Virus record (IMG/VR): IMGVR_UViG_3300017917_003612
Location: 1-64,000 of that record
Direction: 5' to 3' (one strand)
From: a virus
Length of the DNA: 64,000 bases
Shown here: piece after piece, positions 1 through 64,000 of the stretch
Layout: the number at the start of each line of letters is the position of its first letter
Numbering within the stretch: position 1 is the first letter of the stretch
Notes under the pieces: model-generated
Told to the model about the DNA's origin: nothing
Database searches by the model: none
Seen by the model: only the letters and a program-made list of their open reading frames with translations
Made by a program: the position numbers and the translations under genes

Positions 1-67
1 CCAGGGGGTTTAGTCCTGGGGTTTTATAGAATTTATTTGTATTACTTAGGTTCTATAATTCCCCAGG
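1..67 (-). promoter_or_regulatory. Attenuator-like switch: antiterminator helix overlapping a terminator stem that runs off the window edge
   Basis: On the minus strand CCUGGGGAAUUAUAGAA (67-51) pairs with UUCUAUAAAACCCCAGG (31-15) at 15/17 positions. Alternatively CCAGG (19-15) pairs with CCUGG (5-1). The U-tract would lie outside the window. Confidence 0.6.
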
Positions 68-165
68 GTACGATTACTAATATCGCGTGTAATCACCCAA
101 TAGGCTGTTAGCCCACATTCGGGTTGTGATTTAAACGATATATGTAACTGTACTGAAGTCATCAT
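46..165 (-). CDS. Putative leader peptide, 39 aa, MMTSVQLHISFKSQPECGLTAYWVITRDISNRTLGNYRT
   Basis: Translated by hand. ATG lies about 7 nt below a consensus -10; the last six codons cover the 5' arm of the antiterminator. Confidence 0.6.
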   Translation of the reverse strand: MMTSVQLHISFKSQPECGLTAYWVITRDISNRTLGNYRT

Positions 166-172
166 AGCCTCT

Positions 173-201
173 ATTGTATATTTATTTATCTTTCTTGTCA
201 A
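173..201 (-). promoter_or_regulatory. Sigma70-type promoter TTGACA-N17-TACAAT
   Basis: tgtcaa at 196-201 and attgta at 173-178 on +; a TAAATA motif also sits in the spacer. Confidence 0.75.
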
Positions 202-220
202 ACTTTTTTTTGTTGTTAAA

Positions 221-1066
221 TTAGCAAGTTTTGCTAAGATTCCAACTTGATTCGTTTTTGTTTATTATTTTGGTGTAATCGTCAAAATTTGAATCTGAGT
301 AAAACAATTCATATAGTTTATACGTTTTTTTTAAAAAAATCAAGTTAAATCTTTGCTGCCACTGGTGACTATAAATCAGTTTTAACCACCATTGACTTTT
401 TTTTGAATTTTCGTCGCCTAAGTTAAATTGATTCTTTACAAACTTTAATCCAAAATATCTTAAATTTGTAACTTCTGTTAGGTAATTATCTTGATCAAAT
501 CGAATTTGATTTTTGAGTTTTTTGTAAATTTTGTAAATGTTGTTGTTATGATGTGATTCATCAACTACCAACTGATGAAATAAATTTTTTAATTTGATGT
601 TTTCAATATTTCTATAAATTAGATAAAAACTAGTCCAAAGATAACATTCTCCTACGTAATAACGTACTAGTAAATCTGACAAATTAGTATTATCTACTAG
701 AGTAATTGTATTTTTTTCAATTTCTTCTATAGTGTTGTAAGCAACATCTTTATTAAAATTTTGTTTTAAAAATTGTTGTAATAAAAGAGTGTGTTCATTT
801 TCATCCTCTATCATTCTATTCAGATACTTTGCTATTTGGCATCTTTCTTCTTCATTTAAACAGATTTGTTGGTTATAAAAATTTGTTTGAAAGTGGTCAA
901 GAATTTTAGGATATGCTATGGTAGTTTCATACTCACCCAAATATGTGCTATAAATCCAATCAGACAAAAAATCAAAAGAAAAATTCTCATATTTTTGTTG
1001 TAAAGATTGTTCTAATAGATTAGAAAAAATAGGTTCATGAAAATTAAAAATGCAATTATTGGACAT
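221..1066 (-). CDS. Ferritin-like (diiron four-helix bundle) protein
   Basis: Two DExxH motifs (DENEH, DESHH) with an intervening Glu (YYVGE). Confidence 0.6.
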   Translation of the reverse strand: MSNNCIFNFHEPIFSNLLEQSLQQKYENFSFDFLSDWIYSTYLGEYETTIAYPKILDHFQTNFYNQQICLNEEERCQIAKYLNRMIEDENEHTLLLQQFLKQNFNKDVAYNTIEEIEKNTITLVDNTNLSDLLVRYYVGECYLWTSFYLIYRNIENIKLKNLFHQLVVDESHHNNNIYKIYKKLKNQIRFDQDNYLTEVTNLRYFGLKFVKNQFNLGDENSKKSQWWLKLIYSHQWQQRFNLIFLKKTYKLYELFYSDSNFDDYTKIINKNESSWNLSKTC

Positions 1067-1096
1067 AATTACTATTTAAGATTAGAACTTAAAATC

Positions 1097-1121
1097 AAAA
1101 AGAAAGCCCTTTGCAGGGCTT
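1097..1121 (-). terminator. Intrinsic terminator after pqqA
   Basis: AAGCCCT-4nt-AGGGCTT stem followed by a U-rich tract on the minus strand. Confidence 0.75.
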
Positions 1122-1142
1122 ACTTTTCCAAATCGCTTGAAA

Positions 1143-1217
1143 TTAGCGATTAGCAATATACATTGTGATTTCAAAACCAAAACGCATATCTTGAGCTGCC
1201 GGTGTAGTCCATGCCAT
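1143..1217 (-). CDS. pqqA: PQQ precursor peptide PqqA, 24 aa, MAWTTPAAQDMRFGFEITMYIANR
   Basis: Canonical W..P...D.R.GFEITMY...R pattern with E-x3-Y; AAGGAG RBS; own terminator. Below the ORF-track size cutoff. Confidence 0.95.
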   Translation of the reverse strand: MAWTTPAAQDMRFGFEITMYIANR

Positions 1218-1335
1218 GTTATTTCTCCTTGATTAAATTAACATACTGCAACAGTATGTATCTCTATTGTAAGGTAGATTTTGGTACATTTGTATCCTGA
1301 CAGTCATGATTTTACACTACGCAAATTCATTAGTG

Positions 1336-1596
1336 CTAGATAAAATCTAGGGCAGGGTAAAAGTGCCGTTCGGCCCATTCTTGTAATCTATGTTCATGCC
1401 AATAAATCATAAAATGATCTCGAGTTTCGAAATGTTTTTGAAATTCTTCAGTTACAGCCAAGCAACCATTGAGATCCTGTCCACCCATTTCGCCTTTCAT
1501 AAATGCAGTATCGCAGTCCCAATAATACTTTTCTAATTCTTTATAAGTTAGATCTGCTGCGTTTAGTACCACAGATAATAAGAATATTTTGAGCAC
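1336..1596 (-). CDS. Hypothetical exported protein
   Basis: AGGAG RBS, hydrophobic N-terminus. Confidence 0.6.
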   Translation of the reverse strand: MLKIFLLSVVLNAADLTYKELEKYYWDCDTAFMKGEMGGQDLNGCLAVTEEFQKHFETRDHFMIYWHEHRLQEWAERHFYPALDFI

Positions 1597-1617
1597 ACAC
1601 AGCTCCTAAATAATTAT

Positions 1618-1803
1618 TTATTGGTTTATCTGCTTACCCCAATTGAGTCGCAACCAAGCTCTTTCATGAATGTAATGTGCTACAGTCATCCAAATATTAA
1701 TTACAATTGCTCCGCTAATGCCTGTAAATGCTGCGGTTACTAGTGTTGCTACTATACGCCAGCTAATAGCTCTAACTATGGTTCTCTTATGTGTTTCTGT
1801 CAA
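1618..1803 (-). CDS. DUF2061-like small membrane protein
   Basis: ETHKRT..RAISWR and Y.HERAW motifs. Confidence 0.75.
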   Translation of the reverse strand: MTETHKRTIVRAISWRIVATLVTAAFTGISGAIVINIWMTVAHYIHERAWLRLNWGKQINQ

Positions 1804-1817
1804 TTTTTTTCTCCTAT

Positions 1818-1838
1818 AAAAAAGCCCCTTTCGGGGCT
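1818..1838 (-). terminator. Intrinsic terminator after ahpD
   Basis: AGCCCC-GAAA-GGGGCT plus U6. Confidence 0.8.
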
Positions 1839-1841
1839 GGT

Positions 1842-2354
1842 TTAACTATTGAGCACTCGGGCCACAGACGTTATTACGGCTGCGATTCGCCCAATGTCTC
1901 TAAGTTGTTCTACTGTGTATCCCATTTTCTTTAAATTTTCGTAATGTGATTTGATGCAAAAATGGCATTTACCCACAATTGACGCTGCTAGACTATAAGC
2001 TTCAAAACGTTCTTTTGTTGTACCACCATGAGTACTTATGGCATTCATTCTTAGCTGTGCAGGTAATCCTTTGAGATTAGCATCATCTGCCATTTCCACA
2101 TACGGATACCATACATTGTTCATGGCCATTAAACTTGATGCGGTCAGTGCTGCATCACGCTCACGGGCATCTTCCAGATTTGACTGTATAAACGAAACGA
2201 GTTTTCCATTACCTGTTGCCATTGCGGCTGCGAGAGCACATGCATTAGCTTCAGAAATGTCAAGACTGCTGCGATTGATAACACTATCAAGATTAAGTTT
2301 TGTGTCTTTGGCATATTCTGGAAGACCTTCTTTAATTTGTTCTACCCAACTCAT
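1842..2354 (-). CDS. ahpD: Alkylhydroperoxidase AhpD (CMD family)
   Basis: LPEYAKD.KLNL N-terminus, MAMNNVWY, CHFC..SH active site. Confidence 0.9.
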   Translation of the reverse strand: MSWVEQIKEGLPEYAKDTKLNLDSVINRSSLDISEANACALAAAMATGNGKLVSFIQSNLEDARERDAALTASSLMAMNNVWYPYVEMADDANLKGLPAQLRMNAISTHGGTTKERFEAYSLAASIVGKCHFCIKSHYENLKKMGYTVEQLRDIGRIAAVITSVARVLNS

Positions 2355-2490
2355 TCGTGTTTTCCTTTTCCTTTTGTTTTTGATTTTCTATTACTAATAG
2401 TTCTTGTTTCTTTTTGAAAATGGCGTCCCAATTACTAGCAAACTTATCTTGGCTAACACTATAGGGGCGCGGACTTGAACCTTTACTCAC
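2332..2490 (-). CDS. Small phage protein, 52 aa (SKGSSPRP...FASNWDAIF type)
   Basis: GTG start overlaps the stop of the upstream gene; motif recognised from phage hypotheticals. Confidence 0.6.
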   Translation of the reverse strand: MSKGSSPRPYSVSQDKFASNWDAIFKKKQELLVIENQKQKEKENTNELGRTN

Positions 2491-2891
2491 TTTGTTTGAT
2501 CCCCTAGTAGCTTGTAACCTTTGTACGTAGGATGCACACCGTCACTGCTGATGTTGCTTTCGGGTCTTGGAATAACTGTATCACCAAATTCTGCAGCCAC
2601 TTGTTTTACCGCTTCTACTTGTCGTGGCTTGAGTCTCTGGCTAGGCAACAACCAAAACACCCGATTGGCTTGGGCATTGGTACGCAAAGATCTAATGTGT
2701 CCTTCGGTATTGATACCAAGATCATTTGCGCCAAGACTAATGATTAGTGTTTGGGTCGGTTTCAACTTATGTAAATGCTTGTTGTTCCAATCACGACTGT
2801 TGATTCCGCTTTTAGCTATGGCTTGACATTCGGGCCTAACTTGACTGACTCCTACAGCAATACTATCTCCTACAATCAAACATTCAAGCAT
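2487..2891 (-). CDS. SGNH/GDSL hydrolase
   Basis: GDSI, GAND and DGVHP blocks. Confidence 0.85.
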   Translation of the reverse strand: MLECLIVGDSIAVGVSQVRPECQAIAKSGINSRDWNNKHLHKLKPTQTLIISLGANDLGINTEGHIRSLRTNAQANRVFWLLPSQRLKPRQVEAVKQVAAEFGDTVIPRPESNISSDGVHPTYKGYKLLGDQTK

Positions 2892-2904
2892 TTACTTCTC
2901 CTGA

Positions 2905-3450
2905 TTAAAGTGTTTCGCCGCCAATTGGGCGTGAGCATGGGCACAATTCGCCAGTCTGCAATGCGTCAAGGATACGCAATGTCTCGTCTGGATTACGACC
3001 AACGTCTAGATTGTTTACAGTCACATGCTGGATTACATTGTCTGGATCAACAATGAATGTGGCACGAAGTGCAGCACCGGCTGGGCCATAGAAAATACCC
3101 AATTGATCAGCCAAGCTGTTTTCGTCTCTGGCAACATCAGCAAATGACCACGAATTGGTCTTCTTTAGATCCTCGTGTGCGTTACGCCACGCCAGTTTAC
3201 AGAATTCATTGTCGGTGCTACCAATTAGCAATACAGCGTCACGATCTGCGAAATCTTTGTTGAGTTTGTCGTAAGCAACAATTTCAGTTGGGCAAACAAA
3301 TGTAAAGTCTTTTGGATAGTAAACAATTACTTTCCATTTTCCTTCAAAGCTTCGGTCTGTGATTGTTTCAAATGCACCGTCTACGGTCAGTGCGCCGGGT
3401 TTGACACCAGTTACTGCAAAATGTGTGATACGATCTCCAATTGTTTTCAT
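2905..3450 (-). CDS. ahpC: 2-Cys peroxiredoxin AhpC
   Basis: YPKDFTFVCPTE, RATFIVDP, GRN..E.LR and LCP motifs; start moved to MKTIGD behind AGGAG. Confidence 0.95.
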   Translation of the reverse strand: MKTIGDRITHFAVTGVKPGALTVDGAFETITDRSFEGKWKVIVYYPKDFTFVCPTEIVAYDKLNKDFADRDAVLLIGSTDNEFCKLAWRNAHEDLKKTNSWSFADVARDENSLADQLGIFYGPAGAALRATFIVDPDNVIQHVTVNNLDVGRNPDETLRILDALQTGELCPCSRPIGGETL

Positions 3451-3478
3451 CTGATTTTCTCCTAATGTTAAAATGAAA

Positions 3479-3823
3479 TTATCTTTGTGCCCTGCAATTG
3501 GGGCAAACAACTATTAAATTTGTTTCCTCGTTGTTATGAGTATTGTTATCCTTATGATCAACCACTAACGGAATTGATTGTCCTGCGTGTTGGTCGTTCC
3601 GACAAATTTCACATTTTGCGCCACGTTGTTCGATCAAGTAACGTTTTACATAATCTGGTACTTGTCGCCAGGCTGTGGTGGCTTGATTCTGTTTCCATTC
3701 GTTTATCAACAATCTACTTTTGTGCTGTTGTTGACAACTGTTGTTGCAATATTTGTTGGTATAACTGTGTCCTTTTACTGGATTGTTGCGTCCACAATTT
3801 AAACAAGTAAAACAAGAGTTCAT
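3479..3823 (-). CDS. HNH endonuclease with Zn ribbons
   Basis: CEIC...VDHKDNN..NN...NLIVVCPNC. Confidence 0.8.
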   Translation of the reverse strand: MNSCFTCLNCGRNNPVKGHSYTNKYCNNSCQQQHKSRLLINEWKQNQATTAWRQVPDYVKRYLIEQRGAKCEICRNDQHAGQSIPLVVDHKDNNTHNNEETNLIVVCPNCRAQR

Positions 3824-3937
3824 AATCTAGTAGAGTAAGTTGCAAAGCACTTTATAATATTTACTGCTCTATGTTATCCATTATATAGGAGTATAAATAG
3901 TTTTGCAACACTTTTGATAAAACTAATTAAATACTGT

Positions 3938-4117
3938 ATGTGGTTATTAATTATTATGATGTTTAGTACACTTCCTCCAGGTACAAATGACACTCGAGGT
4001 TCCATTTCTGTACGAGTCGGTACCAAAGAAGAATGTTATCAAATGAAAGAACGCATAGAAAAAATGCGTTTTGACAATTATCGAATGAGCGCATCCTGTG
4101 TGTTCAAAGGCACCTGA
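3938..4117 (+). CDS. Small membrane/exported two-Cys protein
   Basis: Hydrophobic N-terminus, EEC...SCV; TAAATA 4 nt upstream of the ATG. Confidence 0.6.
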   Translation: MWLLIIMMFSTLPPGTNDTRGSISVRVGTKEECYQMKERIEKMRFDNYRMSASCVFKGT

Positions 4118-4187
4118 CAAAAAGAATCTAGTCATATCAACTGCCCAATAAATATTTGTGCTTACGGCTTTCAATCATGGGTGGACA

Positions 4188-5861
4188 ATGAATCGATATG
4201 ACGAACTTGAAATACTAATTAAAAAATTTACTAGACAAATACCAGATACCGAAGAATACGACGCTAGACTACAAGAAGAATTAGAAATTATCGCAAAATT
4301 AGGTTTTGCCAAGCACTTTCTTCGTGTTAGAGAAATTCTAGATTTAACTCAAGACATACCACACATCACCAGAGGTTCAGCAGGATCAAGCTTGATATGC
4401 TATCTCATGGGCATATCAGATGTGGATCCTATTCTAGAACGCATACCATTATCACGATTTATGAATCCCAAGCGTGATGACTTACCGGATATCGACTTGG
4501 ACTTTCCGCACTGGCAACAAGAAACTGTGATGAACAGGATCTTTAAACGTTGGCCCGGACAAAGTGCTAGAGTAAGCAATTATGTGATGTACAAAGAAAA
4601 GTCGGCTGTACGCGAAGCTGCCAAACGGTATGGTGCCAAGGGCAGATTAAAACGCAATTTTAAATTGGCAGATGTGGTACCGGCCGAGTATGTGGGCGAA
4701 GCCGAACGACTAGCAGACAAACTGTTGGGCAAGAAACGTTGTATAAGCAAACACTGCGGCGGCATACTGATCTTTGATCGTGCAGTGCCCAAAAGCTTGA
4801 TCAATGGCGAGAATCAAATATTGTTAGACAAATACGAGATCGAAGACCTTGAACATTTTAAAATTGACATTCTTGCCAATCGTGGACTAAGTCAACTATG
4901 GGAAATAGAACAGCGTGATTTGCTAGATTATCCTGAAACAGATGAAGCAACTAGTGCTCTACTCAGCAGAGGCGATGTGTTAGGTGTTACACAGGCAGAG
5001 AGTCCGGCTATGAAACGACTGTTTAGAGCCATACGCCCTCAAAATCGTGCTGACTGTGTGTTAGGTACAGCACTTATTCGACCAGTGGCCACACAAGGTC
5101 GTCGTAGAGCAAGTGCCTTTCAAGATTGGACCAAAGATAACTTGTCTGAAACTATTGTGTTTGAAGATGATGCTATAGAACTGATATCAGAAATACTAGG
5201 ATGTGATCAATATGAAGCAGACATGTGGCGTAGGGCATTTGCTAAGAAGAACGAAGAGAAGATGTTTGAGTTCATGCAAAAGGTTGGAGATCATCCTCGT
5301 CGTGATGATGTCCTATTGGCCTTACGTGAACTAAGTCACTTTGGTCTATGTCGTGCCCATGCTATCAATCTTGGTAGATTGATTTGGGCATTAGCATATC
5401 AAAAGGCACACAACCCAGAAGCGTTTTGGCGTGCTGCACTAAAGCACTGTCAAGGATCATATGCTGGATGGGTATATTGGCAAGAAGCCAAACTAGCTGG
5501 AGCAGTACCTGCAGCCGGCGAAGGGGGTGAAGTGGCAGACTTGTTACAAGAAGGTCGTTGGCGTAGTGGTAGATTCATTCCGGTGTGCCAAGAAATTCGT
5601 AAACCCGGACAAGTGGAATTTTGTGGTCTAGTTGCCAACTATCGTGTGTTCAAGTCAGGACCCAAAGAGTACATTACCTTTGCCACACTAGGCACTGGCA
5701 ATGGCAGATATCTTGATGTTATATTACCACATGCTACCAGTTTTCATGAACAACCAATCTTGTGGGGAACGGGCAAGTTGGGGTATAAAAATAATTCAGA
5801 ATATGTTACAGTATATCGTAGCAAGAAGATGAAACTAACTGATATAGCACACATAACATGA
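4188..5861 (+). CDS. dnaE: C-family DNA polymerase (DnaE-like), shortened, no PHP domain
   Basis: RGSAGSS, PDIDLDF, SKHCGG, KIDIL, Q.ES..M and CRAHA motifs; C-terminal OB-like segment. Confidence 0.88.
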   Translation: MNRYDELEILIKKFTRQIPDTEEYDARLQEELEIIAKLGFAKHFLRVREILDLTQDIPHITRGSAGSSLICYLMGISDVDPILERIPLSRFMNPKRDDLPDIDLDFPHWQQETVMNRIFKRWPGQSARVSNYVMYKEKSAVREAAKRYGAKGRLKRNFKLADVVPAEYVGEAERLADKLLGKKRCISKHCGGILIFDRAVPKSLINGENQILLDKYEIEDLEHFKIDILANRGLSQLWEIEQRDLLDYPETDEATSALLSRGDVLGVTQAESPAMKRLFRAIRPQNRADCVLGTALIRPVATQGRRRASAFQDWTKDNLSETIVFEDDAIELISEILGCDQYEADMWRRAFAKKNEEKMFEFMQKVGDHPRRDDVLLALRELSHFGLCRAHAINLGRLIWALAYQKAHNPEAFWRAALKHCQGSYAGWVYWQEAKLAGAVPAAGEGGEVADLLQEGRWRSGRFIPVCQEIRKPGQVEFCGLVANYRVFKSGPKEYITFATLGTGNGRYLDVILPHATSFHEQPILWGTGKLGYKNNSEYVTVYRSKKMKLTDIAHIT

Positions 5862-6154
5862 AATCAAGAATACACCTTTACCCACACAACGGACCGGGCA
5901 GTCGCGGTTACATTGTGGCCGAACAGTCTGCACTAAGATCTCTAGCTAGACATCTTGAAGATGCTGCTACTGGTCTAGTTGGATTTGATACTGTCCGCTG
6001 TTATAGTTCAGATGGGCACGAATATGAACTAGTTATAGTATGTGATGTAAGTGAAGAAGAATGGCAAAACTTACCGGTGCCTGGCGACAAAAACTCAGAT
6101 CCTAGCAAGTTGTCTGTTGTTCAAACGTTTGATGAATTGAAAAAAACTGGTTGA
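5858..6154 (+). CDS. Hypothetical protein coupled to dnaE
   Basis: Start abuts the dnaE stop. Confidence 0.6.
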   Translation: MKSRIHLYPHNGPGSRGYIVAEQSALRSLARHLEDAATGLVGFDTVRCYSSDGHEYELVIVCDVSEEEWQNLPVPGDKNSDPSKLSVVQTFDELKKTG

Positions 6155-6331
6155 TTATTTATTTTTCAATGAAGAACACATCATTTCAAATTCCTGTTGT
6201 TTTCTACTCATGAGAGAATGACTGGCGGTAGGATTGGATTTACGATAATTTTCGCGTTCTTTTTCTAAACACTCGTCGTATTGACTGCTACAACCCGCTA
6301 CTGCTAATAAAAAAATCATGGTGTATCGCAT
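6155..6331 (-). CDS. Small lipoprotein, 58 aa
   Basis: MRYTMIFLLAVAGC lipobox; translated by hand. Confidence 0.6.
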   Translation of the reverse strand: MRYTMIFLLAVAGCSSQYDECLEKERENYRKSNPTASHSLMSRKQQEFEMMCSSLKNK

Positions 6332-6355
6332 ACCAGTTTCCTAAAATTGTATTTA

Positions 6356-6592
6356 CTAGTTATCGTCAAAGTTGTTCAATATAAATTCCTTGCTGGGCTT
6401 AAATGGAACAATCTTTGATTTGTCTAGCGGATCAAATACCACGTAAAAACCTTCAAACCTGGTACCATCGTACTTGGCACGAATATCTGTAACTCGTTTG
6501 CCTGTCTGTTTTTCAACAGCAGCAACTATCATGTCCATAGCAACTGTTTCGCTAATTGATGCTGTCATTTCTATATCAAATTTGTGTGTCAT
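6356..6592 (-). CDS. Hypothetical protein
   Basis: AAGGA RBS, clean ORF. Confidence 0.6.
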   Translation of the reverse strand: MTHKFDIEMTASISETVAMDMIVAAVEKQTGKRVTDIRAKYDGTRFEGFYVVFDPLDKSKIVPFKPSKEFILNNFDDN

Positions 6593-6643
6593 AAATGTCC
6601 TTGTGTAATTCTAATTGTATTATACAACATATAATGACTGTTG

Positions 6644-6958
6644 TCATGGTTTAAATTTATCAATCATTAGATCGGCTGTACAAAGAACACATCTTGGTAG
6701 CTTGCACTCTGTATAATTTTTTAACAATTCAAAATTTGATTCAAGATTTCCTAAATAATCATTTTTACACATTGATCCATAAACATCAAAGTTTGGATCA
6801 ATGGCTAGATACTCAGCCCCTGCTGCACAACGCCATCCTTTCCAATGATCAAGACTTTCATTATGGAGTCTATCTGCGAAAACAAGGTATTCATTGCCAT
6901 CTTCTGTTGTCACAACAGTATTATAATTTTTATCAATTATTATTTGCTTAGAATTCAT
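6644..6958 (-). CDS. Stand-alone SPASM/Twitch-like Fe-S domain protein
   Basis: CAAG...L.I...DVY...C....LGNL...C...RC..C. Confidence 0.6.
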   Translation of the reverse strand: MNSKQIIIDKNYNTVVTTEDGNEYLVFADRLHNESLDHWKGWRCAAGAEYLAIDPNFDVYGSMCKNDYLGNLESNFELLKNYTECKLPRCVLCTADLMIDKFKP

Positions 6959-7586
6959 AAAATTGTTTGCTTGTGTTTGTTAAATTTTCTTCTCTAATTT
7001 TTACAGAAAAATCAATTTTGTTTACAGAATAATTGATTCCGTTTTTATTAAAAAAATCCATATACGTTTCTATTCTTTGTTTATGCCACGGTTCTTCCAT
7101 AATATTCACTTGAATTGTTTTTTGAGTGTTTTTAATTTTGTCATGGCACGCTATTATGTTTTCAAAAAACTTTTTCTCGTTAAAAAATTCTGAATGAGTT
7201 GAAAACGAAATGTGATCCACATAGTTTAGTAGTTTTGAATAATAATTGATTGATGCTGAGCCATTAGTAGTAACTCCAATTTGAAAAATATTTTCATTGT
7301 AATTTTCATGCAACCATTTAATAAAGGGAAGAAAATCTTTGTTGACAGTGACCTCTCCACCTGTAAATGAAATTTTATATTTTAAATTTTTGTCTTTGGA
7401 AGCATGAAATATTTTCATCCATGCGCCTTTGAGTTCATGTAATGTTTTTGTTTGTGAAACCAAATCATGGAAACTGGCAGGACAGTACATACAATCAAAA
7501 TTACAACGCAAATCAACTTGCCATACAATTGTAAAATACTTGTCAATTGGTTTTACTTTGACAATAGGAATAGTTTTATACGTCAT
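6948..7586 (-). CDS. Radical SAM protein (core only)
   Basis: CNFDCMYC, FTGGE, TTNGS. Confidence 0.9.
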   Translation of the reverse strand: MTYKTIPIVKVKPIDKYFTIVWQVDLRCNFDCMYCPASFHDLVSQTKTLHELKGAWMKIFHASKDKNLKYKISFTGGEVTVNKDFLPFIKWLHENYNENIFQIGVTTNGSASINYYSKLLNYVDHISFSTHSEFFNEKKFFENIIACHDKIKNTQKTIQVNIMEEPWHKQRIETYMDFFNKNGINYSVNKIDFSVKIREENLTNTSKQFYEF

Positions 7587-7589
7587 AAA

Positions 7590-8222
7590 TCATTGATTGA
7601 TTAATAAATTGACAAAATTGAGTAATAAATGGTGATTACCGCCCGACCAGTGTCTACGCATCCAAGTGTAATCATTATACCAATGTTGATCTGCTTCAGG
7701 ATGACATCCTATTAATCCTATACGATCTTGCATAATAGCCATAGGTGCATAATTTGAATATCGAGCTACAGTTTCAAAATTTGTTCCGTAAAAAGTACAA
7801 CCATCATAAAAATACATGCCCAACTGCTGACCACGCCATGTCACAGGCATTTGTTTAGCATGTGGTCTTCTAGTGCATGCGGTAGGGTGTTTGATATATT
7901 GTTGTACTCTAACTCCATTTAGTAAACCCAAATAGTCTGTATCGGCCCAGTATGCCCCCATGCAAACGCCCAAGTAATACCCGCCATCGGCTACGAAGTT
8001 TCTTATTCTTTGGCCGTTCGTTTTCATCAAGTAGTCATAACTGTCGCTATCGCCTACCCCGCCTGGAACAGCAATCATATCAACATCATTAAAGAAATCT
8101 GCTTCTAGTTCGTGTTTTGTAAAAATTTTGAAACGGTAGTTGCGCCCTAATGCCCGCATGATTCCGTTGGCTGATTGCACAGAACATTTGGGTTGATGAA
8201 TAAAAAGGGCTATAGTTTTCAT
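7590..8222 (-). CDS. BPL_N / class I glutamine amidotransferase-like protein
   Basis: VPGG, GGYYLGVCMGAY nucleophile elbow, HPE. Confidence 0.8.
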   Translation of the reverse strand: MKTIALFIHQPKCSVQSANGIMRALGRNYRFKIFTKHELEADFFNDVDMIAVPGGVGDSDSYDYLMKTNGQRIRNFVADGGYYLGVCMGAYWADTDYLGLLNGVRVQQYIKHPTACTRRPHAKQMPVTWRGQQLGMYFYDGCTFYGTNFETVARYSNYAPMAIMQDRIGLIGCHPEADQHWYNDYTWMRRHWSGGNHHLLLNFVNLLINQ

Positions 8223-8482
8223 TGCGGACGATATTTAACACCAACCCAAGTTCCTGCAAACGCTCCTAATACTGCCGGAATCAACAAGTATGGGTTATAC
8301 GCACTACCAATTAGTGCCGAGGCGTACAACACATATAGTATAGCAGCCCATGTGGAAGCTTTCAATGCTTGTGACTGTTGAATAGCCTGTATATAGTAAG
8401 CATTGAACACATCAGTGAAAAACATGGCAAAAAACGCTGCTGGATATTCCCAAAATTCCATTTGAAACTCAATGTCGACCAT
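8219..8482 (-). CDS. Small membrane protein
   Basis: About three hydrophobic segments. Confidence 0.6.
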   Translation of the reverse strand: MVDIEFQMEFWEYPAAFFAMFFTDVFNAYYIQAIQQSQALKASTWAAILYVLYASALIGSAYNPYLLIPAVLGAFAGTWVGVKYRPQ

Positions 8483-8496
8483 CTATTTATGGCAAT

Positions 8497-8515
8497 AAAA
8501 AAGCCCTTTCGGGCT
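8497..8515 (-). terminator. Intrinsic terminator after the porin gene
   Basis: AGCCC-GAAA-GGGCT plus U-tract. Confidence 0.75.
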
Positions 8516-8565
8516 ATTTTTGTGCTGGTTACGAGTTCCAGCTGCACTCTATTTGTGTGCTCGAT

Positions 8566-9972
8566 TTAGAAGTTTAATTGACTACGGAACATTACAGCAC
8601 GGTCGCCGTTTACACGACTTCCTGAACTGCCTACTAGGCTATCAAACTTTGTATCTACATAGTTTAACATAAAACGTAGGTTGTCTGTACAGAACCAGGT
8701 AATGCCATAGGTCATTGCTGTAGCACGATTTGATTTACCAGTAGCCACGGTGATATCGCTAGCATCAAACTCGCTCATACGCACACCTACTTGCCAAGCA
8801 CCACTACCACCTTTGTCCAAGGGATTGTTTGGCTTCATTGATCCGAATACACCATCTCGGTAGTTGAAGTTTTCACCAGTTAAGTTATATACCAAAAAGA
8901 TGTAGTGTCCTTTAATTTCTTGATCTGAACCTGTGGTAGGGTCGTATTTGAAATTAAATTGTTCGGCTTGTACTTTGAATGCATTGTAGGCAAATGCAGC
9001 TTCAAGTCCCTGTCTTGTTCTTGTGGTCACACTACTAAGTGCAGGACCAGTAAAGAATGCATTGGCTGAGCGCGATTCTGTTCTACCACTAGCTGGTGCA
9101 ACACCGCCTTTAATTTCGCCTGTGCTGTAAGCAGCGCCTAAGTGAGCAACATAGGCTTTGCTACCTTGTAGATCAGCTATGTTAGTTGTAACACGACCAA
9201 TGTAGTCTAAACCATCACTAACTGCGTCTTTGTTGGCACGACCGCGACTCATAGCTAAAGCATAAGTAAGACCAGTCTTCGGCACTCCGTGTACCATAAA
9301 GCCAGTTTCTTTACCAGGAATGAACTCACCTTCTACTTGACCTATTAGGCTGCGCTCCATAAAGTCAATGTTGTTGGAACTGGTCAACTGCTCTAAACTG
9401 AAAGGCATCTTGAACAAACCAAATTGATATTGCAATTCTGGATTGGCAGCATAATTGACCCAGGCCACATCCATGGTAGTCGACGATGAAGACATTCCCA
9501 CATCGTTACCAAAGTTACCAGAGAATTCATATTTGAAATCTTTTTGAAATTGTCCGCGTACACCAAATCTAGCTCTACGTACTTCAGCTAAGTTCTGATA
9601 AGAATCTGTGGTTTGACCTGTACCATAATCTGGGGTGTACTGACGATAGTCCATATGTAATCGACCTGTAACCTGCAGGGTATTGTTTCCATCTTTGCTT
9701 TTGAGTCCAATTCCGTTTTCAGTAACGGATCCGTCGTTGGCTCTGGCCTGTCTGTATTTGACTGAGTCGCTGACATCTTTGTCTATTCTTTGTTCTGCAA
9801 ACTTTTTGTTTTCTGCTTTTTCTTCATAAGCTTGTACTTTAGCTTCGTATTCCTTTTGAGTCAAGATACCTTTGTCTCTTAAAATGTTAAGTGTATCTAA
9901 ATACTCGTCTGCATACGCAGGTACGCTAAATGCCAAACTGATAGCTAATGCAATTTTTGTAAACGCTTTCAT
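8566..9972 (-). CDS. Phosphate-selective porin, OprO/OprP family
   Basis: Signal peptide, RRARFG, G.FK.PFSLEQLTSS...FMERS, C-terminal F; downstream of pstS. Confidence 0.88.
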   Translation of the reverse strand: MKAFTKIALAISLAFSVPAYADEYLDTLNILRDKGILTQKEYEAKVQAYEEKAENKKFAEQRIDKDVSDSVKYRQARANDGSVTENGIGLKSKDGNNTLQVTGRLHMDYRQYTPDYGTGQTTDSYQNLAEVRRARFGVRGQFQKDFKYEFSGNFGNDVGMSSSSTTMDVAWVNYAANPELQYQFGLFKMPFSLEQLTSSNNIDFMERSLIGQVEGEFIPGKETGFMVHGVPKTGLTYALAMSRGRANKDAVSDGLDYIGRVTTNIADLQGSKAYVAHLGAAYSTGEIKGGVAPASGRTESRSANAFFTGPALSSVTTRTRQGLEAAFAYNAFKVQAEQFNFKYDPTTGSDQEIKGHYIFLVYNLTGENFNYRDGVFGSMKPNNPLDKGGSGAWQVGVRMSEFDASDITVATGKSNRATAMTYGITWFCTDNLRFMLNYVDTKFDSLVGSSGSRVNGDRAVMFRSQLNF

Positions 9973-9981
9973 TTTTGTTCC

Positions 9982-11007
9982 TTATTTCCAAATTGGGTTG
10001 TTGTCTGGACCACGGAAATCCTTTTTCCAATTGTCCTGAACTAGTTTAATTACATCTTGTGGCATATGAACATATTCTAGTTCTGTTGACATTTGACCAC
10101 CGTTCTTGTATGCCCAGTCAAAGAACTTGAGAACTGCGCGGCCGGTCAATACATCTGCCTGTTGTTTGTGCATTAGAATGAAACTTGCACCTGTAGCTGG
10201 CCATGCGTCTTTACCTGTTTGCCATGTTAGTAACAAATACATGCCTGGTGCGTTAGCCCAGTCTGCATTAGCGGCTGCTGCCTTGAATGTTGAATCGTCA
10301 GGAAGCACAAAGTTACCATCGCGATTCTTTACTGCTGCAAATGCAATTTTATTTCTTTTTGCAAATGCATATTCAACATAACCAAACGCACCTTTGATAC
10401 GCTGTACCTGTACAGCAACACCTTCGTTGCCCTTGCCACCTACACCCACAGGCCATTTAACTGCTGTACCTTCGCCTACCGCTTTGGCAAATTCTGGGCT
10501 AGCTTTGCCCAAGAAGTTTGTCCAAATAAATGTAGTACCAGAACCATCTGCACGATGAATGACTGTAATTGCAAGTGCTGGTAAATTTACACCTGGATTT
10601 AAATCAGTGATCGCTTTGTCATTCCATTTTGTGATTTTGCCCAAATGAATGTTTGCAATGACTTCCGGGGATAACCGTAATTGACCTGGTGCAACACCGT
10701 CTATATTATAAACTGGAACAACACCGCCGATGATAGCTGGAAACTGAACAAGACCCTCTTTGTCTAGTTCTTCTTTCTTGAGTGGCATATCGCTAGCGCC
10801 AAAGTCAACTGTCTTGGCTTTGATTTGCTTGATACCACCACCTGAACCAATTGATTGATAATTTAGGCCAATGCCTGTTGCTGCTTTATAGGCTTCTGCC
10901 CATTTGGCATATATAGGAAAAGGAAATGTTGCTCCTGCTCCTGTTAATTCTGCTGCTCCGGCATATCCGGTTAGTGCGACTAGTACTATTGCTAATAGTT
11001 TTTTCAC
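9982..11007 (-). CDS. pstS: Phosphate ABC transporter binding protein PstS
   Basis: GAGATFP, YQSIGSGGG, DFGASD, RADGSGTT, GKGNEGV; GTG start behind GGAG. Confidence 0.97.
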   Translation of the reverse strand: MKKLLAIVLVALTGYAGAAELTGAGATFPFPIYAKWAEAYKAATGIGLNYQSIGSGGGIKQIKAKTVDFGASDMPLKKEELDKEGLVQFPAIIGGVVPVYNIDGVAPGQLRLSPEVIANIHLGKITKWNDKAITDLNPGVNLPALAITVIHRADGSGTTFIWTNFLGKASPEFAKAVGEGTAVKWPVGVGGKGNEGVAVQVQRIKGAFGYVEYAFAKRNKIAFAAVKNRDGNFVLPDDSTFKAAAANADWANAPGMYLLLTWQTGKDAWPATGASFILMHKQQADVLTGRAVLKFFDWAYKNGGQMSTELEYVHMPQDVIKLVQDNWKKDFRGPDNNPIWK

Positions 11008-11059
11008 TTTGTAATCTCCATTTAATGTGCATTGCACAATAATATTTAAACATCGTAAG

Positions 11060-11077
11060 ATTACAAGCGTGTTACAA
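11060..11077 (-). promoter_or_regulatory. Pho-box-like direct repeat TTGTAAC-N4-TTGTAAT
   Basis: 11-bp period resembling CTGTCAT-N4-CTGTCAC, about 55 nt upstream of pstS. Confidence 0.6.
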
Positions 11078-11106
11078 AAAGCACTTTTTTCAAATTATTT
11101 TGCCAT

Positions 11107-11132
11107 AAAAAAGGCAGCATTGCGCTGCCTTT
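11107..11132 (-). terminator. Intrinsic terminator
   Basis: AAAGGCAGC-5nt-GCTGCCTTT plus U-tract. Confidence 0.8.
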
Positions 11133-11152
11133 GTTACCAAAGTTGACTAGAA

Positions 11153-11422
11153 TTAGTCAACTAAACCCATTGCAATGGCTTTGTAACCAGCTGCAACTAT
11201 TTTACGGCTAGCCTTACCATGACGGTATTCGGTTACACGAACGCCATTACCTGCTTTACGGGTATTGGCATATACAGGAAAACCTGCATAACGAATTTCG
11301 CTGATGGTAGCCGTTGGATTCTTGATGCTGAATCGCTTGGCAATTTGGCTAGCAGTCAGGGTCTCACCGTCAAGGACGAGAGCACGGAATAACTTCCCTT
11401 GTTTTGTATTTAAATCAAACAT
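11153..11422 (-). CDS. Winged-HTH-like DNA-binding protein
   Basis: LTASQIAKRF.I.NPTATISEIR..G; RBS and promoter TTGCAT-N17-TATAAT. Confidence 0.6.
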   Translation of the reverse strand: MFDLNTKQGKLFRALVLDGETLTASQIAKRFSIKNPTATISEIRYAGFPVYANTRKAGNGVRVTEYRHGKASRKIVAAGYKAIAMGLVD

Positions 11423-11498
11423 CTAATATCTCCTAAGTAAGATATGCTGTACTACAGCATTCATGTATTATAGCGGAGTGTTTTGGAAAATGCAACAG

Positions 11499-11678
11499 TT
11501 ATTTCGCCGTTTCGTCATCTTTTTTTACCAAACTCCATGAACCGTCTTTGTTATCAATCCACTCTAACACATCGCCTTCACGCCATCCCACTTCTTCTAA
11601 CATTTCGTTTGAGAATGGAAGTATAAGATCGCCTGTTTTGGGATCTTCTTCCAAAGTCACTGTCCAAGATTTATGCAT
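11499..11678 (-). CDS. AbrB/MazE/SpoVT-like DNA-binding protein, 59 aa
   Basis: GDLILPF..EMLEEVGWREGDVLEW; translated by hand. Confidence 0.7.
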   Translation of the reverse strand: MHKSWTVTLEEDPKTGDLILPFSNEMLEEVGWREGDVLEWIDNKDGSWSLVKKDDETAK

Positions 11679-12279
11679 TTATACCTCTCCCCATAATTGT
11701 CCCGTACACAGGTTGCTCTTCTGTTTCTAAAACTTTAAATCCATTATTTAATAGATAAGGAACCACTGCTCCGCCCTTGCCTGAATAGTGTCCCCACCAC
11801 TTATTATACCATGTGTCATCTAATATCACAACGGCTTGTTCAGCCATATAACACAATGCAGCTATCATTTGAGCTAGATGCACCCGTTGACTGTTGACAT
11901 TATTCATTTCTAATCCCAATTCGTTGTATCTTGCTCGCTGCTCTATAACAAACTGTTCGGGATTTTCAGGATGCCAATCCCAATCAAAATTGTCAAGATA
12001 AAGTAGGCCAATTGTCTTTTCTTGGGGGAAATTTTTTAAAAAACATTCGCCGGTATTGTTATGAATATCAAGATTAGATATTTTAAATTGTTTGACAAAT
12101 TCACAAACAATAGGATCAATATCCACAGTGTGTAAATTCTTGTTGTATCGCTCAGCCCAAGCGGCAATGGTTTTGGTGCTTCCATCTTGAAAATTTCTAT
12201 TGGTCCCTATTTCTACAAATTCCCCAATTTTGTTAAATTGATCCAAGTACTTTTCGGCTCTACGAAATATTTGGCCCAT
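11671..12279 (-). CDS. Class I SAM-dependent methyltransferase-like protein
   Basis: VEIG, TVDID, LLYLD and ILDD motifs. Confidence 0.65.
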   Translation of the reverse strand: MGQIFRRAEKYLDQFNKIGEFVEIGTNRNFQDGSTKTIAAWAERYNKNLHTVDIDPIVCEFVKQFKISNLDIHNNTGECFLKNFPQEKTIGLLYLDNFDWDWHPENPEQFVIEQRARYNELGLEMNNVNSQRVHLAQMIAALCYMAEQAVVILDDTWYNKWWGHYSGKGGAVVPYLLNNGFKVLETEEQPVYGTIMGRGINA

Positions 12280-12427
12280 TGACTTCTTTCTGGTTAGAAA
12301 AAAATACTTTCCAAACATAAAGGAAAGAATGTTTAATCAATTGATATGTAATAGCACAGATCCACCAAAACACAAACAATACAGGAAATAACAATACAAA
12401 AAGAAACAGTAAAAATTGTTTCATGGT

Positions 12428-12826
12428 TTAATCTTTTACAATTTCAAGTGGACCGCTTGCCCAGCATTCTGTTTCGTATTGCACCCAACCTTCCTCTTCC
12501 CACCCGGCAGACCAGTCTTCGTCCCATATTGCTTCTAAACGCTCGCGTTCATCATCGGGCATGTCGTCGGGCCAAATAACATCACCGTACCAACCGTCGT
12601 CAAGACTGACCAGTTCACTATCGTACCCGCAGTCATACATATTGACCGAGTCGGCACCTGGACCTTCTGTTTGATCAAGTTCCGGTGGATCATCGTCCTC
12701 AGTTTCTACTGTCCATGTGCCCCAACGAAATCCGCTAATACGTCGAATCACCATGTCATCTTTTTGCCAAAGTTCATGTTCCTCGACTGATTTCTTTTCT
12801 GTGGTACTTACTGTCCAAGTAGTCAT
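12428..12826 (-). CDS. Acidic hypothetical protein
   Basis: Clean ORF with RBS. Confidence 0.6.
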   Translation of the reverse strand: MTTWTVSTTEKKSVEEHELWQKDDMVIRRISGFRWGTWTVETEDDDPPELDQTEGPGADSVNMYDCGYDSELVSLDDGWYGDVIWPDDMPDDERERLEAIWDEDWSAGWEEEGWVQYETECWASGPLEIVKD

Positions 12827-12827
12827 T

Positions 12828-13064
12828 TTAGTTTCCTTTCAGTTCTTTGAGTACTATGTCTTTGGCACGTTGATCTAGTTCTTGATTTTCTGCTTCAGTT
12901 ATATATCCAGCAAGGTCTGTTACAAATTCTTTGACCACATCTGCACCGGCTGTAGTAAAACTGCTGTAGTTTTTGCCAACTGAACTTTTGTAGTAATACT
13001 TGCTGTTGTTCATTATTTCTTTGAGACCACCATACATTAGTTCTTTGATTGCTTGTTTTTCCAT
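12828..13064 (-). CDS. Hypothetical protein
   Basis: Start at MEKQAIK behind AAGGA; avoids overlap with the ligase. Confidence 0.6.
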   Translation of the reverse strand: MEKQAIKELMYGGLKEIMNNSKYYYKSSVGKNYSSFTTAGADVVKEFVTDLAGYITEAENQELDQRAKDIVLKELKGN

Positions 13065-13074
13065 AACAAATCCT

Positions 13075-14391
13075 TTATATTTTTTCGCCTGCCGCAAATC
13101 CTCTAAACCGTAAGAAACGCGGAAACCGTAGCGAGTAAGTGCCATCTTGGTTTTGAGTAACAGCATCGGCACGTATTTCAGCAACAGAGCCCATAATCGT
13201 TTCACGACCCAACCAATAGTCATCACGATTGGCATCACTAAAACCAGAACCCACATTAACACGTATTCTACGACCATCGTCCTCGCCCTCACAAATAATA
13301 GCACCTAGTCTACCAGCATTACGACCTGTTCCTTCTTCAAAATCTATAACACCCAGACTAACTTCAATGAATGGTTTGAGTTTGAGCCATGCCGTGCTGC
13401 GCTTGCATTCGTATGCGGCTGCAGGGTCTTTGATCATAATGCCTTCGTATCCGCCCGCAATAGCACGTTGATTGATCTCACGGAATTGATCCTGACCTGC
13501 CGCAGTGTCTAAATCAATGGCTTCATGACTCAATACTGTGACATTACGTAGTGCATCTTGTACAGTAGCGTACCATTCCTGTAGCATACGACTACGAAGT
13601 TCTTGTCTAGCAGATCCTGCCCCACCTGTATTAAACTCAGCCAATGTAAGATAGTCAAACAAGTTTAGAACAGCATCACCTGCTGACACATTGTCCTTAC
13701 GATGCACCTGTTTCATCAAGTCTTGAAAACTGCTGCTCATGATTTCGCCATCCAACACCATGGGCTCGTGGAATCCATGTGCTACTGCGGCCAGTTGCTC
13801 TTTGACATGTTCAAAATTTACCAGCTCTTTGCCATTCCGGCTAAATTGAAGAACACGACCATCTGGCCAAACAATAGTAATAACACGCACACCATCCAAC
13901 TTGACTTCCACCAGTTTGCGACCTGTAAGTTTTCCTTCATGATTAGCACTATCGTGAGCAAGCTGGCAAGCGAAAGTAGGTACAATGTAATTTTCATTTA
14001 TCTTCTCCACTGCTTTGTTGATTGTTTTTTCGCTGACGCCGCAGCGCAAATCTTTGATAAGGATGCGACGACACCATGAATTCCATTCTGCTGGTGTGGC
14101 CATTGCCATGGCTCGTTGCACCAGGTCTTTAGCATTATTACCGGTAACTATTCTACTACTCAGTTGTGTACACAGTTCAAGAAACAGTTCGCGGCCCAAG
14201 CCATCGCCCGACGCATTTTTCTTTTCTGGCACTTGTTTCAATCCAAACGTAATCATTGGATCTAGTGCCAATCTACAACCTTCAAAAAACTCGTCATGGC
14301 CCTGAGCTGCCACCACTGCAAGTATGGCCTCTTTGGCCAATCGGCTGTTATCTTGTTCTAATTCTTGGACAATTTCCCAGGGTTTACGCAT
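13075..14391 (-). CDS. ATP-dependent DNA ligase
   Basis: KLDGVR, LDGE, EGIMIK, WLKLK, SLRFPRF. Confidence 0.95.
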   Translation of the reverse strand: MRKPWEIVQELEQDNSRLAKEAILAVVAAQGHDEFFEGCRLALDPMITFGLKQVPEKKNASGDGLGRELFLELCTQLSSRIVTGNNAKDLVQRAMAMATPAEWNSWCRRILIKDLRCGVSEKTINKAVEKINENYIVPTFACQLAHDSANHEGKLTGRKLVEVKLDGVRVITIVWPDGRVLQFSRNGKELVNFEHVKEQLAAVAHGFHEPMVLDGEIMSSSFQDLMKQVHRKDNVSAGDAVLNLFDYLTLAEFNTGGAGSARQELRSRMLQEWYATVQDALRNVTVLSHEAIDLDTAAGQDQFREINQRAIAGGYEGIMIKDPAAAYECKRSTAWLKLKPFIEVSLGVIDFEEGTGRNAGRLGAIICEGEDDGRRIRVNVGSGFSDANRDDYWLGRETIMGSVAEIRADAVTQNQDGTYSLRFPRFLRFRGFAAGEKI

Positions 14392-14791
14392 CTTGCAACT
14401 CCTTGATGTGACGACATGATTTACGAAATTGGAATCCTGGACAAGTACATGACCATCTTTGAACTGTGCGTACTACCACATACTGATTGCCGCGACTGCC
14501 TTGCACTGTCCAGGTTTTAATATCACCTAATTTCTTTTCCTTAGGGGCGATACGACCATCGTTGTATTCAATGTTGATTATACGTTCTAAAGGTATCTCT
14601 CTTATACGTACTGGGCTGTCAAAATCTGTCACAATTCTAACAAAATTTGGAGGGGTAAATTTGGTTGCTTTTTCAACAACACCAGTAATTGTTGTTTTAC
14701 TAACTATTGCACTTCCTATAACATAACTAGGAAACTCAAAAGTAATAGCAACTTTGCAACCTGCGTCTGGAATAGAGAATTGTGTATTCAT
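14384..14791 (-). CDS. SWIM zinc-finger protein
   Basis: WSCTCPGF.FRKSCRH. Confidence 0.75.
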   Translation of the reverse strand: MNTQFSIPDAGCKVAITFEFPSYVIGSAIVSKTTITGVVEKATKFTPPNFVRIVTDFDSPVRIREIPLERIINIEYNDGRIAPKEKKLGDIKTWTVQGSRGNQYVVVRTVQRWSCTCPGFQFRKSCRHIKELQDA

Positions 14792-14797
14792 GCTCTA

Positions 14798-14826
14798 ATT
14801 ATAACAAAGAGCTGAATTTTGGTCAA
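14798..14826 (-). promoter_or_regulatory. Sigma70-type early promoter TTGACC-N17-TATAAT (leaderless transcript)
   Basis: ATG is 6 nt after the -10, with no RBS. Confidence 0.7.
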
Positions 14827-14850
14827 CCTTAAAAACTTGCTAGTTTATTA

Positions 14851-15168
14851 TTATGCTTCGGCTGTGTATCTTTTACGCCAATAATCCCATTCTGGTAATA
14901 TGCCATTTGTATCGGTATATTCTCTAGTTATACCATTTTTAAGAACTAACGTAAAACCCACACGTGCCGTAATGTTGGAATTGAGTATTGACGAATATAC
15001 CGTTTCATACAACGGATCAATTCTGTCAATGAATGAATTCCATAAAGCATCATTTCTTTGCTTAGATTCTTGAAAGTTTAAAAACTCATCTGGTGTAAGG
15101 GTTGTTTCTGCCCATTGGTCTATATTTTTTTTGGTTTCGTCGGCATAATACACGATTTTATCTGTCAT
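14851..15168 (-). CDS. Hypothetical protein (similar to the adjacent ORF)
   Basis: Shares W...TL...E and DYW..R patterns with 15184..15534. Confidence 0.55.
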   Translation of the reverse strand: MTDKIVYYADETKKNIDQWAETTLTPDEFLNFQESKQRNDALWNSFIDRIDPLYETVYSSILNSNITARVGFTLVLKNGITREYTDTNGILPEWDYWRKRYTAEA

Positions 15169-15183
15169 TATTTTATTCCTAGT

Positions 15184-15534
15184 TTAGATAGGCACTCTTG
15201 GATTAAAAGTAACGTTTGGATCTGATCTCATTCTATTTTCCCAGTAATCAAACTTTTCATGATTGACAAAATCAGGGGGTGTTTCTGATTCATACCCAAC
15301 AATAATAAGTATTTTACCACCATGAGCAGTAGTTATAGTTTCTTCAATGGGTGTTACTTTGAGTGTATTGTTGTCAATAAACGGTTGTAGATAGTTTTCT
15401 ATTTCAATGAAATCTGATTTCAACTGTTCTAATTCCACAGCCGGCAGGGTATGCAACCCCCATTCAAACACGGTAACCATATGATGCTGACCGTCTATTT
15501 TTAGAACAGATTTAAGTTGTTTAAATTTAGCCAT
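15184..15534 (-). CDS. Hypothetical protein
   Basis: Clean ORF; TAAATA upstream. Confidence 0.55.
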   Translation of the reverse strand: MAKFKQLKSVLKIDGQHHMVTVFEWGLHTLPAVELEQLKSDFIEIENYLQPFIDNNTLKVTPIEETITTAHGGKILIIVGYESETPPDFVNHEKFDYWENRMRSDPNVTFNPRVPI

Positions 15535-15564
15535 AAAACTCTCAATTTTAAATATTTATTTAAC

Positions 15565-15748
15565 TTCCAGCCACTTCTGTTACCGAGCAGGCTGGGTCCA
15601 TCTCTGAGTCTTAGTTTAGCTTAGGCAGCTAAACGAACCTCAAACAGCTCATCATTGGCTGCATTTAGAGTTTTGCTTCTTTTACGTTGATCGCCTAACG
15701 TGCTGTCCACTCGCCTACTCTTGACCCTGTCGAAACCATGTCTGGCCC
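15565..15748 (-). ncRNA. ssrA: tmRNA coding piece (permuted gene); tag frame 15662-15621 = AANDELFEVRLAA
   Basis: 5' GGGCCAG-ACAUGGUUUCGAC; UAAAU-GCA resume context; ANDE...LAA tag. The 3' end is approximate. Confidence 0.9.
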
Positions 15749-15760
15749 ATCATAAAGAGA

Positions 15761-15955
15761 TTATTTTTGATCTTTACTGTTACTAGATGGTTGTTGTTTC
15801 AAATGCTCTACAGATACGCACCTAGCAGTCATATTGGGCCTATTCTGTATCAATATACTGGCAGCTTCCCAACATTCCTCAAATCTGTCAAAGGTTTTCC
15901 ACTCACTTTCGTGCAAAACACCTGATATAACAACAGTTACAAAAAGTACATACAA
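15761..15955 (-). CDS. Two-Cys small membrane protein inside the tmRNA intervening segment
   Basis: AAGGAG directly after the tmRNA CCA, TTG start 8 nt later; EEC..A...RCV motif shared with other ORFs in the window. Confidence 0.65.
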   Translation of the reverse strand: MYVLFVTVVISGVLHESEWKTFDRFEECWEAASILIQNRPNMTARCVSVEHLKQQPSSNSKDQK

Positions 15956-15970
15956 ACCATAATCTCCTTA

Positions 15971-16035
15971 TGGTGGACCAGGCGGGAGTCGAACCCGCGT
16001 CCAGAACCCTTTTTGGGTTGCTTCATACAGCAATT
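15971..16035 (-). ncRNA. ssrA: tmRNA acceptor piece (T-arm, 3' acceptor strand, encoded CCA)
   Basis: GGAC-GCGGG-UUCGACU-CCCGC-CUGGUCC-ACCA pairs with GGGCCAG, giving G3-U70. The 5' end is approximate. Confidence 0.9.
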
Positions 16036-16053
16036 ATTGCTTCATACAGCAAT
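16018..16053. repeat. Perfect 17-bp tandem duplication TTGCTTCATACAGCAAT
   Basis: Copies at 16018-16034 and 16037-16053. Confidence 0.95.
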
Positions 16054-16055
16054 AT

Positions 16056-17645
16056 TTACTCAACTACAAATAAATCATTATTGACAATTTGAGCTTTGTT
16101 TTTATTTATAATTATATTTTTTGATTTGTCTTTAGTGGGCAGCAATGATTCTTTAATATCTTTATTTGCATAACTAGTAACAAGTGCCAGTTCTTTTACA
16201 ATATCTAGTTGATCCAACCACTCTTTCATAAAAGTTTTTGGAATGCAGAAGTAAAATCTTCGTCTAATTTTTTTCTGCTGCTTGTACCAAGATGATTCAG
16301 AAACATATTTTATGTAACTAAACACCAATTCCACAGGCACGTCTTTGCCAGCATTTTCGTACCAATAATTTTTGAATGTATCGTGTAGGTTATCTGCTAT
16401 GTTTTGAGCGGGCACCGTCCTGCAACATCCTGGGCTGCTGTTTCGTGTAATATCAAATTCACAGAAGCCAAAATAATCAGTGCTTCCGTCCGATGGATTT
16501 GAAGTAAAGTAAAAACTTGGTCTAGGATTGGGATTTAATTCATAAACAAAACTACATTTTTTGATACTGTTATGTCTAAAATAAAATCTTGTTTCTTTGC
16601 GTTGTTGAATAATATGATAGTTATCTATGTTATCAAAAATGCCAATATCAACTTTAGATTTTACCTCGTTTATATAATCAACTATCTGTTGAAGTTTTGC
16701 ATCAACTTTAACAACATCTTTGTTTGATAAAACTTTTAAGTGAAATTTACCGTTGTATTGCAAATCTTCTCTCAATGATGCTACAGTTGTGTTTGTAGAA
16801 AAAATTTTAACCAATCTTGTTTTAAAATGTTCTCGAGATTCTCCTGCAACACTCAATAAAAAACTTTCAGCAGGCACGCTTCCTAGAAATGTTTTCTTAA
16901 AAATTTCTTGAAAAGGAATATCTGGATTTTTTATTTGTAAAACGGAATCAACATTTTCATCAATACCGTTATGTTTGATGATGTAATTGTTTTCGTCGCC
17001 ACCACGGATCATACTTAAAACTATAAGTCCTTGGGCAACATTATCAAATTTTAATGGATCTACATCAAATACAGACACTATTGTAAAATATTTTTTTAGG
17101 AATTTTTTAAACTGCAAATAAAATTTGGAGTCGTTTGTAATTAAACTTTTAGGAATCACATAATGTATACCACCCTGGTAATCATTTGTTATCATTATAT
17201 CAGCAGTTTTGATTATAAAAAACACTGCTTCTTCTCTTATGCCAGTGACTCCATATTTGTGAGCTAATTTTTTGACATAATTTTTATGTGTGGTCAAACT
17301 GTACGCCGGACTACGAAATGGAACATTTCCAATGAAGCTGACTTTCTTGGTATCAAAATTCAGTTCAGTGTTGATGTCGTAAAAATTTTTATGATAAAGT
17401 GAAAGATTAGGAAATCTTTCAACTCCTTTTTGAAACCACTCTTCATCTAGTTCAACTCCAACAATGTTGGCATTGGGATACTGTTCAATCATTGGACCAA
17501 TAAATCCACATCCACCAAAACTGGGCTCTACTACAATATCAGAGTCAACTGACAGTTTATCTAAAATCTCTTTAACCAAGTCCTCGGGAGTAAAAAATTG
17601 TCCCAACTGATACTTTTTGGATTGTATGTTTTTTTCTTCTAGCAT
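16056..17645 (-). CDS. N6-adenine DNA methyltransferase (gamma-type order)
   Basis: GQFFTP, EPSFGGCGF (motif I), GVELD, GNVPF (variant NPPY/F motif IV). Confidence 0.85.
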   Translation of the reverse strand: MLEEKNIQSKKYQLGQFFTPEDLVKEILDKLSVDSDIVVEPSFGGCGFIGPMIEQYPNANIVGVELDEEWFQKGVERFPNLSLYHKNFYDINTELNFDTKKVSFIGNVPFRSPAYSLTTHKNYVKKLAHKYGVTGIREEAVFFIIKTADIMITNDYQGGIHYVIPKSLITNDSKFYLQFKKFLKKYFTIVSVFDVDPLKFDNVAQGLIVLSMIRGGDENNYIIKHNGIDENVDSVLQIKNPDIPFQEIFKKTFLGSVPAESFLLSVAGESREHFKTRLVKIFSTNTTVASLREDLQYNGKFHLKVLSNKDVVKVDAKLQQIVDYINEVKSKVDIGIFDNIDNYHIIQQRKETRFYFRHNSIKKCSFVYELNPNPRPSFYFTSNPSDGSTDYFGFCEFDITRNSSPGCCRTVPAQNIADNLHDTFKNYWYENAGKDVPVELVFSYIKYVSESSWYKQQKKIRRRFYFCIPKTFMKEWLDQLDIVKELALVTSYANKDIKESLLPTKDKSKNIIINKNKAQIVNNDLFVVE

Positions 17646-17659
17646 TAGATATTTATAAG

Positions 17660-18367
17660 TTAAAAAACAAGATTTTCATATTTTGTCAAATCATACTTGT
17701 TTAGATCAGTGAGAAACGGAGTTCCTACAGTTACATCTAACAAAAACAGTTCGTGAAAGCGTGGTTTAATATCAACTTGGCCTTCTGTTGTATGATTTTT
17801 GTGCTGTATGCCCATTGGTATTTTTCCAGGTTCTACATTATTTTTGCCTGGCGTACGACTCAAAAGATGATACGGAACCCAATAATGCACAGCACCATTT
17901 CCATACAGTGCAGAAAACAAACCGTAATTGGCACAATCGGGTTTGACTTGTTGCCATGTACCTTTCTTGGCAACTTGAAGCACGTTTTTTACAAACGGTA
18001 TATTAGTTGCCCGCTCGGCCCAAGTAAGAGCATATCCTCTTTTGTCAATTTGCTTTTTGCTGTCTGGGGTCATCACTGTAAAAAATTTTATTTCAACAAG
18101 ATCACCATGAAGCTTGCTGGCAATACTATTATCTAGTACAGCGTCATGGTTGGCATTACGTTTGGGTAACAGTTGTGGACAACTTGCACGAAATTCGTTC
18201 TCCCAGTCATCGCCACGATGTTTAGAAATACCTTCTTTGAACCATTTCTGCATATTTTCAGGAAACCCATAAGTATCAGTCCATCGGGCAACTGCCACTT
18301 GGTTCTGAAAGTCTCGGAACGTTTGGGTATCCATGGCTACAATATCGGCTGTGGTAAATGTTTTCAC
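17660..18367 (-). CDS. Putative type II restriction endonuclease (PD-(D/E)xK-like)
   Basis: G..WENE, HDA..., VEIK; immediately upstream of the MTase; GTG start with GGAG. Confidence 0.55.
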   Translation of the reverse strand: MKTFTTADIVAMDTQTFRDFQNQVAVARWTDTYGFPENMQKWFKEGISKHRGDDWENEFRASCPQLLPKRNANHDAVLDNSIASKLHGDLVEIKFFTVMTPDSKKQIDKRGYALTWAERATNIPFVKNVLQVAKKGTWQQVKPDCANYGLFSALYGNGAVHYWVPYHLLSRTPGKNNVEPGKIPMGIQHKNHTTEGQVDIKPRFHELFLLDVTVGTPFLTDLNKYDLTKYENLVF

Positions 18368-18540
18368 TGGCAATCTCCAAAATCTGCAGAATCCATTTGC
18401 TCTTGCCAATAGGCGCGAGCTTCTGCCTCGTGGTCGAAAGATTCCAACACATTCATACCACCAAGCGGATGCGGAAACCACACGTGCCACTCACCCGTGT
18501 CTTGATCGTGCGTACAATACAGTTCAATTGGTTCAGGCAT
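18364..18540 (-). CDS. Small acidic protein, 58 aa
   Basis: MPEPIELYCTHDQ...; GTGA overlap with the nuclease start. Confidence 0.6.
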   Translation of the reverse strand: MPEPIELYCTHDQDTGEWHVWFPHPLGGMNVLESFDHEAEARAYWQEQMDSADFGDCQ

Positions 18541-18571
18541 AATTTAATTCTGTTATGTAAATGTAGTGTTC

Positions 18572-18600
18572 AGTATAACAAAATTGGTAAGTTTTGTCAA
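18572..18600 (-). promoter_or_regulatory. Sigma70-type promoter TTGACA-N17-TATACT
   Basis: Consensus spacing upstream of the R-M operon. Confidence 0.75.
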
Positions 18601-18768
18601 CTTGATAAATCGAAAAGCTAGAATAAAATGTTAGGTATCATTGTCTTCTTTTATCCATTCGTAGTATATCAACCACAATGCCACTGATATACTACCAACA
18701 AGCAACACACCCAACAAAAATCCGATGATAAAATAGAGGTAATTTATTTCATCCATGCCCTATTTAGC

Positions 18769-18790
18769 AAAAAAGCCCGCCAAAGCGGGC
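18769..18790 (-). terminator. Intrinsic terminator
   Basis: GCCCGC-4nt-GCGGGC plus U6. Confidence 0.8.
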
Positions 18791-18810
18791 CTTTCTGTCA
18801 CCATACAACT

Positions 18811-19134
18811 TTAGGCAGGTTGCTTGTTGCTAGCGCGGGCCTTGATAGCGTCCATGCTGGGCTTGGCACTTTTGACTTTGACAACCGGTGCTGCATTGTA
18901 CTTGGCGTCGGCTGCATCAATAGCAGCAGCAAACTCGGGATTCTTGTACAGATCCGTTGTTTTAAGATGCGTGACCAGCTCGCCCTTGGTCATTGCACGA
19001 GGCAGTTCGACCAAGTTGATGTCGGTGTCAGTCTTGGCAAGGATCTTGACACGAGTCATGTCGCCAGCGAAACGAACCTTGTACTGGCCTTTAGTTTTAG
19101 AAACACCACCTACCATAAAAGTTTTGTCAGTCAT
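18811..19134 (-). CDS. Hypothetical phage protein
   Basis: Own promoter (TTGACC-N17-TACAAT at 19221-19193), RBS and terminator. Confidence 0.7.
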   Translation of the reverse strand: MTDKTFMVGGVSKTKGQYKVRFAGDMTRVKILAKTDTDINLVELPRAMTKGELVTHLKTTDLYKNPEFAAAIDAADAKYNAAPVVKVKSAKPSMDAIKARASNKQPA

Positions 19135-20111
19135 TTGTTACTCTCCACAAGTAAAGTTGAAAATTTAGATTACTGTTTGTAACCATACTACTATTGTACT
19201 GCCTTTCGAACTACAGGTCAACCTGTTTTTGGTCGGCAGTTTAACCAAAATCATTTACTCAATTCAGTTGCGGTTTCTTTGGTTTTGACCACAGCCTTGT
19301 CCAGCATATGTGCAATCCCACTAAAGCCAACAGTGGCCACAATGATACCAAAAACGGTTCCGTAAATAAAGGTTCTCATTCTGCGTTCTCCTTGGGCGGT
19401 TTAGCTGGGCGGGCAATCATGTGCAATCGATTGGCACAATCTCTAATGTCATCACTGAGCAATCCGCGTCCGATCTTCTGTTCAATCATGCGGGCAATGT
19501 TGTGAAGTGTAATCACTGCATCAGCCATTTGATCGTCTTGCATACTGTTCTCCGATTATAACAAATTCATTCTTTTGAGTCAACCGTTTCAGCGGTTTTA
19601 ACTACGGGTCGCTTCTTGTTGTACTTCAAACACCACATGCACCGGGTGCTTTCTACTCCGTAGAAGTAGTGATTTACATCATAATGTCGTTGGTCACATA
19701 CCGAGCAAACAAATTGCTGCATGTCAGGACCATCTGGTCCATCAGCAGCTATTGTTTGAAGCGGACCAAGTTCACTTGTGACTGGTTGCATTAGTTGTAA
19801 CCAACTTCAAAGTTTTCGGGTTCCAACATATCAGCCTCAAGCACAGCGTCTTGATAGCTAGTGGCATTCAACATGATGGTTTGTCCATTAAAATACGATG
19901 CCATGTATCCACCTGAAGATGGGTCGTAATCAATACTAATAAGAAAATTACTCATCCATAGTCTCCTTGTCATTGTAAAAAAATGCTGCACCAAGTTGAG
20001 TCTCTAACACATCAGCTCTAGTAGGATAATCTACTACTAGAATCTGTGCCAGTTGCTGCAGGCTTTGATTGGATAGCAGAGCTAATTCGTTTGCAATAAC
20101 TTCAAGTCGGT

Positions 20112-20288
20112 TCATAGTTCGTCCACGTTGATGTCAGTAATATCTTTGGGTTTGGTTTGAGGACGACCCCAGGCGCTTGCACCTGCATCGGGTGAACTTT
20201 TACCAGTAGGAATTTGTTGAATCTCGCCGCCGTTGGCAAGAAATTCTGCAACAGCTCGTTCGTATTCTGCTTTGGCTTCTTTAGTCAA
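20112..20288 (-). CDS. Small protein with a SutA-like RNAP-binding motif, 58 aa
   Basis: AVAEFLANGGEIQQIPTG; TTG start behind GGAG; translated by hand. Confidence 0.5.
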   Translation of the reverse strand: MTKEAKAEYERAVAEFLANGGEIQQIPTGKSSPDAGASAWGRPQTKPKDITDINVDEL

Positions 20289-21029
20289 TTATACACTCCC
20301 ATAATATTCTGCATCCAGATCGGCTGCAATGTCTGCATAAGTATACACATCATCATCAATTTGGTCAAGTATAGCCAACACCTGCGGAACACTAAGTCCC
20401 ACACGATCTGCTATCTCGGGCAAAGGTACGCCATCAAAATCCAGTTCACAAATTTCCAGTTCCAAGTTCTTAAAGTATCCCATAATCAACCCCAATCCTT
20501 TCTATCTCCAGATTTTTCGTTTTCCTCGTAACCGGCCAGGTATTCTTCACGTTCGGCATCTGTAAGTTTAGTTATCTTTTGACCATGCCCAGTACCATTG
20601 GGCCACCAGTGCGGACTAGGACCACGACCATAATAACTATCTGCCGAGCCACGATCATACAAACTACCATGACGGGCCCGATCAAATTGCGGAAGATCTT
20701 TGAGTATATCAAACACTCGTTGTTTTTCTGCTTGCATGTTATTCTCCTTGATTAGGCTTTAGGAGCCACTGTACGAATATTGGTACTTACACAACGGATT
20801 GGATTGATGTACCCAAGTCGCTTGGCAATCTTACGTGCCTCATCCACAATTGGTAGAATAGATTCACGGCGACCCAGCATGTGATAACCCACATAGCGTT
20901 TGGTGGTTTCATCTACACCCATGCCGGCGGGCACGTCTGTATAGGTGCTCACCACACAGCCATTTTTTTGTGCAATGGCTTGATTGATTACGGCACGAAT
21001 CTGTTTGGTATTTGCTAACATGTTTTTGG

Positions 21030-21084
21030 CTCCTTATCAGTTACTGTACCATTATTATAACAAAATGGGTATTTTTGAGCAACC
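21030..21084 (-). repeat. Early promoter-RBS cassette, copy 1 (TTGCTC-N17-TATAAT...AAGGAG)
   Basis: Shares CCCATTTTG spacer and ACAGTAACT.ATAAGGAG leader with the other copies. Confidence 0.75.
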
Positions 21085-21423
21085 ATTATTTTTTGGGGAT
21101 GCGATAAATGATGCCCTGGGCTGTTGTTCTTTTAACAACACCCGCAGCGGCCCATTCAGTTTCCATCAGCGCAAGATTTTTGCGGTCTACTATAGCAGGA
21201 CGATCCAGCTTGATGGCAATAAAGCGATCGCGGTAGTTGACATGAAAGGCTCTAGCCGAATACATCATTTCCAACACCAGTTTCATGCGCTCGGCAGCAA
21301 CCTTCTGCCGTTCGGTATAGTGAGTGCTAGCAGCATACGAGCGTTGAGCTGCATCACGAGCAGCGGCATAAGCAAAATAACCGGCGTTTTTAGATTCTAG
21401 TTCGCGTTCTTGCATTTTGGCTA

Positions 21424-21492
21424 CTCCTTATTAAATACTATACCAATATTATAGCAAAATGGGCCTTTTTGGTCTACCAAAATAAAATGTTG
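21424..21492 (-). repeat. Early promoter-RBS cassette, copy 2 (TAGACC-N17-TATAAT)
   Basis: Near-identical to 25027-25096 across the promoter and upstream flank. Confidence 0.8.
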
Positions 21493-21532
21493 TTTTTTTG
21501 CAACAAAAAGTTGCTAATTCAGCAACAGTTGC

Positions 21533-21934
21533 TTAGTTAGCAACCAAGCCTAGTTTACGCAATTCTACTGCAAAAGTGGGTCTGATATTAGGGTCTACTT
21601 CAAGTATTTCAGAACCGGCCATGTCCAATCTATCAGCAATGTCTTTGGCTTCTTTTAGCCCAAGCCGTCTGCGATCGTAGGTGCGTATGCATTTGATTAC
21701 AGCAATTTTGTCTGACATCTTGCTCACAAACGGATTCTTGACATGTATCTTGTCTCTACGATAGTTGCCGGTCAGCATGGCCATAAACACCTCACCTTTA
21801 AGTTCAGGATCGATGGTATCTGCGATTGTGGTCCACAGTTCCATGCCCTTGTCTGCACCATAGATGTCGGCAATGGTCTGCATGAATCCAATGCCGGCAC
21901 CCACTAGGTCTTCTCGATGTTTTTCAGGTAGCAT
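21533..21934 (-). CDS. Protein with a C-terminal ribosomal bL12 (L7/L12) CTD-like domain
   Basis: KIAVIKCIR...LGLKEAKDIAD. Confidence 0.65.
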   Translation of the reverse strand: MLPEKHREDLVGAGIGFMQTIADIYGADKGMELWTTIADTIDPELKGEVFMAMLTGNYRRDKIHVKNPFVSKMSDKIAVIKCIRTYDRRRLGLKEAKDIADRLDMAGSEILEVDPNIRPTFAVELRKLGLVAN

Positions 21935-22206
21935 TACTTGGGTATATTATAATCTCTATCGTATTGAGATGTTACGCTCCAGTGTGCTTCTGGTCCTGGA
22001 TATTTTATATTACTCTCTACTGGCAAGCCAAATCGTTTTAGAATATTTTTACGATCCGCTTGCGAACCACAGCATTGAGCACATTCCTGCACAATCAATT
22101 CGCACAGGCGCAGGATGGCTTCGTGGTCATACGTGTCCATTTGATCCCAACATCCTTGTGCGGTGATACCGGCTTCATACATCAAGTTGTCAAAATGTTC
22201 GTTCAT
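21934..22206 (-). CDS. Phage hypothetical, ELIVxEC...FG family
   Basis: Similar to 22924..23184 and 23788..24021. Confidence 0.65.
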   Translation of the reverse strand: MNEHFDNLMYEAGITAQGCWDQMDTYDHEAILRLCELIVQECAQCCGSQADRKNILKRFGLPVESNIKYPGPEAHWSVTSQYDRDYNIPK

Positions 22207-22367
22207 AATTTTTTCTTTACACAAAAGGTTTGAATTTCAGGTTGCCGTTGTTGAACAAATTCGGCCTGCTTGAGGCAGGCTGCTTGACCTACAGTCTCCA
22301 AGTAGGGATCATATAGTATTCGATTGGGACCAAGCACTGTTATAACCACAAGGATCCAAATATCCAT
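22203..22367 (-). CDS. Two-Cys small membrane protein, 54 aa
   Basis: MDIWILVVITVL...AAC..QA...TFCV; coupled to neighbours on both sides. Confidence 0.6.
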   Translation of the reverse strand: MDIWILVVITVLGPNRILYDPYLETVGQAACLKQAEFVQQRQPEIQTFCVKKKL

Positions 22368-22927
22368 TAGTTTTTGTAATACAAATCAACGCGACGATTC
22401 TGCGCCCAGGCAGCTTCATTGGATCCTACTGCTCGAGGTTTTTCACTGCCATACGAATAAGCTTCTACTTGATTTTGTCTGGCGCCGTAAAATATCAACA
22501 ACATTCGTACTGCATTGGCTCTGCGTTGACCCAATGCCAGATTGTACTCGGCGCCACCTCGTTCGTCTGTGTGTCCTTCAACGAAAACCAATTGATCAGG
22601 ATTTTTTAAAAGAAATTCTGCATGCTGTTTGATTACGGGTACAAAATTATCTTTCACTGTGTATTCGTCGAGATCAAAATACACACTGCTATTTTCAAAC
22701 AAAGTATTTGGATCTACATTGTCTATTTTCTTGCGTGTTATTTGTGCGTCAGGATTGGCCACTTGGTCTACTATCACTGTTGCAGCATCAGTGGTGTTAG
22801 ACTTGGTTGTAGTTCTATTGCTTTTGTTTTCAACTGGTGGCTGATCTTTTGAGTTGGCAGTATCTTGCAAACTGGTCATAGAACAGGCCGCAAGAGATAA
22901 AACTATGGTATATGGCAAAATTTTCAT
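22367..22927 (-). CDS. pal: Peptidoglycan-associated lipoprotein Pal (OmpA-like domain)
   Basis: LAAC lipobox; VYFD.D, EGHTDERG..EYNLALGQRRA, SYG.EKP, NRR. Confidence 0.9.
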   Translation of the reverse strand: MKILPYTIVLSLAACSMTSLQDTANSKDQPPVENKSNRTTTKSNTTDAATVIVDQVANPDAQITRKKIDNVDPNTLFENSSVYFDLDEYTVKDNFVPVIKQHAEFLLKNPDQLVFVEGHTDERGGAEYNLALGQRRANAVRMLLIFYGARQNQVEAYSYGSEKPRAVGSNEAAWAQNRRVDLYYKN

Positions 22928-25381
22928 TCTTCAACTCCAAAATGTTCTTTGATATTATCAATACACTCATCGGCACCAACAATATCAACTTGATCGCAAA
23001 GTCGGATACATTCCCGAACAATCAACTCGGCGAATTTACGACCAGTTCCGCGCCAGATATCGCTATGATACACATTAAAATTAGCCTCAGCGGCCAATTG
23101 TTCAAAAGGGTCAGTGGGGTCTTTGACCAGCACACTCCGATATGCTTGATCAAATTCTGGAAAGTCGCTAGTGGGTTTTGTCACTGTGAGCTATATCCTA
23201 CCAAGGCAATTGAAAAGTAAAGACCAAAGAGAAAACATAGTACCGCGACACCATACAACCGAACAGGATTAGGTCTATGTTCCGCACGATTGGTCAGTAT
23301 AGCACTAGTCAGCATGCCACTCATAAAGAAATGAAATGATACAAATATAATATAAAAGGCAGTCATTATCTTGAAAGAATCCTAGCAAGTTCACCGTGGA
23401 GTTCTGCTACTTCATCGTTGGGTACATAAAAGTCTGTGAGTGGATCCCAATACGAGCCTTCACGTGCATCGTAGTATAGCACACGACCTGTGGCAAAGTA
23501 AAATGGTCCTTCAAGGCCTTTACGTGGTTGCCAACGATTATTGCGTTCTCCAATTATAGCATAAGCCATAATACCCTCCTAAGGTTTTTCTGTGGGAATC
23601 ATTTTCATAAAACTCTGCATCATGTTCTGTGCCCGTACCATACTTTCTTCTTGCGATTCTTGTCTGACGCATCCGGCTTTGATTTCTTGCCGCTGAAATT
23701 CTCTAGCGGCAGATTGACAGTCAGATAGATTGTTATAAGAACCAAAATTTTGGGCTCCTGTAGCCGTGATGAGCAATAGTGTATAAATCATGATTCAAAT
23801 CCAAAGTGTTGTTCAATTGCTAACTTGTGTACATGAGCGGGTTTGGCGTAAAAGAAACCCGCTGGTATTCTTTCTTGTTCATGTAATACTGTAACACATT
23901 CTGCGATTATCAGTCTACCTAAAATCGCATTGTACTGTTCAATCCAGGCATCTACACCCAAGCCCGCAGGCACTTGGGTCTTGGCCTGCGCGGCCAACTT
24001 TTGAATAAGGTCAGACATCAATCCAACCTTGATCCAGCATAAGCTTCAAATCCATGCTTACGGAACACATCCGCAGCAGCCCTGGCACCAGTTTCCAGTG
24101 TATCAATATTCTGTACCGGATACCCTGCCGGGTTCCAAAGTTGGAATGTGCGGGTGTAGTCTTGACGCACACCTGCAGCTTTTAACATACGGCCCAGGCG
24201 ACTATTGCCTTTGACCTTGTAAATATTGGTCCATGCAAAGCCACACGCATATTGATCCACGCCGCCCAGCTTGACACGGAAGAATTCATCCGCAGCCGCA
24301 TAGGCAGCATCACGGGCTTCACGCACAATAGCGTCAATTTGATCTTGGGTAAAGTCCATTATATCGCTCCTGCTGCTTCTGCAGCCAATTTTTTAATTGC
24401 ACGACCTGCAGCCTCACGACTGTTAGTAAATGCGTAATCATCGCTTAGACTGTTGAAGCCGTGATATAGTTCCCATTCGCCGTTCACTAGCCATTCAACC
24501 TTGACATCGTAGGCGGTATCAAACGGTGAGCCATCGTGTACAATACGTACCCGACCAAAATCATGTGCTACTCTCATGCTGCCTCCTTGAGTGCTTGGCG
24601 AACATCACGATAACCTACCTGCATTTCGCAGGCGATATAATCTACAGTCTCCGGCGAACGGCCTTTTGGATCACCCAAAAGTTCGGCCAATGCTTTCACC
24701 TGTTCGTTAAAGTTTTTCATATTAGGCGCTCCAAAAAGTTTCGCTTGAAGGTGAGCAGAAGTATGGAGTGTCATATCGCTCTTGAAACTCTTTACCAGTC
24801 ACCAAATTCTTGCGAGTTGTATAAGTTTCGTACACATGGGCAACGAAGCCTTCAGTACGGAAGCTTTCGGCTACATTCCAAACGGTACTGTAATTACAAT
24901 TCAAATCAACAACCTTGACAAAACGCAGGCCTTTCTTGTTGCGACCAAAACGCTCGTCTTTGCGTATACGCTTGTCGGCCTTGTAAACTTCAACGGTGTA
25001 TGCGGTAGTTTTGCTCATTTGTTACGCTCCTTATTAGTTACTGTACACATAGTATAGCAAAATGGGCTATTATGGTCTACCAAAATAAAATGTTGCTTAT
25101 TCAGCAATACTTAGCATACTAGCAGGCACGTTCCAGGTAGTTAAACCTTGGCGTACCTTGATGTTTTTAATTGCAATTTTAACAACATTGCCCTGGTGTG
25201 TACACCCAGTCTTGGGATGTGTAAATTTAACAACATCGCCCAGCCTGAGCGATTGTTTAGTTTCTTTTACAATTTGCCCACGACGATACTTGATTGCACT
25301 GGCAATTGACGCCAGTTGCTCATTTGTAAACGAACCAAACATAATTGCTGAATTTACATCCTGGATAGAAAGTTGCGACAT
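22924..25381 (-). other. Run of small early hypothetical ORFs (22924-23184, 23181-23366, 23366-23569, 23579-23791, 23788-24021, 24018-24359, 24359-24577, 24722-25018, 25097-25381)
   Basis: ATGA/TAATG overlaps, RBSs, upstream promoter cassettes. Confidence 0.7.
25027..25096 (-). repeat. Early promoter-RBS cassette, copy 3 (TAGACC-N17-TATACT)
   Basis: Same geometry and spacer as copies 1 and 2. Confidence 0.8.
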
Positions 25382-25387
25382 TGCTAA

Positions 25388-25440
25388 CTCCTAATTAGTT
25401 ACAGTAGCTAGAGTATAGCAAAATGGCTAAATTAGGTCAA
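25388..25440 (-). repeat. Early promoter-RBS cassette, copy 4 (TTGACC-N17-TATACT)
   Basis: Same 24-nt offset between RBS and -10. Confidence 0.75.
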
Positions 25441-25447
25441 TGGTTGC

Positions 25448-26944
25448 TTAAATGTTAAGTTTTTTAAGTTTGTATGTTGAAATTATTTTTCGTCTAAATT
25501 GTTCAACTTTGTTACGCTCACCTTGGGTGTAAGGTGTTGCAAAACCTTTATCTAATGTTCGTCCTTCATATATATAATCATCTAATGTAAGATTGCCTGG
25601 ATTGTTGCAAGGAAACTTTTTTGGAATAAACTCGTTGACCAATCTATCTACCTGTTCATAATTAAGAAAATCATTCTCCCAATTTACCAAAGTTGGTTTG
25701 TATAATTTGTTAGAACGTCTGTAACCATATTTTGTATAATCTCTACCAAAATCAGACATGGAATTGTCTAATCCGTGTGAAATGTCGTTTTGATCAGGAA
25801 TGCTCAGAGAAAACCAAACATGGTGTTGATCACTCCAATTTTGCTTTAACCATGTCAGACTTTGATTGATAGTTTGCAAAGTTTCATAAGGTAGCCCTGC
25901 AATCATTGAAATAGTTCCTCTGTATCTGCGGTTGTTTGTTTTGAGAAAATATTCTTTTATTTCAATCAAACCTTCTTTTAATTTTTGGCTGTCTATGCCT
26001 TTGCCTATAGTTTTTGCACTTTGGTGATTAAAACTTTCAATGCCATAATAGTGCCCTCCAAAATTCATTCTAGCTAGATGAATTCTATCTTCGGGACGAT
26101 TTAATAATAAATCGGCTCGTATAAAACCGGAAAAAAAAGGTTGAAAAGACAATTGTTCAACAACATCACCATACTTTGCTATTTTTTCAAAACTATCATT
26201 AAAAGTTTCATCCACTACATAGTAGTTTTGTATACCAAATTTGTCATAGTTGTAATTTATGCTTCGTTTAAAGTCTTCTACGTCTTGTGTGTAATCTCCT
26301 TGTACGCCCAAAACTGGATAATAACAAAATTTACATTTAAAAATACAACCTCTACTTAGCTCAATGTGTCCCCATTCCTCAGGTAAAATAAAATCCCTAT
26401 CTTCAAAATCAATTGACATTTTGGGCTGAGGAAATGATTTGTCTGTTACATTGGCCGAAATAACCTTTTTACCAATATGTTTTAAATCAAACTGTAATTT
26501 GTGTTTTGACCCATTGCCTGTGACAAACTTTAACAAGTGAACAATAGCCGACTCGCCGTACCCGGTAATATGATAATCTATATTTTTTGAATTTACATTG
26601 GGATAAGTTCCTCCTCCCCAAATAGTAACAACGTTTGGCCACTTGGATTTGAACCAATTTAAAAAGTGATCTATATTCAAAGGCCATGATTGAAATATAC
26701 AACTGAATGCAATAAATTTAGTTTTATTACTAACTCGTTGTAGACTTATTTCTTTTAGTTCTTCGTAAGTAAATTCTGCCGCAAAATCAACTACTTCAAC
26801 ATCCCAATCCAATGATCGTAAATGATTGGCAATACGATGACCGCCGGCTCGTCGTCGGTGGTATTTGTTGTCTTGATCCGGTGTGCTAGGATAAGAATTG
26901 TGTTGATAGACCTGGAATATAATTCCATGGAAAGAGTTTGACAT
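25448..26944 (-). CDS. Radical SAM protein with N-terminal B12-binding-like domain
   Basis: IANHLR...VEVVD, WGG, GYGE, SRGCIFKCKFC, DETFN, GIES, GLPYET. Confidence 0.85.
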   Translation of the reverse strand: MSNSFHGIIFQVYQHNSYPSTPDQDNKYHRRRAGGHRIANHLRSLDWDVEVVDFAAEFTYEELKEISLQRVSNKTKFIAFSCIFQSWPLNIDHFLNWFKSKWPNVVTIWGGGTYPNVNSKNIDYHITGYGESAIVHLLKFVTGNGSKHKLQFDLKHIGKKVISANVTDKSFPQPKMSIDFEDRDFILPEEWGHIELSRGCIFKCKFCYYPVLGVQGDYTQDVEDFKRSINYNYDKFGIQNYYVVDETFNDSFEKIAKYGDVVEQLSFQPFFSGFIRADLLLNRPEDRIHLARMNFGGHYYGIESFNHQSAKTIGKGIDSQKLKEGLIEIKEYFLKTNNRRYRGTISMIAGLPYETLQTINQSLTWLKQNWSDQHHVWFSLSIPDQNDISHGLDNSMSDFGRDYTKYGYRRSNKLYKPTLVNWENDFLNYEQVDRLVNEFIPKKFPCNNPGNLTLDDYIYEGRTLDKGFATPYTQGERNKVEQFRRKIISTYKLKKLNI

Positions 26945-26956
26945 TTTTTTTAGATT

Positions 26957-27322
26957 TTATACTGCAATTTTGCGCTGAGATCCGCGTCGCATCTCACCGC
27001 GCATGATTGTTGTTGCTACCAATATACCTTCACTTTTTATAAAAGGCACAGTTACATCGGTTTCAAGATCAACCACTTGAATACTACTACCATCGGCCAA
27101 GTCTAGTAGAACATTTTTCTTTTTTAAAAGCAGCTTGGAGAAAAAATTTGCAACTTCTTGTAAACTTATAATTGGCGTATTTCTAGGATTAGAAATTTGA
27201 TCAACAAAATGTGTAGTAATTTTTAAAGGTATACCTTCGGGCCGAAATCTACTGTTTAACGCATCACTATAATGACGAGCCAATTGAGTATTGTTTTCCA
27301 CAATAAAATTACCGGCTCGCAT
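26957..27322 (-). CDS. Putative capsid-targeted protein (MRAGNFIVE)
   Basis: N-terminal motif like the 29-37 kb array; THF.D.I..PRN domain. Confidence 0.55.
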   Translation of the reverse strand: MRAGNFIVENNTQLARHYSDALNSRFRPEGIPLKITTHFVDQISNPRNTPIISLQEVANFFSKLLLKKKNVLLDLADGSSIQVVDLETDVTVPFIKSEGILVATTIMRGEMRRGSQRKIAV

Positions 27323-27325
27323 TTC

Positions 27326-29320
27326 TTATGTTTTAATAATAAAGTAAACTGATAGATACGGAGGCATGTTGGCATCAGTTCCTGAAGAACCGGTTGTACT
27401 AATACCTACGCTAATACCGGTGGTCGCGGTTGATGTAGCCAGTCCGGATGTTCCTGTGCTTCTTGCGCCACTAAAATCAGCACCAGCAAATGTAGTTCCA
27501 GTTTGGTGACTGTGCCCTGGATCTGTTACAGTTGCAGTGTGCGTGTGACTGACCACAACAGCATCTTTGCTACCACCAGTAGCACCTAATGCATATAATC
27601 CGCCAGCGCCTACTGGTAATCTGTTGGTATAATTAGGCAAATTAAATGTACTTGTGTTATCACCGACACCAAATGTAGTTCCAATTACGGCAAATAACGC
27701 AGCGTATGTGGTACGACTGACTGCGGTTCCATTACATAACAAATAACCTGTTGGCGCACTTAAAGTTGGCCACATCATCAAACTGCCAGTTGGTATACTA
27801 TTGTTTTGAACAAATGCAGTGGTTGCCACTGCTGTATTAGAAGTTCCTGCTGGTAAAGTTGGTGTAACAATAGTGCCACCCACATGCAAATTACCACCAA
27901 CACCTGCACCGCCTGCAATTGTCAATGCACCTGTTGTTGTAGAAGTGGCAGAGGTTGCAGCAGCAATTGAACTGTTGCCACCCAGTAACAAGTTGGCGGC
28001 TATTATTGCGTTTCCAACAATGCTAGCATTACCACCAATGTCCGCAGAGGTTCCTACACTTAAACTACCAGACAATGACGAAGATGCGGCATGAATTGTT
28101 CTAAATCGCATTCCGGTGCTACCAATATTTGAACTAATATTGGCAGTAGGAATAATGTCTGCACCAAGATAAATTTGTGCAATGTTGCTGTTGGTAGCAA
28201 AAATGTTTGCTGCTGTAACATTGCCTACCAAAAGATTTTCCGAAAATATATTGCTCCAACGATTAGAAGTATTGCCTAATGTATAGCTTACATTGGCAAT
28301 AGGAGTTATATTGCCTGAAAAATTAGCTACACCGGTTACTGATCCAGACAATATGTCCACATAATTTTTAGTAGCCAGAGCAAGTGCAGGAGATGATGCA
28401 ATTGGATTTGCATATGCTTCTGGTAACCCAGTTTGAAAATTTCCCCTCAAGAACGGAGTTTGTACACCGCCTGTTCGTAGACTCAAAACAAAATCACGGT
28501 TGTTGGTTTGATTTCGTAGCGTAACAACACCGCTGCTAACTGAACCCACAAAATCACTGGCTGCACCAAATGTCAATCCTGAATCATTTGTCAAAGACAA
28601 GGAACCATTTAAAGTGCCCGAAACGTCATTGCGTAGGAAATTTGATCCGGCTATAGCTACGCCACTGACATATAAACTATTGGATACTTCTGAGTTTCCC
28701 CAAAAAGCCTGCCCTAAGGTACTGTTAAGATTTAGGCCTTTTCTAATGGTTGCAAAACCCGGAACGTCCGACACAAACGGACTATCTTTGCTCCATATGC
28801 CTACCAAAATATCATCTATAAAAAATTTAATAACAACAAATGTTGTACTAGGTGGAGCATCTGTTACTGTGTCTGGAATAGCGCCCGAATTACCGGTGGC
28901 TGTTCTGCTTAAAGGCCCAATCAATCTCCATGTAGTGCCAGTATAAATTTTTAATTGACCGTTTACTGTATCATACCACTGTTCGCCTGTGTAAGCGTTT
29001 GTAGGCGTACTAGCACTGAGAGTCATACCTGCTACAGTTTTCCAAATAGCATTGGCCGTGCCCTTAGTAGACGCGATGTTTACATTCAACAGTTTTGTAG
29101 TGCTGTTAAACCATAATTGACCAGGCAGCGGAGCAGTAGGCGCAGTAGCAAGGGCGAAATTTTCCATCAATCTGACCACATTTTGATTGATGAATAATCC
29201 GTAACCTTTATAGTTCTTGCCAACCAATGTCAGACTCGAGTTTGCACTGTCAGTGGTGTTATCTAGTAATCCACCGGTGATTAGCTCTGTTCCGTTGCTT
29301 AATGTAATATTATATGCCAT
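27326..29320 (-). CDS. Tail fibre protein with tail-collar domain
   Basis: G/S/T/N-rich body; PTGSLMMW...APTGYLLCNG.AVSRTTYAALFAVIG; NMPPY...FIIK end. Confidence 0.9.
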   Translation of the reverse strand: MAYNITLSNGTELITGGLLDNTTDSANSSLTLVGKNYKGYGLFINQNVVRLMENFALATAPTAPLPGQLWFNSTTKLLNVNIASTKGTANAIWKTVAGMTLSASTPTNAYTGEQWYDTVNGQLKIYTGTTWRLIGPLSRTATGNSGAIPDTVTDAPPSTTFVVIKFFIDDILVGIWSKDSPFVSDVPGFATIRKGLNLNSTLGQAFWGNSEVSNSLYVSGVAIAGSNFLRNDVSGTLNGSLSLTNDSGLTFGAASDFVGSVSSGVVTLRNQTNNRDFVLSLRTGGVQTPFLRGNFQTGLPEAYANPIASSPALALATKNYVDILSGSVTGVANFSGNITPIANVSYTLGNTSNRWSNIFSENLLVGNVTAANIFATNSNIAQIYLGADIIPTANISSNIGSTGMRFRTIHAASSSLSGSLSVGTSADIGGNASIVGNAIIAANLLLGGNSSIAAATSATSTTTGALTIAGGAGVGGNLHVGGTIVTPTLPAGTSNTAVATTAFVQNNSIPTGSLMMWPTLSAPTGYLLCNGTAVSRTTYAALFAVIGTTFGVGDNTSTFNLPNYTNRLPVGAGGLYALGATGGSKDAVVVSHTHTATVTDPGHSHQTGTTFAGADFSGARSTGTSGLATSTATTGISVGISTTGSSGTDANMPPYLSVYFIIKT

Positions 29321-29371
29321 TTTTTATTCTCACTACCCTTATTTATGCTGTTTTTACGGGTCTTGGCTATG

Positions 29372-30388
29372 TTATTTTTTGCGCCCACTTTTCATATTTG
29401 CACACCAGTGGTACATCTTACCTTTTTCGCCACCTGACCGTTTGGCTCGGGCTCTCAAACTGCTCACGCTACCTGCACAACTGGCACCAGCACGTTTTAC
29501 ACGACCCGGACGACTCTTTCCTTTTACTCGACCGTCAGCAAAATTTTCTGTTACAGGTTGATCTAAAAATTGTTGTACTGCTTGTAGATGATCACTGCCG
29601 GCCACATACACACCCTGCTTTCTTGTGGCTAAAAACTTGTCGCGTAGATCATTTACAGACTTTGCTACACGGCCTGCACGATATGGATATTCTTCCCAGT
29701 TGTTGGGAAACATTAATTGCTCGCCCAATGTAAAAAACTTTTTAACATTACGTTCTGTAGCAGGCGCTTGACTCATAGCAACAAAATCATATGGACCTTC
29801 ACTGACAGATTGTAAAAACTTCGCCAAAGTTTCAGCATCGAACTGTCGGTCTGGGAAATAGTTGGTGCTAGGCTGTGTGCTTAAAATTCTATCAAAAATT
29901 GTAGAATCAGGGTCAGACCCAATCTTGCCTTCCACGGTGTCGTTTTCTTTTATATTGCTAAACAACACATACAGAAACGGGGCAGGATATCCTTTGATAG
30001 CAGGTGATAGCAAATCATCGTCCCAACTACCTTCATAATCGTCGATAATACCTTTGGTAAGTTTTTGGTCCATACCGTTGCCTTCGTACCAGGCACCGTG
30101 ACGTTCGGCAATGGCTCGTACTCGTTCAGCGTCCGAGTCTGACAGTTGTAACCGCTTGCCGTGTTGTTGACCCACAATTGCCACATCGTTGCCTATGTAG
30201 ATCACATCACTGTGTTTGGCTTCTGTAACACTTTCACCCCCGCCACCATCGCCACCGCTGCTGTCGCCAGACTCGCCACCGTAGGCACCGCTGCCATAAT
30301 AACCGTAGCCAGGATACCAGTAACCGCCAAAATATCTATTTTTGCGTTTTTTCTTTTTGCGTTCGGTTACAAACTCTGCGGCTCTCAT
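29372..30388 (-). CDS. Modular putative internal head protein (MRAAEFVTE) with TraB/TIKI-like central module
   Basis: Internal VTE junctions; IVGQQH, WYEG, LRD, VAGSDHL. Confidence 0.55.
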   Translation of the reverse strand: MRAAEFVTERKKKKRKNRYFGGYWYPGYGYYGSGAYGGESGDSSGGDGGGGESVTEAKHSDVIYIGNDVAIVGQQHGKRLQLSDSDAERVRAIAERHGAWYEGNGMDQKLTKGIIDDYEGSWDDDLLSPAIKGYPAPFLYVLFSNIKENDTVEGKIGSDPDSTIFDRILSTQPSTNYFPDRQFDAETLAKFLQSVSEGPYDFVAMSQAPATERNVKKFFTLGEQLMFPNNWEEYPYRAGRVAKSVNDLRDKFLATRKQGVYVAGSDHLQAVQQFLDQPVTENFADGRVKGKSRPGRVKRAGASCAGSVSSLRARAKRSGGEKGKMYHWCANMKSGRKK

Positions 30389-30410
30389 TACATTCTCACT
30401 TGCATATAAA

Positions 30411-31328
30411 CTATGTTACTTCTTGCTCTTGAGGTTTTTTGAATACACTATATATTTTTTGTATTCCAATTCCTTTTATTCCATTTGCATGTAATACATT
30501 TGCTACAAATGTTCCACAATTTTCAGCTCCTACTGAGTTAGTTGTAGGAACTGATACTGGTTTTGATAATGACACAATTTTTATGTTTTGTTTTGGAAAC
30601 TCTGGGTCATCTGTAACTGCGTTGGTGACATATACATCATTGCCTTTATGCCCACTCATTTGTATTTGTTTTCCGTCTTGAGTTATAAATCCAACATGGT
30701 CATAACTCCATCCTTTAGGTGTTTTATTACTGCGGGCAAAGAATATTTTGTCTGACAAATAGTTGCCAATTTCTTCCATTATTTTTTGTGGATTCAATTG
30801 ATGCATTAGATTTCCCGCACCGGTTGGCACTGGTCCCCCGGACCCAACAAATCCCCCCCGCACCGGTACACTTGAACTACCCCGGGCTGCTGGAGGAGAA
30901 ATTTTAGCTACATCAGACGACGAAGCAAACACCACAGGTAATTTTGCTGTTTTCCATAACGGGTTATCTCTATCCATTCTTTTTTGTAATAAACCTAACG
31001 CAGAAATTCTATGAGCACCATCATCAAGTTTTCCGTCTACAGCTACAATAGGTGGCAAAGTTTTTAATGACTCAGGATTGTCCTTTAAAAACTTTGCATA
31101 TTCTACCGCTTTGGGAGTCACATTCCAACTAAAATCTTTTTTATCGTAATCTCTAATTACATCTTTGTGATATGGTATTCCCTGTATACTTTTATGAATT
31201 TGTTTTAAAGTTAAATTTTGTTGATTTAGATTAGCATCAGGATTTAATTGGGCAGCTTTACCAGAACTTGGCCCGGGTTGTGGTACTGATAAATCGTCAG
31301 CCTCTAGTATAAATTCGTATGCTCTCAT
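30411..31328 (-). CDS. Modular putative internal head protein (MRAYEFILE): ParB/Srx-like plus permuted papain-like modules
   Basis: LPPIV...DGAHR; HVGF...NCGTFV. Confidence 0.55.
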   Translation of the reverse strand: MRAYEFILEADDLSVPQPGPSSGKAAQLNPDANLNQQNLTLKQIHKSIQGIPYHKDVIRDYDKKDFSWNVTPKAVEYAKFLKDNPESLKTLPPIVAVDGKLDDGAHRISALGLLQKRMDRDNPLWKTAKLPVVFASSSDVAKISPPAARGSSSVPVRGGFVGSGGPVPTGAGNLMHQLNPQKIMEEIGNYLSDKIFFARSNKTPKGWSYDHVGFITQDGKQIQMSGHKGNDVYVTNAVTDDPEFPKQNIKIVSLSKPVSVPTTNSVGAENCGTFVANVLHANGIKGIGIQKIYSVFKKPQEQEVT

Positions 31329-32797
31329 AGATTCCTTTCCCAAATCACAAAGGGATCATTTACTACTATTGTGCCGTCGGGTCTGGCCATATAATTGCCA
31401 CTATGCAAGTCAACTGTAAAATTGTGCCGACGAGCAAATCTTTCAACTTCATACACAGTTTTTAATAAACCATCAGCTCGTTCAGGTCCGCCTAACAGAT
31501 CAATAACTTCCTTTATATCTTCAAAGTACTGTGGATTGTAATCTGGTGCATAATAATCTTCTGCACTGGCAAATTCTGCATAGGCTTTAATTTTCTTGTA
31601 TGCTGATTCAAAATTACCTCGACCTATTTGTTTAGTGACCTGATCAATTTGTCCAACCAAGGTTCCAACTGTTTTAGGTAATTCTTGTAGTGTTTCCATT
31701 CGGGCTTGAATATAGTTTTTACCTTGAAATTTAAAACTTTCAAATGCACTAAAACGAGGCAAGTGCGGATTGTCTTTGTTCTTGTTGCAGTAGTCGATCC
31801 AGTTGATAAACATACGCTGGTCAGGGCTGAATCCTTCTACACCTTTACGATATCCAAACACAATATAAACTTGTCCATTGGGTTCAAGATATGCTTGTTT
31901 GTCTATTCCGCCGCCCAAGTATTTGTAACCTTTTTTGGCTAGAGCTTGGCTGATACCAACATGTATTGAGCCAGCCATTTCGTCAAGTGCTTCTTCAAAT
32001 TGTGCAGAGTATCCAACATTGAACTGTGGTTTAGCTCCAGGAAAATTGGGCTGATTGACGCCGGCACTGAATCCTTTTCGTTGATATTGTGCCCCAACTC
32101 CTGTTACACCAAAATCCTTTTGTCCGCTAGCACTCAATGAAATAGAACTGTCTTTGTCAACTGGTATATTGTAAGATCCTGATACAGATCCTCGGTCACC
32201 TATGTTTACACTGGCAGGACCATATCCAAGATTGATACCTCGTTGAGCTTCATAATCTCTCATGCCTCCGGGCATATCAGCTGATATGCCTAAATTCAGC
32301 CCTGTGTTTAAATTGCTGTACTGAGCACGTTGTAATCTTTTTTCTGGATCCACGCTGGTTTGTGCTGTCCAATTGACTGGTTTTTCTTTTGGCATCGGCA
32401 AGTCAGGCAATTCGTCATCGTTTATAACCTGTCTGCTGACCATTTCTTCTAGGTGTGCAATTGCTTCGTCAGCTCTAATTGCTTTTGCGTAATCTTCTGG
32501 GCTGTCTATATCGTGCAAGCTAAAGCCCAGGCGCTTGAGCAACGGAATCATTTTGTGTTCTTCTTCTTCACTGCCAAACGCAAACACAGTGTGCGGCACA
32601 CCTTTGTTAAATGTTCTAGGATCTGCATCGTCTAAGTCACTCACTGCCATGCCCAGCTTGTACCAGTCGTACACATCGCTCACATTGACCAAGGTAGTAC
32701 CTTTGGGAAAACTCAACGGTGTGCCCGGATCACTTTTGAGGTACTGATCTTCATCGTAATCGGGGTTATCTTCTAGTATAAATTCTCTTGCTCTCAT
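31325..32797 (-). CDS. Modular putative internal head protein (MRAREFILE) with C-terminal kinase-like domain
   Basis: YLGGG, HLPR, ME.L, DLHSGNYM, V.NDP. Confidence 0.6.
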   Translation of the reverse strand: MRAREFILEDNPDYDEDQYLKSDPGTPLSFPKGTTLVNVSDVYDWYKLGMAVSDLDDADPRTFNKGVPHTVFAFGSEEEEHKMIPLLKRLGFSLHDIDSPEDYAKAIRADEAIAHLEEMVSRQVINDDELPDLPMPKEKPVNWTAQTSVDPEKRLQRAQYSNLNTGLNLGISADMPGGMRDYEAQRGINLGYGPASVNIGDRGSVSGSYNIPVDKDSSISLSASGQKDFGVTGVGAQYQRKGFSAGVNQPNFPGAKPQFNVGYSAQFEEALDEMAGSIHVGISQALAKKGYKYLGGGIDKQAYLEPNGQVYIVFGYRKGVEGFSPDQRMFINWIDYCNKNKDNPHLPRFSAFESFKFQGKNYIQARMETLQELPKTVGTLVGQIDQVTKQIGRGNFESAYKKIKAYAEFASAEDYYAPDYNPQYFEDIKEVIDLLGGPERADGLLKTVYEVERFARRHNFTVDLHSGNYMARPDGTIVVNDPFVIWERNL

Positions 32798-35295
32798 CGT
32801 GCTGGTACCACCATAAATTCACCACTACCTAGTAGGCCTTGACCGCGCAGCCAATTTGCAGCATATTGATTGGCTTCGCCTTGATTGCTACGATGAACAA
32901 AACTATAAACTTCACGGTCGTTTTGATCTAACACTAGCCAACGGGTATTTCCGGGTGGCAGGCTTTCTGTACCACGGGCAGCAGAACTCGCAGGATCTGC
33001 TTCTATCCTGTTTATTGTCCATCCGGCACGCTCCAGTCGATTTCTCACAGCAGCCATGGCAGCATCAGCATTTGCTGCCGGAACCGTCATAGTATTGTTT
33101 CTCACTTCATCACCATAGGTCACCGTATAATCAACTCTATATTCTGTTTGCTCTCGTTGTTGAACTTCACCTTGATTGCGTGGCAAATCGTCTCTTGCTC
33201 GCATGAGTGGTCTAACATATACGGGATCGTCATATCCTGTCTGCTGTTGCCATCTTGCTGCGTGTCTTTCAGCATCTGCTACTGCGTTTCCGATACCGCT
33301 GATTACAGACACAACCTCATCGGTGTTTCTACTCACTACTTCCCAGTGCCCGGTAAATTCTTGATCACGGCTGGGTGTTTGCTGAACAGGTGGTTCACGC
33401 CAAATTGGCTGGGGCTCGCCCAATCTCGCTCTCAAGTTATATGCAGTTTCCTGACCGTCATATGTGCGATCGTGTGCGGCCACAATATCATCGAAGGCTG
33501 CATTGGCAAACTGATCAGGGAATCTTTGTACCGCAATGGTTCGAGCCTGGAATTCACTCATGGCTCGCACCCACACACCTCGTGGACTGTTTTCTACTTT
33601 GACATAGTAGAACTTTGGACTCATTTGATTCATGTCATCCGTGGTAGCGGCTCGTAAGGGTTGTACTTTCCATCCGTGTTCTTGTGCCCATTCTTCCATA
33701 CTACTACTACCAATGTTTAATCGCCATTTTTTAATTGCTTCCACAACAGCGTCCAACTCGGTCTTACCTAACACTTCCGTACCTTGGCTTTGATAAGGAC
33801 TGGTACGATCGCCTGTGACCCGCCATACCAACAATATATCCTTGGCACCCTGTGTGAGTTTATCAACTTTTCTCTTGCCCTGTATCTGTCTTACAAATGC
33901 TTTCAAGGCACTTTGTGGTAATTCACCGGCGGCATATTTTGCAAAGTATTGAATGGTATCGTCTTCCTTGCCTTGTGTGAGTGTTTTGTACAATTTCTTG
34001 TAGTATTCTTGTTTGAACTCCGCAGGCTTGGTAGCAACATCTAATGCCACTACTGCTCGCAACATTGTGTTTTTAACTGCAGAGAGATCATCACCCAGCC
34101 AGTCACCACCCGGACCACGAAACTCTATCCAGTCGCCTCTATTGTTGATACTACTATATTTTTGTGTTTGACCTGTGTGTAAAACTTTGCTGGCTATGTC
34201 ACTTAGTCCACTCTGAAACTGACGCATCATTTCGGTCACACGCTCAGGTTCGGTGCGGGCAATGATTTTAATACTTTTCAAAATACTCTTACAATAGGTA
34301 TTACCTTCACGACCAAATTGTTCTAGGATATAGTTATCGCCCAGGAACATGGCCAGTTTAACAAAGTCTAGATTTTGTTGACCGGGTACACTCACATTCA
34401 TGTGCAGGCCAGTGCTGTCGTTAGTGTAAGCACCCACTCTACCGGCCCATTTAGCCACTTTGTCGATGTCCGACAACATTTCGTCCACAGTTAGTGGAGG
34501 GCTTACAAACTCTAGTCCACCATCACCTGGGTCGCCATGCAAGCTTGAATCCGGCTCTACCACATAGTGTCCAGGTCGTCTAGTGGCACCGTGATAACTG
34601 CTACTGGCATTTACCGGACGACCTATGGCTTGACTGAAGTCATCGGCAACATCATTGATACTGACACCGCTACCGCCGTAGTAATCATCTGGTTGGGTCC
34701 AGTATGGCCATTCTAGGCTGTGTTCATTGGCGAAATCACTCATCATGGTGATGCCATTATCTTCTAGCCATTCTTCAAACTTTGAGTCAAGATTTTCGTT
34801 GTATTCATCTCTCAATTGATCGCGTATGTTGTCTTCGTTTTCGTCAATGAAATTTTGTAAAGCTGCAATATACTCTTCCTCAGTTTCGTAATCGTCTCTG
34901 TCGACATTGTCGCCTGCTATTTCTGTTACACGATCTTGTCCTGCCTCCGAAGCCATGTATTGTTCTTGATCTTCGTCGGTCCACGCAAGGAAGTTCTCAT
35001 TAAGTTCATCAATGGCTCTTTGTATGCTACGAGTGCTATTGCTAACTTCGCCGCCGCGGAAAAAGCTCATTATGTCATTGGTCCAGCCTCGGCCAGTAGG
35101 AAAACTTTCATCAGCATCGTAATCCGGTTCTGATTCAAATTCATTTTCTTCTTCACCCTGGGCATTGGGCACAATCAGTTCAAATTCCATGCCAACTCTG
35201 GCGTCAATGTTCTTGGCCATTTTGCTCAAGTTGGTTGGGCTCATTTTGAGCTCGAACAATTCATCTTCGGTTAGTTCAAATTCGCGAAATCTCAT
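32794..35295 (-). CDS. Putative amidoligase (COOH-NH2 ligase type 2) domain protein (MRFREFELTE)
   Basis: GMEFE, DSSL, GLEFVSP, TNDSTGLHMNVS, KY.SIN, IEFR. Confidence 0.75.
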   Translation of the reverse strand: MRFREFELTEDELFELKMSPTNLSKMAKNIDARVGMEFELIVPNAQGEEENEFESEPDYDADESFPTGRGWTNDIMSFFRGGEVSNSTRSIQRAIDELNENFLAWTDEDQEQYMASEAGQDRVTEIAGDNVDRDDYETEEEYIAALQNFIDENEDNIRDQLRDEYNENLDSKFEEWLEDNGITMMSDFANEHSLEWPYWTQPDDYYGGSGVSINDVADDFSQAIGRPVNASSSYHGATRRPGHYVVEPDSSLHGDPGDGGLEFVSPPLTVDEMLSDIDKVAKWAGRVGAYTNDSTGLHMNVSVPGQQNLDFVKLAMFLGDNYILEQFGREGNTYCKSILKSIKIIARTEPERVTEMMRQFQSGLSDIASKVLHTGQTQKYSSINNRGDWIEFRGPGGDWLGDDLSAVKNTMLRAVVALDVATKPAEFKQEYYKKLYKTLTQGKEDDTIQYFAKYAAGELPQSALKAFVRQIQGKRKVDKLTQGAKDILLVWRVTGDRTSPYQSQGTEVLGKTELDAVVEAIKKWRLNIGSSSMEEWAQEHGWKVQPLRAATTDDMNQMSPKFYYVKVENSPRGVWVRAMSEFQARTIAVQRFPDQFANAAFDDIVAAHDRTYDGQETAYNLRARLGEPQPIWREPPVQQTPSRDQEFTGHWEVVSRNTDEVVSVISGIGNAVADAERHAARWQQQTGYDDPVYVRPLMRARDDLPRNQGEVQQREQTEYRVDYTVTYGDEVRNNTMTVPAANADAAMAAVRNRLERAGWTINRIEADPASSAARGTESLPPGNTRWLVLDQNDREVYSFVHRSNQGEANQYAANWLRGQGLLGSGEFMVVPAR

Positions 35296-35681
35296 TCTAT
35301 TATTTCCGGATTGGCCTTGCCATACAATTTCATAAGGTAGCCTGCTACTGCATCGGCCTCTTGTTCAACGGGCGAGCCAGGATAGCTTTGGTCACCGTTT
35401 ACTCTACCATCTTCGTACTGCTTTCTGTGAGTAAGTTCGTGAGCTACAGTACGCATTATATCAATTAGATTTCTGTTGCCGGTATAAATCCACATCGTGT
35501 CTTCGGCATCGTCGTAATAACCGGTTCTGTGTTGGTCTGGACCTTCCTTGGCATCTTGGAAACGAATCTTAGGCAATGCTTCTTGAATGTCCAATCGATC
35601 AACACACCATGCCACAAAGTCGCGCAGTTGTGCTTCGTGATCACGAAAGGTGCTTTCTGTAATAAATTCTTGTGCTCTCAT
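35292..35681 (-). CDS. Zincin-like metallopeptidase domain protein (MRAQEFITE)
   Basis: RTVAHELTH..Q and E.EA. Confidence 0.7.
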   Translation of the reverse strand: MRAQEFITESTFRDHEAQLRDFVAWCVDRLDIQEALPKIRFQDAKEGPDQHRTGYYDDAEDTMWIYTGNRNLIDIMRTVAHELTHRKQYEDGRVNGDQSYPGSPVEQEADAVAGYLMKLYGKANPEIIE

Positions 35682-36205
35682 TTTTTTCTAGATCTCGCTT
35701 CTCGTTCGGCCCTCATTAGATTAGGCACATAATCAAATTCCGAACCCAACATGGGATTGTTCAGCTGATATGCTGCGGCTAGATCGTCAGGCACTCCATG
35801 CATGCCACCAGTATAACCGCCGCCCGCGCCTTTCAAAGACTGTGGTGCGATTTTAGGTGTTGTGGCAGCGGGAGTTTTTAGTGCATCTGCGCTTTGACTT
35901 CTATATTCAGATGGTGTCAATTTACGACCTGCTCTATCGTCTGCTCTAATCCAGTCGCCTATACCAGCAAAATTTTGGTTGAGGCGAGCTTCACGCTCGG
36001 CACTTCTTTGTTGCGCGATTGCTCTATCAATTGCATCGTTTTCGGCCTTTATAGCGGCTGTAATTCTTTTATGTTTCTCACTGCCAGGTTCACCAATGGT
36101 GGCTCTTTTAACATCCCTTTTCGGCTGCTGCTGAGACAGTTTATCCCAATCTAAGCCTAAAAAGCTATTTTCACCAGCTTCGGTTATAAATTCTCTAGCT
36201 CGCAT
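35678..36205 (-). CDS. Putative internal head protein (MRAREFITE)
   Basis: Shared N-terminal motif; start moved to 36205. Confidence 0.6.
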   Translation of the reverse strand: MRAREFITEAGENSFLGLDWDKLSQQQPKRDVKRATIGEPGSEKHKRITAAIKAENDAIDRAIAQQRSAEREARLNQNFAGIGDWIRADDRAGRKLTPSEYRSQSADALKTPAATTPKIAPQSLKGAGGGYTGGMHGVPDDLAAAYQLNNPMLGSEFDYVPNLMRAEREARSRKK

Positions 36206-36845
36206 CTTGTTTATCCTGTGAGCCAGCAATCATTTTACCATAGTCCCGGCTCTGTATATTTTGCGGTGTGTGCTCGCGCTGTCCTTTGACAATTTCAAAT
36301 GCTCTACGCAGACCTTTGGCTACCACGTCCAATCCATCTTCATCTGCTTGATATTTGATACCAATACCACCACTTTGTTCCCATTCTGTCAGCACACTGT
36401 TTCTATCATCAACTAAAATATTGGGTGTTCCATCTGCTTGTTTGGCATACTTGCCCTTGCGGCCGGTAATACGGATCACTCTAGGCTGCGGGTTTAAGTT
36501 TTCTGCTATCCAGGCTCGCTTCATGGCTTCTGAGTTTTGATTATCACCGCGTAAGGGACTTGAACAGATATTGTAGTATCCAAACACTTCCACAACCATA
36601 GCCACCAATCTATCTGCTGACGGAAATTTTGGTAATCTGTAAAAGAAATCAGTGCCACGCATCTGTGCAATTACAGGCTCGCGCAGTTCTGCAGGAATAC
36701 TGCGGTAGTCTGCTCGGCCACTTTTAACGTCAGCGGGCACTCCGGCCAATTTGGCATATTCTGAGAAGAAATCTGCTAGTACGCCGTCCATGTCTAGGAA
36801 TATTTCAGGACGGCCAGGGGGTTTTTCTAGTTCGTATAAGCGCAT
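36195..36845 (-). CDS. HAD-family 5'(3')-deoxyribonucleotidase-like protein (MRLYELE)
   Basis: FLDMDGVLADF, CSSP, K..W, ILVDD; TAAATA 4 nt upstream. Confidence 0.85.
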   Translation of the reverse strand: MRLYELEKPPGRPEIFLDMDGVLADFFSEYAKLAGVPADVKSGRADYRSIPAELREPVIAQMRGTDFFYRLPKFPSADRLVAMVVEVFGYYNICSSPLRGDNQNSEAMKRAWIAENLNPQPRVIRITGRKGKYAKQADGTPNILVDDRNSVLTEWEQSGGIGIKYQADEDGLDVVAKGLRRAFEIVKGQREHTPQNIQSRDYGKMIAGSQDKQDAS

Positions 36846-36859
36846 TTTGTATTTATTGA

Positions 36860-37717
36860 TTAAGAAAAATGGACTGCTTTTACAAATTGTCTTGTTTGCA
36901 ATAATTCTAATATTTCTAAGTCTGTGCATAAATCAGCTACTGGAATACCCCCTATGCTTTTGGACAAATATTCCCAAGTATAGCCAAGAGATTTAAAAAA
37001 CTGTTGGTGGGTGTTGTAATAAGCTTGCAACTGGTTTTTTAAGTTACTGTTTTCATCATTCCAAAATTTGATTACAAAATCTGCCGAGTAGTGTTTAAAT
37101 GGTTGAAATGCAGCAGGCTCTATATATGTATCATGGTCTAGCATTAAATCGAACAGTGTTTTACCAATCTCAACATAGTTTAAATACACTGACCCATACG
37201 TGATTTTAGAGTCAAAATATTGATAATCACTTTCTTGTAGGATTTCAGTCTTAGGAAGCCCAAAATACGTAACCACGTGTCTAGGGTGTGCTCCTCTTGC
37301 AATACTTTCACATTTATGAATCAAAATATTTAGATCACATAAATTTTGTCGAAAATCCTTATTGTTGTTAGAAACATTTAATAATCCATGCTCCTTCTCA
37401 AATATATGATGCAATCTATTTAAAGTGTCTTGATCTTCAACTGAATCTAAATCATAATCAATATTGATCCATTTGTTCAATTTTTTTATTGTTAGATTTA
37501 TTTCTGTCAAAGCACTATTTTTTTGATTATCAATTGTCCCAAAGCCGTAAAATCTATCAGGATTATCAATTGGATAATGTAGCTTTTGTGCTAGTAAAAC
37601 TCTTTGTATCCATTTTTTTGCTATTGGAGTATTCCGTAAATTATAGTCTATAATGATTCCATCGCTTGTATTAGTTGGATTTACATAGGTTATATGTAGT
37701 TTTTTGTAGTTCAACAT
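36860..37717 (-). CDS. Hypothetical phage protein
   Basis: Long AT-rich ORF (LN.LH..FE, LN..IH..E). Confidence 0.65.
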   Translation of the reverse strand: MLNYKKLHITYVNPTNTSDGIIIDYNLRNTPIAKKWIQRVLLAQKLHYPIDNPDRFYGFGTIDNQKNSALTEINLTIKKLNKWINIDYDLDSVEDQDTLNRLHHIFEKEHGLLNVSNNNKDFRQNLCDLNILIHKCESIARGAHPRHVVTYFGLPKTEILQESDYQYFDSKITYGSVYLNYVEIGKTLFDLMLDHDTYIEPAAFQPFKHYSADFVIKFWNDENSNLKNQLQAYYNTHQQFFKSLGYTWEYLSKSIGGIPVADLCTDLEILELLQTRQFVKAVHFS

Positions 37718-37739
37718 CCTGTTTTAAAATTTAGTCATA

Positions 37740-37782
37740 AAAAAACTCCTACTACAAGATATTTAACTTTTGTAGTAGGAGT
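37740..37782 (-). terminator. Intrinsic terminator with TAAATA in the loop
   Basis: ACTCCTACTACAA...TTGTAGTAGGAGT plus U-tract. Confidence 0.75.
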
Positions 37783-37799
37783 AGTTGTGTTTGCTAATT

Positions 37800-38357
37800 T
37801 TACTGTTTGCTCAAATCTTCAAATGCTTTGTCTGATCTTTCCACAGCATTTTTGCTAGCACGGAGTTGATCTTTACGTTTCATGATAGCGTTAGCTTCAC
37901 CTGTTGGTAATGCCAACAGTACATAAGACCTAAACCTGCCATTTTCTGCTACACGTACAGTTTCTACTATCTCGGCACCGGATATGTCAACTCGTCGACA
38001 CATACTACGAATGGCCACTTCACTGTTTTCTGCGCTAGCAGATTCTGTGTCATTCATGTACATTTTGCTAGATTTATCTACCTCACCACCTGCTGCCATA
38101 CATATCGAGCTAAGAGCAATAGTCTTGGCCTTCATGTCTGCCATTGCAAAATCTCTGCTTACAGCCGAGCCATTAGCATAAACAGCATTCTTGCTTTCGG
38201 GCAGTTTGCTCATCCATTTAGGAGCTCGATCAATTGCACGTTCAGCGGCCTTGTCCTGGCGTTCGCGCTCGGCATCTGCTCGTTTGTCATAAACATTGGT
38301 TGTGCCGCATGCAACAAGAACCGTTGCAACAGTCAACATCAAAAACAATTTTTTCAT
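37800..38357 (-). CDS. Lipoprotein (LPP20-like)
   Basis: MKKLF...LVAC lipobox; APKW, A.G.A.S motifs. Confidence 0.65.
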   Translation of the reverse strand: MKKLFLMLTVATVLVACGTTNVYDKRADAERERQDKAAERAIDRAPKWMSKLPESKNAVYANGSAVSRDFAMADMKAKTIALSSICMAAGGEVDKSSKMYMNDTESASAENSEVAIRSMCRRVDISGAEIVETVRVAENGRFRSYVLLALPTGEANAIMKRKDQLRASKNAVERSDKAFEDLSKQ

Positions 38358-38365
38358 ATCTAACC

Positions 38366-38485
38366 TCATTTTGATTGAATCCAATCTCCAACACGACTCA
38401 GATCTCGCCCGGCACCTGAAATCGCGCCACCTAAAGTACCACAACCCGTTAGGGTAAACAACAGAAAAACAAGTAAAGTTTTCAT
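38366..38485 (-). CDS. Entericidin-like small lipoprotein, 39 aa
   Basis: MKTLLVFLLFTLTGCGTLGGAISGAGRDLSRVGDWIQSK; translated by hand. Confidence 0.55.
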   Translation of the reverse strand: MKTLLVFLLFTLTGCGTLGGAISGAGRDLSRVGDWIQSK

Positions 38486-38506
38486 AATTCAATTATAATA
38501 AAATGA

Positions 38507-39112
38507 TCAAAATTTGTCAACCACTGTCCACTCATTTCTTATTACACATCCCATTATTTCCCATTGCATTAGAGTGTTGTTTTTTGGATTTACATCCGAT
38601 TCTAAAAAATATCTACATATGGTTCCTTTGTGTTCAAACGGTGCAGGTTCTGCAGGATGAGGCTTTAGTTCACTTACTTGAAAAGTATCATTCTTTTTGA
38701 GTCCTTTGCGCAATTGCGGCGTTTGAAAATCGTTACAATACAGGGTCTGGCTAGACTGCACTGCTATGCCTTGTATTTTTTCTAAAATTTTAGTGCGTCC
38801 AACTTGCATGGCCTGACTGCAGATTTGATCAGTACTGTCCGTAATAAACCCTTGACTTTCACCTCTGGCGTCATACCATTTGTTATTGATGTTGGCTTTA
38901 AACAAAATTGTACAGATCTGCTGATTGTTTTGTGTTTTGACAAATTTTTGATAATCAGCTATTTCGCGAATTTCCGTTTTAGTCTGATTGGTTAAAACAG
39001 ATTCTTGATAACATTCTGCTACAGCCAAACCAGGAAATCCAAAAATTAGTGCGAATTTAAACGCTGCTCTCGTTCTAGCAAGTATTTTTGCTCTGAATCT
39101 GTGATTGGACAT
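38507..39112 (-). CDS. Exported Cys-containing protein
   Basis: Signal-like LAVA-EC. Confidence 0.6.
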   Translation of the reverse strand: MSNHRFRAKILARTRAAFKFALIFGFPGLAVAECYQESVLTNQTKTEIREIADYQKFVKTQNNQQICTILFKANINNKWYDARGESQGFITDSTDQICSQAMQVGRTKILEKIQGIAVQSSQTLYCNDFQTPQLRKGLKKNDTFQVSELKPHPAEPAPFEHKGTICRYFLESDVNPKNNTLMQWEIMGCVIRNEWTVVDKF

Positions 39113-39423
39113 TGTTGCCTTATCTCCCTTTGTGCATGTTTGATCATAGCTTCATGTTTGAAATTCAATGTATCTGTGCTGTCTTGTGTAGTTCCATTGT
39201 AGGCATTTGAAAGAATACCAACTACACTGGTCATTTGAAAAGCCACTTTTAAGCGATCCCATTGACTGTATTTCTGGCTTTCCAAAAATTTATACTGTTC
39301 TTCTCGACGACTACAATCTACTTTAAATGTGCTCAGTTCAGTAAAATTCATCCTGGAAGGTGCAGTTGTGCATGCCCATTGCCCTAGACACCCAATAATT
39401 ATTATCAGTTTTTTCATTTGCAA
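39046..39423 (-). CDS. Putative lipoprotein
   Basis: MKKLIIII...WAC. Confidence 0.55.
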   Translation of the reverse strand: MQMKKLIIIIGCLGQWACTTAPSRMNFTELSTFKVDCSRREEQYKFLESQKYSQWDRLKVAFQMTSVVGILSNAYNGTTQDSTDTLNFKHEAMIKHAQREIRQQCPITDSEQKYLLEREQRLNSH

Positions 39424-39626
39424 TCTTTTTGAAGTTTCCAGTATGCTCTACGTAAATTTCTACGAGTCTCTATGTCATTGTCAGACAAAAGAGACTCTGA
39501 TCGAGCTATTAAAGATTCTTGATGTTTTTTATTATAACAATCTGAAAACCATAAATTGGTTTCCGGTGTGTGTCTAGTGGCACACGCCGATACAAATATT
39601 GTTAAAACTAAAACAAATCTTTTCAT
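39414..39626 (-). CDS. Small lipoprotein
   Basis: VSAC lipobox. Confidence 0.6.
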   Translation of the reverse strand: MKRFVLVLTIFVSACATRHTPETNLWFSDCYNKKHQESLIARSESLLSDNDIETRRNLRRAYWKLQKDCK

Positions 39627-39787
39627 TTTGTTTTGTTGGGCAAAACAACAGATTTAAAAATAGATAAAGCAGTGTTTTCATTGCAGCCGGCATTTCTTGC
39701 AATATATCTAACTGCATCGCGTGTGTTTAATTGCAGAATAAAAACAGCTTCGTCGGCAAATCGTTGTGCTTTGGTCATAATATCTCC

Positions 39788-40174
39788 TTACCAAGATGAG
39801 TTGTAAAAAACTTTTAAACCTGAAAAAATTTCTGCTCGTGCTCGACGGACAAATTCTAAATCTTGTTCACGATAATAATCATCGCTATTACTACCAAAGA
39901 AAAAACCAGAAGTAGATGGGAGCCAGCCATTTTTTACATCCTCCTCGAGTTGATCTAGGTCTTCCCATGTTAACTCAAGTTCAACACCATTAAACATAGG
40001 ATCGTCTGAGCTAGAAAGCGGAAAGCCTTTTTGGTGCCATAACTGTTCCATCCAACCGTGTAGATTAGGATGTTTACGCCAGTAGGCAATTTCTCGTTGT
40101 GCGCCAGTGCCCCACTCTTCATTTGCTTTTGCAGCAGCATAAGCGTACATATCTAAACCCATTTGTGTCTCCAA
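39788..40174 (-). CDS. Conserved phage hypothetical (GLDMY...YWRKH..LHGW)
   Basis: Motif recognition; promoter TTGACT-N17-TATAAT at 40221-40193. Confidence 0.7.
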   Translation of the reverse strand: METQMGLDMYAYAAAKANEEWGTGAQREIAYWRKHPNLHGWMEQLWHQKGFPLSSSDDPMFNGVELELTWEDLDQLEEDVKNGWLPSTSGFFFGSNSDDYYREQDLEFVRRARAEIFSGLKVFYNSSW

Positions 40175-40204
40175 AAATTACAAAGTAGAACTATTATATC
40201 TAAT

Positions 40205-40501
40205 TTAGGAATTAGAGTCAATGGGCTTTTTTGGTTTTAATTTCACTACCGTGAGTTTGGTGTTTTTATTGATAGGAGGTGGATCGTTTAATTTCTCTCC
40301 AAATTCTCGTCCCACATAGTATTCACATAATCTATGCCTGCACATGGTGGGAATATCTTCGAAGCCAGGTTCTAATAGAAACTGATAAGGACTTCGTCCC
40401 CAGGTGCTATTTTTAATAAATGTGTAATAACTTCTGCGGTGTTCTTTATTTGAAGGATTAAAAACCGTAGCAGGTCTACAGTTGAGAAGTAGTTTATTCA
40501 C
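40205..40501 (-). CDS. Hypothetical phage protein
   Basis: Likely GTG start near 40501, downstream of the terminator. Confidence 0.55.
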   Translation of the reverse strand: MNKLLLNCRPATVFNPSNKEHRRSYYTFIKNSTWGRSPYQFLLEPGFEDIPTMCRHRLCEYYVGREFGEKLNDPPPINKNTKLTVVKLKPKKPIDSNS

Positions 40502-40545
40502 GATTTTAATAAAAAAGTTAGTAAGGATTATATAGTAACACAAAG

Positions 40546-40570
40546 AAAAAGCCCTGTCAAGCAGGGCTTT
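40546..40570 (-). terminator. Intrinsic terminator
   Basis: AAAGCCCTG...CAGGGCTTT plus U-tract. Confidence 0.75.
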
Positions 40571-40596
40571 AGAGTGTTGCATTTCTACAACAAAGT

Positions 40597-40815
40597 TTAC
40601 TTTTTAGCAACAGTTTGCTTGGGAATAAAGCTAGTTGCTGATTCAGCAACAGTCTTTGCCATGTCGGTACCAACTGCGGCTACGGTTTTGGTCCAATTGG
40701 CCTGAGCGTCAATTAGGGTTTCAAATCCACTGCGAATTTCTTCGTTTGGAATATGAGCAAAAACTGCTTTGGTCTGTTTTGCTGCGTTATCAACTAGTGT
40801 ATCGATGTTATACAT
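40597..40815 (-). CDS. Small helical protein, possibly phasin-like
   Basis: Ala/Thr/Lys-rich amphipathic helices; AAGGAG RBS; own terminator. Confidence 0.45.
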   Translation of the reverse strand: MYNIDTLVDNAAKQTKAVFAHIPNEEIRSGFETLIDAQANWTKTVAAVGTDMAKTVAESATSFIPKQTVAKK

Positions 40816-40955
40816 GTGAATCTCCTTGTAAGTAAAGTATCTGTATTATATTATAATTTATGCGGCAGTGCAACATAGAATATGCTCATATAATGATTTT
40901 GTTTGTTCTTTTTTTATCACTAAATATTTTACATATTTTTCAAGGAGATTTCAAA

Positions 40956-41249
40956 ATGGAATTAGTAATTCTACTAGTAGCTGTGATTGGTGTACTTGGT
41001 TGGTTTCTATGGCGTGACCGCAAATTTGATGAAGCTGGGTCACACCCATTAGATGGTGCCACCAAATCGTCGGTTTTAGATGTCAATCACGATGGACGAG
41101 TTGATCTTAAAGACGCAGTAGCAGCAGCCGAGGTAGTTGTTGAAAAAACAAAGAAGACAGCCGCAAAAACCAAAGCAGTTGCCAAAGCCACTGCTGCCAA
41201 AGTCAAAACTTCTGCAAAGAAAACTGCTGCAAAGAAACCTAAAAAGTAA
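40956..41249 (+). CDS. Membrane-anchored protein with EF-hand/dockerin-like loop and Lys/Ala-rich tail
   Basis: N-terminal TM, DVNHDGRVDLKD, KTAAK repeats; AAGGAG RBS. Confidence 0.7.
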   Translation: MELVILLVAVIGVLGWFLWRDRKFDEAGSHPLDGATKSSVLDVNHDGRVDLKDAVAAAEVVVEKTKKTAAKTKAVAKATAAKVKTSAKKTAAKKPKK

Positions 41250-41252
41250 TAA

Positions 41253-42341
41253 ATGTATTATCCTAACGTCGGAGTCTATTGCGACTCCGACTCCATTCGT
41301 TATCATTTTTCTCAATTCAAACAACTAAATCCACTTAGAGATTGTGCCGGTTATGACAATCTTGATGAATTTTGGCAGGCGTCGTGTTCAATCAAAATAG
41401 CAGGCCTGCATGTTCCATATCCGTTTAACAATGAATTTAGAAATAAAGTTTTGGCAATCAGTGCCAGATGCGATCATGTTTTTGTAGTTGCCACTGAAGT
41501 ACATCCCGAAATAGTTTCTTTTATTCAATCGACTGATCTTGCAAACATCACATATTATATCTGCGGTTTTGTAAATTTTGAACTACAGCATGCCCAAATG
41601 AAACCTTTTATGGATTGGTTCGAAACCAGCACATATTTTTATAGGCACTGGTTACCAGAAATACTAACTAGACTGCGTCCCTACGAAACAAAATACCGAG
41701 CATTTGATATTTTGTTGGGTAGAAAAAAATTGCACAGAGATGAGCTATATAAACACATCAAAGAAAAACCCTGTTTAGGAATTGTTACTTATTTTGATAG
41801 CCACACTAGTCAACTAGGAAATGATCCCGACAAATGGATTTGGGAGCATACTGGAGTAAAAATTATCAATCAACCAGATTGGACTGTTGATCGAGTGAAC
41901 TATTATGGACATGTTATGAGCCTGAGTCAAATTATTCCTGTGAATGTTTATAATCAAACAGCCTACAGTGTTGTTGCTGAAACTTGTTTTCATGACAGCT
42001 TTGCATTCTTTACTGAAAAAACAAGCAAACCAATAATAGCAAAAAGATTGTTTGTTATGTTTGCTGGTCGTGACTATTTGGCCAATCTACGTCGTTTGGG
42101 ATTCAAAACATTCAATGGTATCATAGATGAAAGTTATGATTCAGAATCTGACGCAGTGATTAGATGGCGTTGTGCGTGGGAACAGATGGTATGGTTGGCA
42201 GATCAACCACAGGAACAAATACTACAACAAGTACAACCAATTGTAGAACATAACTTTTCAGTTATGATGCGAACTAATTGGGCGGAAAACTTCAGACTTG
42301 AATTAGAGAACGATATTTTAACGATTTTGAACAAAAATTAG
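41253..42341 (+). CDS. Putative glycosyltransferase-like protein (ET...TEK..KP family)
   Basis: VAET...FTEKT.KPI...GFKTF..IIDESYD. Confidence 0.5.
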   Translation: MYYPNVGVYCDSDSIRYHFSQFKQLNPLRDCAGYDNLDEFWQASCSIKIAGLHVPYPFNNEFRNKVLAISARCDHVFVVATEVHPEIVSFIQSTDLANITYYICGFVNFELQHAQMKPFMDWFETSTYFYRHWLPEILTRLRPYETKYRAFDILLGRKKLHRDELYKHIKEKPCLGIVTYFDSHTSQLGNDPDKWIWEHTGVKIINQPDWTVDRVNYYGHVMSLSQIIPVNVYNQTAYSVVAETCFHDSFAFFTEKTSKPIIAKRLFVMFAGRDYLANLRRLGFKTFNGIIDESYDSESDAVIRWRCAWEQMVWLADQPQEQILQQVQPIVEHNFSVMMRTNWAENFRLELENDILTILNKN

Positions 42342-42348
42342 ATACAAA

Positions 42349-43470
42349 ATGTCATTTGCCGAAAACACAATTGCAGTATATCATCTTATTGAACAAGGTT
42401 TTACAAATCATTGTTATAATAATATACATTGCATTAAAAATTATAAATCTAAAGTTTTTTACGATCAAGAATACAATGATTTTTTGTCGTGCAGCACCAA
42501 ATTTAAGTTTGCCTTTTTTGAAATAACTTATCTTGCGAACCCGCCGCGATCTGACAAATGGTTAGAGATATTTCACAATGTTTACCCAATAGTTGATAAA
42601 TGTTTTATTTTTGTTGGAGATTTAGAGCCAAATGCAATTGCCCGTATACAGTCGCTTGATTTACCAAATGTTGTTTTTTTCATGCCCGGCGAAATCAACA
42701 ACTACTCAATGAAAGTGGCCAAAAAATATTTTTGGAACAATTACATGTCTGAAGTAATAAATCTTTATTTAAAATTATTTCCAAACGATCTAACCAACAA
42801 ATTAAATTTGCCTGTAGAAAATAAAAAGAATTTTGACATTTTATTAGGGCAAAAAAAAGAAAACAAAAATTTAATTTATAATATTTTAAAAGAAAAAGAT
42901 CTTTTCCAATGCAATTATGTTACATATTTTCAAGCATGGGAAGACAATATCAAATTGTTTGATAATTTGACTTTTCATGACACAGACATAAATTATTCAC
43001 AAGGAAGTGGAATGGTTGACTACAAAGGTCATAACATTCATTTATCATCTGTTATTCCAACGGAAGTGTATAATATTACCAATTACACTTTGATTGTTGA
43101 GACTTATTGCTCAAACGATTTTACTTTTTTTACAGAAAAAATCATCAAACCAATTTTAGCTAAAAGATTGTTCGTAGTTTGTGCTGGTCAAAACTATCTG
43201 ACAAATTTAAAAAATTTAGGATTCAAAACTTTTGATGGTATTATTGACGAAAGTTATGATAGTGAGCCAGATCTTTCAAAAAGATTTTTACTTGCATTGG
43301 AACAACTTGAAAAATTGTGTACACGCGATTTTGAAGAAATAATGTTACTGGCAAACAATATTTTGGAACACAATGCAGCAATTGCTGAATCTCTATGTGG
43401 CTGTTACATTTATGATCTTGCTAGAGAAATTAGTAAGATTGTAAATGTTGTTGATACAACTGCTGACTAG
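42349..43470 (+). CDS. Putative glycosyltransferase-like protein (paralogue)
   Basis: Same C-terminal motif set. Confidence 0.5.
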   Translation: MSFAENTIAVYHLIEQGFTNHCYNNIHCIKNYKSKVFYDQEYNDFLSCSTKFKFAFFEITYLANPPRSDKWLEIFHNVYPIVDKCFIFVGDLEPNAIARIQSLDLPNVVFFMPGEINNYSMKVAKKYFWNNYMSEVINLYLKLFPNDLTNKLNLPVENKKNFDILLGQKKENKNLIYNILKEKDLFQCNYVTYFQAWEDNIKLFDNLTFHDTDINYSQGSGMVDYKGHNIHLSSVIPTEVYNITNYTLIVETYCSNDFTFFTEKIIKPILAKRLFVVCAGQNYLTNLKNLGFKTFDGIIDESYDSEPDLSKRFLLALEQLEKLCTRDFEEIMLLANNILEHNAAIAESLCGCYIYDLAREISKIVNVVDTTAD

Positions 43471-44449
43471 CCAAATTTTTGCCTTTAGCTTCAACCATAA
43501 TATCTGCCCATGTGCCGTGCTCTAATGCCCATTTGTTGCAAGCCTGATTCCAAGCAAAGTCCGAATGTGCTCGCAGTTTTTGTTTCTTGTAACCAGCTGC
43601 TAGAAGACTTTCAAGGTCAGGCCGTATATTAGGGTCATGACCCACCAACACGTCTTCCCTACTAGTACTAAAATGAACAACAGGGCGAACACCACGCCAA
43701 CTGTCGCAAATCCTCTTGATACGATCGTCTCTATAGTCAATGTATTCTCCAGTTGCAATCCAATGATGATGGAGGTCTAATACCAAGGCACAATCGTTGA
43801 CCAGTTCGAGGCTGGCGTCAAGTCCCCAGGACATTTCGTCGTTTTCGATGGTGATGCAATTTCTTGCTTCGGGGCTGAGACGCTGGAGTGCAGCTTGGAT
43901 ACCGGCTGGACCGCGTTTACCCGAGATGTGGACATTGATTTTAAAGTCCTGGAACGTTGAGCCATAGCCCATCCATCTAGCCATATCTGCATGATATTCA
44001 AACTCCTCAATACTTCTATTTACGATGTTGTCATTCTCACTAGCCAACACACAGAACTGCCCAGGATGAAAACTGAGTCTAACATCCAGGCGTCGTGCAG
44101 TTTCGCCAATCGGTGCAAAGATTTTTTCCAAATGACGTTGCACATCTGCTTGCTGCCACCAAGATTGCCAGTCTTTTTCTGTATAACCTTGCAGCATTTC
44201 CGAACCAAGTCGAACCATTCTACGTTCAGGCGGCAACGTAGCTACACGTTCAATCATCTTGACTGCGGCAGCAGCGTTATGATTCATGATATCCCACTGA
44301 CGCTGTTCGGCTTCTCCAGGATGTTCACGCAACCAGCGCATAGTGGTACTACGGCCGTTGAGATCACGATCCTTTGCATTGACTTTCATACCCCCACATT
44401 CGCTAGGATCATTTAACCACTTGCAGGCAAAGCCTATTCGTCCGATCAT
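43430..44449 (-). CDS. uvsE: UV damage endonuclease UvsE/UvdE
   Basis: RIGFAC, RLSFHPGQF, NVH, IENDE, LDLHHH, RAHSD, IMVEAK.K. Confidence 0.92.
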   Translation of the reverse strand: MIGRIGFACKWLNDPSECGGMKVNAKDRDLNGRSTTMRWLREHPGEAEQRQWDIMNHNAAAAVKMIERVATLPPERRMVRLGSEMLQGYTEKDWQSWWQQADVQRHLEKIFAPIGETARRLDVRLSFHPGQFCVLASENDNIVNRSIEEFEYHADMARWMGYGSTFQDFKINVHISGKRGPAGIQAALQRLSPEARNCITIENDEMSWGLDASLELVNDCALVLDLHHHWIATGEYIDYRDDRIKRICDSWRGVRPVVHFSTSREDVLVGHDPNIRPDLESLLAAGYKKQKLRAHSDFAWNQACNKWALEHGTWADIMVEAKGKNLASQQLYQQHLQSY

Positions 44450-44694
44450 GTGTTCCTTATAACATACATTGTTAGTCCTGCACCTTGCTCAACCACCACA
44501 CTATCTTTAGGATATTTACGGTAGGTCGCGATGTATTCGCCGGTTCTGCAATTTACTCGTTTCTTTATTACAGCTTCGATTATAATCATCTTATTGCTTA
44601 GTTTGGCCACTTTACCAATCATCAACTTATTTGATTGCGGAAATGCAACAAAGTCGTTGACACAAATATCTTTACCCAAAGCGTCTGTGTGCAT
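44446..44694 (-). CDS. Small SH3/KOW-like hypothetical protein
   Basis: D.LG..I.V.D.VAF; start approximate. Confidence 0.45.
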   Translation of the reverse strand: MHTDALGKDICVNDFVAFPQSNKLMIGKVAKLSNKMIIIEAVIKKRVNCRTGEYIATYRKYPKDSVVVEQGAGLTMYVIRNT

Positions 44695-44745
44695 AAGAAA
44701 TTTATTTAAAAATGATATTATAACTGCACTTTGATATAAAGTCAA

Positions 44746-47299
44746 TCATGCGAATCTCAGTGCAAATTCAGTAGCTACTTGTTCGTTTCTAAAAACAAAA
44801 ACAGTATCAGAATCTTCTAACTTATCGCTATCTCCTAAACTGTATTGATTATAATACAGCCAATCATCGCCATTGAGCCAGTGTTGAATTTCACCTTCTC
44901 TGCCACCATATCTCACTGACCCTGTGCCAGCATTTGCTTTTAGCCATGATTCAATTTCATCATGTTTTTGTGTCATGTTACGGTATGGAATTTTAATAGT
45001 ACTAGGCATTATCCTCCCCACCTTAGTAGAAATAAGGTAGCATCTGCTTGATTTTGAAAAGCAAAATACAAACCATTATTACGCCAGGTGCCTCTATCAA
45101 AGTTATCTATGCAGTAGGCTTCCAATCTACAAGCCTGTTCCCACGCATCAGGTTCAGGAAGCATACGATATTGATATGGCCAATATCTTTTGTTATAGGT
45201 TTGCATTATGGATAATAATCCTCGTAAGGGACTACTACCCAGCCTAGTTGCTTGAAGTCTTCGCGTATTTCTTCTGTAATTATGCTTTCCGGTACAAATT
45301 TTGCTATCATGGCCATGTTTGCTAGTTGTTCTTCTGACAATTCCATAGTTAAACCATCTTCATTGTAGAGACCGGTATCTCTAATACCTGAACAATACCA
45401 ATCCATGTAGTCACCTTCACACCGAATATCTGCTACAATACCACCGGCATAACGCCAAGTGCATGACCATGTTTCATCTTTGAGTACGGACATGAGTTCG
45501 AGTTTTTGAAAGGCATTGTTGCAGAGTGCAGCATATAAATTTTGAGCATAACTTTCACTGGCTCGAACTTTTTCTACGAACCATCGTGCGTCTTTCATGT
45601 CGCGTTCAAAATTATATTCCATTATTGTCCTTGCCATCGCAATTGAAACAACATGGCTTCATGTTCATTTAGAAATTCAAATTCGTATCTTATCCACCAT
45701 TCTGGCTCATTATCCAGCCACGACCATGCCGTAGTTGCATCATTTTCGTACACCATCCATCCAACAAAACTTGGACAATTATTTCTAGCCCAATCTGTAG
45801 TAAATGTTTCATTGATGTCATACAAAGTAATTATTGCCATTTTAATAAAAAATTACTAGCATCAGATTCGTTTTCAATTACTACTACCATGCCTTGCTGA
45901 TGTTTTCTGCCCTTTGGCAAACATTGATCCATCCAAGTATATATCTCAGTTTCATTGTCCGCCCACCAACGATAATCAGCAATTATAATGTAATGATGTG
46001 GCATTTCATCATCAAAAGGTCCTGTGTGAATAAACCTGCCTTTTTCTTTAGGAAATACTACGCTCACTGTTTTTGATTCTCTTTAGGTGGTTTGACTGAG
46101 CAAATAGCAACAAATCCTTTGTTGTCCCAATCTCGTCGTGCATCCATACATTCTACATAATTTGGGTAGACTTTACTGTATACGAATTTTATCTTTGGAG
46201 GTGGGTCCGTCCATAGTTGTACAATAAGTATCCAAGGCATCAAATCTAACATGTCATGTCCTTAAAATTTCAAAAGTCCATTTGGCACTATCTGGATCTA
46301 TATCAAACCATAATTGATCGTTTTTGTCTAGCCAAACAGTGAGCCCTTTGTTGGTAAAATACTCTACTGCGGTTTGTTTGAATTGTTTGTCATTGTACTC
46401 TTTACCTTTTTTTGCTGCCATTTGAATACTGTGAAGTTCGTCTATATAATATTTTAATATATGATCATGAAACCATTCGGGTGCGTCTCTAAAACGAAAT
46501 TGCATACTATCCCCACTTTAGCAAAAACATCAATAACTCTGCTTCGTTGCGAAATTTAAATGTATCAAAACTTGTTCTCCGGCCACATCTATTGTGCATG
46601 CACCATTCCTGTATCGGCTCAAGATTGTGTTCTCTTAATCCTGTTTGGGTGACAGGTCCGTGATCGTATGCAATTCTGGCAATTACGATCAAAGGATATG
46701 CTGCATCTCTCTCCCAAACTATCTTCATGTGATTCGAACACGATTCATTGCTGCACGGTCGCTATACAGTCGATGGCCACGTGATCTAAACAATTCTGCT
46801 GCTGTTTGAGGGTCTGTTTCGAACATCTGCTCAATATCTTCTTTACTTATACTCATATCACAGTCAACGGCATATAATTCATAATGACGCTGTTGATTGC
46901 ATCTAGCACGAAGTAGCATGTTTTGTATCATCTGATTGAGCGGATTACGAGCAGGCTCTTGATTATTTAATATCCTAAATGTGTTTTCGCTATCCCACTG
47001 TTCGTATTGGGTAATAGGAACCACACTTTCTAGGCCTTCTTCGCACCAGTAAACCAAATAAGCATTGGTGGTCATAGATATTTTATTTGGAAAAAAGTTG
47101 CCCTAGCTGGATCTTTAAAGTCTAATCTAATATCATCAAGCCAGCCGGTTTCATGAAACCATTCTCTGTGGTTACGACTTGTAAAACCCAATTCTCTTTC
47201 TACCCTGGCTCGAATCAAAAAGAATGTATCCCCGTATTCTTGAGTTATACGAGTCCTGATATCTTGCCAATGCTTTTTATCTAAAACTAAGGTAGTCAT
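44746..47299 (-). other. Tandem array of small ORFs, most ending F.F.(N/D)E..A..F.L(R/K)W (44746-45021, 45009-45206, 45622-45840, 45831-46067, 46254-46505, 46507-46728, 47072-47299), interspersed with 45206-45637, 46064-46252, 46725-47075
   Basis: Shared C-terminal motif read from the translations; single upstream promoter. Confidence 0.75.
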
Positions 47300-47304
47300 A
47301 CTGC

Positions 47305-47333
47305 ATTATAGCAGTATATTTAGATTAGGTCAA
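47305..47333 (-). promoter_or_regulatory. Sigma70-type promoter TTGACC-N17-TATAAT (leaderless transcript)
   Basis: ATG at 47299 is 5 nt after the -10. Confidence 0.7.
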
Positions 47334-47773
47334 GGTTTGTACAACCAACCCAAATTCTCAATTTGATGTATCCAGGTGAAAATAGGTGTAGTAAACGGTA
47401 ATTCCCATCTACCGTTCCAGCCCAAATACGTTGCTGATTTAATAACTGGATTCTTGTCTGGGTAATCTTGTGGGTAGTCCGGATAAAAGTATCCTGCCCA
47501 TTTGAATCTATCCAGTGTAATTGATTCAAATGTAACTGATTGAATTTCTATTGCCATATCTAAATTTTTATCTAAAATACATTCGTTATAATTTTTATTA
47601 TTAAAATTTACCCAAAATTTGTGTTCGCCTGGGGTCAAACAAAGCGACAATCTAAGTTTAATTGAATTGCTAACCGGAACAGTATTGATTAAATTTTCGT
47701 CAACACCATAAGAAATTTCTGGCACTGTTTTCCACCAGTGCGGCGTTATCTCAATATCAAACACTGTATCCAT
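47330..47773 (-). CDS. Hypothetical protein coupled to the radical SAM gene
   Basis: Overlapping start; YLGWNG.W...F..PIF.W. Confidence 0.6.
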   Translation of the reverse strand: MDTVFDIEITPHWWKTVPEISYGVDENLINTVPVSNSIKLRLSLCLTPGEHKFWVNFNNKNYNECILDKNLDMAIEIQSVTFESITLDRFKWAGYFYPDYPQDYPDKNPVIKSATYLGWNGRWELPFTTPIFTWIHQIENLGWLYKP

Positions 47774-49055
47774 AATTTTTAAAAAAGTTACTATATTCTG
47801 GATAGAAATCTAATGCATTCAATTTGAACAATTTGTCCCAACGCATCAGCCAAAAAATCAATTCTTTTCTCAATTTATCGATATTATTAGATTCTGGTTG
47901 TTCTAACATTGTAATTACTGTGTCACATTCTTTAACCAATTGTTGTTCAAGCCTCGAAACATCGCGTCCAATTGTTAAAGTTTTCATGTCAGACGTACTT
48001 TGTAAAATTTCCTCTTTTAATTTGATATATTTTTTTACCAAACTCATTCTGATATCCATTGGTAACACTTTTATTGCCAAGTATTCCGGATCACTTAGAG
48101 GAATGCTTTGGATGCTTATTTTGTTTCTGAGTGCGAATAGAATATATTGATCATAATTGTTTACGTTTAACAGTTGCGGTACACTACGCAACACAATGTT
48201 AAATGTAGTTGTTCTGTATTTTAACAAAGTGTCAATATTTTGTAATGTTTTCTTTGTGTCTACTCCCTGTCTAATATAATGATTGTTGTTATATATACTT
48301 TCTAAACTGATTTCAATGTCAACAGATTTGAAAAATTGCATTTTTTTAATCAATTCTTCATCAATGATTGTTCCATTGGAGACAAAACTTAAACTTAAAT
48401 CAGAATAGCCATTGCTTACTAACCAATCAACAAACTCATAAAATCTTTTATTTACTAAAGGCTCACCGCCCATTATGTGTATCCTATGTAATTTAGGAAT
48501 ACTTTGTATATTTTTTAATAATTTTTTATAGAGTATATCAGAATTAGTCCAGTTGTTCTTTTTAGCATATGAGATACCCCATTTTTTGTAACTTTGTGCT
48601 ATTTTACTGCTTGCATCAGGACTGCACATCTTACAGGCCAAATTGCATTCATTTCCAAAATCTATGTGTAAATCAATTGGTAAACAATCTGTTGTACCAA
48701 TCGCTGCAGATTCAGAAAATTTTTTATTCCAGGGGCTCTGTTGAAAACTTTTGTCAAACGCTTGTTTAGTGAAAATCGCCACTTTAAAATTTTCCCGTAT
48801 TCTGCGACTTTCGTGCCCATGTTGCTCTTCTATATAACATCTTTGGCATTCAGGTAATTTCTCGTTGCCTAGAATACGTAATCTAAAATTACGCATGGCA
48901 GCACTGTTATACCATGTAATCAAATTGGTGTTTTGAATATTTTCAACAGGCCCTGTGGGTTTTGATATTTCGCTACAACAAGCACCATATGTTCCGTCCC
49001 AATAAAGATGAGAATTGTACCAAGGCACGGCACAAAATATATCTTTATTTGCCAT
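47757..49055 (-). CDS. Radical SAM protein with N-terminal SPASM/Twitch domain
   Basis: FCAVPW...G.YGACC, C.RC, CNLACKMC, MGGEP, SNGT. Confidence 0.9.
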   Translation of the reverse strand: MANKDIFCAVPWYNSHLYWDGTYGACCSEISKPTGPVENIQNTNLITWYNSAAMRNFRLRILGNEKLPECQRCYIEEQHGHESRRIRENFKVAIFTKQAFDKSFQQSPWNKKFSESAAIGTTDCLPIDLHIDFGNECNLACKMCSPDASSKIAQSYKKWGISYAKKNNWTNSDILYKKLLKNIQSIPKLHRIHIMGGEPLVNKRFYEFVDWLVSNGYSDLSLSFVSNGTIIDEELIKKMQFFKSVDIEISLESIYNNNHYIRQGVDTKKTLQNIDTLLKYRTTTFNIVLRSVPQLLNVNNYDQYILFALRNKISIQSIPLSDPEYLAIKVLPMDIRMSLVKKYIKLKEEILQSTSDMKTLTIGRDVSRLEQQLVKECDTVITMLEQPESNNIDKLRKELIFWLMRWDKLFKLNALDFYPEYSNFFKNYGYSV

Positions 49056-50320
49056 TAGTCAATAATGCCAAAGTTAGCCCAATTAGCTCCGCCTAAGCAT
49101 ATCCAACCTACCGGTCCTCCAGGATTAGGATTTGTATTCCAAACAATATGACATCTTTCACTTACAAAATTAGGAGGGGAACTGGCAGCAGTAAATTTCA
49201 TTGATCCAATATTCAAGTTGTCAATTTGAGTAGACCCATCTTCCGATAAAACAATATTATCTTTTCCGTTAGAAGTGATAATCAATTTCTGTTGTCTAGG
49301 TGTGCCCAACAATCCAACATCTCTGGATTTTTTCTTTGCGATTATTTCAATTTCGTCATCCCACACACTCAATGCTGCACTTGGTTCAATAGTATTGATA
49401 CCAACACGTTTTGGAGTAATATATAAGGTTTGGGCCAATAAGCTTTCGCCGCTGACTTTCAGTTCTTTTAATTCGCCCAATGTTTGCAAATTGCTGTTTA
49501 TAATTGCAGAGCCCAACGAATTAGATCTTGCAATTTCGGAACCATCCAATGTTATTTTGCTAAGATCCAGTCCCTCTTGTTTGATTTTATCAAAAATTAA
49601 ACTACTATATCTATTAAAGAGAGTATTATCTAATGTGTTTAGGGTGCTATGTGTAGTAGTAGAAACTAATTTTTTAAAAAATTCAGTTTCTTCTGGGACA
49701 GATCCGTTTACAATAAAATTGCCATTGATGGTCATTGATCCTTCGACTGTTAAATCTTTGGTCAAAAGATTGTTTTCAATGACAGTGCTTTCGTCAAGTA
49801 TTGTCAATGCTACCTTTGATGCACGATCATCTATTCCGGTACTACTAAAATTTTCAATTATACCGCCACTGATATTGTCGCCGGAAATTTTTAGATCTAA
49901 TAATTTGAGTGCTGCAGGATCAATGCTATTGGGCGGAAAAACAAATTCTGAAATTCTATCTGCAATTATTGTGGATACCGAATCAGTTATGGCTTTTTGA
50001 AAATCTACACTGGATAAACTTGTTTGGACCTGATTTTCAACTAACAGTTGAGTTTTTTCTTTTGCTAATTCAATAGTTTCATTTATTTTTCCTACTATTC
50101 TATTTTCTAATCGTTTTGGGTCAACTGTGTACTCACTGACTCTTTTTTCAAAAGCTAAACCTGCTGCTTCTTTGATGTGAGTCTCGTAATCGTACGAAAC
50201 CAATCGATTATTGATAGCAGCAGAAATAGCAGAATCTACTCTAATCAAAACATTAGATGTAATATCTGCTACAAGTCCTTCTACTATTTGTGCTAAATGT
50301 GTGTTAAGATCCATTATCAA
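49055..50320 (-). CDS. Probable virion structural/fibre-like protein
   Basis: Helical N-terminus; RVGINT.EP.A.L.V; IVWN..P..G...GWIC C-terminus. Confidence 0.55.
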   Translation of the reverse strand: MIMDLNTHLAQIVEGLVADITSNVLIRVDSAISAAINNRLVSYDYETHIKEAAGLAFEKRVSEYTVDPKRLENRIVGKINETIELAKEKTQLLVENQVQTSLSSVDFQKAITDSVSTIIADRISEFVFPPNSIDPAALKLLDLKISGDNISGGIIENFSSTGIDDRASKVALTILDESTVIENNLLTKDLTVEGSMTINGNFIVNGSVPEETEFFKKLVSTTTHSTLNTLDNTLFNRYSSLIFDKIKQEGLDLSKITLDGSEIARSNSLGSAIINSNLQTLGELKELKVSGESLLAQTLYITPKRVGINTIEPSAALSVWDDEIEIIAKKKSRDVGLLGTPRQQKLIITSNGKDNIVLSEDGSTQIDNLNIGSMKFTAASSPPNFVSERCHIVWNTNPNPGGPVGWICLGGANWANFGIID

Positions 50321-51041
50321 ATCGAATACTAATTACGTGCTCGTAATTTTTTTTGATTAAACTTTTATACATAAGATTTTTATGTACATTAAAACCTACT
50401 GCACCTGCGTTGTAACTAAATTTTGCCAACTGTTTAAAAAACATGGCTCTTCTATTATAGGGGCCATTTGCTATCAATTGATTATTACTTATTTGATATA
50501 CATGAGTTTGCCAATTATTTCTATCATTTAAATTGTGATCGTGGAACTCTAAAAATATGTTGCTTGATTGATTGTTTTTAATCAGGGCAGGAACTGAAAA
50601 TTCTCTATCCTTGAATTCCTGATTTTTATAATCTCTACAAGTAGTTATCACATATTCTACAGCCAGGTCACAAATTTGTTGTACTTTATCTATTTGTTCG
50701 TTTTCATTTTTGGTAAAAGTAAAATACTCGTCAAATGCAATTACACTATCAAATTTTTTCTTATGCAAATGCAATTGATCAAAAGGTATGTAATTAAACT
50801 TAATTCCCGATTGTTTTAAATGATTTTGTGTTTCAGTTGTTATTTCGGTTATAAAAATATTCTTGGTGGTGTCAACAAACACAGCAGGGTTAAATCCCAC
50901 ATATAATACACTGTTTGGCCTAAAATTATGAAAAACAGAAATTTCGTCAATTATTTCCTTTTTTCTTTTTAATACCTCCGATGATTTGTTGTGTAACAAA
51001 AAAGCATTCAATAAACAACTAGTATAACTATCAAAGCCCAT
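50304..51041 (-). CDS. Degenerate methyltransferase-fold protein
   Basis: SVLYVG, KKFDSVIA. Confidence 0.4.
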   Translation of the reverse strand: MGFDSYTSCLLNAFLLHNKSSEVLKRKKEIIDEISVFHNFRPNSVLYVGFNPAVFVDTTKNIFITEITTETQNHLKQSGIKFNYIPFDQLHLHKKKFDSVIAFDEYFTFTKNENEQIDKVQQICDLAVEYVITTCRDYKNQEFKDREFSVPALIKNNQSSNIFLEFHDHNLNDRNNWQTHVYQISNNQLIANGPYNRRAMFFKQLAKFSYNAGAVGFNVHKNLMYKSLIKKNYEHVISIRFDNGS

Positions 51042-51076
51042 AATAACCTTTATTATTTTTGTAAATTACAAGTTAT

Positions 51077-51994
51077 TTATTGAGTTTGACGTATTAAATC
51101 CAGTGTAACACAATGAAATCCTCCACCTAATGTACGACTATGACGCAATTCCAATGGAATAACTGTAAAATTATAAAGTTTTAAAATATCCATTATATTC
51201 TTTTGTTTTTTGTCTACAATTACAGTTTTAGGATTCACAACCAATAAGTTAAGGGCTATCCATTTACTAGCGTATGGATACTGATAAAAATCTTGTGCCA
51301 CTACATCATTGATCCATATAATTTCCCAATCATTGAACACCCGTGGCAAATTATTCATATGAACCCTACTGGCATTTACCATTACTAATCCTTCGCGCAA
51401 TGGCACAATAGTGCTATCAATATGCACTCCGGAATAAAAATTGCAAACTTCAATACGAACATCAGGAAACTTATTTTGTAGCCAACGAGCTGCTTGTAAA
51501 TTTCCACTTTCACTTTCTAAGTATAACATGGTATCATTGAGACGCAAAACATTAGCAGCATCCAATATCATGCCTTGATCTCTTGGCATACGATATACAG
51601 TGTCCGCTCTATAAATTATATCATCTAATGCTTCTATTTCCATGTCTCTACAAGGGTACATCATAGAAGGGTCTACAATTGTATTGCCGTGTATTAGCAA
51701 TCGGTCTCTTGGACAGTAATTATACATGCCCCCGCGCTCCTGAAAGTTAATTGCTTTTGGTCTGTGAACAGTGACCCCAAGATTGTTGAGAGTGTCTGAA
51801 AGGATATCTAGGTCCTCGTTGGCTTCGTCGATGATCCAATCAGGCACAGGTCCGCTGGGAACTGGCGTTTCTTGCCAGGTAGTTTTTTTGCTTTCTTTGG
51901 CGAACACCGGATCGTCGCTGGGCCAGTTAGCAAAGTCTGCTCGACCCACAACTACTTCTTGTAAAGGATCCCACTCATTGTAACTGTGTATCAT
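51077..51994 (-). CDS. Amidinotransferase (glycine / inosamine-phosphate type)
   Basis: SYNEWDPL.EV.VG, CPRD, DAAN, HIDST, GGGFHCVTLD. Confidence 0.9.
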   Translation of the reverse strand: MIHSYNEWDPLQEVVVGRADFANWPSDDPVFAKESKKTTWQETPVPSGPVPDWIIDEANEDLDILSDTLNNLGVTVHRPKAINFQERGGMYNYCPRDRLLIHGNTIVDPSMMYPCRDMEIEALDDIIYRADTVYRMPRDQGMILDAANVLRLNDTMLYLESESGNLQAARWLQNKFPDVRIEVCNFYSGVHIDSTIVPLREGLVMVNASRVHMNNLPRVFNDWEIIWINDVVAQDFYQYPYASKWIALNLLVVNPKTVIVDKKQKNIMDILKLYNFTVIPLELRHSRTLGGGFHCVTLDLIRQTQ

Positions 51995-52506
51995 ACATGC
52001 CCGGTAATTTGAAGAGTATATCGAGGCTCGAATCCTAGATTAAATGCACTGTGCGGAGCGTCCCAGGGCCATACCAGCGTAAATCCTGCTTTCCAATCTG
52101 CGTATCCTATCCCTTGACATTCGGCAAAATGTCCAGGTTTACGGTCTTCAAGAAAAATAACTGCACGACGAATAGTATTTTCATGTCCTTTTAAATTGTA
52201 AAGTTCTATGTATTTTCGATATGTATCCACATGTTCAGGTAAACTGCTGCCTGTATCCATACGGTAATAACTGGTTCCTATGTCTTTCCAATGTTCGTAG
52301 GTTTGAAAAAAATCTATAAATCGCTGGTTCCAAGTTGGCTGTGGTCTACGCATGTCGCACATGTATCCTCCAAACGGTCCCTTGAACCCAGCATCCTCCC
52401 ATTTTATTTGAGTAAGTGGATCGTTAAATTTTTCTTTGACATATTCAAGATTTTTATACTCATCATCCCAAAATTGAGCTATATTAAACGATTCGTGTAT
52501 TGCCAT
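51991..52506 (-). CDS. 2OG-Fe(II)/cupin-fold oxygenase-like protein
   Basis: HVD...H.A.N.G...RYTLQITG. Confidence 0.65.
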   Translation of the reverse strand: MAIHESFNIAQFWDDEYKNLEYVKEKFNDPLTQIKWEDAGFKGPFGGYMCDMRRPQPTWNQRFIDFFQTYEHWKDIGTSYYRMDTGSSLPEHVDTYRKYIELYNLKGHENTIRRAVIFLEDRKPGHFAECQGIGYADWKAGFTLVWPWDAPHSAFNLGFEPRYTLQITGHV

Positions 52507-53713
52507 AATGTATTACTTCATAATTAGTATTTGTTTTAGGATACTTTCGCCATGGATCAACAATTACACTGCCATCGTCTATGTTGCAATAAAATTCTTG
52601 TTGATAATTATTGCCCGTATATCCATAAGTGATTTGTCGATTGTGTGCTAAAAAAGCAATTACTGGCACGTTTTCAAAAGGTGGTGTATCACCAGTAAGT
52701 GGATCAATATAAAAAAACTTGGCCTGTATTTCTTCCAAATAGTGTCCTATTAGCAAACTGTAACTTCCGTCACAATAATCTACATCAGGTTTATATGCTT
52801 TCCCCATGATGAAAATTGGTAGATTTTTTTCAATCTGCACACGTTTTAAAAATCTAGCTAAGTTTTTTGCCTGTTGTTCTCGAGCATGCATCACTGTATC
52901 AAAAATGTCATAACCTAGATTTAGATTTTCTGCCAACCAACGCAATGCAATATTGTCTCTAGGATGACACGGACCTGCATCGCCCATACCTGCCCGCATG
53001 TATTTAGAACTCATAATACGAATAGTGCTATTGGCCAATGCATCTGTTACCACGTCAACATTGATATTTCCATTCTTCATTGCAACATCTTGGATCATAT
53101 TGACCAATCCAATTTTGGTACTAATAAATGTATTGTAAAATATTTTTATAGACTCTGCTTCATCCCATGTTCCAACCACATATCTTGGATTGTTTCTCAT
53201 AAGCGGCTTATAAAAATCTATCAAGAGCTTTGCATCCCCTGTTTGACTGCCGTCTTCGGTTCCTATTATGACCATTTCTGGATTTATCATATCCCAACTT
53301 ACTGAACCCATTGCTATCAAATAAGGATTATAGATAAATCGTGGCACAGTGATAAAACTTCTGAGCTCTCTTCTGATAGTCCCTGGAAGCACTGTTGATA
53401 TCAGAACTACCAATTGATCAGGACTAGCCCATGCATCAATTTGTTTTAGTACGTCTTTTACAATTGTGTAATCAAAATCTTTATTTAGTAAATGAGTTAT
53501 GGGTTTAGATCCATCATAGTCAGGATCATGTGGTGTTTGTACTGCTACAAAAACAATATCTTTGCCTACTACTGCACCACGTAAGTTATCTGAAATTTTA
53601 ATTTTGTTGCTTTGTTTTGGGTAAATATCATATCCAGTGATATGATATTTGGATGACATTGATTCTGCACATTCCATTCCTAATTTTCCCAAACCTATAA
53701 ATCCTATATTCAA
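52484..53713 (-). CDS. UDP-glucose/GDP-mannose dehydrogenase family protein
   Basis: GFIGLGKLG, AVQTP, STV.PGT, AE.IK...N, G.AGPC.PRD, AYKP. Confidence 0.9.
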   Translation of the reverse strand: MNIGFIGLGKLGMECAESMSSKYHITGYDIYPKQSNKIKISDNLRGAVVGKDIVFVAVQTPHDPDYDGSKPITHLLNKDFDYTIVKDVLKQIDAWASPDQLVVLISTVLPGTIRRELRSFITVPRFIYNPYLIAMGSVSWDMINPEMVIIGTEDGSQTGDAKLLIDFYKPLMRNNPRYVVGTWDEAESIKIFYNTFISTKIGLVNMIQDVAMKNGNINVDVVTDALANSTIRIMSSKYMRAGMGDAGPCHPRDNIALRWLAENLNLGYDIFDTVMHAREQQAKNLARFLKRVQIEKNLPIFIMGKAYKPDVDYCDGSYSLLIGHYLEEIQAKFFYIDPLTGDTPPFENVPVIAFLAHNRQITYGYTGNNYQQEFYCNIDDGSVIVDPWRKYPKTNTNYEVIHYGNTRIV

Positions 53714-53715
53714 TT

Positions 53716-54939
53716 ATGCTCTCCTTGGATCATTTTTATCACATTATTACAAAAAATTTATTAGAACCTATCTATGCAGACAGCTATTACTTTCAAAAAT
53801 TTGGATCAATTGACTTTGGTAATCTTGCTTGTTTAAATAATGCGCGATATAAAACACCTTACGATGCTCCTGTAGTTTCATCAGTGCTATTTTACGACCA
53901 GGAACCATTATATCAAAAAAACTTTTCGCAACTTTATGAGTATCCATCACAACTGTGTTCTTGGCAAGATTTGCATTTACGTAACCTTAGAGATGGAATT
54001 TCTAGATTTTATTGGTTCGAGTCCAGATTTTACTTACTGGCCAATTCCGAGCATAGTCAAGAAAAAAATAGTTTATTAAAAGATATAGAATATTACGACT
54101 GGTATTATTTTTTCCATGGATTTGCAGCTCTACATTGGTACAATAATATAAAGTATTTGCCGCCAATTGATAACTTCACAAAACTATTTATTACTTTTAA
54201 TAATCTTCATACAGGAAAAAGAAGCTATAGATTAAGTTTGATTTCAAGATTGATTGAGAAGAAACTGGACACTATTGGACATATCTCGTTAAATGCCACA
54301 GACCAAAGTATATACAATGAATTATTTGACACCAATTCATCTGTAAGTAAAGAATCTAAAAAAATAATATTCAAAGAACTTTATAAAAAAGATAAGAAAT
54401 ACAGAATTGATTTAGAAAACATAGATGGATTCTTGAGTGCGAATGACAATTTGGATACTTTATCACTAGGTATGTGGCATTTAGTTACAGAAACAATTTT
54501 TTATGATGAAAAACTGCATCTGACAGAAAAAATTTTTAAACCAATTGTTGCAAGAAGACCTTTTTTGTTGGTTGGTGCATTTAAAAATTTAGATTATTTA
54601 AGAAGTTATGGATTCAAAACTTTTGACCGATGGATAAACGAAAGCTATGACAACGAAAACGATCCTGATCTACGCATGATCAAAATAGTTAAAGAAATTG
54701 AAAAGTTGTCAAATTTGTCGTTATATGATCTGAGAAAAATGTACAAAGAAATGTCTGGTGTACTAGAACATAACTTTACTTGGTTTTACACTGGCTTTAA
54801 AGATAAAATCATTGATGAACTTGTTGATAATTTTCAAGCATGTATAATCAAACACAATGCAGGAAAAGATTCTAGTTTTGCTGGTCATTTAAATCATTCT
54901 ATAGATTTTTCGAAAATCAAGAAACAATTTAAACTATAA
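53716..54939 (+). CDS. Putative glycosyltransferase-like protein (third paralogue)
   Basis: VTET...LTEKIFKPI...GFKTF..WINESYD. Confidence 0.5.
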   Translation: MLSLDHFYHIITKNLLEPIYADSYYFQKFGSIDFGNLACLNNARYKTPYDAPVVSSVLFYDQEPLYQKNFSQLYEYPSQLCSWQDLHLRNLRDGISRFYWFESRFYLLANSEHSQEKNSLLKDIEYYDWYYFFHGFAALHWYNNIKYLPPIDNFTKLFITFNNLHTGKRSYRLSLISRLIEKKLDTIGHISLNATDQSIYNELFDTNSSVSKESKKIIFKELYKKDKKYRIDLENIDGFLSANDNLDTLSLGMWHLVTETIFYDEKLHLTEKIFKPIVARRPFLLVGAFKNLDYLRSYGFKTFDRWINESYDNENDPDLRMIKIVKEIEKLSNLSLYDLRKMYKEMSGVLEHNFTWFYTGFKDKIIDELVDNFQACIIKHNAGKDSSFAGHLNHSIDFSKIKKQFKL

Positions 54940-55680
54940 ATCTTTTCCTGTAACACTTGATAACACCAGTTGTTCCATGTCATGGATACGTGTCCTTGTT
55001 GTTTTGCTGTTTAACACAACAAATAATTTTTTTTGATTATCAATCATGACACTCATTACCAAACATCCACCACTAAGTCGTACATAACCGGTCTTGCTTA
55101 CAATTACATTATATTTTGCCACCAAAGGATTGGTATTTGACAACTTCCATCTGTTACGTTTTTTGATCAGTTGTATTAAAGTTTGAGAACTTGCATTTGT
55201 TATCACGGGATATTTTTCTGCAGTTTGTAATAATTTAATCAAATCAACAGCATTGCTTACGTTCCTGTTATCGAGCCCTGTGCTATCAAAAAATTTGGTG
55301 TTATTCATGCCCAACAGTAAAGCTTTATAATTCATATCTGCAATGCAAGAATGATAACCTTTACGATAATTTTTACACAACATATCTGCAGCAGTATTAT
55401 CTGAATGTATGATAGCCAAATCAAGTAACTGTCGTCTAGTGACTTTCATACCTTTAAATTTACGCATTGTAAAAGTTTCTTCAAGATTTTCGTTGTTGTC
55501 CAACACTACAATTGCAGTCATCAATTTGGTGATACTGGCAATAGGTTGTACAATCTCTGCGTTTTCTTGTTGAATAATGTTGCCGTTACCGTCTGCTATA
55601 AGCCAACTTTTTGCTAATATTTTGGCATTTGCAGAATTATTAAAAAAGAATGCTACAATAATAAAAAATATTTTTTTCAT
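54934..55680 (-). CDS. Serine D,D-peptidase (peptidase S11, PBP5/PBP7-like)
   Basis: Signal peptide; ASITK (SxxK), SDN, KTG. Confidence 0.9.
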   Translation of the reverse strand: MKKIFFIIVAFFFNNSANAKILAKSWLIADGNGNIIQQENAEIVQPIASITKLMTAIVVLDNNENLEETFTMRKFKGMKVTRRQLLDLAIIHSDNTAADMLCKNYRKGYHSCIADMNYKALLLGMNNTKFFDSTGLDNRNVSNAVDLIKLLQTAEKYPVITNASSQTLIQLIKKRNRWKLSNTNPLVAKYNVIVSKTGYVRLSGGCLVMSVMIDNQKKLFVVLNSKTTRTRIHDMEQLVLSSVTGKDL

Positions 55681-55707
55681 TAGATATTTATTTTGAAATT
55701 TTTATTG

Positions 55708-57264
55708 TTAGCAAACGTAATTTATGATATTAAACAATCGTTTGGAAATTAAATCATTTATTTTACTATTATGGTCAAGCAAATTATTTGCTATTGATTT
55801 ATTAAATTCTTTATCAGATAGTTGAGCATGAGTATATCCATATGACCTCAGTTCGGGGTATTCTACAAAGTCAACAGGAAATTGTTCATTATATTGTCTT
55901 ATAATATCATCTCTAACCAACTCACTGACTTTTTTAAATGTTACACCTTGATTGTTGATCCATCCCTCAGAGCCCCATTGCAGTTGATATTTTTCGTAAT
56001 CATCGCTCATAAGATTTTGCTTTAAAACAAACTTTTTATGACTGGGCGGTGTAACCCATAACGGAGCGTATCTGTAAGAATGAACCAAATCAGTGGTTTG
56101 CAACCATGTCATGGTGTCAATCAAATGTTCATACGGTTCATGCGGCAACCCTGCAATCATTAGCGCATTTACAATGACTTCATCCTTCCAAACAGATTTT
56201 AAATGTTGTAAAGTTTCAATTATTCTTTTTTTGCCAAGCCCCTTACCGACTTTTTTACCTGCTAGATCATGCAAAGTTTCTATACCAAAACTACCCAATC
56301 TGCATCCTGATTCTTTCAACCATTCTGCTGTGTCAGGATTTGACCAAATTAAATCTAATCTAAGATAGCTTGCCCATTCAATTTTAAAAGGAAGTTTGTT
56401 CCAGACTTCATCGTACAAAGATTTTATTTTATATTCACTGTCGTTATACAAATCATCTAATAGAATGTATTTGGTTACTCCATATTTTTCATAATTACTT
56501 AAAATTTCGTCTCGTAAAGTTTTTGTAAATTTGGTTGTATCTTCTTTGCCCTTGTGTTCGTATGTGCAATACGCACATCTAAAAGCGCAACCGCGACTTA
56601 TTTCTAAACCCAACCATTCATCAGGGTCCACAAAATCAGAATCGTGATATTGTATAATACTTGATTTAAAATCTTTTTGACCTTCGACTAATTTAAGTGG
56701 CACTGATCCTTGTAATTTCAAACTGTTAGTCAGATGTAACACGTAGTCTTCGGTATTACCTGGAATAATATAAACATTTTTATTTTTACAATTTAGACCA
56801 CCGTTTTGAATATGTGTGACCCAGGTACCACCAACCAACAACGGAGTATCTTTAAGGTGTGCTGCAATAGCATCAACTTCGCTTGAACCCCAAGCAAGTT
56901 CGGCGCCAGCAGAAAGATCAATAAAATGATTTGAATTTAAAACATCCAAATCTAAAAAAGTATCTTTATGTGATCTCCAAAGGTCCCTATATTCAACTAC
57001 AGATGAAGACCTTACTGTTAAAAAAGTCGTGCTGATTCCGACCCAGAGTAATTCATGAGCACTTGCGTCAATAAGTTTTTTAACAGCAGAAAAGGTAAGA
57101 CGTAAACAATTTGGAACCACTAATACAGAAAAACCCTGTGCTCGCAGCACACTGGCTATTTTGTAAGCTCCCGCCGCTCTGGTATATCTTTCAAATTGCA
57201 CACCCGAACCGTGAATGAGATGTGTTGCTGGAGATTTATCTGTAAAAAGAATTATATTTGCCAT
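55708..57264 (-). CDS. Radical SAM protein with B12-binding-like N-terminus
   Basis: IASVLR, VGG, SRGCAFRCAYC, GIET, GLPHE; similar to 25448..26944. Confidence 0.85.
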   Translation of the reverse strand: MANIILFTDKSPATHLIHGSGVQFERYTRAAGAYKIASVLRAQGFSVLVVPNCLRLTFSAVKKLIDASAHELLWVGISTTFLTVRSSSVVEYRDLWRSHKDTFLDLDVLNSNHFIDLSAGAELAWGSSEVDAIAAHLKDTPLLVGGTWVTHIQNGGLNCKNKNVYIIPGNTEDYVLHLTNSLKLQGSVPLKLVEGQKDFKSSIIQYHDSDFVDPDEWLGLEISRGCAFRCAYCTYEHKGKEDTTKFTKTLRDEILSNYEKYGVTKYILLDDLYNDSEYKIKSLYDEVWNKLPFKIEWASYLRLDLIWSNPDTAEWLKESGCRLGSFGIETLHDLAGKKVGKGLGKKRIIETLQHLKSVWKDEVIVNALMIAGLPHEPYEHLIDTMTWLQTTDLVHSYRYAPLWVTPPSHKKFVLKQNLMSDDYEKYQLQWGSEGWINNQGVTFKKVSELVRDDIIRQYNEQFPVDFVEYPELRSYGYTHAQLSDKEFNKSIANNLLDHNSKINDLISKRLFNIINYVC

Positions 57265-57591
57265 TAAAGGTGTTTGATTTTATAATTTTAGAACTGAAAT
57301 GATATTAGATTTACTACACGTCAAATTTGGCTAACAGTTTTTCAATAACAGAAAATCTAGGCACAGCTAAAATTCTCTGTTGGTCATGATTGCAATCAGG
57401 ACCTGTTTGAGATCACTTTAAATTATTTTAGATGATTTATCACTGTTTGTCAATCGTCTTGTAATTCTTCAATTAGGGTCTCCATAATTAAAAATACTAT
57501 AGAGGATAGGCATAATCCCACAACATCGGCTGTGTGTATACTCCAAAACACCAAACAGAAAAAAAAGATTCTAAAGCCAATTGATAATATT

Positions 57592-57723
57592 TCAGCTGTA
57601 TTCATTGATAACATTTACCACCTCTTCTATATTTAAGTTTAAAGTTTTTGCTATTGCAACAATTGTGTACCCTTGTCTATATAGATCAAGCACTAACCTA
57701 ATAACTCCACTGTTTTTTGCCAT
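57592..57723 (-). CDS. Small HTH-like protein, 43 aa
   Basis: LYRQGYTIVAIAKTLNL..E.V; translated by hand. Confidence 0.45.
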   Translation of the reverse strand: MAKNSGVIRLVLDLYRQGYTIVAIAKTLNLNIEEVVNVINEYS

Positions 57724-57874
57724 GTTTTAAATTATATTTCTTTATAAACGCTTCGACTAACGTTTCAGGGTATCTTAGTCTTGAACATATTTCCTCAATT
57801 GTGTAACCATGGTCCTGGTACATTCGAGTGACAAGAGCCAGATTTAATCTTGTAGTAGTTTGATATTTACTCAT
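57698..57874 (-). CDS. Small HTH-like protein, 58 aa
   Basis: MY...GYTIEEI..RL; TAATG coupling to the upstream gene. Confidence 0.45.
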   Translation of the reverse strand: MSKYQTTTRLNLALVTRMYQDHGYTIEEICSRLRYPETLVEAFIKKYNLKHGKKQWSY

Positions 57875-58644
57875 TATTTTGGTTCACAATCTACCCATTT
57901 TAAATTATTGTAATGTTCGTATGGCCACTGTCCTTTTGGTATCAAACAAGTTCCTAACTCGGGACGGTTGGTTTTACGTATTTCTACCACACTCCACACC
58001 AGTGCAAGCAAATAAAGTATCGCCACTGTGGTCAAACTCCATGCGGTAATTCTTTTTTTTATGGCCTTGATACGTCTAGCGTTTCTTTCGGCAGCAATTT
58101 TATCTCGTTCTCGCTTGAGTCTAATAGCTACACTTTGCTCTTGTTGAATACGCTTCATCATGGCTTCAGTTCTTGTATACAAATCTCCCAGTTCTGGTGG
58201 ACACTGATAAACCATGATTTCACGCAATTCTGTTTGCATGGCTTCCAATCTGCTGAGCATGAGAACACGTTGTAGTGCTCGTTTACCTATGCTGTCTTTG
58301 CCGGTATAGACATCGAATGCGTGTTTTTCTTCTTCTTCAAATATGGCTTTACAATAGGCATAATTTTCAAAGTAAGTACCTAGTTCTTCACCTATTTGAG
58401 TAAAAATATCGTCAGGTTGCTTTTTGCTCAGTTCAATGATTCGATTTTTTTCTTCTATAAACTGATTTTTTTCAGCTACAGTAGGTTTTCGGTCTTTGAA
58501 CTTTTCACCAAATTGGGCATCAAGGTCCGCAATGATACCTTTGACGTCACCAGCTGCACTCTGTATTTCCTTGTATAGAGCACAACCTTTTTTGACAGCC
58601 TGTACAGCACCATTTGCGAGGGCAAAGAGAGTTAACGGATCCAT
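57874..58644 (-). CDS. Helical membrane-anchored hypothetical protein
   Basis: MDPLTL..A N-terminus, coiled coil, C-terminal TM. Confidence 0.65.
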   Translation of the reverse strand: MDPLTLFALANGAVQAVKKGCALYKEIQSAAGDVKGIIADLDAQFGEKFKDRKPTVAEKNQFIEEKNRIIELSKKQPDDIFTQIGEELGTYFENYAYCKAIFEEEEKHAFDVYTGKDSIGKRALQRVLMLSRLEAMQTELREIMVYQCPPELGDLYTRTEAMMKRIQQEQSVAIRLKRERDKIAAERNARRIKAIKKRITAWSLTTVAILYLLALVWSVVEIRKTNRPELGTCLIPKGQWPYEHYNNLKWVDCEPK

Positions 58645-58800
58645 AACAGCAATCCATGAAATGCCACCATTGTTTTATTGCAGATAAAGCCCCACACGGC
58701 TTTGGCTCCTTTTATTATTTTTATATTTGAAGAACCAAAAATAATTGACTTACAGATATTTACATAAAAGAATCAAAAAATCTCAACGGGATTTAATGAA

Positions 58801-58875
58801 TTACATTCTGTGTGGCGGGGTTACTGGTGTAGGCGACGGTGGATTTCTTGGGGGTTTGTGGGCAAACCAGCTCAT
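58801..58875 (-). CDS. Proline-rich 24-aa peptide MSWFAHKPPRNPPSPTPVTPPHRM
   Basis: AAGGAG 6 nt upstream of the ATG, in an otherwise empty intergenic gap. Confidence 0.55.
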   Translation of the reverse strand: MSWFAHKPPRNPPSPTPVTPPHRM

Positions 58876-58898
58876 AGCAATCTCCTTTTATCAGTCAC

Positions 58899-58920
58899 AA
58901 AAAAACCTGGAAAATCCAGG
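58899..58920 (-). terminator. Intrinsic terminator
   Basis: CCTGG-ATTTT-CCAGG plus U7. Confidence 0.7.
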
Positions 58921-59286
58921 TTATTTGTAAATTATTCTTATACCTAATCCTGTACTTTGTTTTAACGGACTTTCGTCGGGTATGTAAATTCGTTTACCTA
59001 CTCCTACCATGCAATATTCATCAGTGTTTAAGTCATGCACGAACCAGCTGGTAGTTTCAGTTTCAAAATTGGCATAAACTAGATTTACTGTTTGTTCATT
59101 TGGTGCTTGCGTTGCCATTACCAATTTTTCACCGTATTTTTCCATGGTAGCTTCTACATCTTCAAAACTGCCACACATGATCTGCATTTTTCTAGATCTG
59201 GGTTCGGCTATAGCTGCCGAGGCTAATGTGGCCAGTAAGATGGCAGCTAATATTATCTTCATATTGTATATATCATTTGTTAGCAA
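58921..59286 (-). CDS. Exported hypothetical protein
   Basis: Signal peptide, two Cys. Confidence 0.6.
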   Translation of the reverse strand: MLTNDIYNMKIILAAILLATLASAAIAEPRSRKMQIMCGSFEDVEATMEKYGEKLVMATQAPNEQTVNLVYANFETETTSWFVHDLNTDEYCMVGVGKRIYIPDESPLKQSTGLGIRIIYK

Positions 59287-59938
59287 GCGGATTATCTAGT
59301 GCTTTTTTGATTTTGTCATCCAATTCGCGGCGCAAATTCTTTATCTCTTGCTCGTTTTCTTTTTGCATTTGTCGAACTGCTGCGTCAACATTTTTTTGAA
59401 GTTCTTTTGTACTGTTATCAACTGCACGTTGCAGATCTTTGTTTTGTGTAGTTGTATCTTTTTCTAACTGTCTAGTGATTTTATCAACTTCTTGCTTGGT
59501 TTCTCGTACATCTTTACGTGCATCCTGAACTGCTTTGTCAGTTTCACGCTGAGCAACTTTGCTATCACGCTCTACACTTTCCACCACATTCTCTAATCTA
59601 CGGATATCACTTTTGAGATCATTTTTTATGTCCTGGCTGTACTCTACAGTTTTGTTAGTACTAGTTTCAAGCACTTCCAACTTCTTGTATATTTCACCTA
59701 GATCAGGTGTTACGTAGTTGGCAATTTTGTCCTTCATGTCCATGTAGTCTTTGTATACTTCAAATGCTCCATAAAGTCCGCCTAAAACAGTGCTGACCAC
59801 AGTGGCAGCTATCATTAGTTTAGCAGGAGTAAATGCATATCCTCCTATACTAATTACAGTGTTTTCGCTAAGGTACTTTTCTTTAGCCGCTTCAAGTTCT
59901 TCAACTTTTTCGTCAATATTTTTATTTTTGTTTGACAT
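59273..59938 (-). CDS. Membrane-anchored coiled-coil protein
   Basis: TM followed by heptads; ALDNPL end. Confidence 0.7.
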   Translation of the reverse strand: MSNKNKNIDEKVEELEAAKEKYLSENTVISIGGYAFTPAKLMIAATVVSTVLGGLYGAFEVYKDYMDMKDKIANYVTPDLGEIYKKLEVLETSTNKTVEYSQDIKNDLKSDIRRLENVVESVERDSKVAQRETDKAVQDARKDVRETKQEVDKITRQLEKDTTTQNKDLQRAVDNSTKELQKNVDAAVRQMQKENEQEIKNLRRELDDKIKKALDNPLANK

Positions 59939-59939
59939 T

Positions 59940-61391
59940 CTACTTTCCTAGATTATATTGTGAATCAATCATTTGCTGGTGAACATTATCACTGCCACCA
60001 AACAGTCTTCTTGCTGCCACGGTATCTATATTTTTCTGATTAGAGTATACTTCATATGGTTTATAGTATTGACCGTCAGGCAGTGCTTTATTATATGTAT
60101 CAAAACCTGGTGTAAACCCCATGGCTTGAATAACCACATTCTGAACTTCTATTTGTACGGCCATATCAGTAGCTTTACCCATGGTATTTGCCAAATCTTT
60201 ACCACGAGCCACTGCTTCTGCTTTTGCTTTTTCACGCTGTTTCTCTGCCAGGACTTCTCTTGTGGTTTTCGTTTTGGTACTAGCACCAGGTTCCTGTGTG
60301 CCAGTTTTCGCTTCAGTTTTTTTGTCTTGCGTTGCATCCGATGTTGCAGGATTTGATGCTACAGGTGACGTTAGTTTAACTGGCGCAGCAGGATTGGTTT
60401 GAGCGTTGGCTGTTGTTGCCGAAGTGGTAATTGTTTTGTTGACAATGGGATCAGAAACCATAGGCACAACTTGTGCAACAGGATCAGTTTGGGCCACAAC
60501 TATGGTTTCCGTTTCTTTTTTGCCAAATATATTTTTCTTGGCATATGCTTCTGTATAGTTTGGGCATTCTTTACTGTATAATCCATCAATTTGACATTGC
60601 TGATTAAAATATGCTTGCGTATAACCTGCGCAAGTAGTCGAATACAGTGGATTAAACGAACACTGCTGATTTAGATAGGCAACCGCATATCCAGGGCAGG
60701 CAGGCGAAAAGAGAGCATTCAATGAACATTGTTGAGTTTGATAGGCGGCCTGATATCCAGGACAACTAGGACTAGACAACGGATTAGATACACACGGATC
60801 AAATTCGTAGTTCATTGACAATGATGGATTTCTTACTTGGGGGCCGTAGTAACCAGCCCAAAATCTATCATCTTTTCCTGTAAAGCTTAAACTAAAACTG
60901 GCAATATTTACTCCCAATATGCTGTTAGCAAATGTTTCTGTACCAGTTACCGTTTCCCAATTAGCTCCAGTTTGCCCCAACGACCATGTTTTATTATGTA
61001 AAGACAATCCATTTGTACCTGCGAAATTTACTGCTGCTGATAATGTCCCTCTTGTAAATCCTTGATTTATATATTCCCATGCGTAATTATAACCAATGAT
61101 ATTTAAACCACTGTTTTGTAATGCTTGGCCTAATGCATAGGTATAAGCAACTGTACCTTGAGAATATCCAAACATAAATGTACCAGTAGTTGTGTTATAG
61201 CCAGGTACATTACCACCACTTGTTCCTCCTCCGGTTGATGGCGTTACAACAAAACCATTCCATATATAACTTTCGCCAGGCGGCGCGGGATTAACAGTTG
61301 TGTAAATCAAGTTTGTGGTGGTGTCGTAAGCATATGACAACCGAGATACTAATGCTACTAGGCAAGTTATAATCAACAGAAACTTTTTCAT
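59940..61391 (-). CDS. Exported protein with four 22-aa Cys repeats
   Basis: C..NPL.S..CPGY..AY..QQ x4; signal peptide. Confidence 0.7.
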   Translation of the reverse strand: MKKFLLIITCLVALVSRLSYAYDTTTNLIYTTVNPAPPGESYIWNGFVVTPSTGGGTSGGNVPGYNTTTGTFMFGYSQGTVAYTYALGQALQNSGLNIIGYNYAWEYINQGFTRGTLSAAVNFAGTNGLSLHNKTWSLGQTGANWETVTGTETFANSILGVNIASFSLSFTGKDDRFWAGYYGPQVRNPSLSMNYEFDPCVSNPLSSPSCPGYQAAYQTQQCSLNALFSPACPGYAVAYLNQQCSFNPLYSTTCAGYTQAYFNQQCQIDGLYSKECPNYTEAYAKKNIFGKKETETIVVAQTDPVAQVVPMVSDPIVNKTITTSATTANAQTNPAAPVKLTSPVASNPATSDATQDKKTEAKTGTQEPGASTKTKTTREVLAEKQREKAKAEAVARGKDLANTMGKATDMAVQIEVQNVVIQAMGFTPGFDTYNKALPDGQYYKPYEVYSNQKNIDTVAARRLFGGSDNVHQQMIDSQYNLGK

Positions 61392-61849
61392 TAGTCCTTA
61401 CTCTTGACTTTTTGCGGAACACGACCGGGGTTGGCTTGCCAAATTTCTCTTGCTTCTTCACCAATTTTACCGTCTACAGGGCAAGGTGTACCGGCATTCA
61501 TCATTGCAGTGAACACACGCTCGTCTTGACACAATGTGGCTACTGCTGCCACTTTCATGCCCATATCAAATAGGGTTTTAGATAGTTTTAGGCGTTCGCA
61601 GTTTTTATCTACAAAAGTAGATCCAATAGCAATACCTAAAATTTGTGTTTGTGCAGCACCACTAACACCCACTGCACATAAGTCACTGTTCATACTTGTG
61701 ATACCTGGTGCAACTGCGGTTGGTGGAGGGGATTTAATTGTTGTTGTAGATTCCGTTACACTTCTACTAGTAGAATCTGTAACAATGGGATCAGCAGCAT
61801 AAACAGTCGTAAAGCACAACAATGTTGCTACTGTCAGTAGCTTTTTCAT
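61391..61849 (-). CDS. Exported Cys-containing protein
   Basis: Signal peptide; DLC.VG.SGA.QT, D.NCERLK, GTPCP. Confidence 0.7.
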   Translation of the reverse strand: MKKLLTVATLLCFTTVYAADPIVTDSTSRSVTESTTTIKSPPPTAVAPGITSMNSDLCAVGVSGAAQTQILGIAIGSTFVDKNCERLKLSKTLFDMGMKVAAVATLCQDERVFTAMMNAGTPCPVDGKIGEEAREIWQANPGRVPQKVKSKD

Positions 61850-61944
61850 ATTCTCTCCCGGGCATCTTGGCCTCTTGTAAGAGCATAATTGAATTAGTGT
61901 AGTAGAAAATGGCTCTTATTTGTATTTAAGAGCAATTAAAAAAT

Positions 61945-62256
61945 TTAATCTGCTTGGTTAAATCGCCCGCAAACTATGTCATAAAATTCATCAAGTTCGC
62001 CGCCCCATTTACCTTTTAAGTATGGTCGTAAATCAAAACAAAGTTTAGCATTTTTATCTTTGTTTGCTTGTACAAATGTATCATGCAGTTTTTTCCAATG
62101 GTCTAGTTTTACAATTTCTTCTATTGGAATTTTGTCCCCAGGGACCACACAAAAAGTTTCTAGTAACTTGCCTTCAACATCAAATGTTTCTAATTCTAGC
62201 ACAGTGTATTTTTCACGAAGCTCTTCGGCTACTTGTCTTGAAAAAATAATATCCAT
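61945..62256 (-). CDS. Hypothetical phage protein
   Basis: YTVLELET...GKWGGELD.FY. Confidence 0.6.
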   Translation of the reverse strand: MDIIFSRQVAEELREKYTVLELETFDVEGKLLETFCVVPGDKIPIEEIVKLDHWKKLHDTFVQANKDKNAKLCFDLRPYLKGKWGGELDEFYDIVCGRFNQAD

Positions 62257-62813
62257 TATTTGTTTACACTTTCGTATGTTCTTTTTTTAATACCCACATC
62301 TTTATATATCTGTTGCACAGCCCGAGCTTGATAATAACAATCAATTAGTGCATTATGAGCACCGTGTCTTCCCTTTTCTCTAGGGTCACCATGTACACTA
62401 AACAGTGTACGACTATCCCTAATTTGCCAAAACTGCCACGGAGTTGGACGACCAACTTGTCTATATAAATCTTCAAGAATTACAATATCAAAAGCAGGGC
62501 CTTGGCACCAAATATTATCAGCACCAACCAGAAAACGATTTAGTTGGTCCAACATTTTGTTGATGCTGATTCGACCACTAGTACCCAAGGCTTCTTCTCT
62601 TACATCTTCAGGTTGAGTACCCCACCATGACACTGTCTCATCTTGCACATGCCGACCCATGCCCAATTGTTCATCTACATCAGGTTTTAGATATAGCCCT
62701 TGCCCTTGATCCACGTCTCCGTCCCAAGGACTGAATTTGACTGCTCCTAGAGTAAGAATTACACTCCAAGGTCTGGTGCTCAGTGTTTCAATGTCAAGCA
62801 TGACATCCATCAT
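62256..62813 (-). CDS. DEDDh 3'-5' exonuclease (DexA-like)
   Basis: MLDIET, G.AFD, RDSRT, HNAL.D. Confidence 0.88.
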   Translation of the reverse strand: MMDVMLDIETLSTRPWSVILTLGAVKFSPWDGDVDQGQGLYLKPDVDEQLGMGRHVQDETVSWWGTQPEDVREEALGTSGRISINKMLDQLNRFLVGADNIWCQGPAFDIVILEDLYRQVGRPTPWQFWQIRDSRTLFSVHGDPREKGRHGAHNALIDCYYQARAVQQIYKDVGIKKRTYESVNK

Positions 62814-63286
62814 TGACTCCTAAGTGCTTTGTCTGCCTCTGCTGCTGCTACTCTGCGACGAAGGCTACTCGAACTGAATGAATGATCTCTTTCATTGAAC
62901 ACCAATTCAATTTTTCTTGCATATCCTTCTTCCATACCAGTAAAATCTTTCTCTGCATACTCAATACCTAGTATACGCACATCAATGGGCAATGTCAAAA
63001 TAATGTCAATCAAATCTTGTTCAGTTTGGTACACAACCACTTCATCCACATAGCGACATGCTGCCAGTTGAATCTGCCTTTCCACAATACTTTGAACTGG
63101 TTGGTTCTTTGTATCCGGACGGTCAATTGTTGGATCCGTTTGAAGCCCGGCGATAAGATAATCACAGTGATTCTTAGCCTCTGCCAGCATCGCCACATGC
63201 CCTGCGTGAAATAGGTCAAAAGTGGAAAAGGTGATTCCAATCTTAAGTCCCTTGTCCTTAAGTTCTCGAATTTTATTAAATATCAT
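62810..63286 (-). CDS. Cytidylyltransferase (TagD-like)
   Basis: TFDLFHAGH, YLIAGL.TD, YVDEV, SSS. Confidence 0.88.
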   Translation of the reverse strand: MIFNKIRELKDKGLKIGITFSTFDLFHAGHVAMLAEAKNHCDYLIAGLQTDPTIDRPDTKNQPVQSIVERQIQLAACRYVDEVVVYQTEQDLIDIILTLPIDVRILGIEYAEKDFTGMEEGYARKIELVFNERDHSFSSSSLRRRVAAAEADKALRSQ

Positions 63287-63597
63287 TAGGTAGCTGGTTC
63301 TAGTTTTACATTTAGTGGAAAACCATTGTTGCGAGCCAACAATGTTGCTTCTACGCCTTTTTGCTCGGCAATTTCATAGGGTAGTGTGCTAACCACACTA
63401 CTTCCCTCTTCGTGGATTTTCATTGTTATTTGATAAGCAGTTTCTTCACTGTGATGAAAAATTGTTTTGAGTGTTTCAACAACAAACTCCATAGTAGTAA
63501 TATTATCATTTAAGTAGATAACATTAAACAAACTAGGTGGTTGTATATTTGTTTTAACCTGAATTTTAGGTTTTACTACAATGTCTGTTTTGCTCAT
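63286..63597 (-). CDS. clpS: Clp protease adaptor ClpS
   Basis: VIYLND..T.MEFVV..L, IH.EG, EIAEQK, FPL. Confidence 0.92.
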   Translation of the reverse strand: MSKTDIVVKPKIQVKTNIQPPSLFNVIYLNDNITTMEFVVETLKTIFHHSEETAYQITMKIHEEGSSVVSTLPYEIAEQKGVEATLLARNNGFPLNVKLEPAT

Positions 63598-63610
63598 AGT
63601 CTTGTAGATT

Positions 63611-63638
63611 AAAAAGTAGGGGGAGAAGACCCCCTACT
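63611..63638 (-). terminator. Intrinsic terminator after hsp20
   Basis: AGTAGGGGG...CCCCCTACT plus U-tract. Confidence 0.75.
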
Positions 63639-63659
63639 GTTATTATATTACTTATTACA

Positions 63660-64000
63660 TTATTTTGCAAATGTAATTGCTATCTTTTTGGGTTTTTGTT
63701 CCTCAGGAACAATATGTTCCAAACTGATTGCTAGAATACCATTTATTACTGTGGCACCTTTAACTTCTACATTATCGGCCAAAGTAAAATGACGAGTAAA
63801 GGTACGAGCACTAATACCTCGGTGCAGATATTCGTAATCCTCCTTTTGCTTTTGTTCTCCCTTGATTGTGAGGACGTTTTCTTTGTATTCGATGTCTAGT
63901 TCATCCTCAGTAAAACCAGCAACTGCAAGTTGGATAGCATAATGATTTTCGTCTATCTTTACTATGTTATGCGGCGGATAGTTATCTGCTTTGCTGTTTG
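63660..64000 (-). CDS. Small heat-shock protein Hsp20 (IbpA-like); 5' end outside the window
   Basis: NYPPHNI, LAVAGF, YLHRGIS.R.F.R.F.LA, NGIL, PEEQKPKKI; translated by hand. Confidence 0.92.
   Translation of the reverse strand, partial: NSKADNYPPHNIVKIDENHYAIQLAVAGFTEDELDIEYKENVLTIKGEQKQKEDYEYLHRGISARTFTRHFTLADNVEVKGATVINGILAISLEHIVPEEQKPKKIAITFAK

Follow-up and report, generated by a model that had tools for sequence, protein, structure and literature searches.

A putative attenuator with a leader peptide of complete amino acid composition, found upstream of tRNA genes in relatives of a large phage

Introduction

In a contig from a large phage we have found a short element which is probably a ribosome-mediated attenuator. 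It would report on the decoding of every amino acid class and gate a small gene, coding for a protein of 55 amino acids, together with tRNA genes. The original prediction, made from a single sequence, had proposed an attenuator whose leader peptide samples all 20 amino acids; this reading is supported by the comparative evidence that we present here, which comes from 15 distinct close copies of the element and from 99 unique members of a wider family. Both the presence of dozens of tRNA genes in large phages and the way in which these genes are regulated are open questions, and we found no account in the literature of such an attenuator control for phage tRNA genes.

The element and its contig

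The window, i.e. the whole stretch of 64,000 nucleotides which was analysed, starts at base 1 of its contig. The element lies at this very start, on the minus strand, and it covers about 230 bp with a promoter of the sigma-70 type. It has the following parts:

196..201, minus strand: -35 hexamer TTGACA, with an A-rich tract before it; kept in the 15 close copies
173..178, minus strand: -10 hexamer TACAAT, after a 17-nt spacer from the -35 hexamer and 7 nt before the ATG
46..165, minus strand: leader ORF, with an ATGATG start (ATG at 165-163), 39 sense codons and TAA at 48-46
68..153, minus strand: hairpin 1, long and irregular, wholly within the ORF (codons 5-33); predicted fold
15..67, minus strand: hairpin 2, the putative antiterminator; predicted fold
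50..67, minus strand: 5' arm of the antiterminator, formed by CCUGGGG (67-61) and the inner stem UUAUAGAA (58-51); it corresponds to codons 34-39
15..31, minus strand: 3' arm of the antiterminator, formed by UUCUAUAA (31-24) and CCCCAGG (21-15)
1..5, minus strand: CCUGG, first 5 nt of the terminator 3' arm, where the contig ends

The promoter hexamers match the consensus at 11 of 12 positions, and their sequence, their 17-nt spacer and the adjacent ATG at 165 are as they had been described. The same is true for the ORF: it encodes all 20 amino acids, the 20th type being reached at residue 31, and it uses 31 distinct codons, TTA, CTA, ATA and AGA among them. The last six codons had been assigned to the 5' arm of a helix which competes with a GC-rich stem at the contig end. 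The predicted fold agrees, with the stop codon (48..46) placed 2 nt past this arm; the long irregular hairpin noticed in the leader appears in it as hairpin 1 (153..68). The A-tract (25-22) and CCCCAGG are also the 5' arm of the terminator, as CCCCAGG can pair with CCUGG (5..1). The remaining GG, the U-tract and the downstream genes are not in the window. The RNA from 167 to 1 has a minimum free energy of -50.3 kcal/mol (z = -5.3), and none of 200 shuffled sequences folds as well. On the plus strand the same hairpin scores as a terminator too, so that it is probably bidirectional.

The element is found in a virus record which consists of a single contig of 78,548 bp with 38.8% G+C. The source is a large phage, T4-like or jumbo, which is uncultured. 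Its NrdA is at most about 60% identical to those of T4-like and jumbo phages. The contig also carries a two-piece tmRNA. Its far end is formed by the C-terminal third of an NrdA gene, which is cut there, and the two contig ends do not overlap. These two features indicate that the assembly is incomplete and that the sequence past the element is absent from the contig; they also rule out a circular join. No tRNA gene is found either in positions 1-5000 or in the whole contig, and the gene of the 55-aa protein is also absent from it, which fits with both of them sitting beyond the contig edge. Positions 1-230 occur only once in the 78.5 kb of the contig, and the relatives too have a single element per genome, at a fixed syntenic position: a repeat or MITE is thus ruled out. 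Rfam gave no match with the window (E up to 10) nor with the full-length copies (E up to 1). With blastn, positions 1-1300 had no match among cultured phages, and among plasmids pqqA was the only match.

Relatives and downstream genes

Since the window is cut at the terminator, the downstream part has to be read from relatives. Just upstream of the element there is a gene for a rubrerythrin-like protein of 281 amino acids, with homologues which are 44-96% identical. We fetched their loci by an alignment-based scan which started from this protein: the element was found directly downstream of the homologue in six of seven loci. There the element is far better conserved than the protein. Exact 8-mer peptide patterns of the 281-aa neighbour and a 33-nt motif from the hairpin gave no match in viral contigs: relatives were recovered only by the alignment-based search and by shorter conserved motifs. 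Further copies were obtained through conserved DNA motifs, through the downstream 55-aa gene and through the terminator motif alone. The 99 unique elements were found by the terminator motif alone, without reference to the ORF; an ORF-first extraction was also made.

The 15 close copies keep the promoter, the ATG, an ORF of 38-43 codons, both helices and the U-tract. In the relatives the terminator is complete: AAAACCCCAGG, a loop of 9 nt and CCUGGGGUUUUUGUUUU, with about -17 kcal/mol. The rest of the stem and the U-tract, which had been expected beyond the start of the window, are thus present in these relatives in the form (AAAA)CCCCAGG / CCUGGGG(UUUU). Downstream there is a co-oriented gene, as it had also been suggested: an AAGGA Shine-Dalgarno sequence and the ATG of the conserved 55-aa basic protein are found about 10 nt past the U-tract. 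In such a short gap there is no room for a promoter of its own. Neither this protein nor the leader peptide has a match in Pfam or PHROGs.

The third expected feature was a tRNA array. Co-oriented tRNAs are found within 3 kb in 66 of the 67 elements which have enough flanking sequence. In these 67 elements the median number of tRNAs near the element is 11 and the first one is found at a median distance of 442 nt. The arrays may be large: 16 tRNAs starting 540 nt downstream in L003, 14 from 400 nt downstream in L006 and 20 from 1,650 nt downstream in L008. After the first tRNA of the array there are internal promoters, so that a strict dependence on read-through can only apply to the 55-aa gene and to the first tRNA. 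It had been proposed that the switch could turn on phage tRNA genes. From the layout of these loci its direct targets would be the 55-aa gene and the first tRNA, and the internal promoters mean that its control need not extend to the whole array.

The nearest cultured relative, as judged by NrdA, is Stenotrophomonas phage DLP_6, which has an array of 37 tRNAs; we found no leader-plus-terminator device in this phage. A comparison of the 55-aa protein and of three divergent elements with a phage collection gave no match.

Competing helices

The segment CCCCAGG is shared by the antiterminator and the terminator, and it is invariant in all 15 copies. The two structures are nearly isoenergetic in every close copy: from -23 to -26 kcal/mol for the antiterminator and from -20 to -26 kcal/mol for the terminator. 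In the nascent RNA, before the 3' arm of the terminator is made, in 87 of the 98 elements CCCCAGG is predicted to pair with bases which precede the stop codon by 8-25 nt. Three copies (L018, L020 and L025) rebuild the antiterminator with different pairs; in L025 the pairing is UGGGGUCU/AGACCCCA. One pair of the inner stem shows an A-U to G-C compensation in three sequences; no other pair of the alignment has changed in both partners. Since there is hardly any variation in the three CCUGGGG/CCCCAGG segments, covariation is otherwise sparse.

In the consensus folds segment 2 has upstream partners as well, either 5' UUCAG or GCCUAYUGGG, which hint weakly at a four-segment scheme like that of trp. 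When the full-length leader is folded as an untranslated RNA, the thermodynamic default is the antiterminator in 53 elements, the terminator in 38 and another structure in 7 (98 elements). The default state of the untranslated leader is thus ambiguous by thermodynamics.

Retention of the leader ORF

An ORF of at least 30 codons which ends 25-34 nt before CCCCAGG is present in 98 of the 99 elements, while it is found at only 8% of decoy anchors in the same loci. Conservation of the ORF, on which the original prediction depended, is therefore found throughout the family, and orthologous leader ORFs are present in 14 close copies. The stop codons of the 98 ORFs are TAA (84), TAG (13) and TGA (1). 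In L024 TAA is changed to TGA in place, and in L025 there is an earlier TAG in another register. The two indels within the ORF are both of 3 nt, those in the loop past the stop codon are mostly of 1-2 nt. The other two frames hold 2-5 stops. Sequence conservation falls right after TAAGT, i.e. at the stop codon. As far as sequence comparison can tell, the translatability of the leader ORF is maintained across the family.

The peptide itself has a different behaviour. In nine genomes the leader ORF has 9, 9 and 12 variable columns out of 40 in the three codon positions. Its pS is 0.16 and its pN 0.085, values whose ratio is not interpretable because the silent sites are constrained. In the same nine genomes the adjacent 55-aa gene has 27, 17 and 36 variable columns out of 55, with a pS of 0.41 and a pN of 0.14: this gene shows a normal codon periodicity, whereas the leader ORF varies evenly. 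In the wide family the entropies of the three codon positions of the leader are 1.30, 1.24 and 1.30, and the conserved residues keep a single codon: AAT in 59 of 59 cases, GAT in 65 of 65 and ACA in 54 of 54. This even variation and the fixed codons suggest that the recurring core of the peptide reflects conservation of the RNA. The comparison of codon positions indicates that the peptide itself is free of protein-like selection and that the dominant constraint is on the RNA. An extreme case is L025: its peptide has almost nothing in common with the others, and yet its length, its composition and the position of its stop codon with respect to the hairpin are all kept.

Amino acid composition

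All 20 amino acids are present in 0.02% of the stop-free windows of 31 amino acids in the contig and in 0.3% of the 39-aa windows taken from its long ORFs; for nucleotide shuffles free of stops the figure is about 1%. In one sequence such a composition is unusual, not decisive: it is significant only across relatives. Every close copy, L025 included, has 19 or 20 amino acid types and no amino acid is clustered. In the family all 20 are found in 77 of the 98 ORFs and 19 in 14 more, so that 91 of the 98 have at least 19. When only ORFs of 30-52 codons are considered, all 20 are found in 71 of the 92 real ORFs and in one of the 94 decoys. The diversity of amino acids, which the original prediction had left to be compared with controls, is thus far above them: 77% vs 1%.

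The 93 unique peptides form 13 clusters at 50% identity; the median number of amino acid types is 20 in five clusters and at least 19 in nine of them, which gives a binomial p of about 1e-6 against a generous background of 1.5%. The level of 50% was used; single linkage at 40% or less chained nearly all peptides into one cluster. In a second test, in five diverged lineages, only the residues which differ from the reference were redrawn. The observed diversity had p values of 0.03-0.16 per lineage, with a Fisher combined p of about 1e-3. Diversity is also restored where residues change: the lone Cys at position 17 is lost in some copies and regained at position 33 (L024) or 8 (L015). As the family consists of homologues, the composition tests are not fully independent; even so, they leave the effect clear in both direction and size.

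Proposed mechanism and alternative explanations

We propose that a strong promoter of the sigma-70 type starts the transcript at the AUG or within 1-3 nt of it, and that ribosomes translate the 39-codon ORF behind the advancing RNA polymerase. A fast ribosome which reaches the end of the ORF would cover the 5' arm of the antiterminator, the terminator would form and transcription would stop. If the ribosome is delayed anywhere earlier, the arm would stay free, the antiterminator would form first and the polymerase would read on. The geometry of the element is what suggests this polarity, and likewise a possible link to tRNA cleavage, which the original prediction had raised. In the relatives read-through would bring transcription into the promoterless gene of the 55-aa basic protein and, past it, into the first genes of the tRNA array. 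The ORF would be kept stocked with every amino acid by selection; since all of them are present, the ribosome should be slowed whenever a class of charged tRNA, whichever it is, becomes scarce or is lost. The device may thus be a general sensor of decoding capacity in which the tRNAs produced relieve the signal received, a feedback loop on the tRNA region.

An RNA without any role for translation is a different explanation, already mentioned as an alternative in the original prediction: the leader could be a riboswitch-like or protein-binding RNA or a stand-alone small RNA, in which hairpin 1 is functional and the ORF incidental. The part of this idea which concerns the constraint has been borne out. 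Constraint at the nucleotide level dominates, there is no codon periodicity, the conserved residues have fixed codons and the RNA has a strong fold (z = -5.3); a promoter, about 180 nt and a terminator are also the anatomy of a small RNA gene. What it leaves aside is the retention of the ORF and of its composition. The ORF is found at the same place in 98 of 99 elements vs 8% of the decoys, its stop codons interchange in place, its indels are in frame and sequence conservation ends right past the stop codon. An untranslated RNA would have no reason for these features, nor for having all 20 amino acids in 77% of the ORFs vs 1% of the decoys and for regaining lost residues. With no Rfam family match either, we consider that an RNA-only element is quite improbable. 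The opposite idea, an ordinary gene whose product is the 39-aa peptide, followed by a leaky terminator and with hairpins which merely stabilise the mRNA, would explain the conservation of the ORF with its start and stop, and the phage does have other small promoter-proximal ORFs, such as the 39-aa one at promoter 38520. We find it very hard to reconcile with a peptide which shows no protein-like purifying selection, has equal entropy at the three codon positions and may become nearly unrelated to the others, as it is the case for L025, yet retains length, stop position and composition. The stop codon always falls within the arm which competes with the terminator, the next gene lacks its own promoter, and the peptide has no Pfam or PHROG match; such a gene is most unlikely.

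A further question is posed by hairpin 1, which shows, loops included, a nucleotide conservation far beyond the needs of pairing. This excess suggests a second RNA function, which could even be the main one: some such function of the ORF interior is likely, in view of the conservation pattern. Hairpin 1 might serve for pausing, for the binding of a factor or as an anti-antiterminator. One form of this idea is an attenuator whose terminated leader RNA, about 180 nt long, or whose peptide has an additional role in trans. This would explain the extra conservation, and a precedent is found in the trans-acting attenuator RNAs described in PMC6614838 and PMC7298713; against it, no target or partner has been identified, and a double constraint from pairing and codon content, or a transcription pause signal, could instead explain the conservation. 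We regard such a dual function as unlikely. A role in counter-defence and supply is also conceivable, and doubtful: the switch would fire when any class of tRNA is lost to host anticodon nucleases or to decay induced by infection, it would release replacement tRNAs and a small basic effector, and the leader RNA may also act in trans, on the host or on phage translation. A ribosome-mediated attenuator which gates the 55-aa gene and tRNAs is the reading that we prefer.

Comparison with known attenuators

The attenuators of amino acid operons in E. coli and Salmonella (trpL, hisL, pheL, leuL, thrL, ilv) work in such a way that fast translation leads to termination. The phage element resembles the trpL/hisL type of leader in its architecture: the promoter is followed by a short ORF and only then by the first gene, the antiterminator and the intrinsic terminator have a common segment, and the ORF ends in the 5' arm of the antiterminator or next to it, so that the position of the ribosome would select the fold. 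However there are many differences. In the phage ORF no amino acid has its codons in a run: all 20 are kept instead. The phage ORF is longer (38-50 codons), and its interior is predicted to form a long hairpin whose nucleotide sequence is conserved. Downstream there are a gene for a small basic protein and tRNA genes, not biosynthetic enzymes. The element is encoded by a phage, is predicted to start without a 5' UTR in the clade of the window and has no sequence homology with these leaders. A T-box riboswitch was also considered and rejected: there is no Rfam match (RF00230), and the antiterminator has a 2x2 internal loop and not a 7-nt bulge.

The nearest functional analogue is the uORF of whiB7 (wblC) in mycobacteria and other actinobacteria, a general sensor of translation stress. 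According to PMC10274678, stalling in the uORF leads to antitermination; it answers to the shortage of many amino acids and to the knock-down of tRNAs and synthetases, its composition determining what is sensed. The whiB7 uORF is described there as enriched in alanine and as controlling a cellular transcription factor, whereas the viral element described here is balanced over the 20 amino acids and stands at the head of tRNA genes. Membership in the whiB7 type was rejected: the peptide of the window has a single Ala, the downstream genes are those of the 55-aa protein and of tRNAs, and the elements are not homologous. The analogy is only functional. In the trp attenuator of Sinorhizobium meliloti both the terminated RNA (rnTrpL) and the peptide (peTrpL) act in trans, as reported in PMC6614838 and PMC7298713, the terminated RNA being set free as a discrete small RNA; the leader described there has a Trp-sensing ORF of 14 codons, unlike the phage element.

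If the mechanism proposed here is true, transcription of the tRNA region would be coupled by feedback to decoding by the ribosome. It would be the first attenuator with a leader peptide selected for complete coverage of the amino acids, and a compact natural reporter of global decoding capacity. Its small size and its sigma-70-type promoter should make it transferable to laboratory strains, where it might perhaps find a use in sensing translation stress or defence systems which target tRNAs. An ORF which is not under protein-like selection, with a composition which is maintained, gives an unusually clean signal on comparison and is also a useful case for separating ORFs translated for regulation from protein genes and non-coding RNAs.

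Start of the leader

The transcript of the window had been proposed to be leaderless. This would hold for the clade of the window but not for most family members. Between the end of the -10 box and the ATG there are 6-7 nt in the window and in 15 further elements, and 9-10 nt in another 22, where ATT has replaced the first ATG of the ATGATG pair. No such promoter-proximal -10 box is found in the other 60 of the 98 elements, most of which have a sequence similar to a Shine-Dalgarno, GAGAAA or GGAAA, upstream of the ATG. Leaderless initiation should thus be considered a variant of the clade to which the window belongs.

For Deinococcus deserti there are predictions of leader peptides with a leaderless start, where attenuation of the downstream genes was proposed (PMC4007540). 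In these leaders the transcription start coincides with the AUG of the leader peptide, as it may also do in the phage element. The D. deserti peptides differ from it by having about 10 residues, by being rich in the cognate amino acid, by preceding genes for tRNA synthetases or biosynthesis and by being bacterial (PMC4007540).

In the phage of the window an ATG 5-6 nt past the -10 box is also seen at three more consensus promoters of the gene strand, where it opens ORFs of 75, 39 and 135 amino acids. With the promoter of the element itself, such an ATG at 5-7 nt occurs at 4 of the 12 consensus promoters of that strand (p = 0.004), an arrangement which makes leaderless translation plausible in this phage.

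Two minor observations may be added on starts of this kind. The small promoter-proximal ORF of 39 amino acids at the promoter at 38520, mentioned above, is lipoprotein-like. In the leader itself there is a weak Shine-Dalgarno sequence (GAGG) which could serve the second ATG on transcripts that enter from upstream.

Promoters with a close ATG

The leader ORF, with its 39 codons and all 20 amino acids, is not alone in the window in having an ATG close behind its promoter. Three other near-consensus sigma-70 promoters have the same feature:

47333, minus strand: promoter of a 75-aa ORF
38520, minus strand: promoter of a 39-aa lipoprotein/entericidin-like ORF, MKTLLVFLLFTLTGC
14826, minus strand: promoter of a 135-aa ORF with a weak SWIM zinc-finger match

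In these three the -10 box is separated from the ATG by 5–6 nt. When the leader-ORF promoter is counted, a similarly close ATG is found at 4 of 12 promoters (p = 0.004); this phage may make leaderless mRNAs habitually.

The contig break falls exactly within the terminator hairpin of the predicted attenuator. The hairpin is probably bidirectional, since with its A-tract it also scores as a terminator in the opposite-strand reading:

1–19, plus strand: terminator hairpin and A-tract

The pqqA gene and its neighbours

Next to the contig end there are several accessory genes:

221–1066, minus strand: rubrerythrin/ferritin-like protein, 281 aa
1143–1217, minus strand: PqqA-family peptide, 24 aa (Pfam E = 8e-10)
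1842–3510, minus strand: AhpD/CMD-family protein, GDSL-like hydrolase and AhpC/peroxiredoxin

The rubrerythrin/ferritin-like gene is downstream of the peptide gene, which has 83% nucleotide identity with Acinetobacter pqqA; near it there is none of pqqB–E. The pair is also present in a related phage (L008:3797–3871 and 3950–4759). Among four related phages the PqqA peptide is 100% identical, whereas identity drops to about 50% in the protein next to it. The two may form a peptide-plus-diiron-enzyme pair. The other three genes adjoin it, giving a redox-themed block. In two relatives (L015 and L024) a candidate attenuator lies directly downstream of the PqqA-family gene.

tmRNA and tRNA regions

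ARAGORN calls a permuted tmRNA in the window:

15530–16063, minus strand: two-piece tmRNA, tag AANDELFEVRLAA

Stenotrophomonas phage DLP_6 has a permuted tmRNA-like sequence, similar by eye (L142:1040–1262, tag ...ANDDSFAPMAIAA), immediately upstream of its tRNA array. Its tRNA region (L143, KU682439.2 91000–114500) has at least eight small annotated CDSs which end 7–10 nt ahead of a tRNA gene, a repeated layout unlike the leader-ORF/terminator device of the window phage.

Relatives carry:

L005:358–433, L007:252–327 and KU682439.2 113763–113834: CUA-anticodon (amber suppressor-type) tRNA
L005:6408–6502 and L006:11397–11491: tRNA-Ile(UAU) call, 95 nt, anticodon at position 31
L008:5519–6646: radical-SAM-like protein, 375 aa (Pfam match below threshold)

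TAG is the stop codon in 13 of the 98 leader ORFs, and its suppression by the CUA-anticodon tRNA could shift the position where ribosomes stop on these leaders. The unusually long tRNA-Ile(UAU) call, the first tRNA behind the 55-aa basic-protein gene in L005 and L006, may represent a tRNA with an intron, a tRNA that was called wrongly or a tRNA-like RNA. In L008 the radical-SAM-like gene separates the 55-aa gene from the tRNA array and has a 10-nt overlap with the first tRNA.

Follow-up and report, generated by a model that had tools for sequence, protein, structure and literature searches.

A modular array of genes sharing a T4-like N-terminal tag in an uncultured jumbo phage: candidate cargo of the phage head

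Organization of the tagged array

The window analysed here (the whole stretch of DNA, 64,000 nt) belongs to a contig of 78,548 bases (78.5 kb) from an uncultured T4-related jumbo phage, representing ~22% of a genome of roughly 350 kb. A minus-strand array in this window contains eight genes (A to H) whose products start with a similar short leader, as well as a tail-fibre gene without this leader (Table 1). Every one of the eight tagged N-termini named in the original prediction was found; the tagged Met of C, G, and H lies 5, 8, and 28 codons, respectively, inside the longest ORF. Genes H, G, F, E, D, C, and B are consecutive, with neighbours that overlap by 4–11 nt (including an ATGA overlap at four junctions) or are 22 nt apart. 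As had been predicted, these seven genes follow a single TAAATA site, which is part of a T4-late-promoter-like ATAAATA in the 14-nt gap after the untagged gene I; the coding strand carries 13 of the window's 15 ATAAATA heptamers. A hairpin located further upstream likely closes the upstream unit ahead of gene I and the array. The tail-fibre gene does sit in the middle of the array, as originally described, and its position is kept in two related loci (L003 and L005), but it is untagged and missing from the arrays of L004, L009, and L013, and seems to be only a syntenic neighbour, not cargo. A radical-SAM-type gene (CxxxCxxC) is located at 25448-26944, 12 nt downstream of gene A.

Table 1. Features of the tagged array and its flanks (window coordinates; joints are given by the codon of their final Glu)
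Feature	Position	Strand	Description
Tagged array	26957-36855	-	Eight tagged genes, A-H, around a tail-fibre gene
Gene A	26957..27322	-	121 aa; leader, then basic protein (pI 9.8)
A leader	27322-27296	-	MRAGNFIVE
Tail-fibre gene	27326..29320	-	664 aa; Collar domain (PF07484, E 2.9e-21); tail-fibre PHROGs
Second ATAAATA	29340..29346	-	19 nt upstream of tail-fibre start
Gene B	29372..30388	-	338 aa; leader + B1 + B2 + B3
B leader	30388-30362	-	MRAAEFVTE
B1	leader to ESVTE56	-	Lys/Arg-rich + Gly/Tyr-rich peptide
Joint ESVTE	30223-30221 (E56)	-	B residues 52-56
B2	between ESVTE56 and QPVTE281	-	Acidic module, ~225 aa
Joint QPVTE	29548-29546 (E281)	-	B residues 277-281
B3	after QPVTE281	-	57-aa module NFADG..., pI 11.6
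Gene C	30411..31328	-	305 aa; leader + C1 + linker + C2
C leader	31328-31302	-	MRAYEFILE
Joint KIMEE	30773-30771 (E186)	-	C residues 182-186
Gene D	31325..32797	-	490 aa; leader + D1 + D2 + D3
D leader	32797-32771	-	MRAREFILE
D1	D residues 10-118	-	Alpha/beta module (AF2 model)
Possible joint HLEE	32446-32444 (E118)	-	D residues 115-118
D2	between HLEE118 and ALDE273	-	Linker + beta meander (AF2 model)
Joint ALDE	31981-31979 (E273)	-	D residues 270-273
D3	D residues 274-490	-	Protein-kinase-like module (AF2 model)
Gene E	32794..35295	-	833 aa; leader, Amidoligase_2 domain, then C-terminal domains
E leader	35295-35266	-	MRFREFELTE, 10 residues
Gene F	35292..35681	-	129 aa; leader, then zincin-like HExxH module, end ...PEIIE
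F leader	35681-35655	-	MRAQEFITE
Gene G	35678..36205	-	175 aa; leader, then basic protein (pI 9.5)
G leader	36205-36179	-	MRAREFITE
Gene H	36195..36845	-	216 aa; short leader, then 5'(3')-deoxyribonucleotidase (NT5C-type, DMDGVLAD)
H leader	36845-36825	-	MRLYELE, short variant; candidate site L-Y-E5 or E7
ATAAATA	36850..36856	-	T4-late-promoter-like heptamer, 4 nt upstream of H start codon
Likely terminator	37745..37782	-	15-bp palindromic hairpin, then T-run on minus strand

An N-terminal tag resembling the T4 capsid-targeting sequence

The leaders follow the general form M-[RK]-[A/I/L]-x-[E/D]-[F/L/I]-[I/L/F/V]-x-E and carry the sites ILE9 (twice), ITE9 (twice), VTE9, IVE9, LTE10, and LYE5; the short MRLYELE variant is kept in relatives of H as MRL[YF]E[LI]E. 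Translating all six frames of the 78,548-base contig gives seven matches to the motif M[RK]xx[EN][FL]x{1,3}E, each of them the start of an array gene on the minus strand, between 26957 and 36205. A position matrix trained solely on leaders taken from other contigs placed the six nine-residue leaders at ranks 1-6 among 327 candidate ORF starts, with E and H ranked 8th and 9th. The restriction of the tag to the array genes is real and far from chance. A complete 355-kb relative likewise contains only eight motif matches, seven of them at ORF starts and five consecutive, and the strict tag is present on at least 120 IMG/VR stretches, where 133 of 145 matches fall at ORF starts. Among 138 distinct leaders, position 3 is strongly biased to A/I/L and position 7 to I/L/F/V, neither of which was among the positions used for selection. 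The leader codons vary synonymously (AGA/CGA/CGT, GAA/GAG, TTT/TTC), and the leader appears to be constrained at the protein level.

Comparison with T4 bears out the proposed resemblance to its capsid-targeting sequence (CTS) and the gp21-type (L/I/V)-x-E ending. T4 ipII and ipIII both begin MKTYQEFIAE and have EFIxE in common with the tag; F7, I8, and E10 of T4 align with F6, I7, and E9 of the tag, while T4 Y4 has no fixed counterpart. In T4, targeting depends on CTS residues 4 and 7 and processing on residues 8 and 10, and gp21 cleaves after L/I-x-E (PMC9026906); Val at P3 of the leader site is a relaxation of this motif. The tag also differs from the T4 CTS in being one residue shorter (nine, not ten) and in beginning with MR[A/I/L] where T4 has MKT.

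Modules, joints, and shuffling among relatives

The proteins behind the leaders are otherwise unrelated, as had been claimed; comparison of the eight mature parts with one another revealed no significant similarity (best E-value 0.068 in a database of eight sequences). Most tagged proteins have no Pfam domain. Those with recognizable functions include H, which matches phrog_2643 (E 1.1e-18), and E, which matches PF12224 with 38 bits (cut-off 22). All 32 homologs of the F module keep H81, E82, H85, and E106, and there are weak matches to Peptidase_M78, DUF6782, WLM, and MPTase-PolyVal. The best Foldseek hits of D3 are all of kinase-like fold, and gene D matches phrog_15752 (T7 gp0.7 kinase; E 4.4e-7). 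C1 is predicted to have a ParB/sulfiredoxin fold (AF2 model; Foldseek finds Srx/ParB), followed by a linker (residues 145 to 187) that is predicted to be disordered and to end at KIMEE186, and by C2, modelled by AF2 as a permuted papain-like module of the YiiX/NlpC-P60 type, with structure matches (VIA) to 3kw0 (Z 6.5), 2if6 (Z 6.3), and 6ky4 (Z 5.9). Tagged proteins of relatives include ADP-ribosyltransferases, GH19, M23, GNAT, and deaminase, and reach 1,603-1,622 aa.

B, C, and D each hold two to three modules in one polypeptide. All five internal hydrophobic-x-E sites that had been named as module junctions exist, and three (QPVTE, ALDE, and ESVTE) coincide with modules found directly behind the leader in relatives, with ESVTE aligning three residues out of register. 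ALDE273 and KIMEE186 fall in low-confidence linkers of the predicted structures. HLEE is the weakest of the five and is not precisely supported as a junction; HLEE118 falls within a predicted helix, and the module start defined by homology comes ~8 residues later. A single [LIVMF]xE site proves nothing, as the motif is common (1-3 per 100 residues). In relatives, 64 contexts were found in which a module stands behind the leader in one protein and internally in another. P1 is Glu in 45/64 of these contexts (background 6.3%), P3 is V/L/I/F/M in 45/64 (background 23%), and most exceptions are register shifts. These comparisons support the original proposal that the module joints carry the same site as the tag. 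Examples from the array (here and below, the slash stands behind the Glu) are QPVTE/NFADG, ALDE/MAGSIH, and the leader end of E, LTE/DELFE, versus an internal LDE/DELFE.

The suggested shuffling of modules was also confirmed, with swaps, losses, and fusions at these joints. B3 forms a 67-aa ORF, MRAYEFITE/NFADG..., in L013 and is present in 37 ORFs; D3 stands alone in L004 as MRAADFTTE/MAGSIH..., and C1 stands alone in L003, while C2 recurs in database polyproteins after GVAE/ linkers. In L005, H and F form a single fusion, and in L047 and L041 H is joined to D1 and B3 modules; 31 ORFs contain the F module in an internal or C-terminal position. The E module is internal in L006, after ...EQLDE/DELFELKM; L-x-E/LKM is kept in the E homologs of Atu_ph07 and RsoM2USA, and the Atu_ph07 homolog adjoins the portal gene. 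Homologs of A in L003 and L005 begin MRVGEFLNE and MRLTEFLIE, and for G a single distant homolog was found in the loci searched (L035). Homologs of modules F and H in the cultured phages S-SRM01 and Melnitz are without the tag.

Predicted head cargo and comparison with known systems

Our main reading, to which we assign a probability of roughly 0.7, is that the tag is a T4-type capsid-targeting propeptide, that a gp21-family protease cuts both the tag and the joints, and that the cargo is delivered with the DNA. The nine-residue propeptide would bind the fresh protein to the prohead scaffolding core; after closure of the shell, a gp21-family (Peptidase_S77) protease would cleave behind the final Glu of the tag and behind [V/L/I/F/M]-x-E in the flexible linkers between modules. 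The freed cargo, comprising kinase-like, amidoligase, nucleotidase, zincin-like, ParB/Srx-fold, and papain-like modules and very basic peptides of DNA-binding type, would remain in the head alongside the DNA and exit with it at infection, like T4 IPI-III and Alt, and may act before phage gene expression. Core binding, cleavage, virion retention, ejection, and the host roles of the modules are inferred. With an address and joints this short and generic, recombination could add, remove, or re-order modules while loading is kept.

The original prediction called for a gp21-like protease gene. Neither head genes nor a prohead protease are present on the 78.5-kb contig, a 22% complete fragment, and the protease link therefore rests on relatives: PF03420 was found in 7/7 large tag-bearing related genomes (G001, G002, and G006-G010), in a T4-like head cluster whose MCP reads ...YLKE/NATAG, aligned to ...FLVE/NASAG of PA5oct. 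Five cultured relatives (PA5oct, 121Q, Phosso, Atu_ph07, and RsoM2USA) were scanned and have just one to five tag-like starts each. One of these, in PA5oct, is a 73-aa protein (gp333) that begins MKINDIITE, is encoded between the portal and protease genes, and is annotated as MS-detected in virions; among the examined tag-like starts of the five phages, no other is annotated as a virion protein.

Another destination is unlikely: the tag might send proteins to the tail or baseplate, to a membrane site, or to a compartment built by the phage, with the joints cut by another protease, such as the F module, and the prohead uninvolved. F has an invariant HExxH...E, is among the commonest modules, and travels with the arrays, which flank the tail-fibre gene here and in L003 and L005; embedded peptidases were also reportedly proposed by Iyer et al. 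in 2017 to process polyvalent proteins. However, EFIxE is common to the tag and the experimentally defined T4 CTS, the combination of hydrophobic P3 and Glu at P1 is the signature of gp21 rather than a specificity known for zincins, all seven large tag-bearing genomes also encode the S77 protease, and three related arrays have no tail fibre. Very improbable, in our view, is a nucleic-acid element (a translation-initiation or coupling enhancer, or a cassette recombination joint) that leaves the peptide without a role; such an element would suit the tight ATGA coupling of the genes and the cassette exchange that short conserved joints promote in T4-type phages (PMC2839356), but the codons vary while the residues are kept, internal joints, at which translation does not start, show the same Glu/hydrophobic signature, and the tag is found on only ~7 of the several hundred genes of a genome. 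That a nearby modifying enzyme, such as the radical-SAM protein adjoining gene A, uses the tag as its recognition sequence is hardly credible, as no consistent genomic linkage of the tag to a radical-SAM maturase (RiPP-like) was found among 142 tag-bearing loci: homologs of this gene occur in only 3/142, homologs of the other radical-SAM gene of the window in 14/142, and any long CxxxCxxC ORF in 23/142, while L005 has no such gene beside its array and L003 has a weak opposite-strand homolog (20.5% identity, E 1.3e-4).

Returning to the capsid-targeting reading, a tag working like that of T4 would mark the proteins that a large group of uncultured jumbo phages delivers at the first moment of infection, making them leading candidates for novel counter-defence and host-takeover functions. 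A polyprotein punctuated by protease sites would account for the quick shuffling of such arsenals, and this design would provide an easy way to spot virion cargo in metagenomes and to load foreign proteins into phage heads. We give about even odds to a broader proposal, namely that a large clade of uncultured T4-related jumbo phages relies on a "cargo grammar", a nine-residue address plus [V/L/I]-x-E punctuation that is read by the head protease and turns any protein or module chain into head cargo. If so, an injected effector repertoire of hundreds of mostly unknown families would be readable from sequence, and the address might also work in engineered T4-type heads.

T4 provides the closest comparison. 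As in IPI, IPII, IPIII, and Alt, a short N-terminal peptide ending in hydrophobic-x-Glu is common to otherwise unrelated proteins; relatives in the tag-bearing lineage also encode an S77 protease within a head gene cluster of T4 type, and in both systems the set of such genes varies greatly from one relative to the next. Very basic proteins are part of the cargo in both, and a related locus encodes a tagged ADP-ribosyltransferase, the class to which Alt belongs. However, T4 has three to four such genes, whereas the array has eight and its relatives hundreds of tagged families; T4 internal proteins are single small proteins cut once, and Alt is cut at both ends, whereas the array and its relatives include many multi-module chains, to about 1,600 aa, with protease-type joints. 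Recent work showed that the three T4 internal proteins specifically inhibit host restriction systems (PMC12373910); in contrast to these small inhibitors, the predicted cargo of the array consists mostly of enzymes.

The inner-body and ejection proteins of phiKZ, 201phi2-1, and SPN3US are also large internal protein cargo, partly ejected, and are cut after Glu by a diverged gp21 homolog, sometimes at several sites. The phiKZ-type motif is S/A/G-x-E, with a small P3, and the propeptides often exceed 100 residues (PMC9026906, PMC5694885). The array differs from this type in the hydrophobic P3 at its joints and in its propeptide of 9-10 residues.

Polyvalent proteins of phages and conjugative elements were reportedly described in 2017 by Iyer, Burroughs, Anand, de Souza, and Aravind. 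The concept, as summarised elsewhere (PMC9503650), has in common with the array several unrelated effector-type domains per polypeptide, predicted to be virion-carried and delivered with the DNA, and domain types such as ART, ParB-like, and zincin-like peptidases. The array differs in that loading is predicted to depend on a T4-type N-terminal tag instead of fusion to MuF or portal-associated domains, in that its joints carry the prohead-protease motif, and in that the proteins of the window are smaller (121-833 aa). Pfam matches specific to polyvalent proteins were few and weak: MPTase-PolyVal matched 2/32 F modules (best E 0.015) and ART-PolyVal matched 1/148 tagged proteins (E 4.4e-6), with no MuF match among those listed. 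In our reading, the array represents a new version of the T4 internal-protein system combined with the polyvalent-protein idea.

The tagged gene array and its flanks

The window represents the first 64 kb of a linear IMG/VR virus record of 78,548 bases, for which CheckV estimated a completeness of 22%, indicating that the record is a fragment of a ~350 kb phage; genes in the window include those encoding a DNA polymerase, an ATP-dependent ligase, PstS, radical-SAM enzymes, and UDP-glucose dehydrogenase. The eight N-terminal peptides that formed the basis of the original prediction are all present and open genes A to H, i.e., every gene of the array except the tail-fibre gene; the mature parts of A–H presented no relationship to one another, as had been claimed. 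No match to the array region was found by megablast against 50,697 phage records.

Coordinates of the array genes and of the hairpin located before them
Feature	Coordinates	Strand	Remarks
Hairpin + T-run	37782-37745	minus	probably ends the unit preceding the array
Gene H	36845-36195	minus	tagged; first of nine successive genes
Gene G	36205-35678	minus	tagged
Gene F	35681-35292	minus	tagged
Gene E	35295-32794	minus	tagged
Gene D	32797-31325	minus	tagged
Gene C	31328-30411	minus	tagged
Gene B	30388-29372	minus	tagged
Tail-fibre gene, 664 aa	29320-27326	minus	sole untagged gene of the nine
Gene A	27322-26957	minus	tagged

The promoter-like site proposed to precede the array was confirmed as ATAAATA at 36850–36856, 4 nt 5′ of the start of H, and a second ATAAATA is located 19 nt 5′ of the tail-fibre gene. 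Because this sequence showed no overall enrichment in the window (15 occurrences versus 23 expected), it is strand and position that argue for a promoter role. Minus-strand ATAAATA is found exactly 4 nt 5′ of an ATG at three sites (36850–36856, 17650–17656, and 55685–55691), preceding genes that start at 36845, 17645, and 55680, respectively; if ATAAATA represents a T4-type late promoter, these three mRNAs would have little or no leader, unless the real start codons lie farther downstream. Directly upstream of the array, small minus-strand genes whose products carry lipoprotein-type signal peptides (e.g., ...LVACG and ...VSAC) are clustered at 37800–39626, and a perfect match to a sigma-70-type promoter (TTGACA-17-TATAAT) is located at 38520–38492; this unit looks like an early or host-read one. 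A gene encoding a 498-aa radical-SAM-type protein with a CIFKCKFC motif (25448–26944, minus) is located 12 nt 3′ of gene A, and another radical-SAM gene is found at 47757–49055.

Specificity of the tag

The tag, an N-terminus of ~9 residues, was highly specific to the array; the pattern M[RK]xx[EN][FL]x{1,3}E presented seven matches in the six-frame translation of the whole contig, each representing the start of an array gene. When 327 candidate ORF starts were scored with a position matrix trained on leaders of other contigs only, the six 9-residue leaders ranked first to sixth, while the variant leaders of E (10 residues) and H (7 residues) ranked 8th and 9th, respectively. Fifty related IMG/VR loci, retrieved using E and D as queries, contained a loosened form of the tag in 172 ORFs; with few exceptions, these matches open an ORF, occur in clusters, and share a strand. 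The consensus from 138 distinct leaders was M-[RK]-[A/I/L]-x-[E/D]-[F/L/I]-[I/L/F/V]-x-E, with positions 3 and 7 strongly biased despite their absence from the search pattern. The Arg, Glu, and Phe codons of the leaders showed synonymous variation, indicating that the constraint is on the peptide.

DNA encoding MRAxEFIxE was identified in at least 120 IMG/VR stretches; among the matches listed, 133 of 145 were located at ORF starts, and all tagged ORFs were on one strand in 70 of the 71 listed loci with two or more. The complete genome of a 355-kb relative with terminal repeats (G001) contained only eight motif matches, seven of them at ORF starts (including five consecutive large genes); the tag thus marks a small, specific gene set. 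Judged from sequence, it is a signal at the protein level that extends across the lineage.

Modules, joints, and predicted cargo functions

Module shuffling among relatives, anticipated in the original prediction, was found when seven loci (L003, L004, L005, L006, L009, L011, and L013) and every ORF of the loci were compared; F, D3, B3, H, and E occur in varied arrangements. F, which stands alone in the window, is an internal or C-terminal module in 31 ORFs of the loci, and B3 is the terminal module of 37 different ORFs. D3 occurs alone (L004), after D1 (L003), and after other modules, and E is found within 1,600-aa chains in L006 and L011. The H start, MRL[YF]E[LI]E, is kept in relatives, where fusions of H with F (L005) and with D1 and B3 (L047 and L041) also occur. 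In a collection of 5.8 billion proteins, C2 recurs at 70–92% identity with GNAT, deaminase, GH19, and other domains as partners, joined by linkers such as QGVAE/, QGLTE/, and QGVTE/ (the slash marks the joint here and below).

Modules located directly after the leader in one protein and internally in another yielded 64 distinct junction contexts, with Glu directly before the module in 45 of the 64 (background 6.3%) and V, L, I, F, or M at P3, likewise in 45 (background 23%); the exceptions were mostly alignments one to four residues off such a site. Two of the proposed joints were matched by leader-module junctions elsewhere, i.e., ...DQPVTE/NFADG in B by a 67-aa L013 ORF (MRAYEFITE/NFADG) and ...EEALDE/MAGSIH in D by MRAADFTTE/MAGSIH in L004. 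The E leader, ...ELTE/DELFELKM, matches an internal ...QLDE/DELFELKM in a 1,603-aa L006 protein. In AlphaFold models that used alignments of relatives, ALDE273 falls within a low-confidence stretch (259–278) and KIMEE186, also a proposed joint, ends a disordered linker (145–187); the proposed HLEE118 joint was graded weak, being located in a predicted helix, with D2 beginning, by homology, ~8 residues further on. Small cargo modules starting E/TATAGATSAANV... (L041:6555–6746 and L054:3153–3440), either 63-aa ORFs or the C-terminal part of larger cargo, mimic the N-terminus predicted for the mature major capsid protein, ...YLKE/NATAGSTAAGNVAT, and could be an exosite for the protease, a mimic that binds the shell, or a scar of recombination.

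Sequence and structure searches suggested functions for several modules. D3 matched the PHROG of the T7 gp0.7 kinase (E 4.4e-7), and its top Foldseek matches all had a protein-kinase-like fold (LicA, APH(2''), FN3K, and WNK1; E 1e-3 to 2e-2). E contains Amidoligase_2 above cut-off, H is by sequence a predicted NT5C-type deoxyribonucleotidase, and F carries an invariant HExxH...E, with relatives that match zincin families weakly. Predicted structures indicated a ParB/sulfiredoxin fold for C1 and a permuted papain-like fold for C2, for which all top matches were of the same kind, with middling scores (3kw0, Z 6.5; YiiX, Z 6.3). B1, B3, G, and A are highly basic (pI 9.5–11.6). With single modules as queries, Pfam (E up to 1) was uninformative, D3 and the F profile had no sequence match among solved structures, and the D2 fold search gave merely generic beta-sheet or barrel fragments. 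The majority of 148 non-redundant tagged proteins of relatives had no Pfam match; the others include GH19, M23, LysM, GNAT, dCMP deaminase, SOD, ParB_N, and ADP-ribosyltransferases (including ART-PolyVal).

Head protease, cultured phages, and comparison with T4

The gp21-like protease invoked by the original prediction is absent from the window contig (neither a gp21-type protease nor a gp23-type capsid gene was found on the 78,548-base fragment) and present in relatives; Peptidase_S77, the family of the T4 gp21-type prohead protease, was above the Pfam cut-off in 7/7 large tag-bearing genomes tested (G001, G002, and G006–G010; 166–525 kb), from which we infer the protease of the window phage. 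In G001 and G002, the protease gene is located within a T4-like head cluster, together with genes for two core proteins (one small, one acidic), a gp22-like scaffold protein, and the major capsid protein, whose N-terminal region (...YLKE/NATAG...) aligns with PA5oct ...FLVE/NASAG....

Comparison of protease sequences placed Phosso, PA5oct, SCTP-2, and the 121Q/PBECO4 group closest among cultured phages. When five cultured jumbo relatives were scanned with a DNA pattern, each yielded only 1–5 tag-like starts (0–1 for the control), so arrays of the window type were not seen in those five isolates; among the tag-like starts examined there, the only one annotated as a virion protein was PA5oct gp333 (MKINDIITE...; annotated as MS-detected). 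The gene for this small, conserved head protein lies between those for the portal and the protease (L073:2843–3064 in PA5oct; L053:187–423; L054:214–432). The protein starts with MKINDIITE in PA5oct, MNIFELFD in G001, and MVLTELYQ in G002, and its N-terminus may be the origin of the cargo tag or a competitor of it. Among cultured phages, D1 and C2 had no match by tblastn; the sole match to F was in cyanophage S-SRM01 and the sole match to H in Methylophilales phage Melnitz, both homologs being untagged. These two T4-like phages have one tag-like start each (L219:8581–9903 in S-SRM01; L226:8235–8903 in Melnitz), one in a 'cytidyltransferase' (MKNFHQFITE) and the other in a P-loop protein (MKTFAELQE) adjoining baseplate genes.

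T4 ipII and ipIII both start with MKTYQEFIAE. These 10 residues represent the T4 capsid-targeting sequence (CTS; PMC9026906; the sequence also appears in PMC8442874), in which positions 4 and 7 serve targeting and 8 and 10 processing, and gp21 cleaves after L/I-x-E (PMC9026906). The CTS and the tag have E-F-I-x-E in common, making T4 F7, I8, and E10 equivalent to F6, I7, and E9 of the tag. T4 gene 61.1 (NC_000866, 18966–19130) encodes a 54-aa hypothetical protein, not annotated as an internal protein, with a CTS-like start (MKTFKEFIKE). A D2+D3 protein (L005:12313–13599) starts with MRAYEFLKD, where Asp replaces the tag Glu; Asp at the last CTS position of T4 blocks processing and still allows targeting (PMC9026906).

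The tag may address another destination, or an F-type zincin-like module may cut the joints; against both stand the T4 likeness, a site preference of the gp21 type, and an S77 protease in every large tag-bearing genome tested, which make a prohead route, with predicted packaging, cleavage, and injection of the tagged proteins, the most economical reading. A purely nucleic-acid role of the tag is contradicted by the synonymously varied codons and by internal joints that carry the same signature, and a role as a radical-SAM recognition sequence failed the linkage test (3, 14, and 23 of 142 loci for homologs of the gene next to A, homologs of the other radical-SAM gene, and any long CxxxCxxC ORF, respectively). 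The searchable literature yielded no account of uncultured jumbo phages that pair a T4-type address with multi-enzyme chains punctuated by protease sites; already established are the variable T-even ip genes (PMC12373910), the polyvalent-protein concept (PMC9503650), and the T4 CTS itself.
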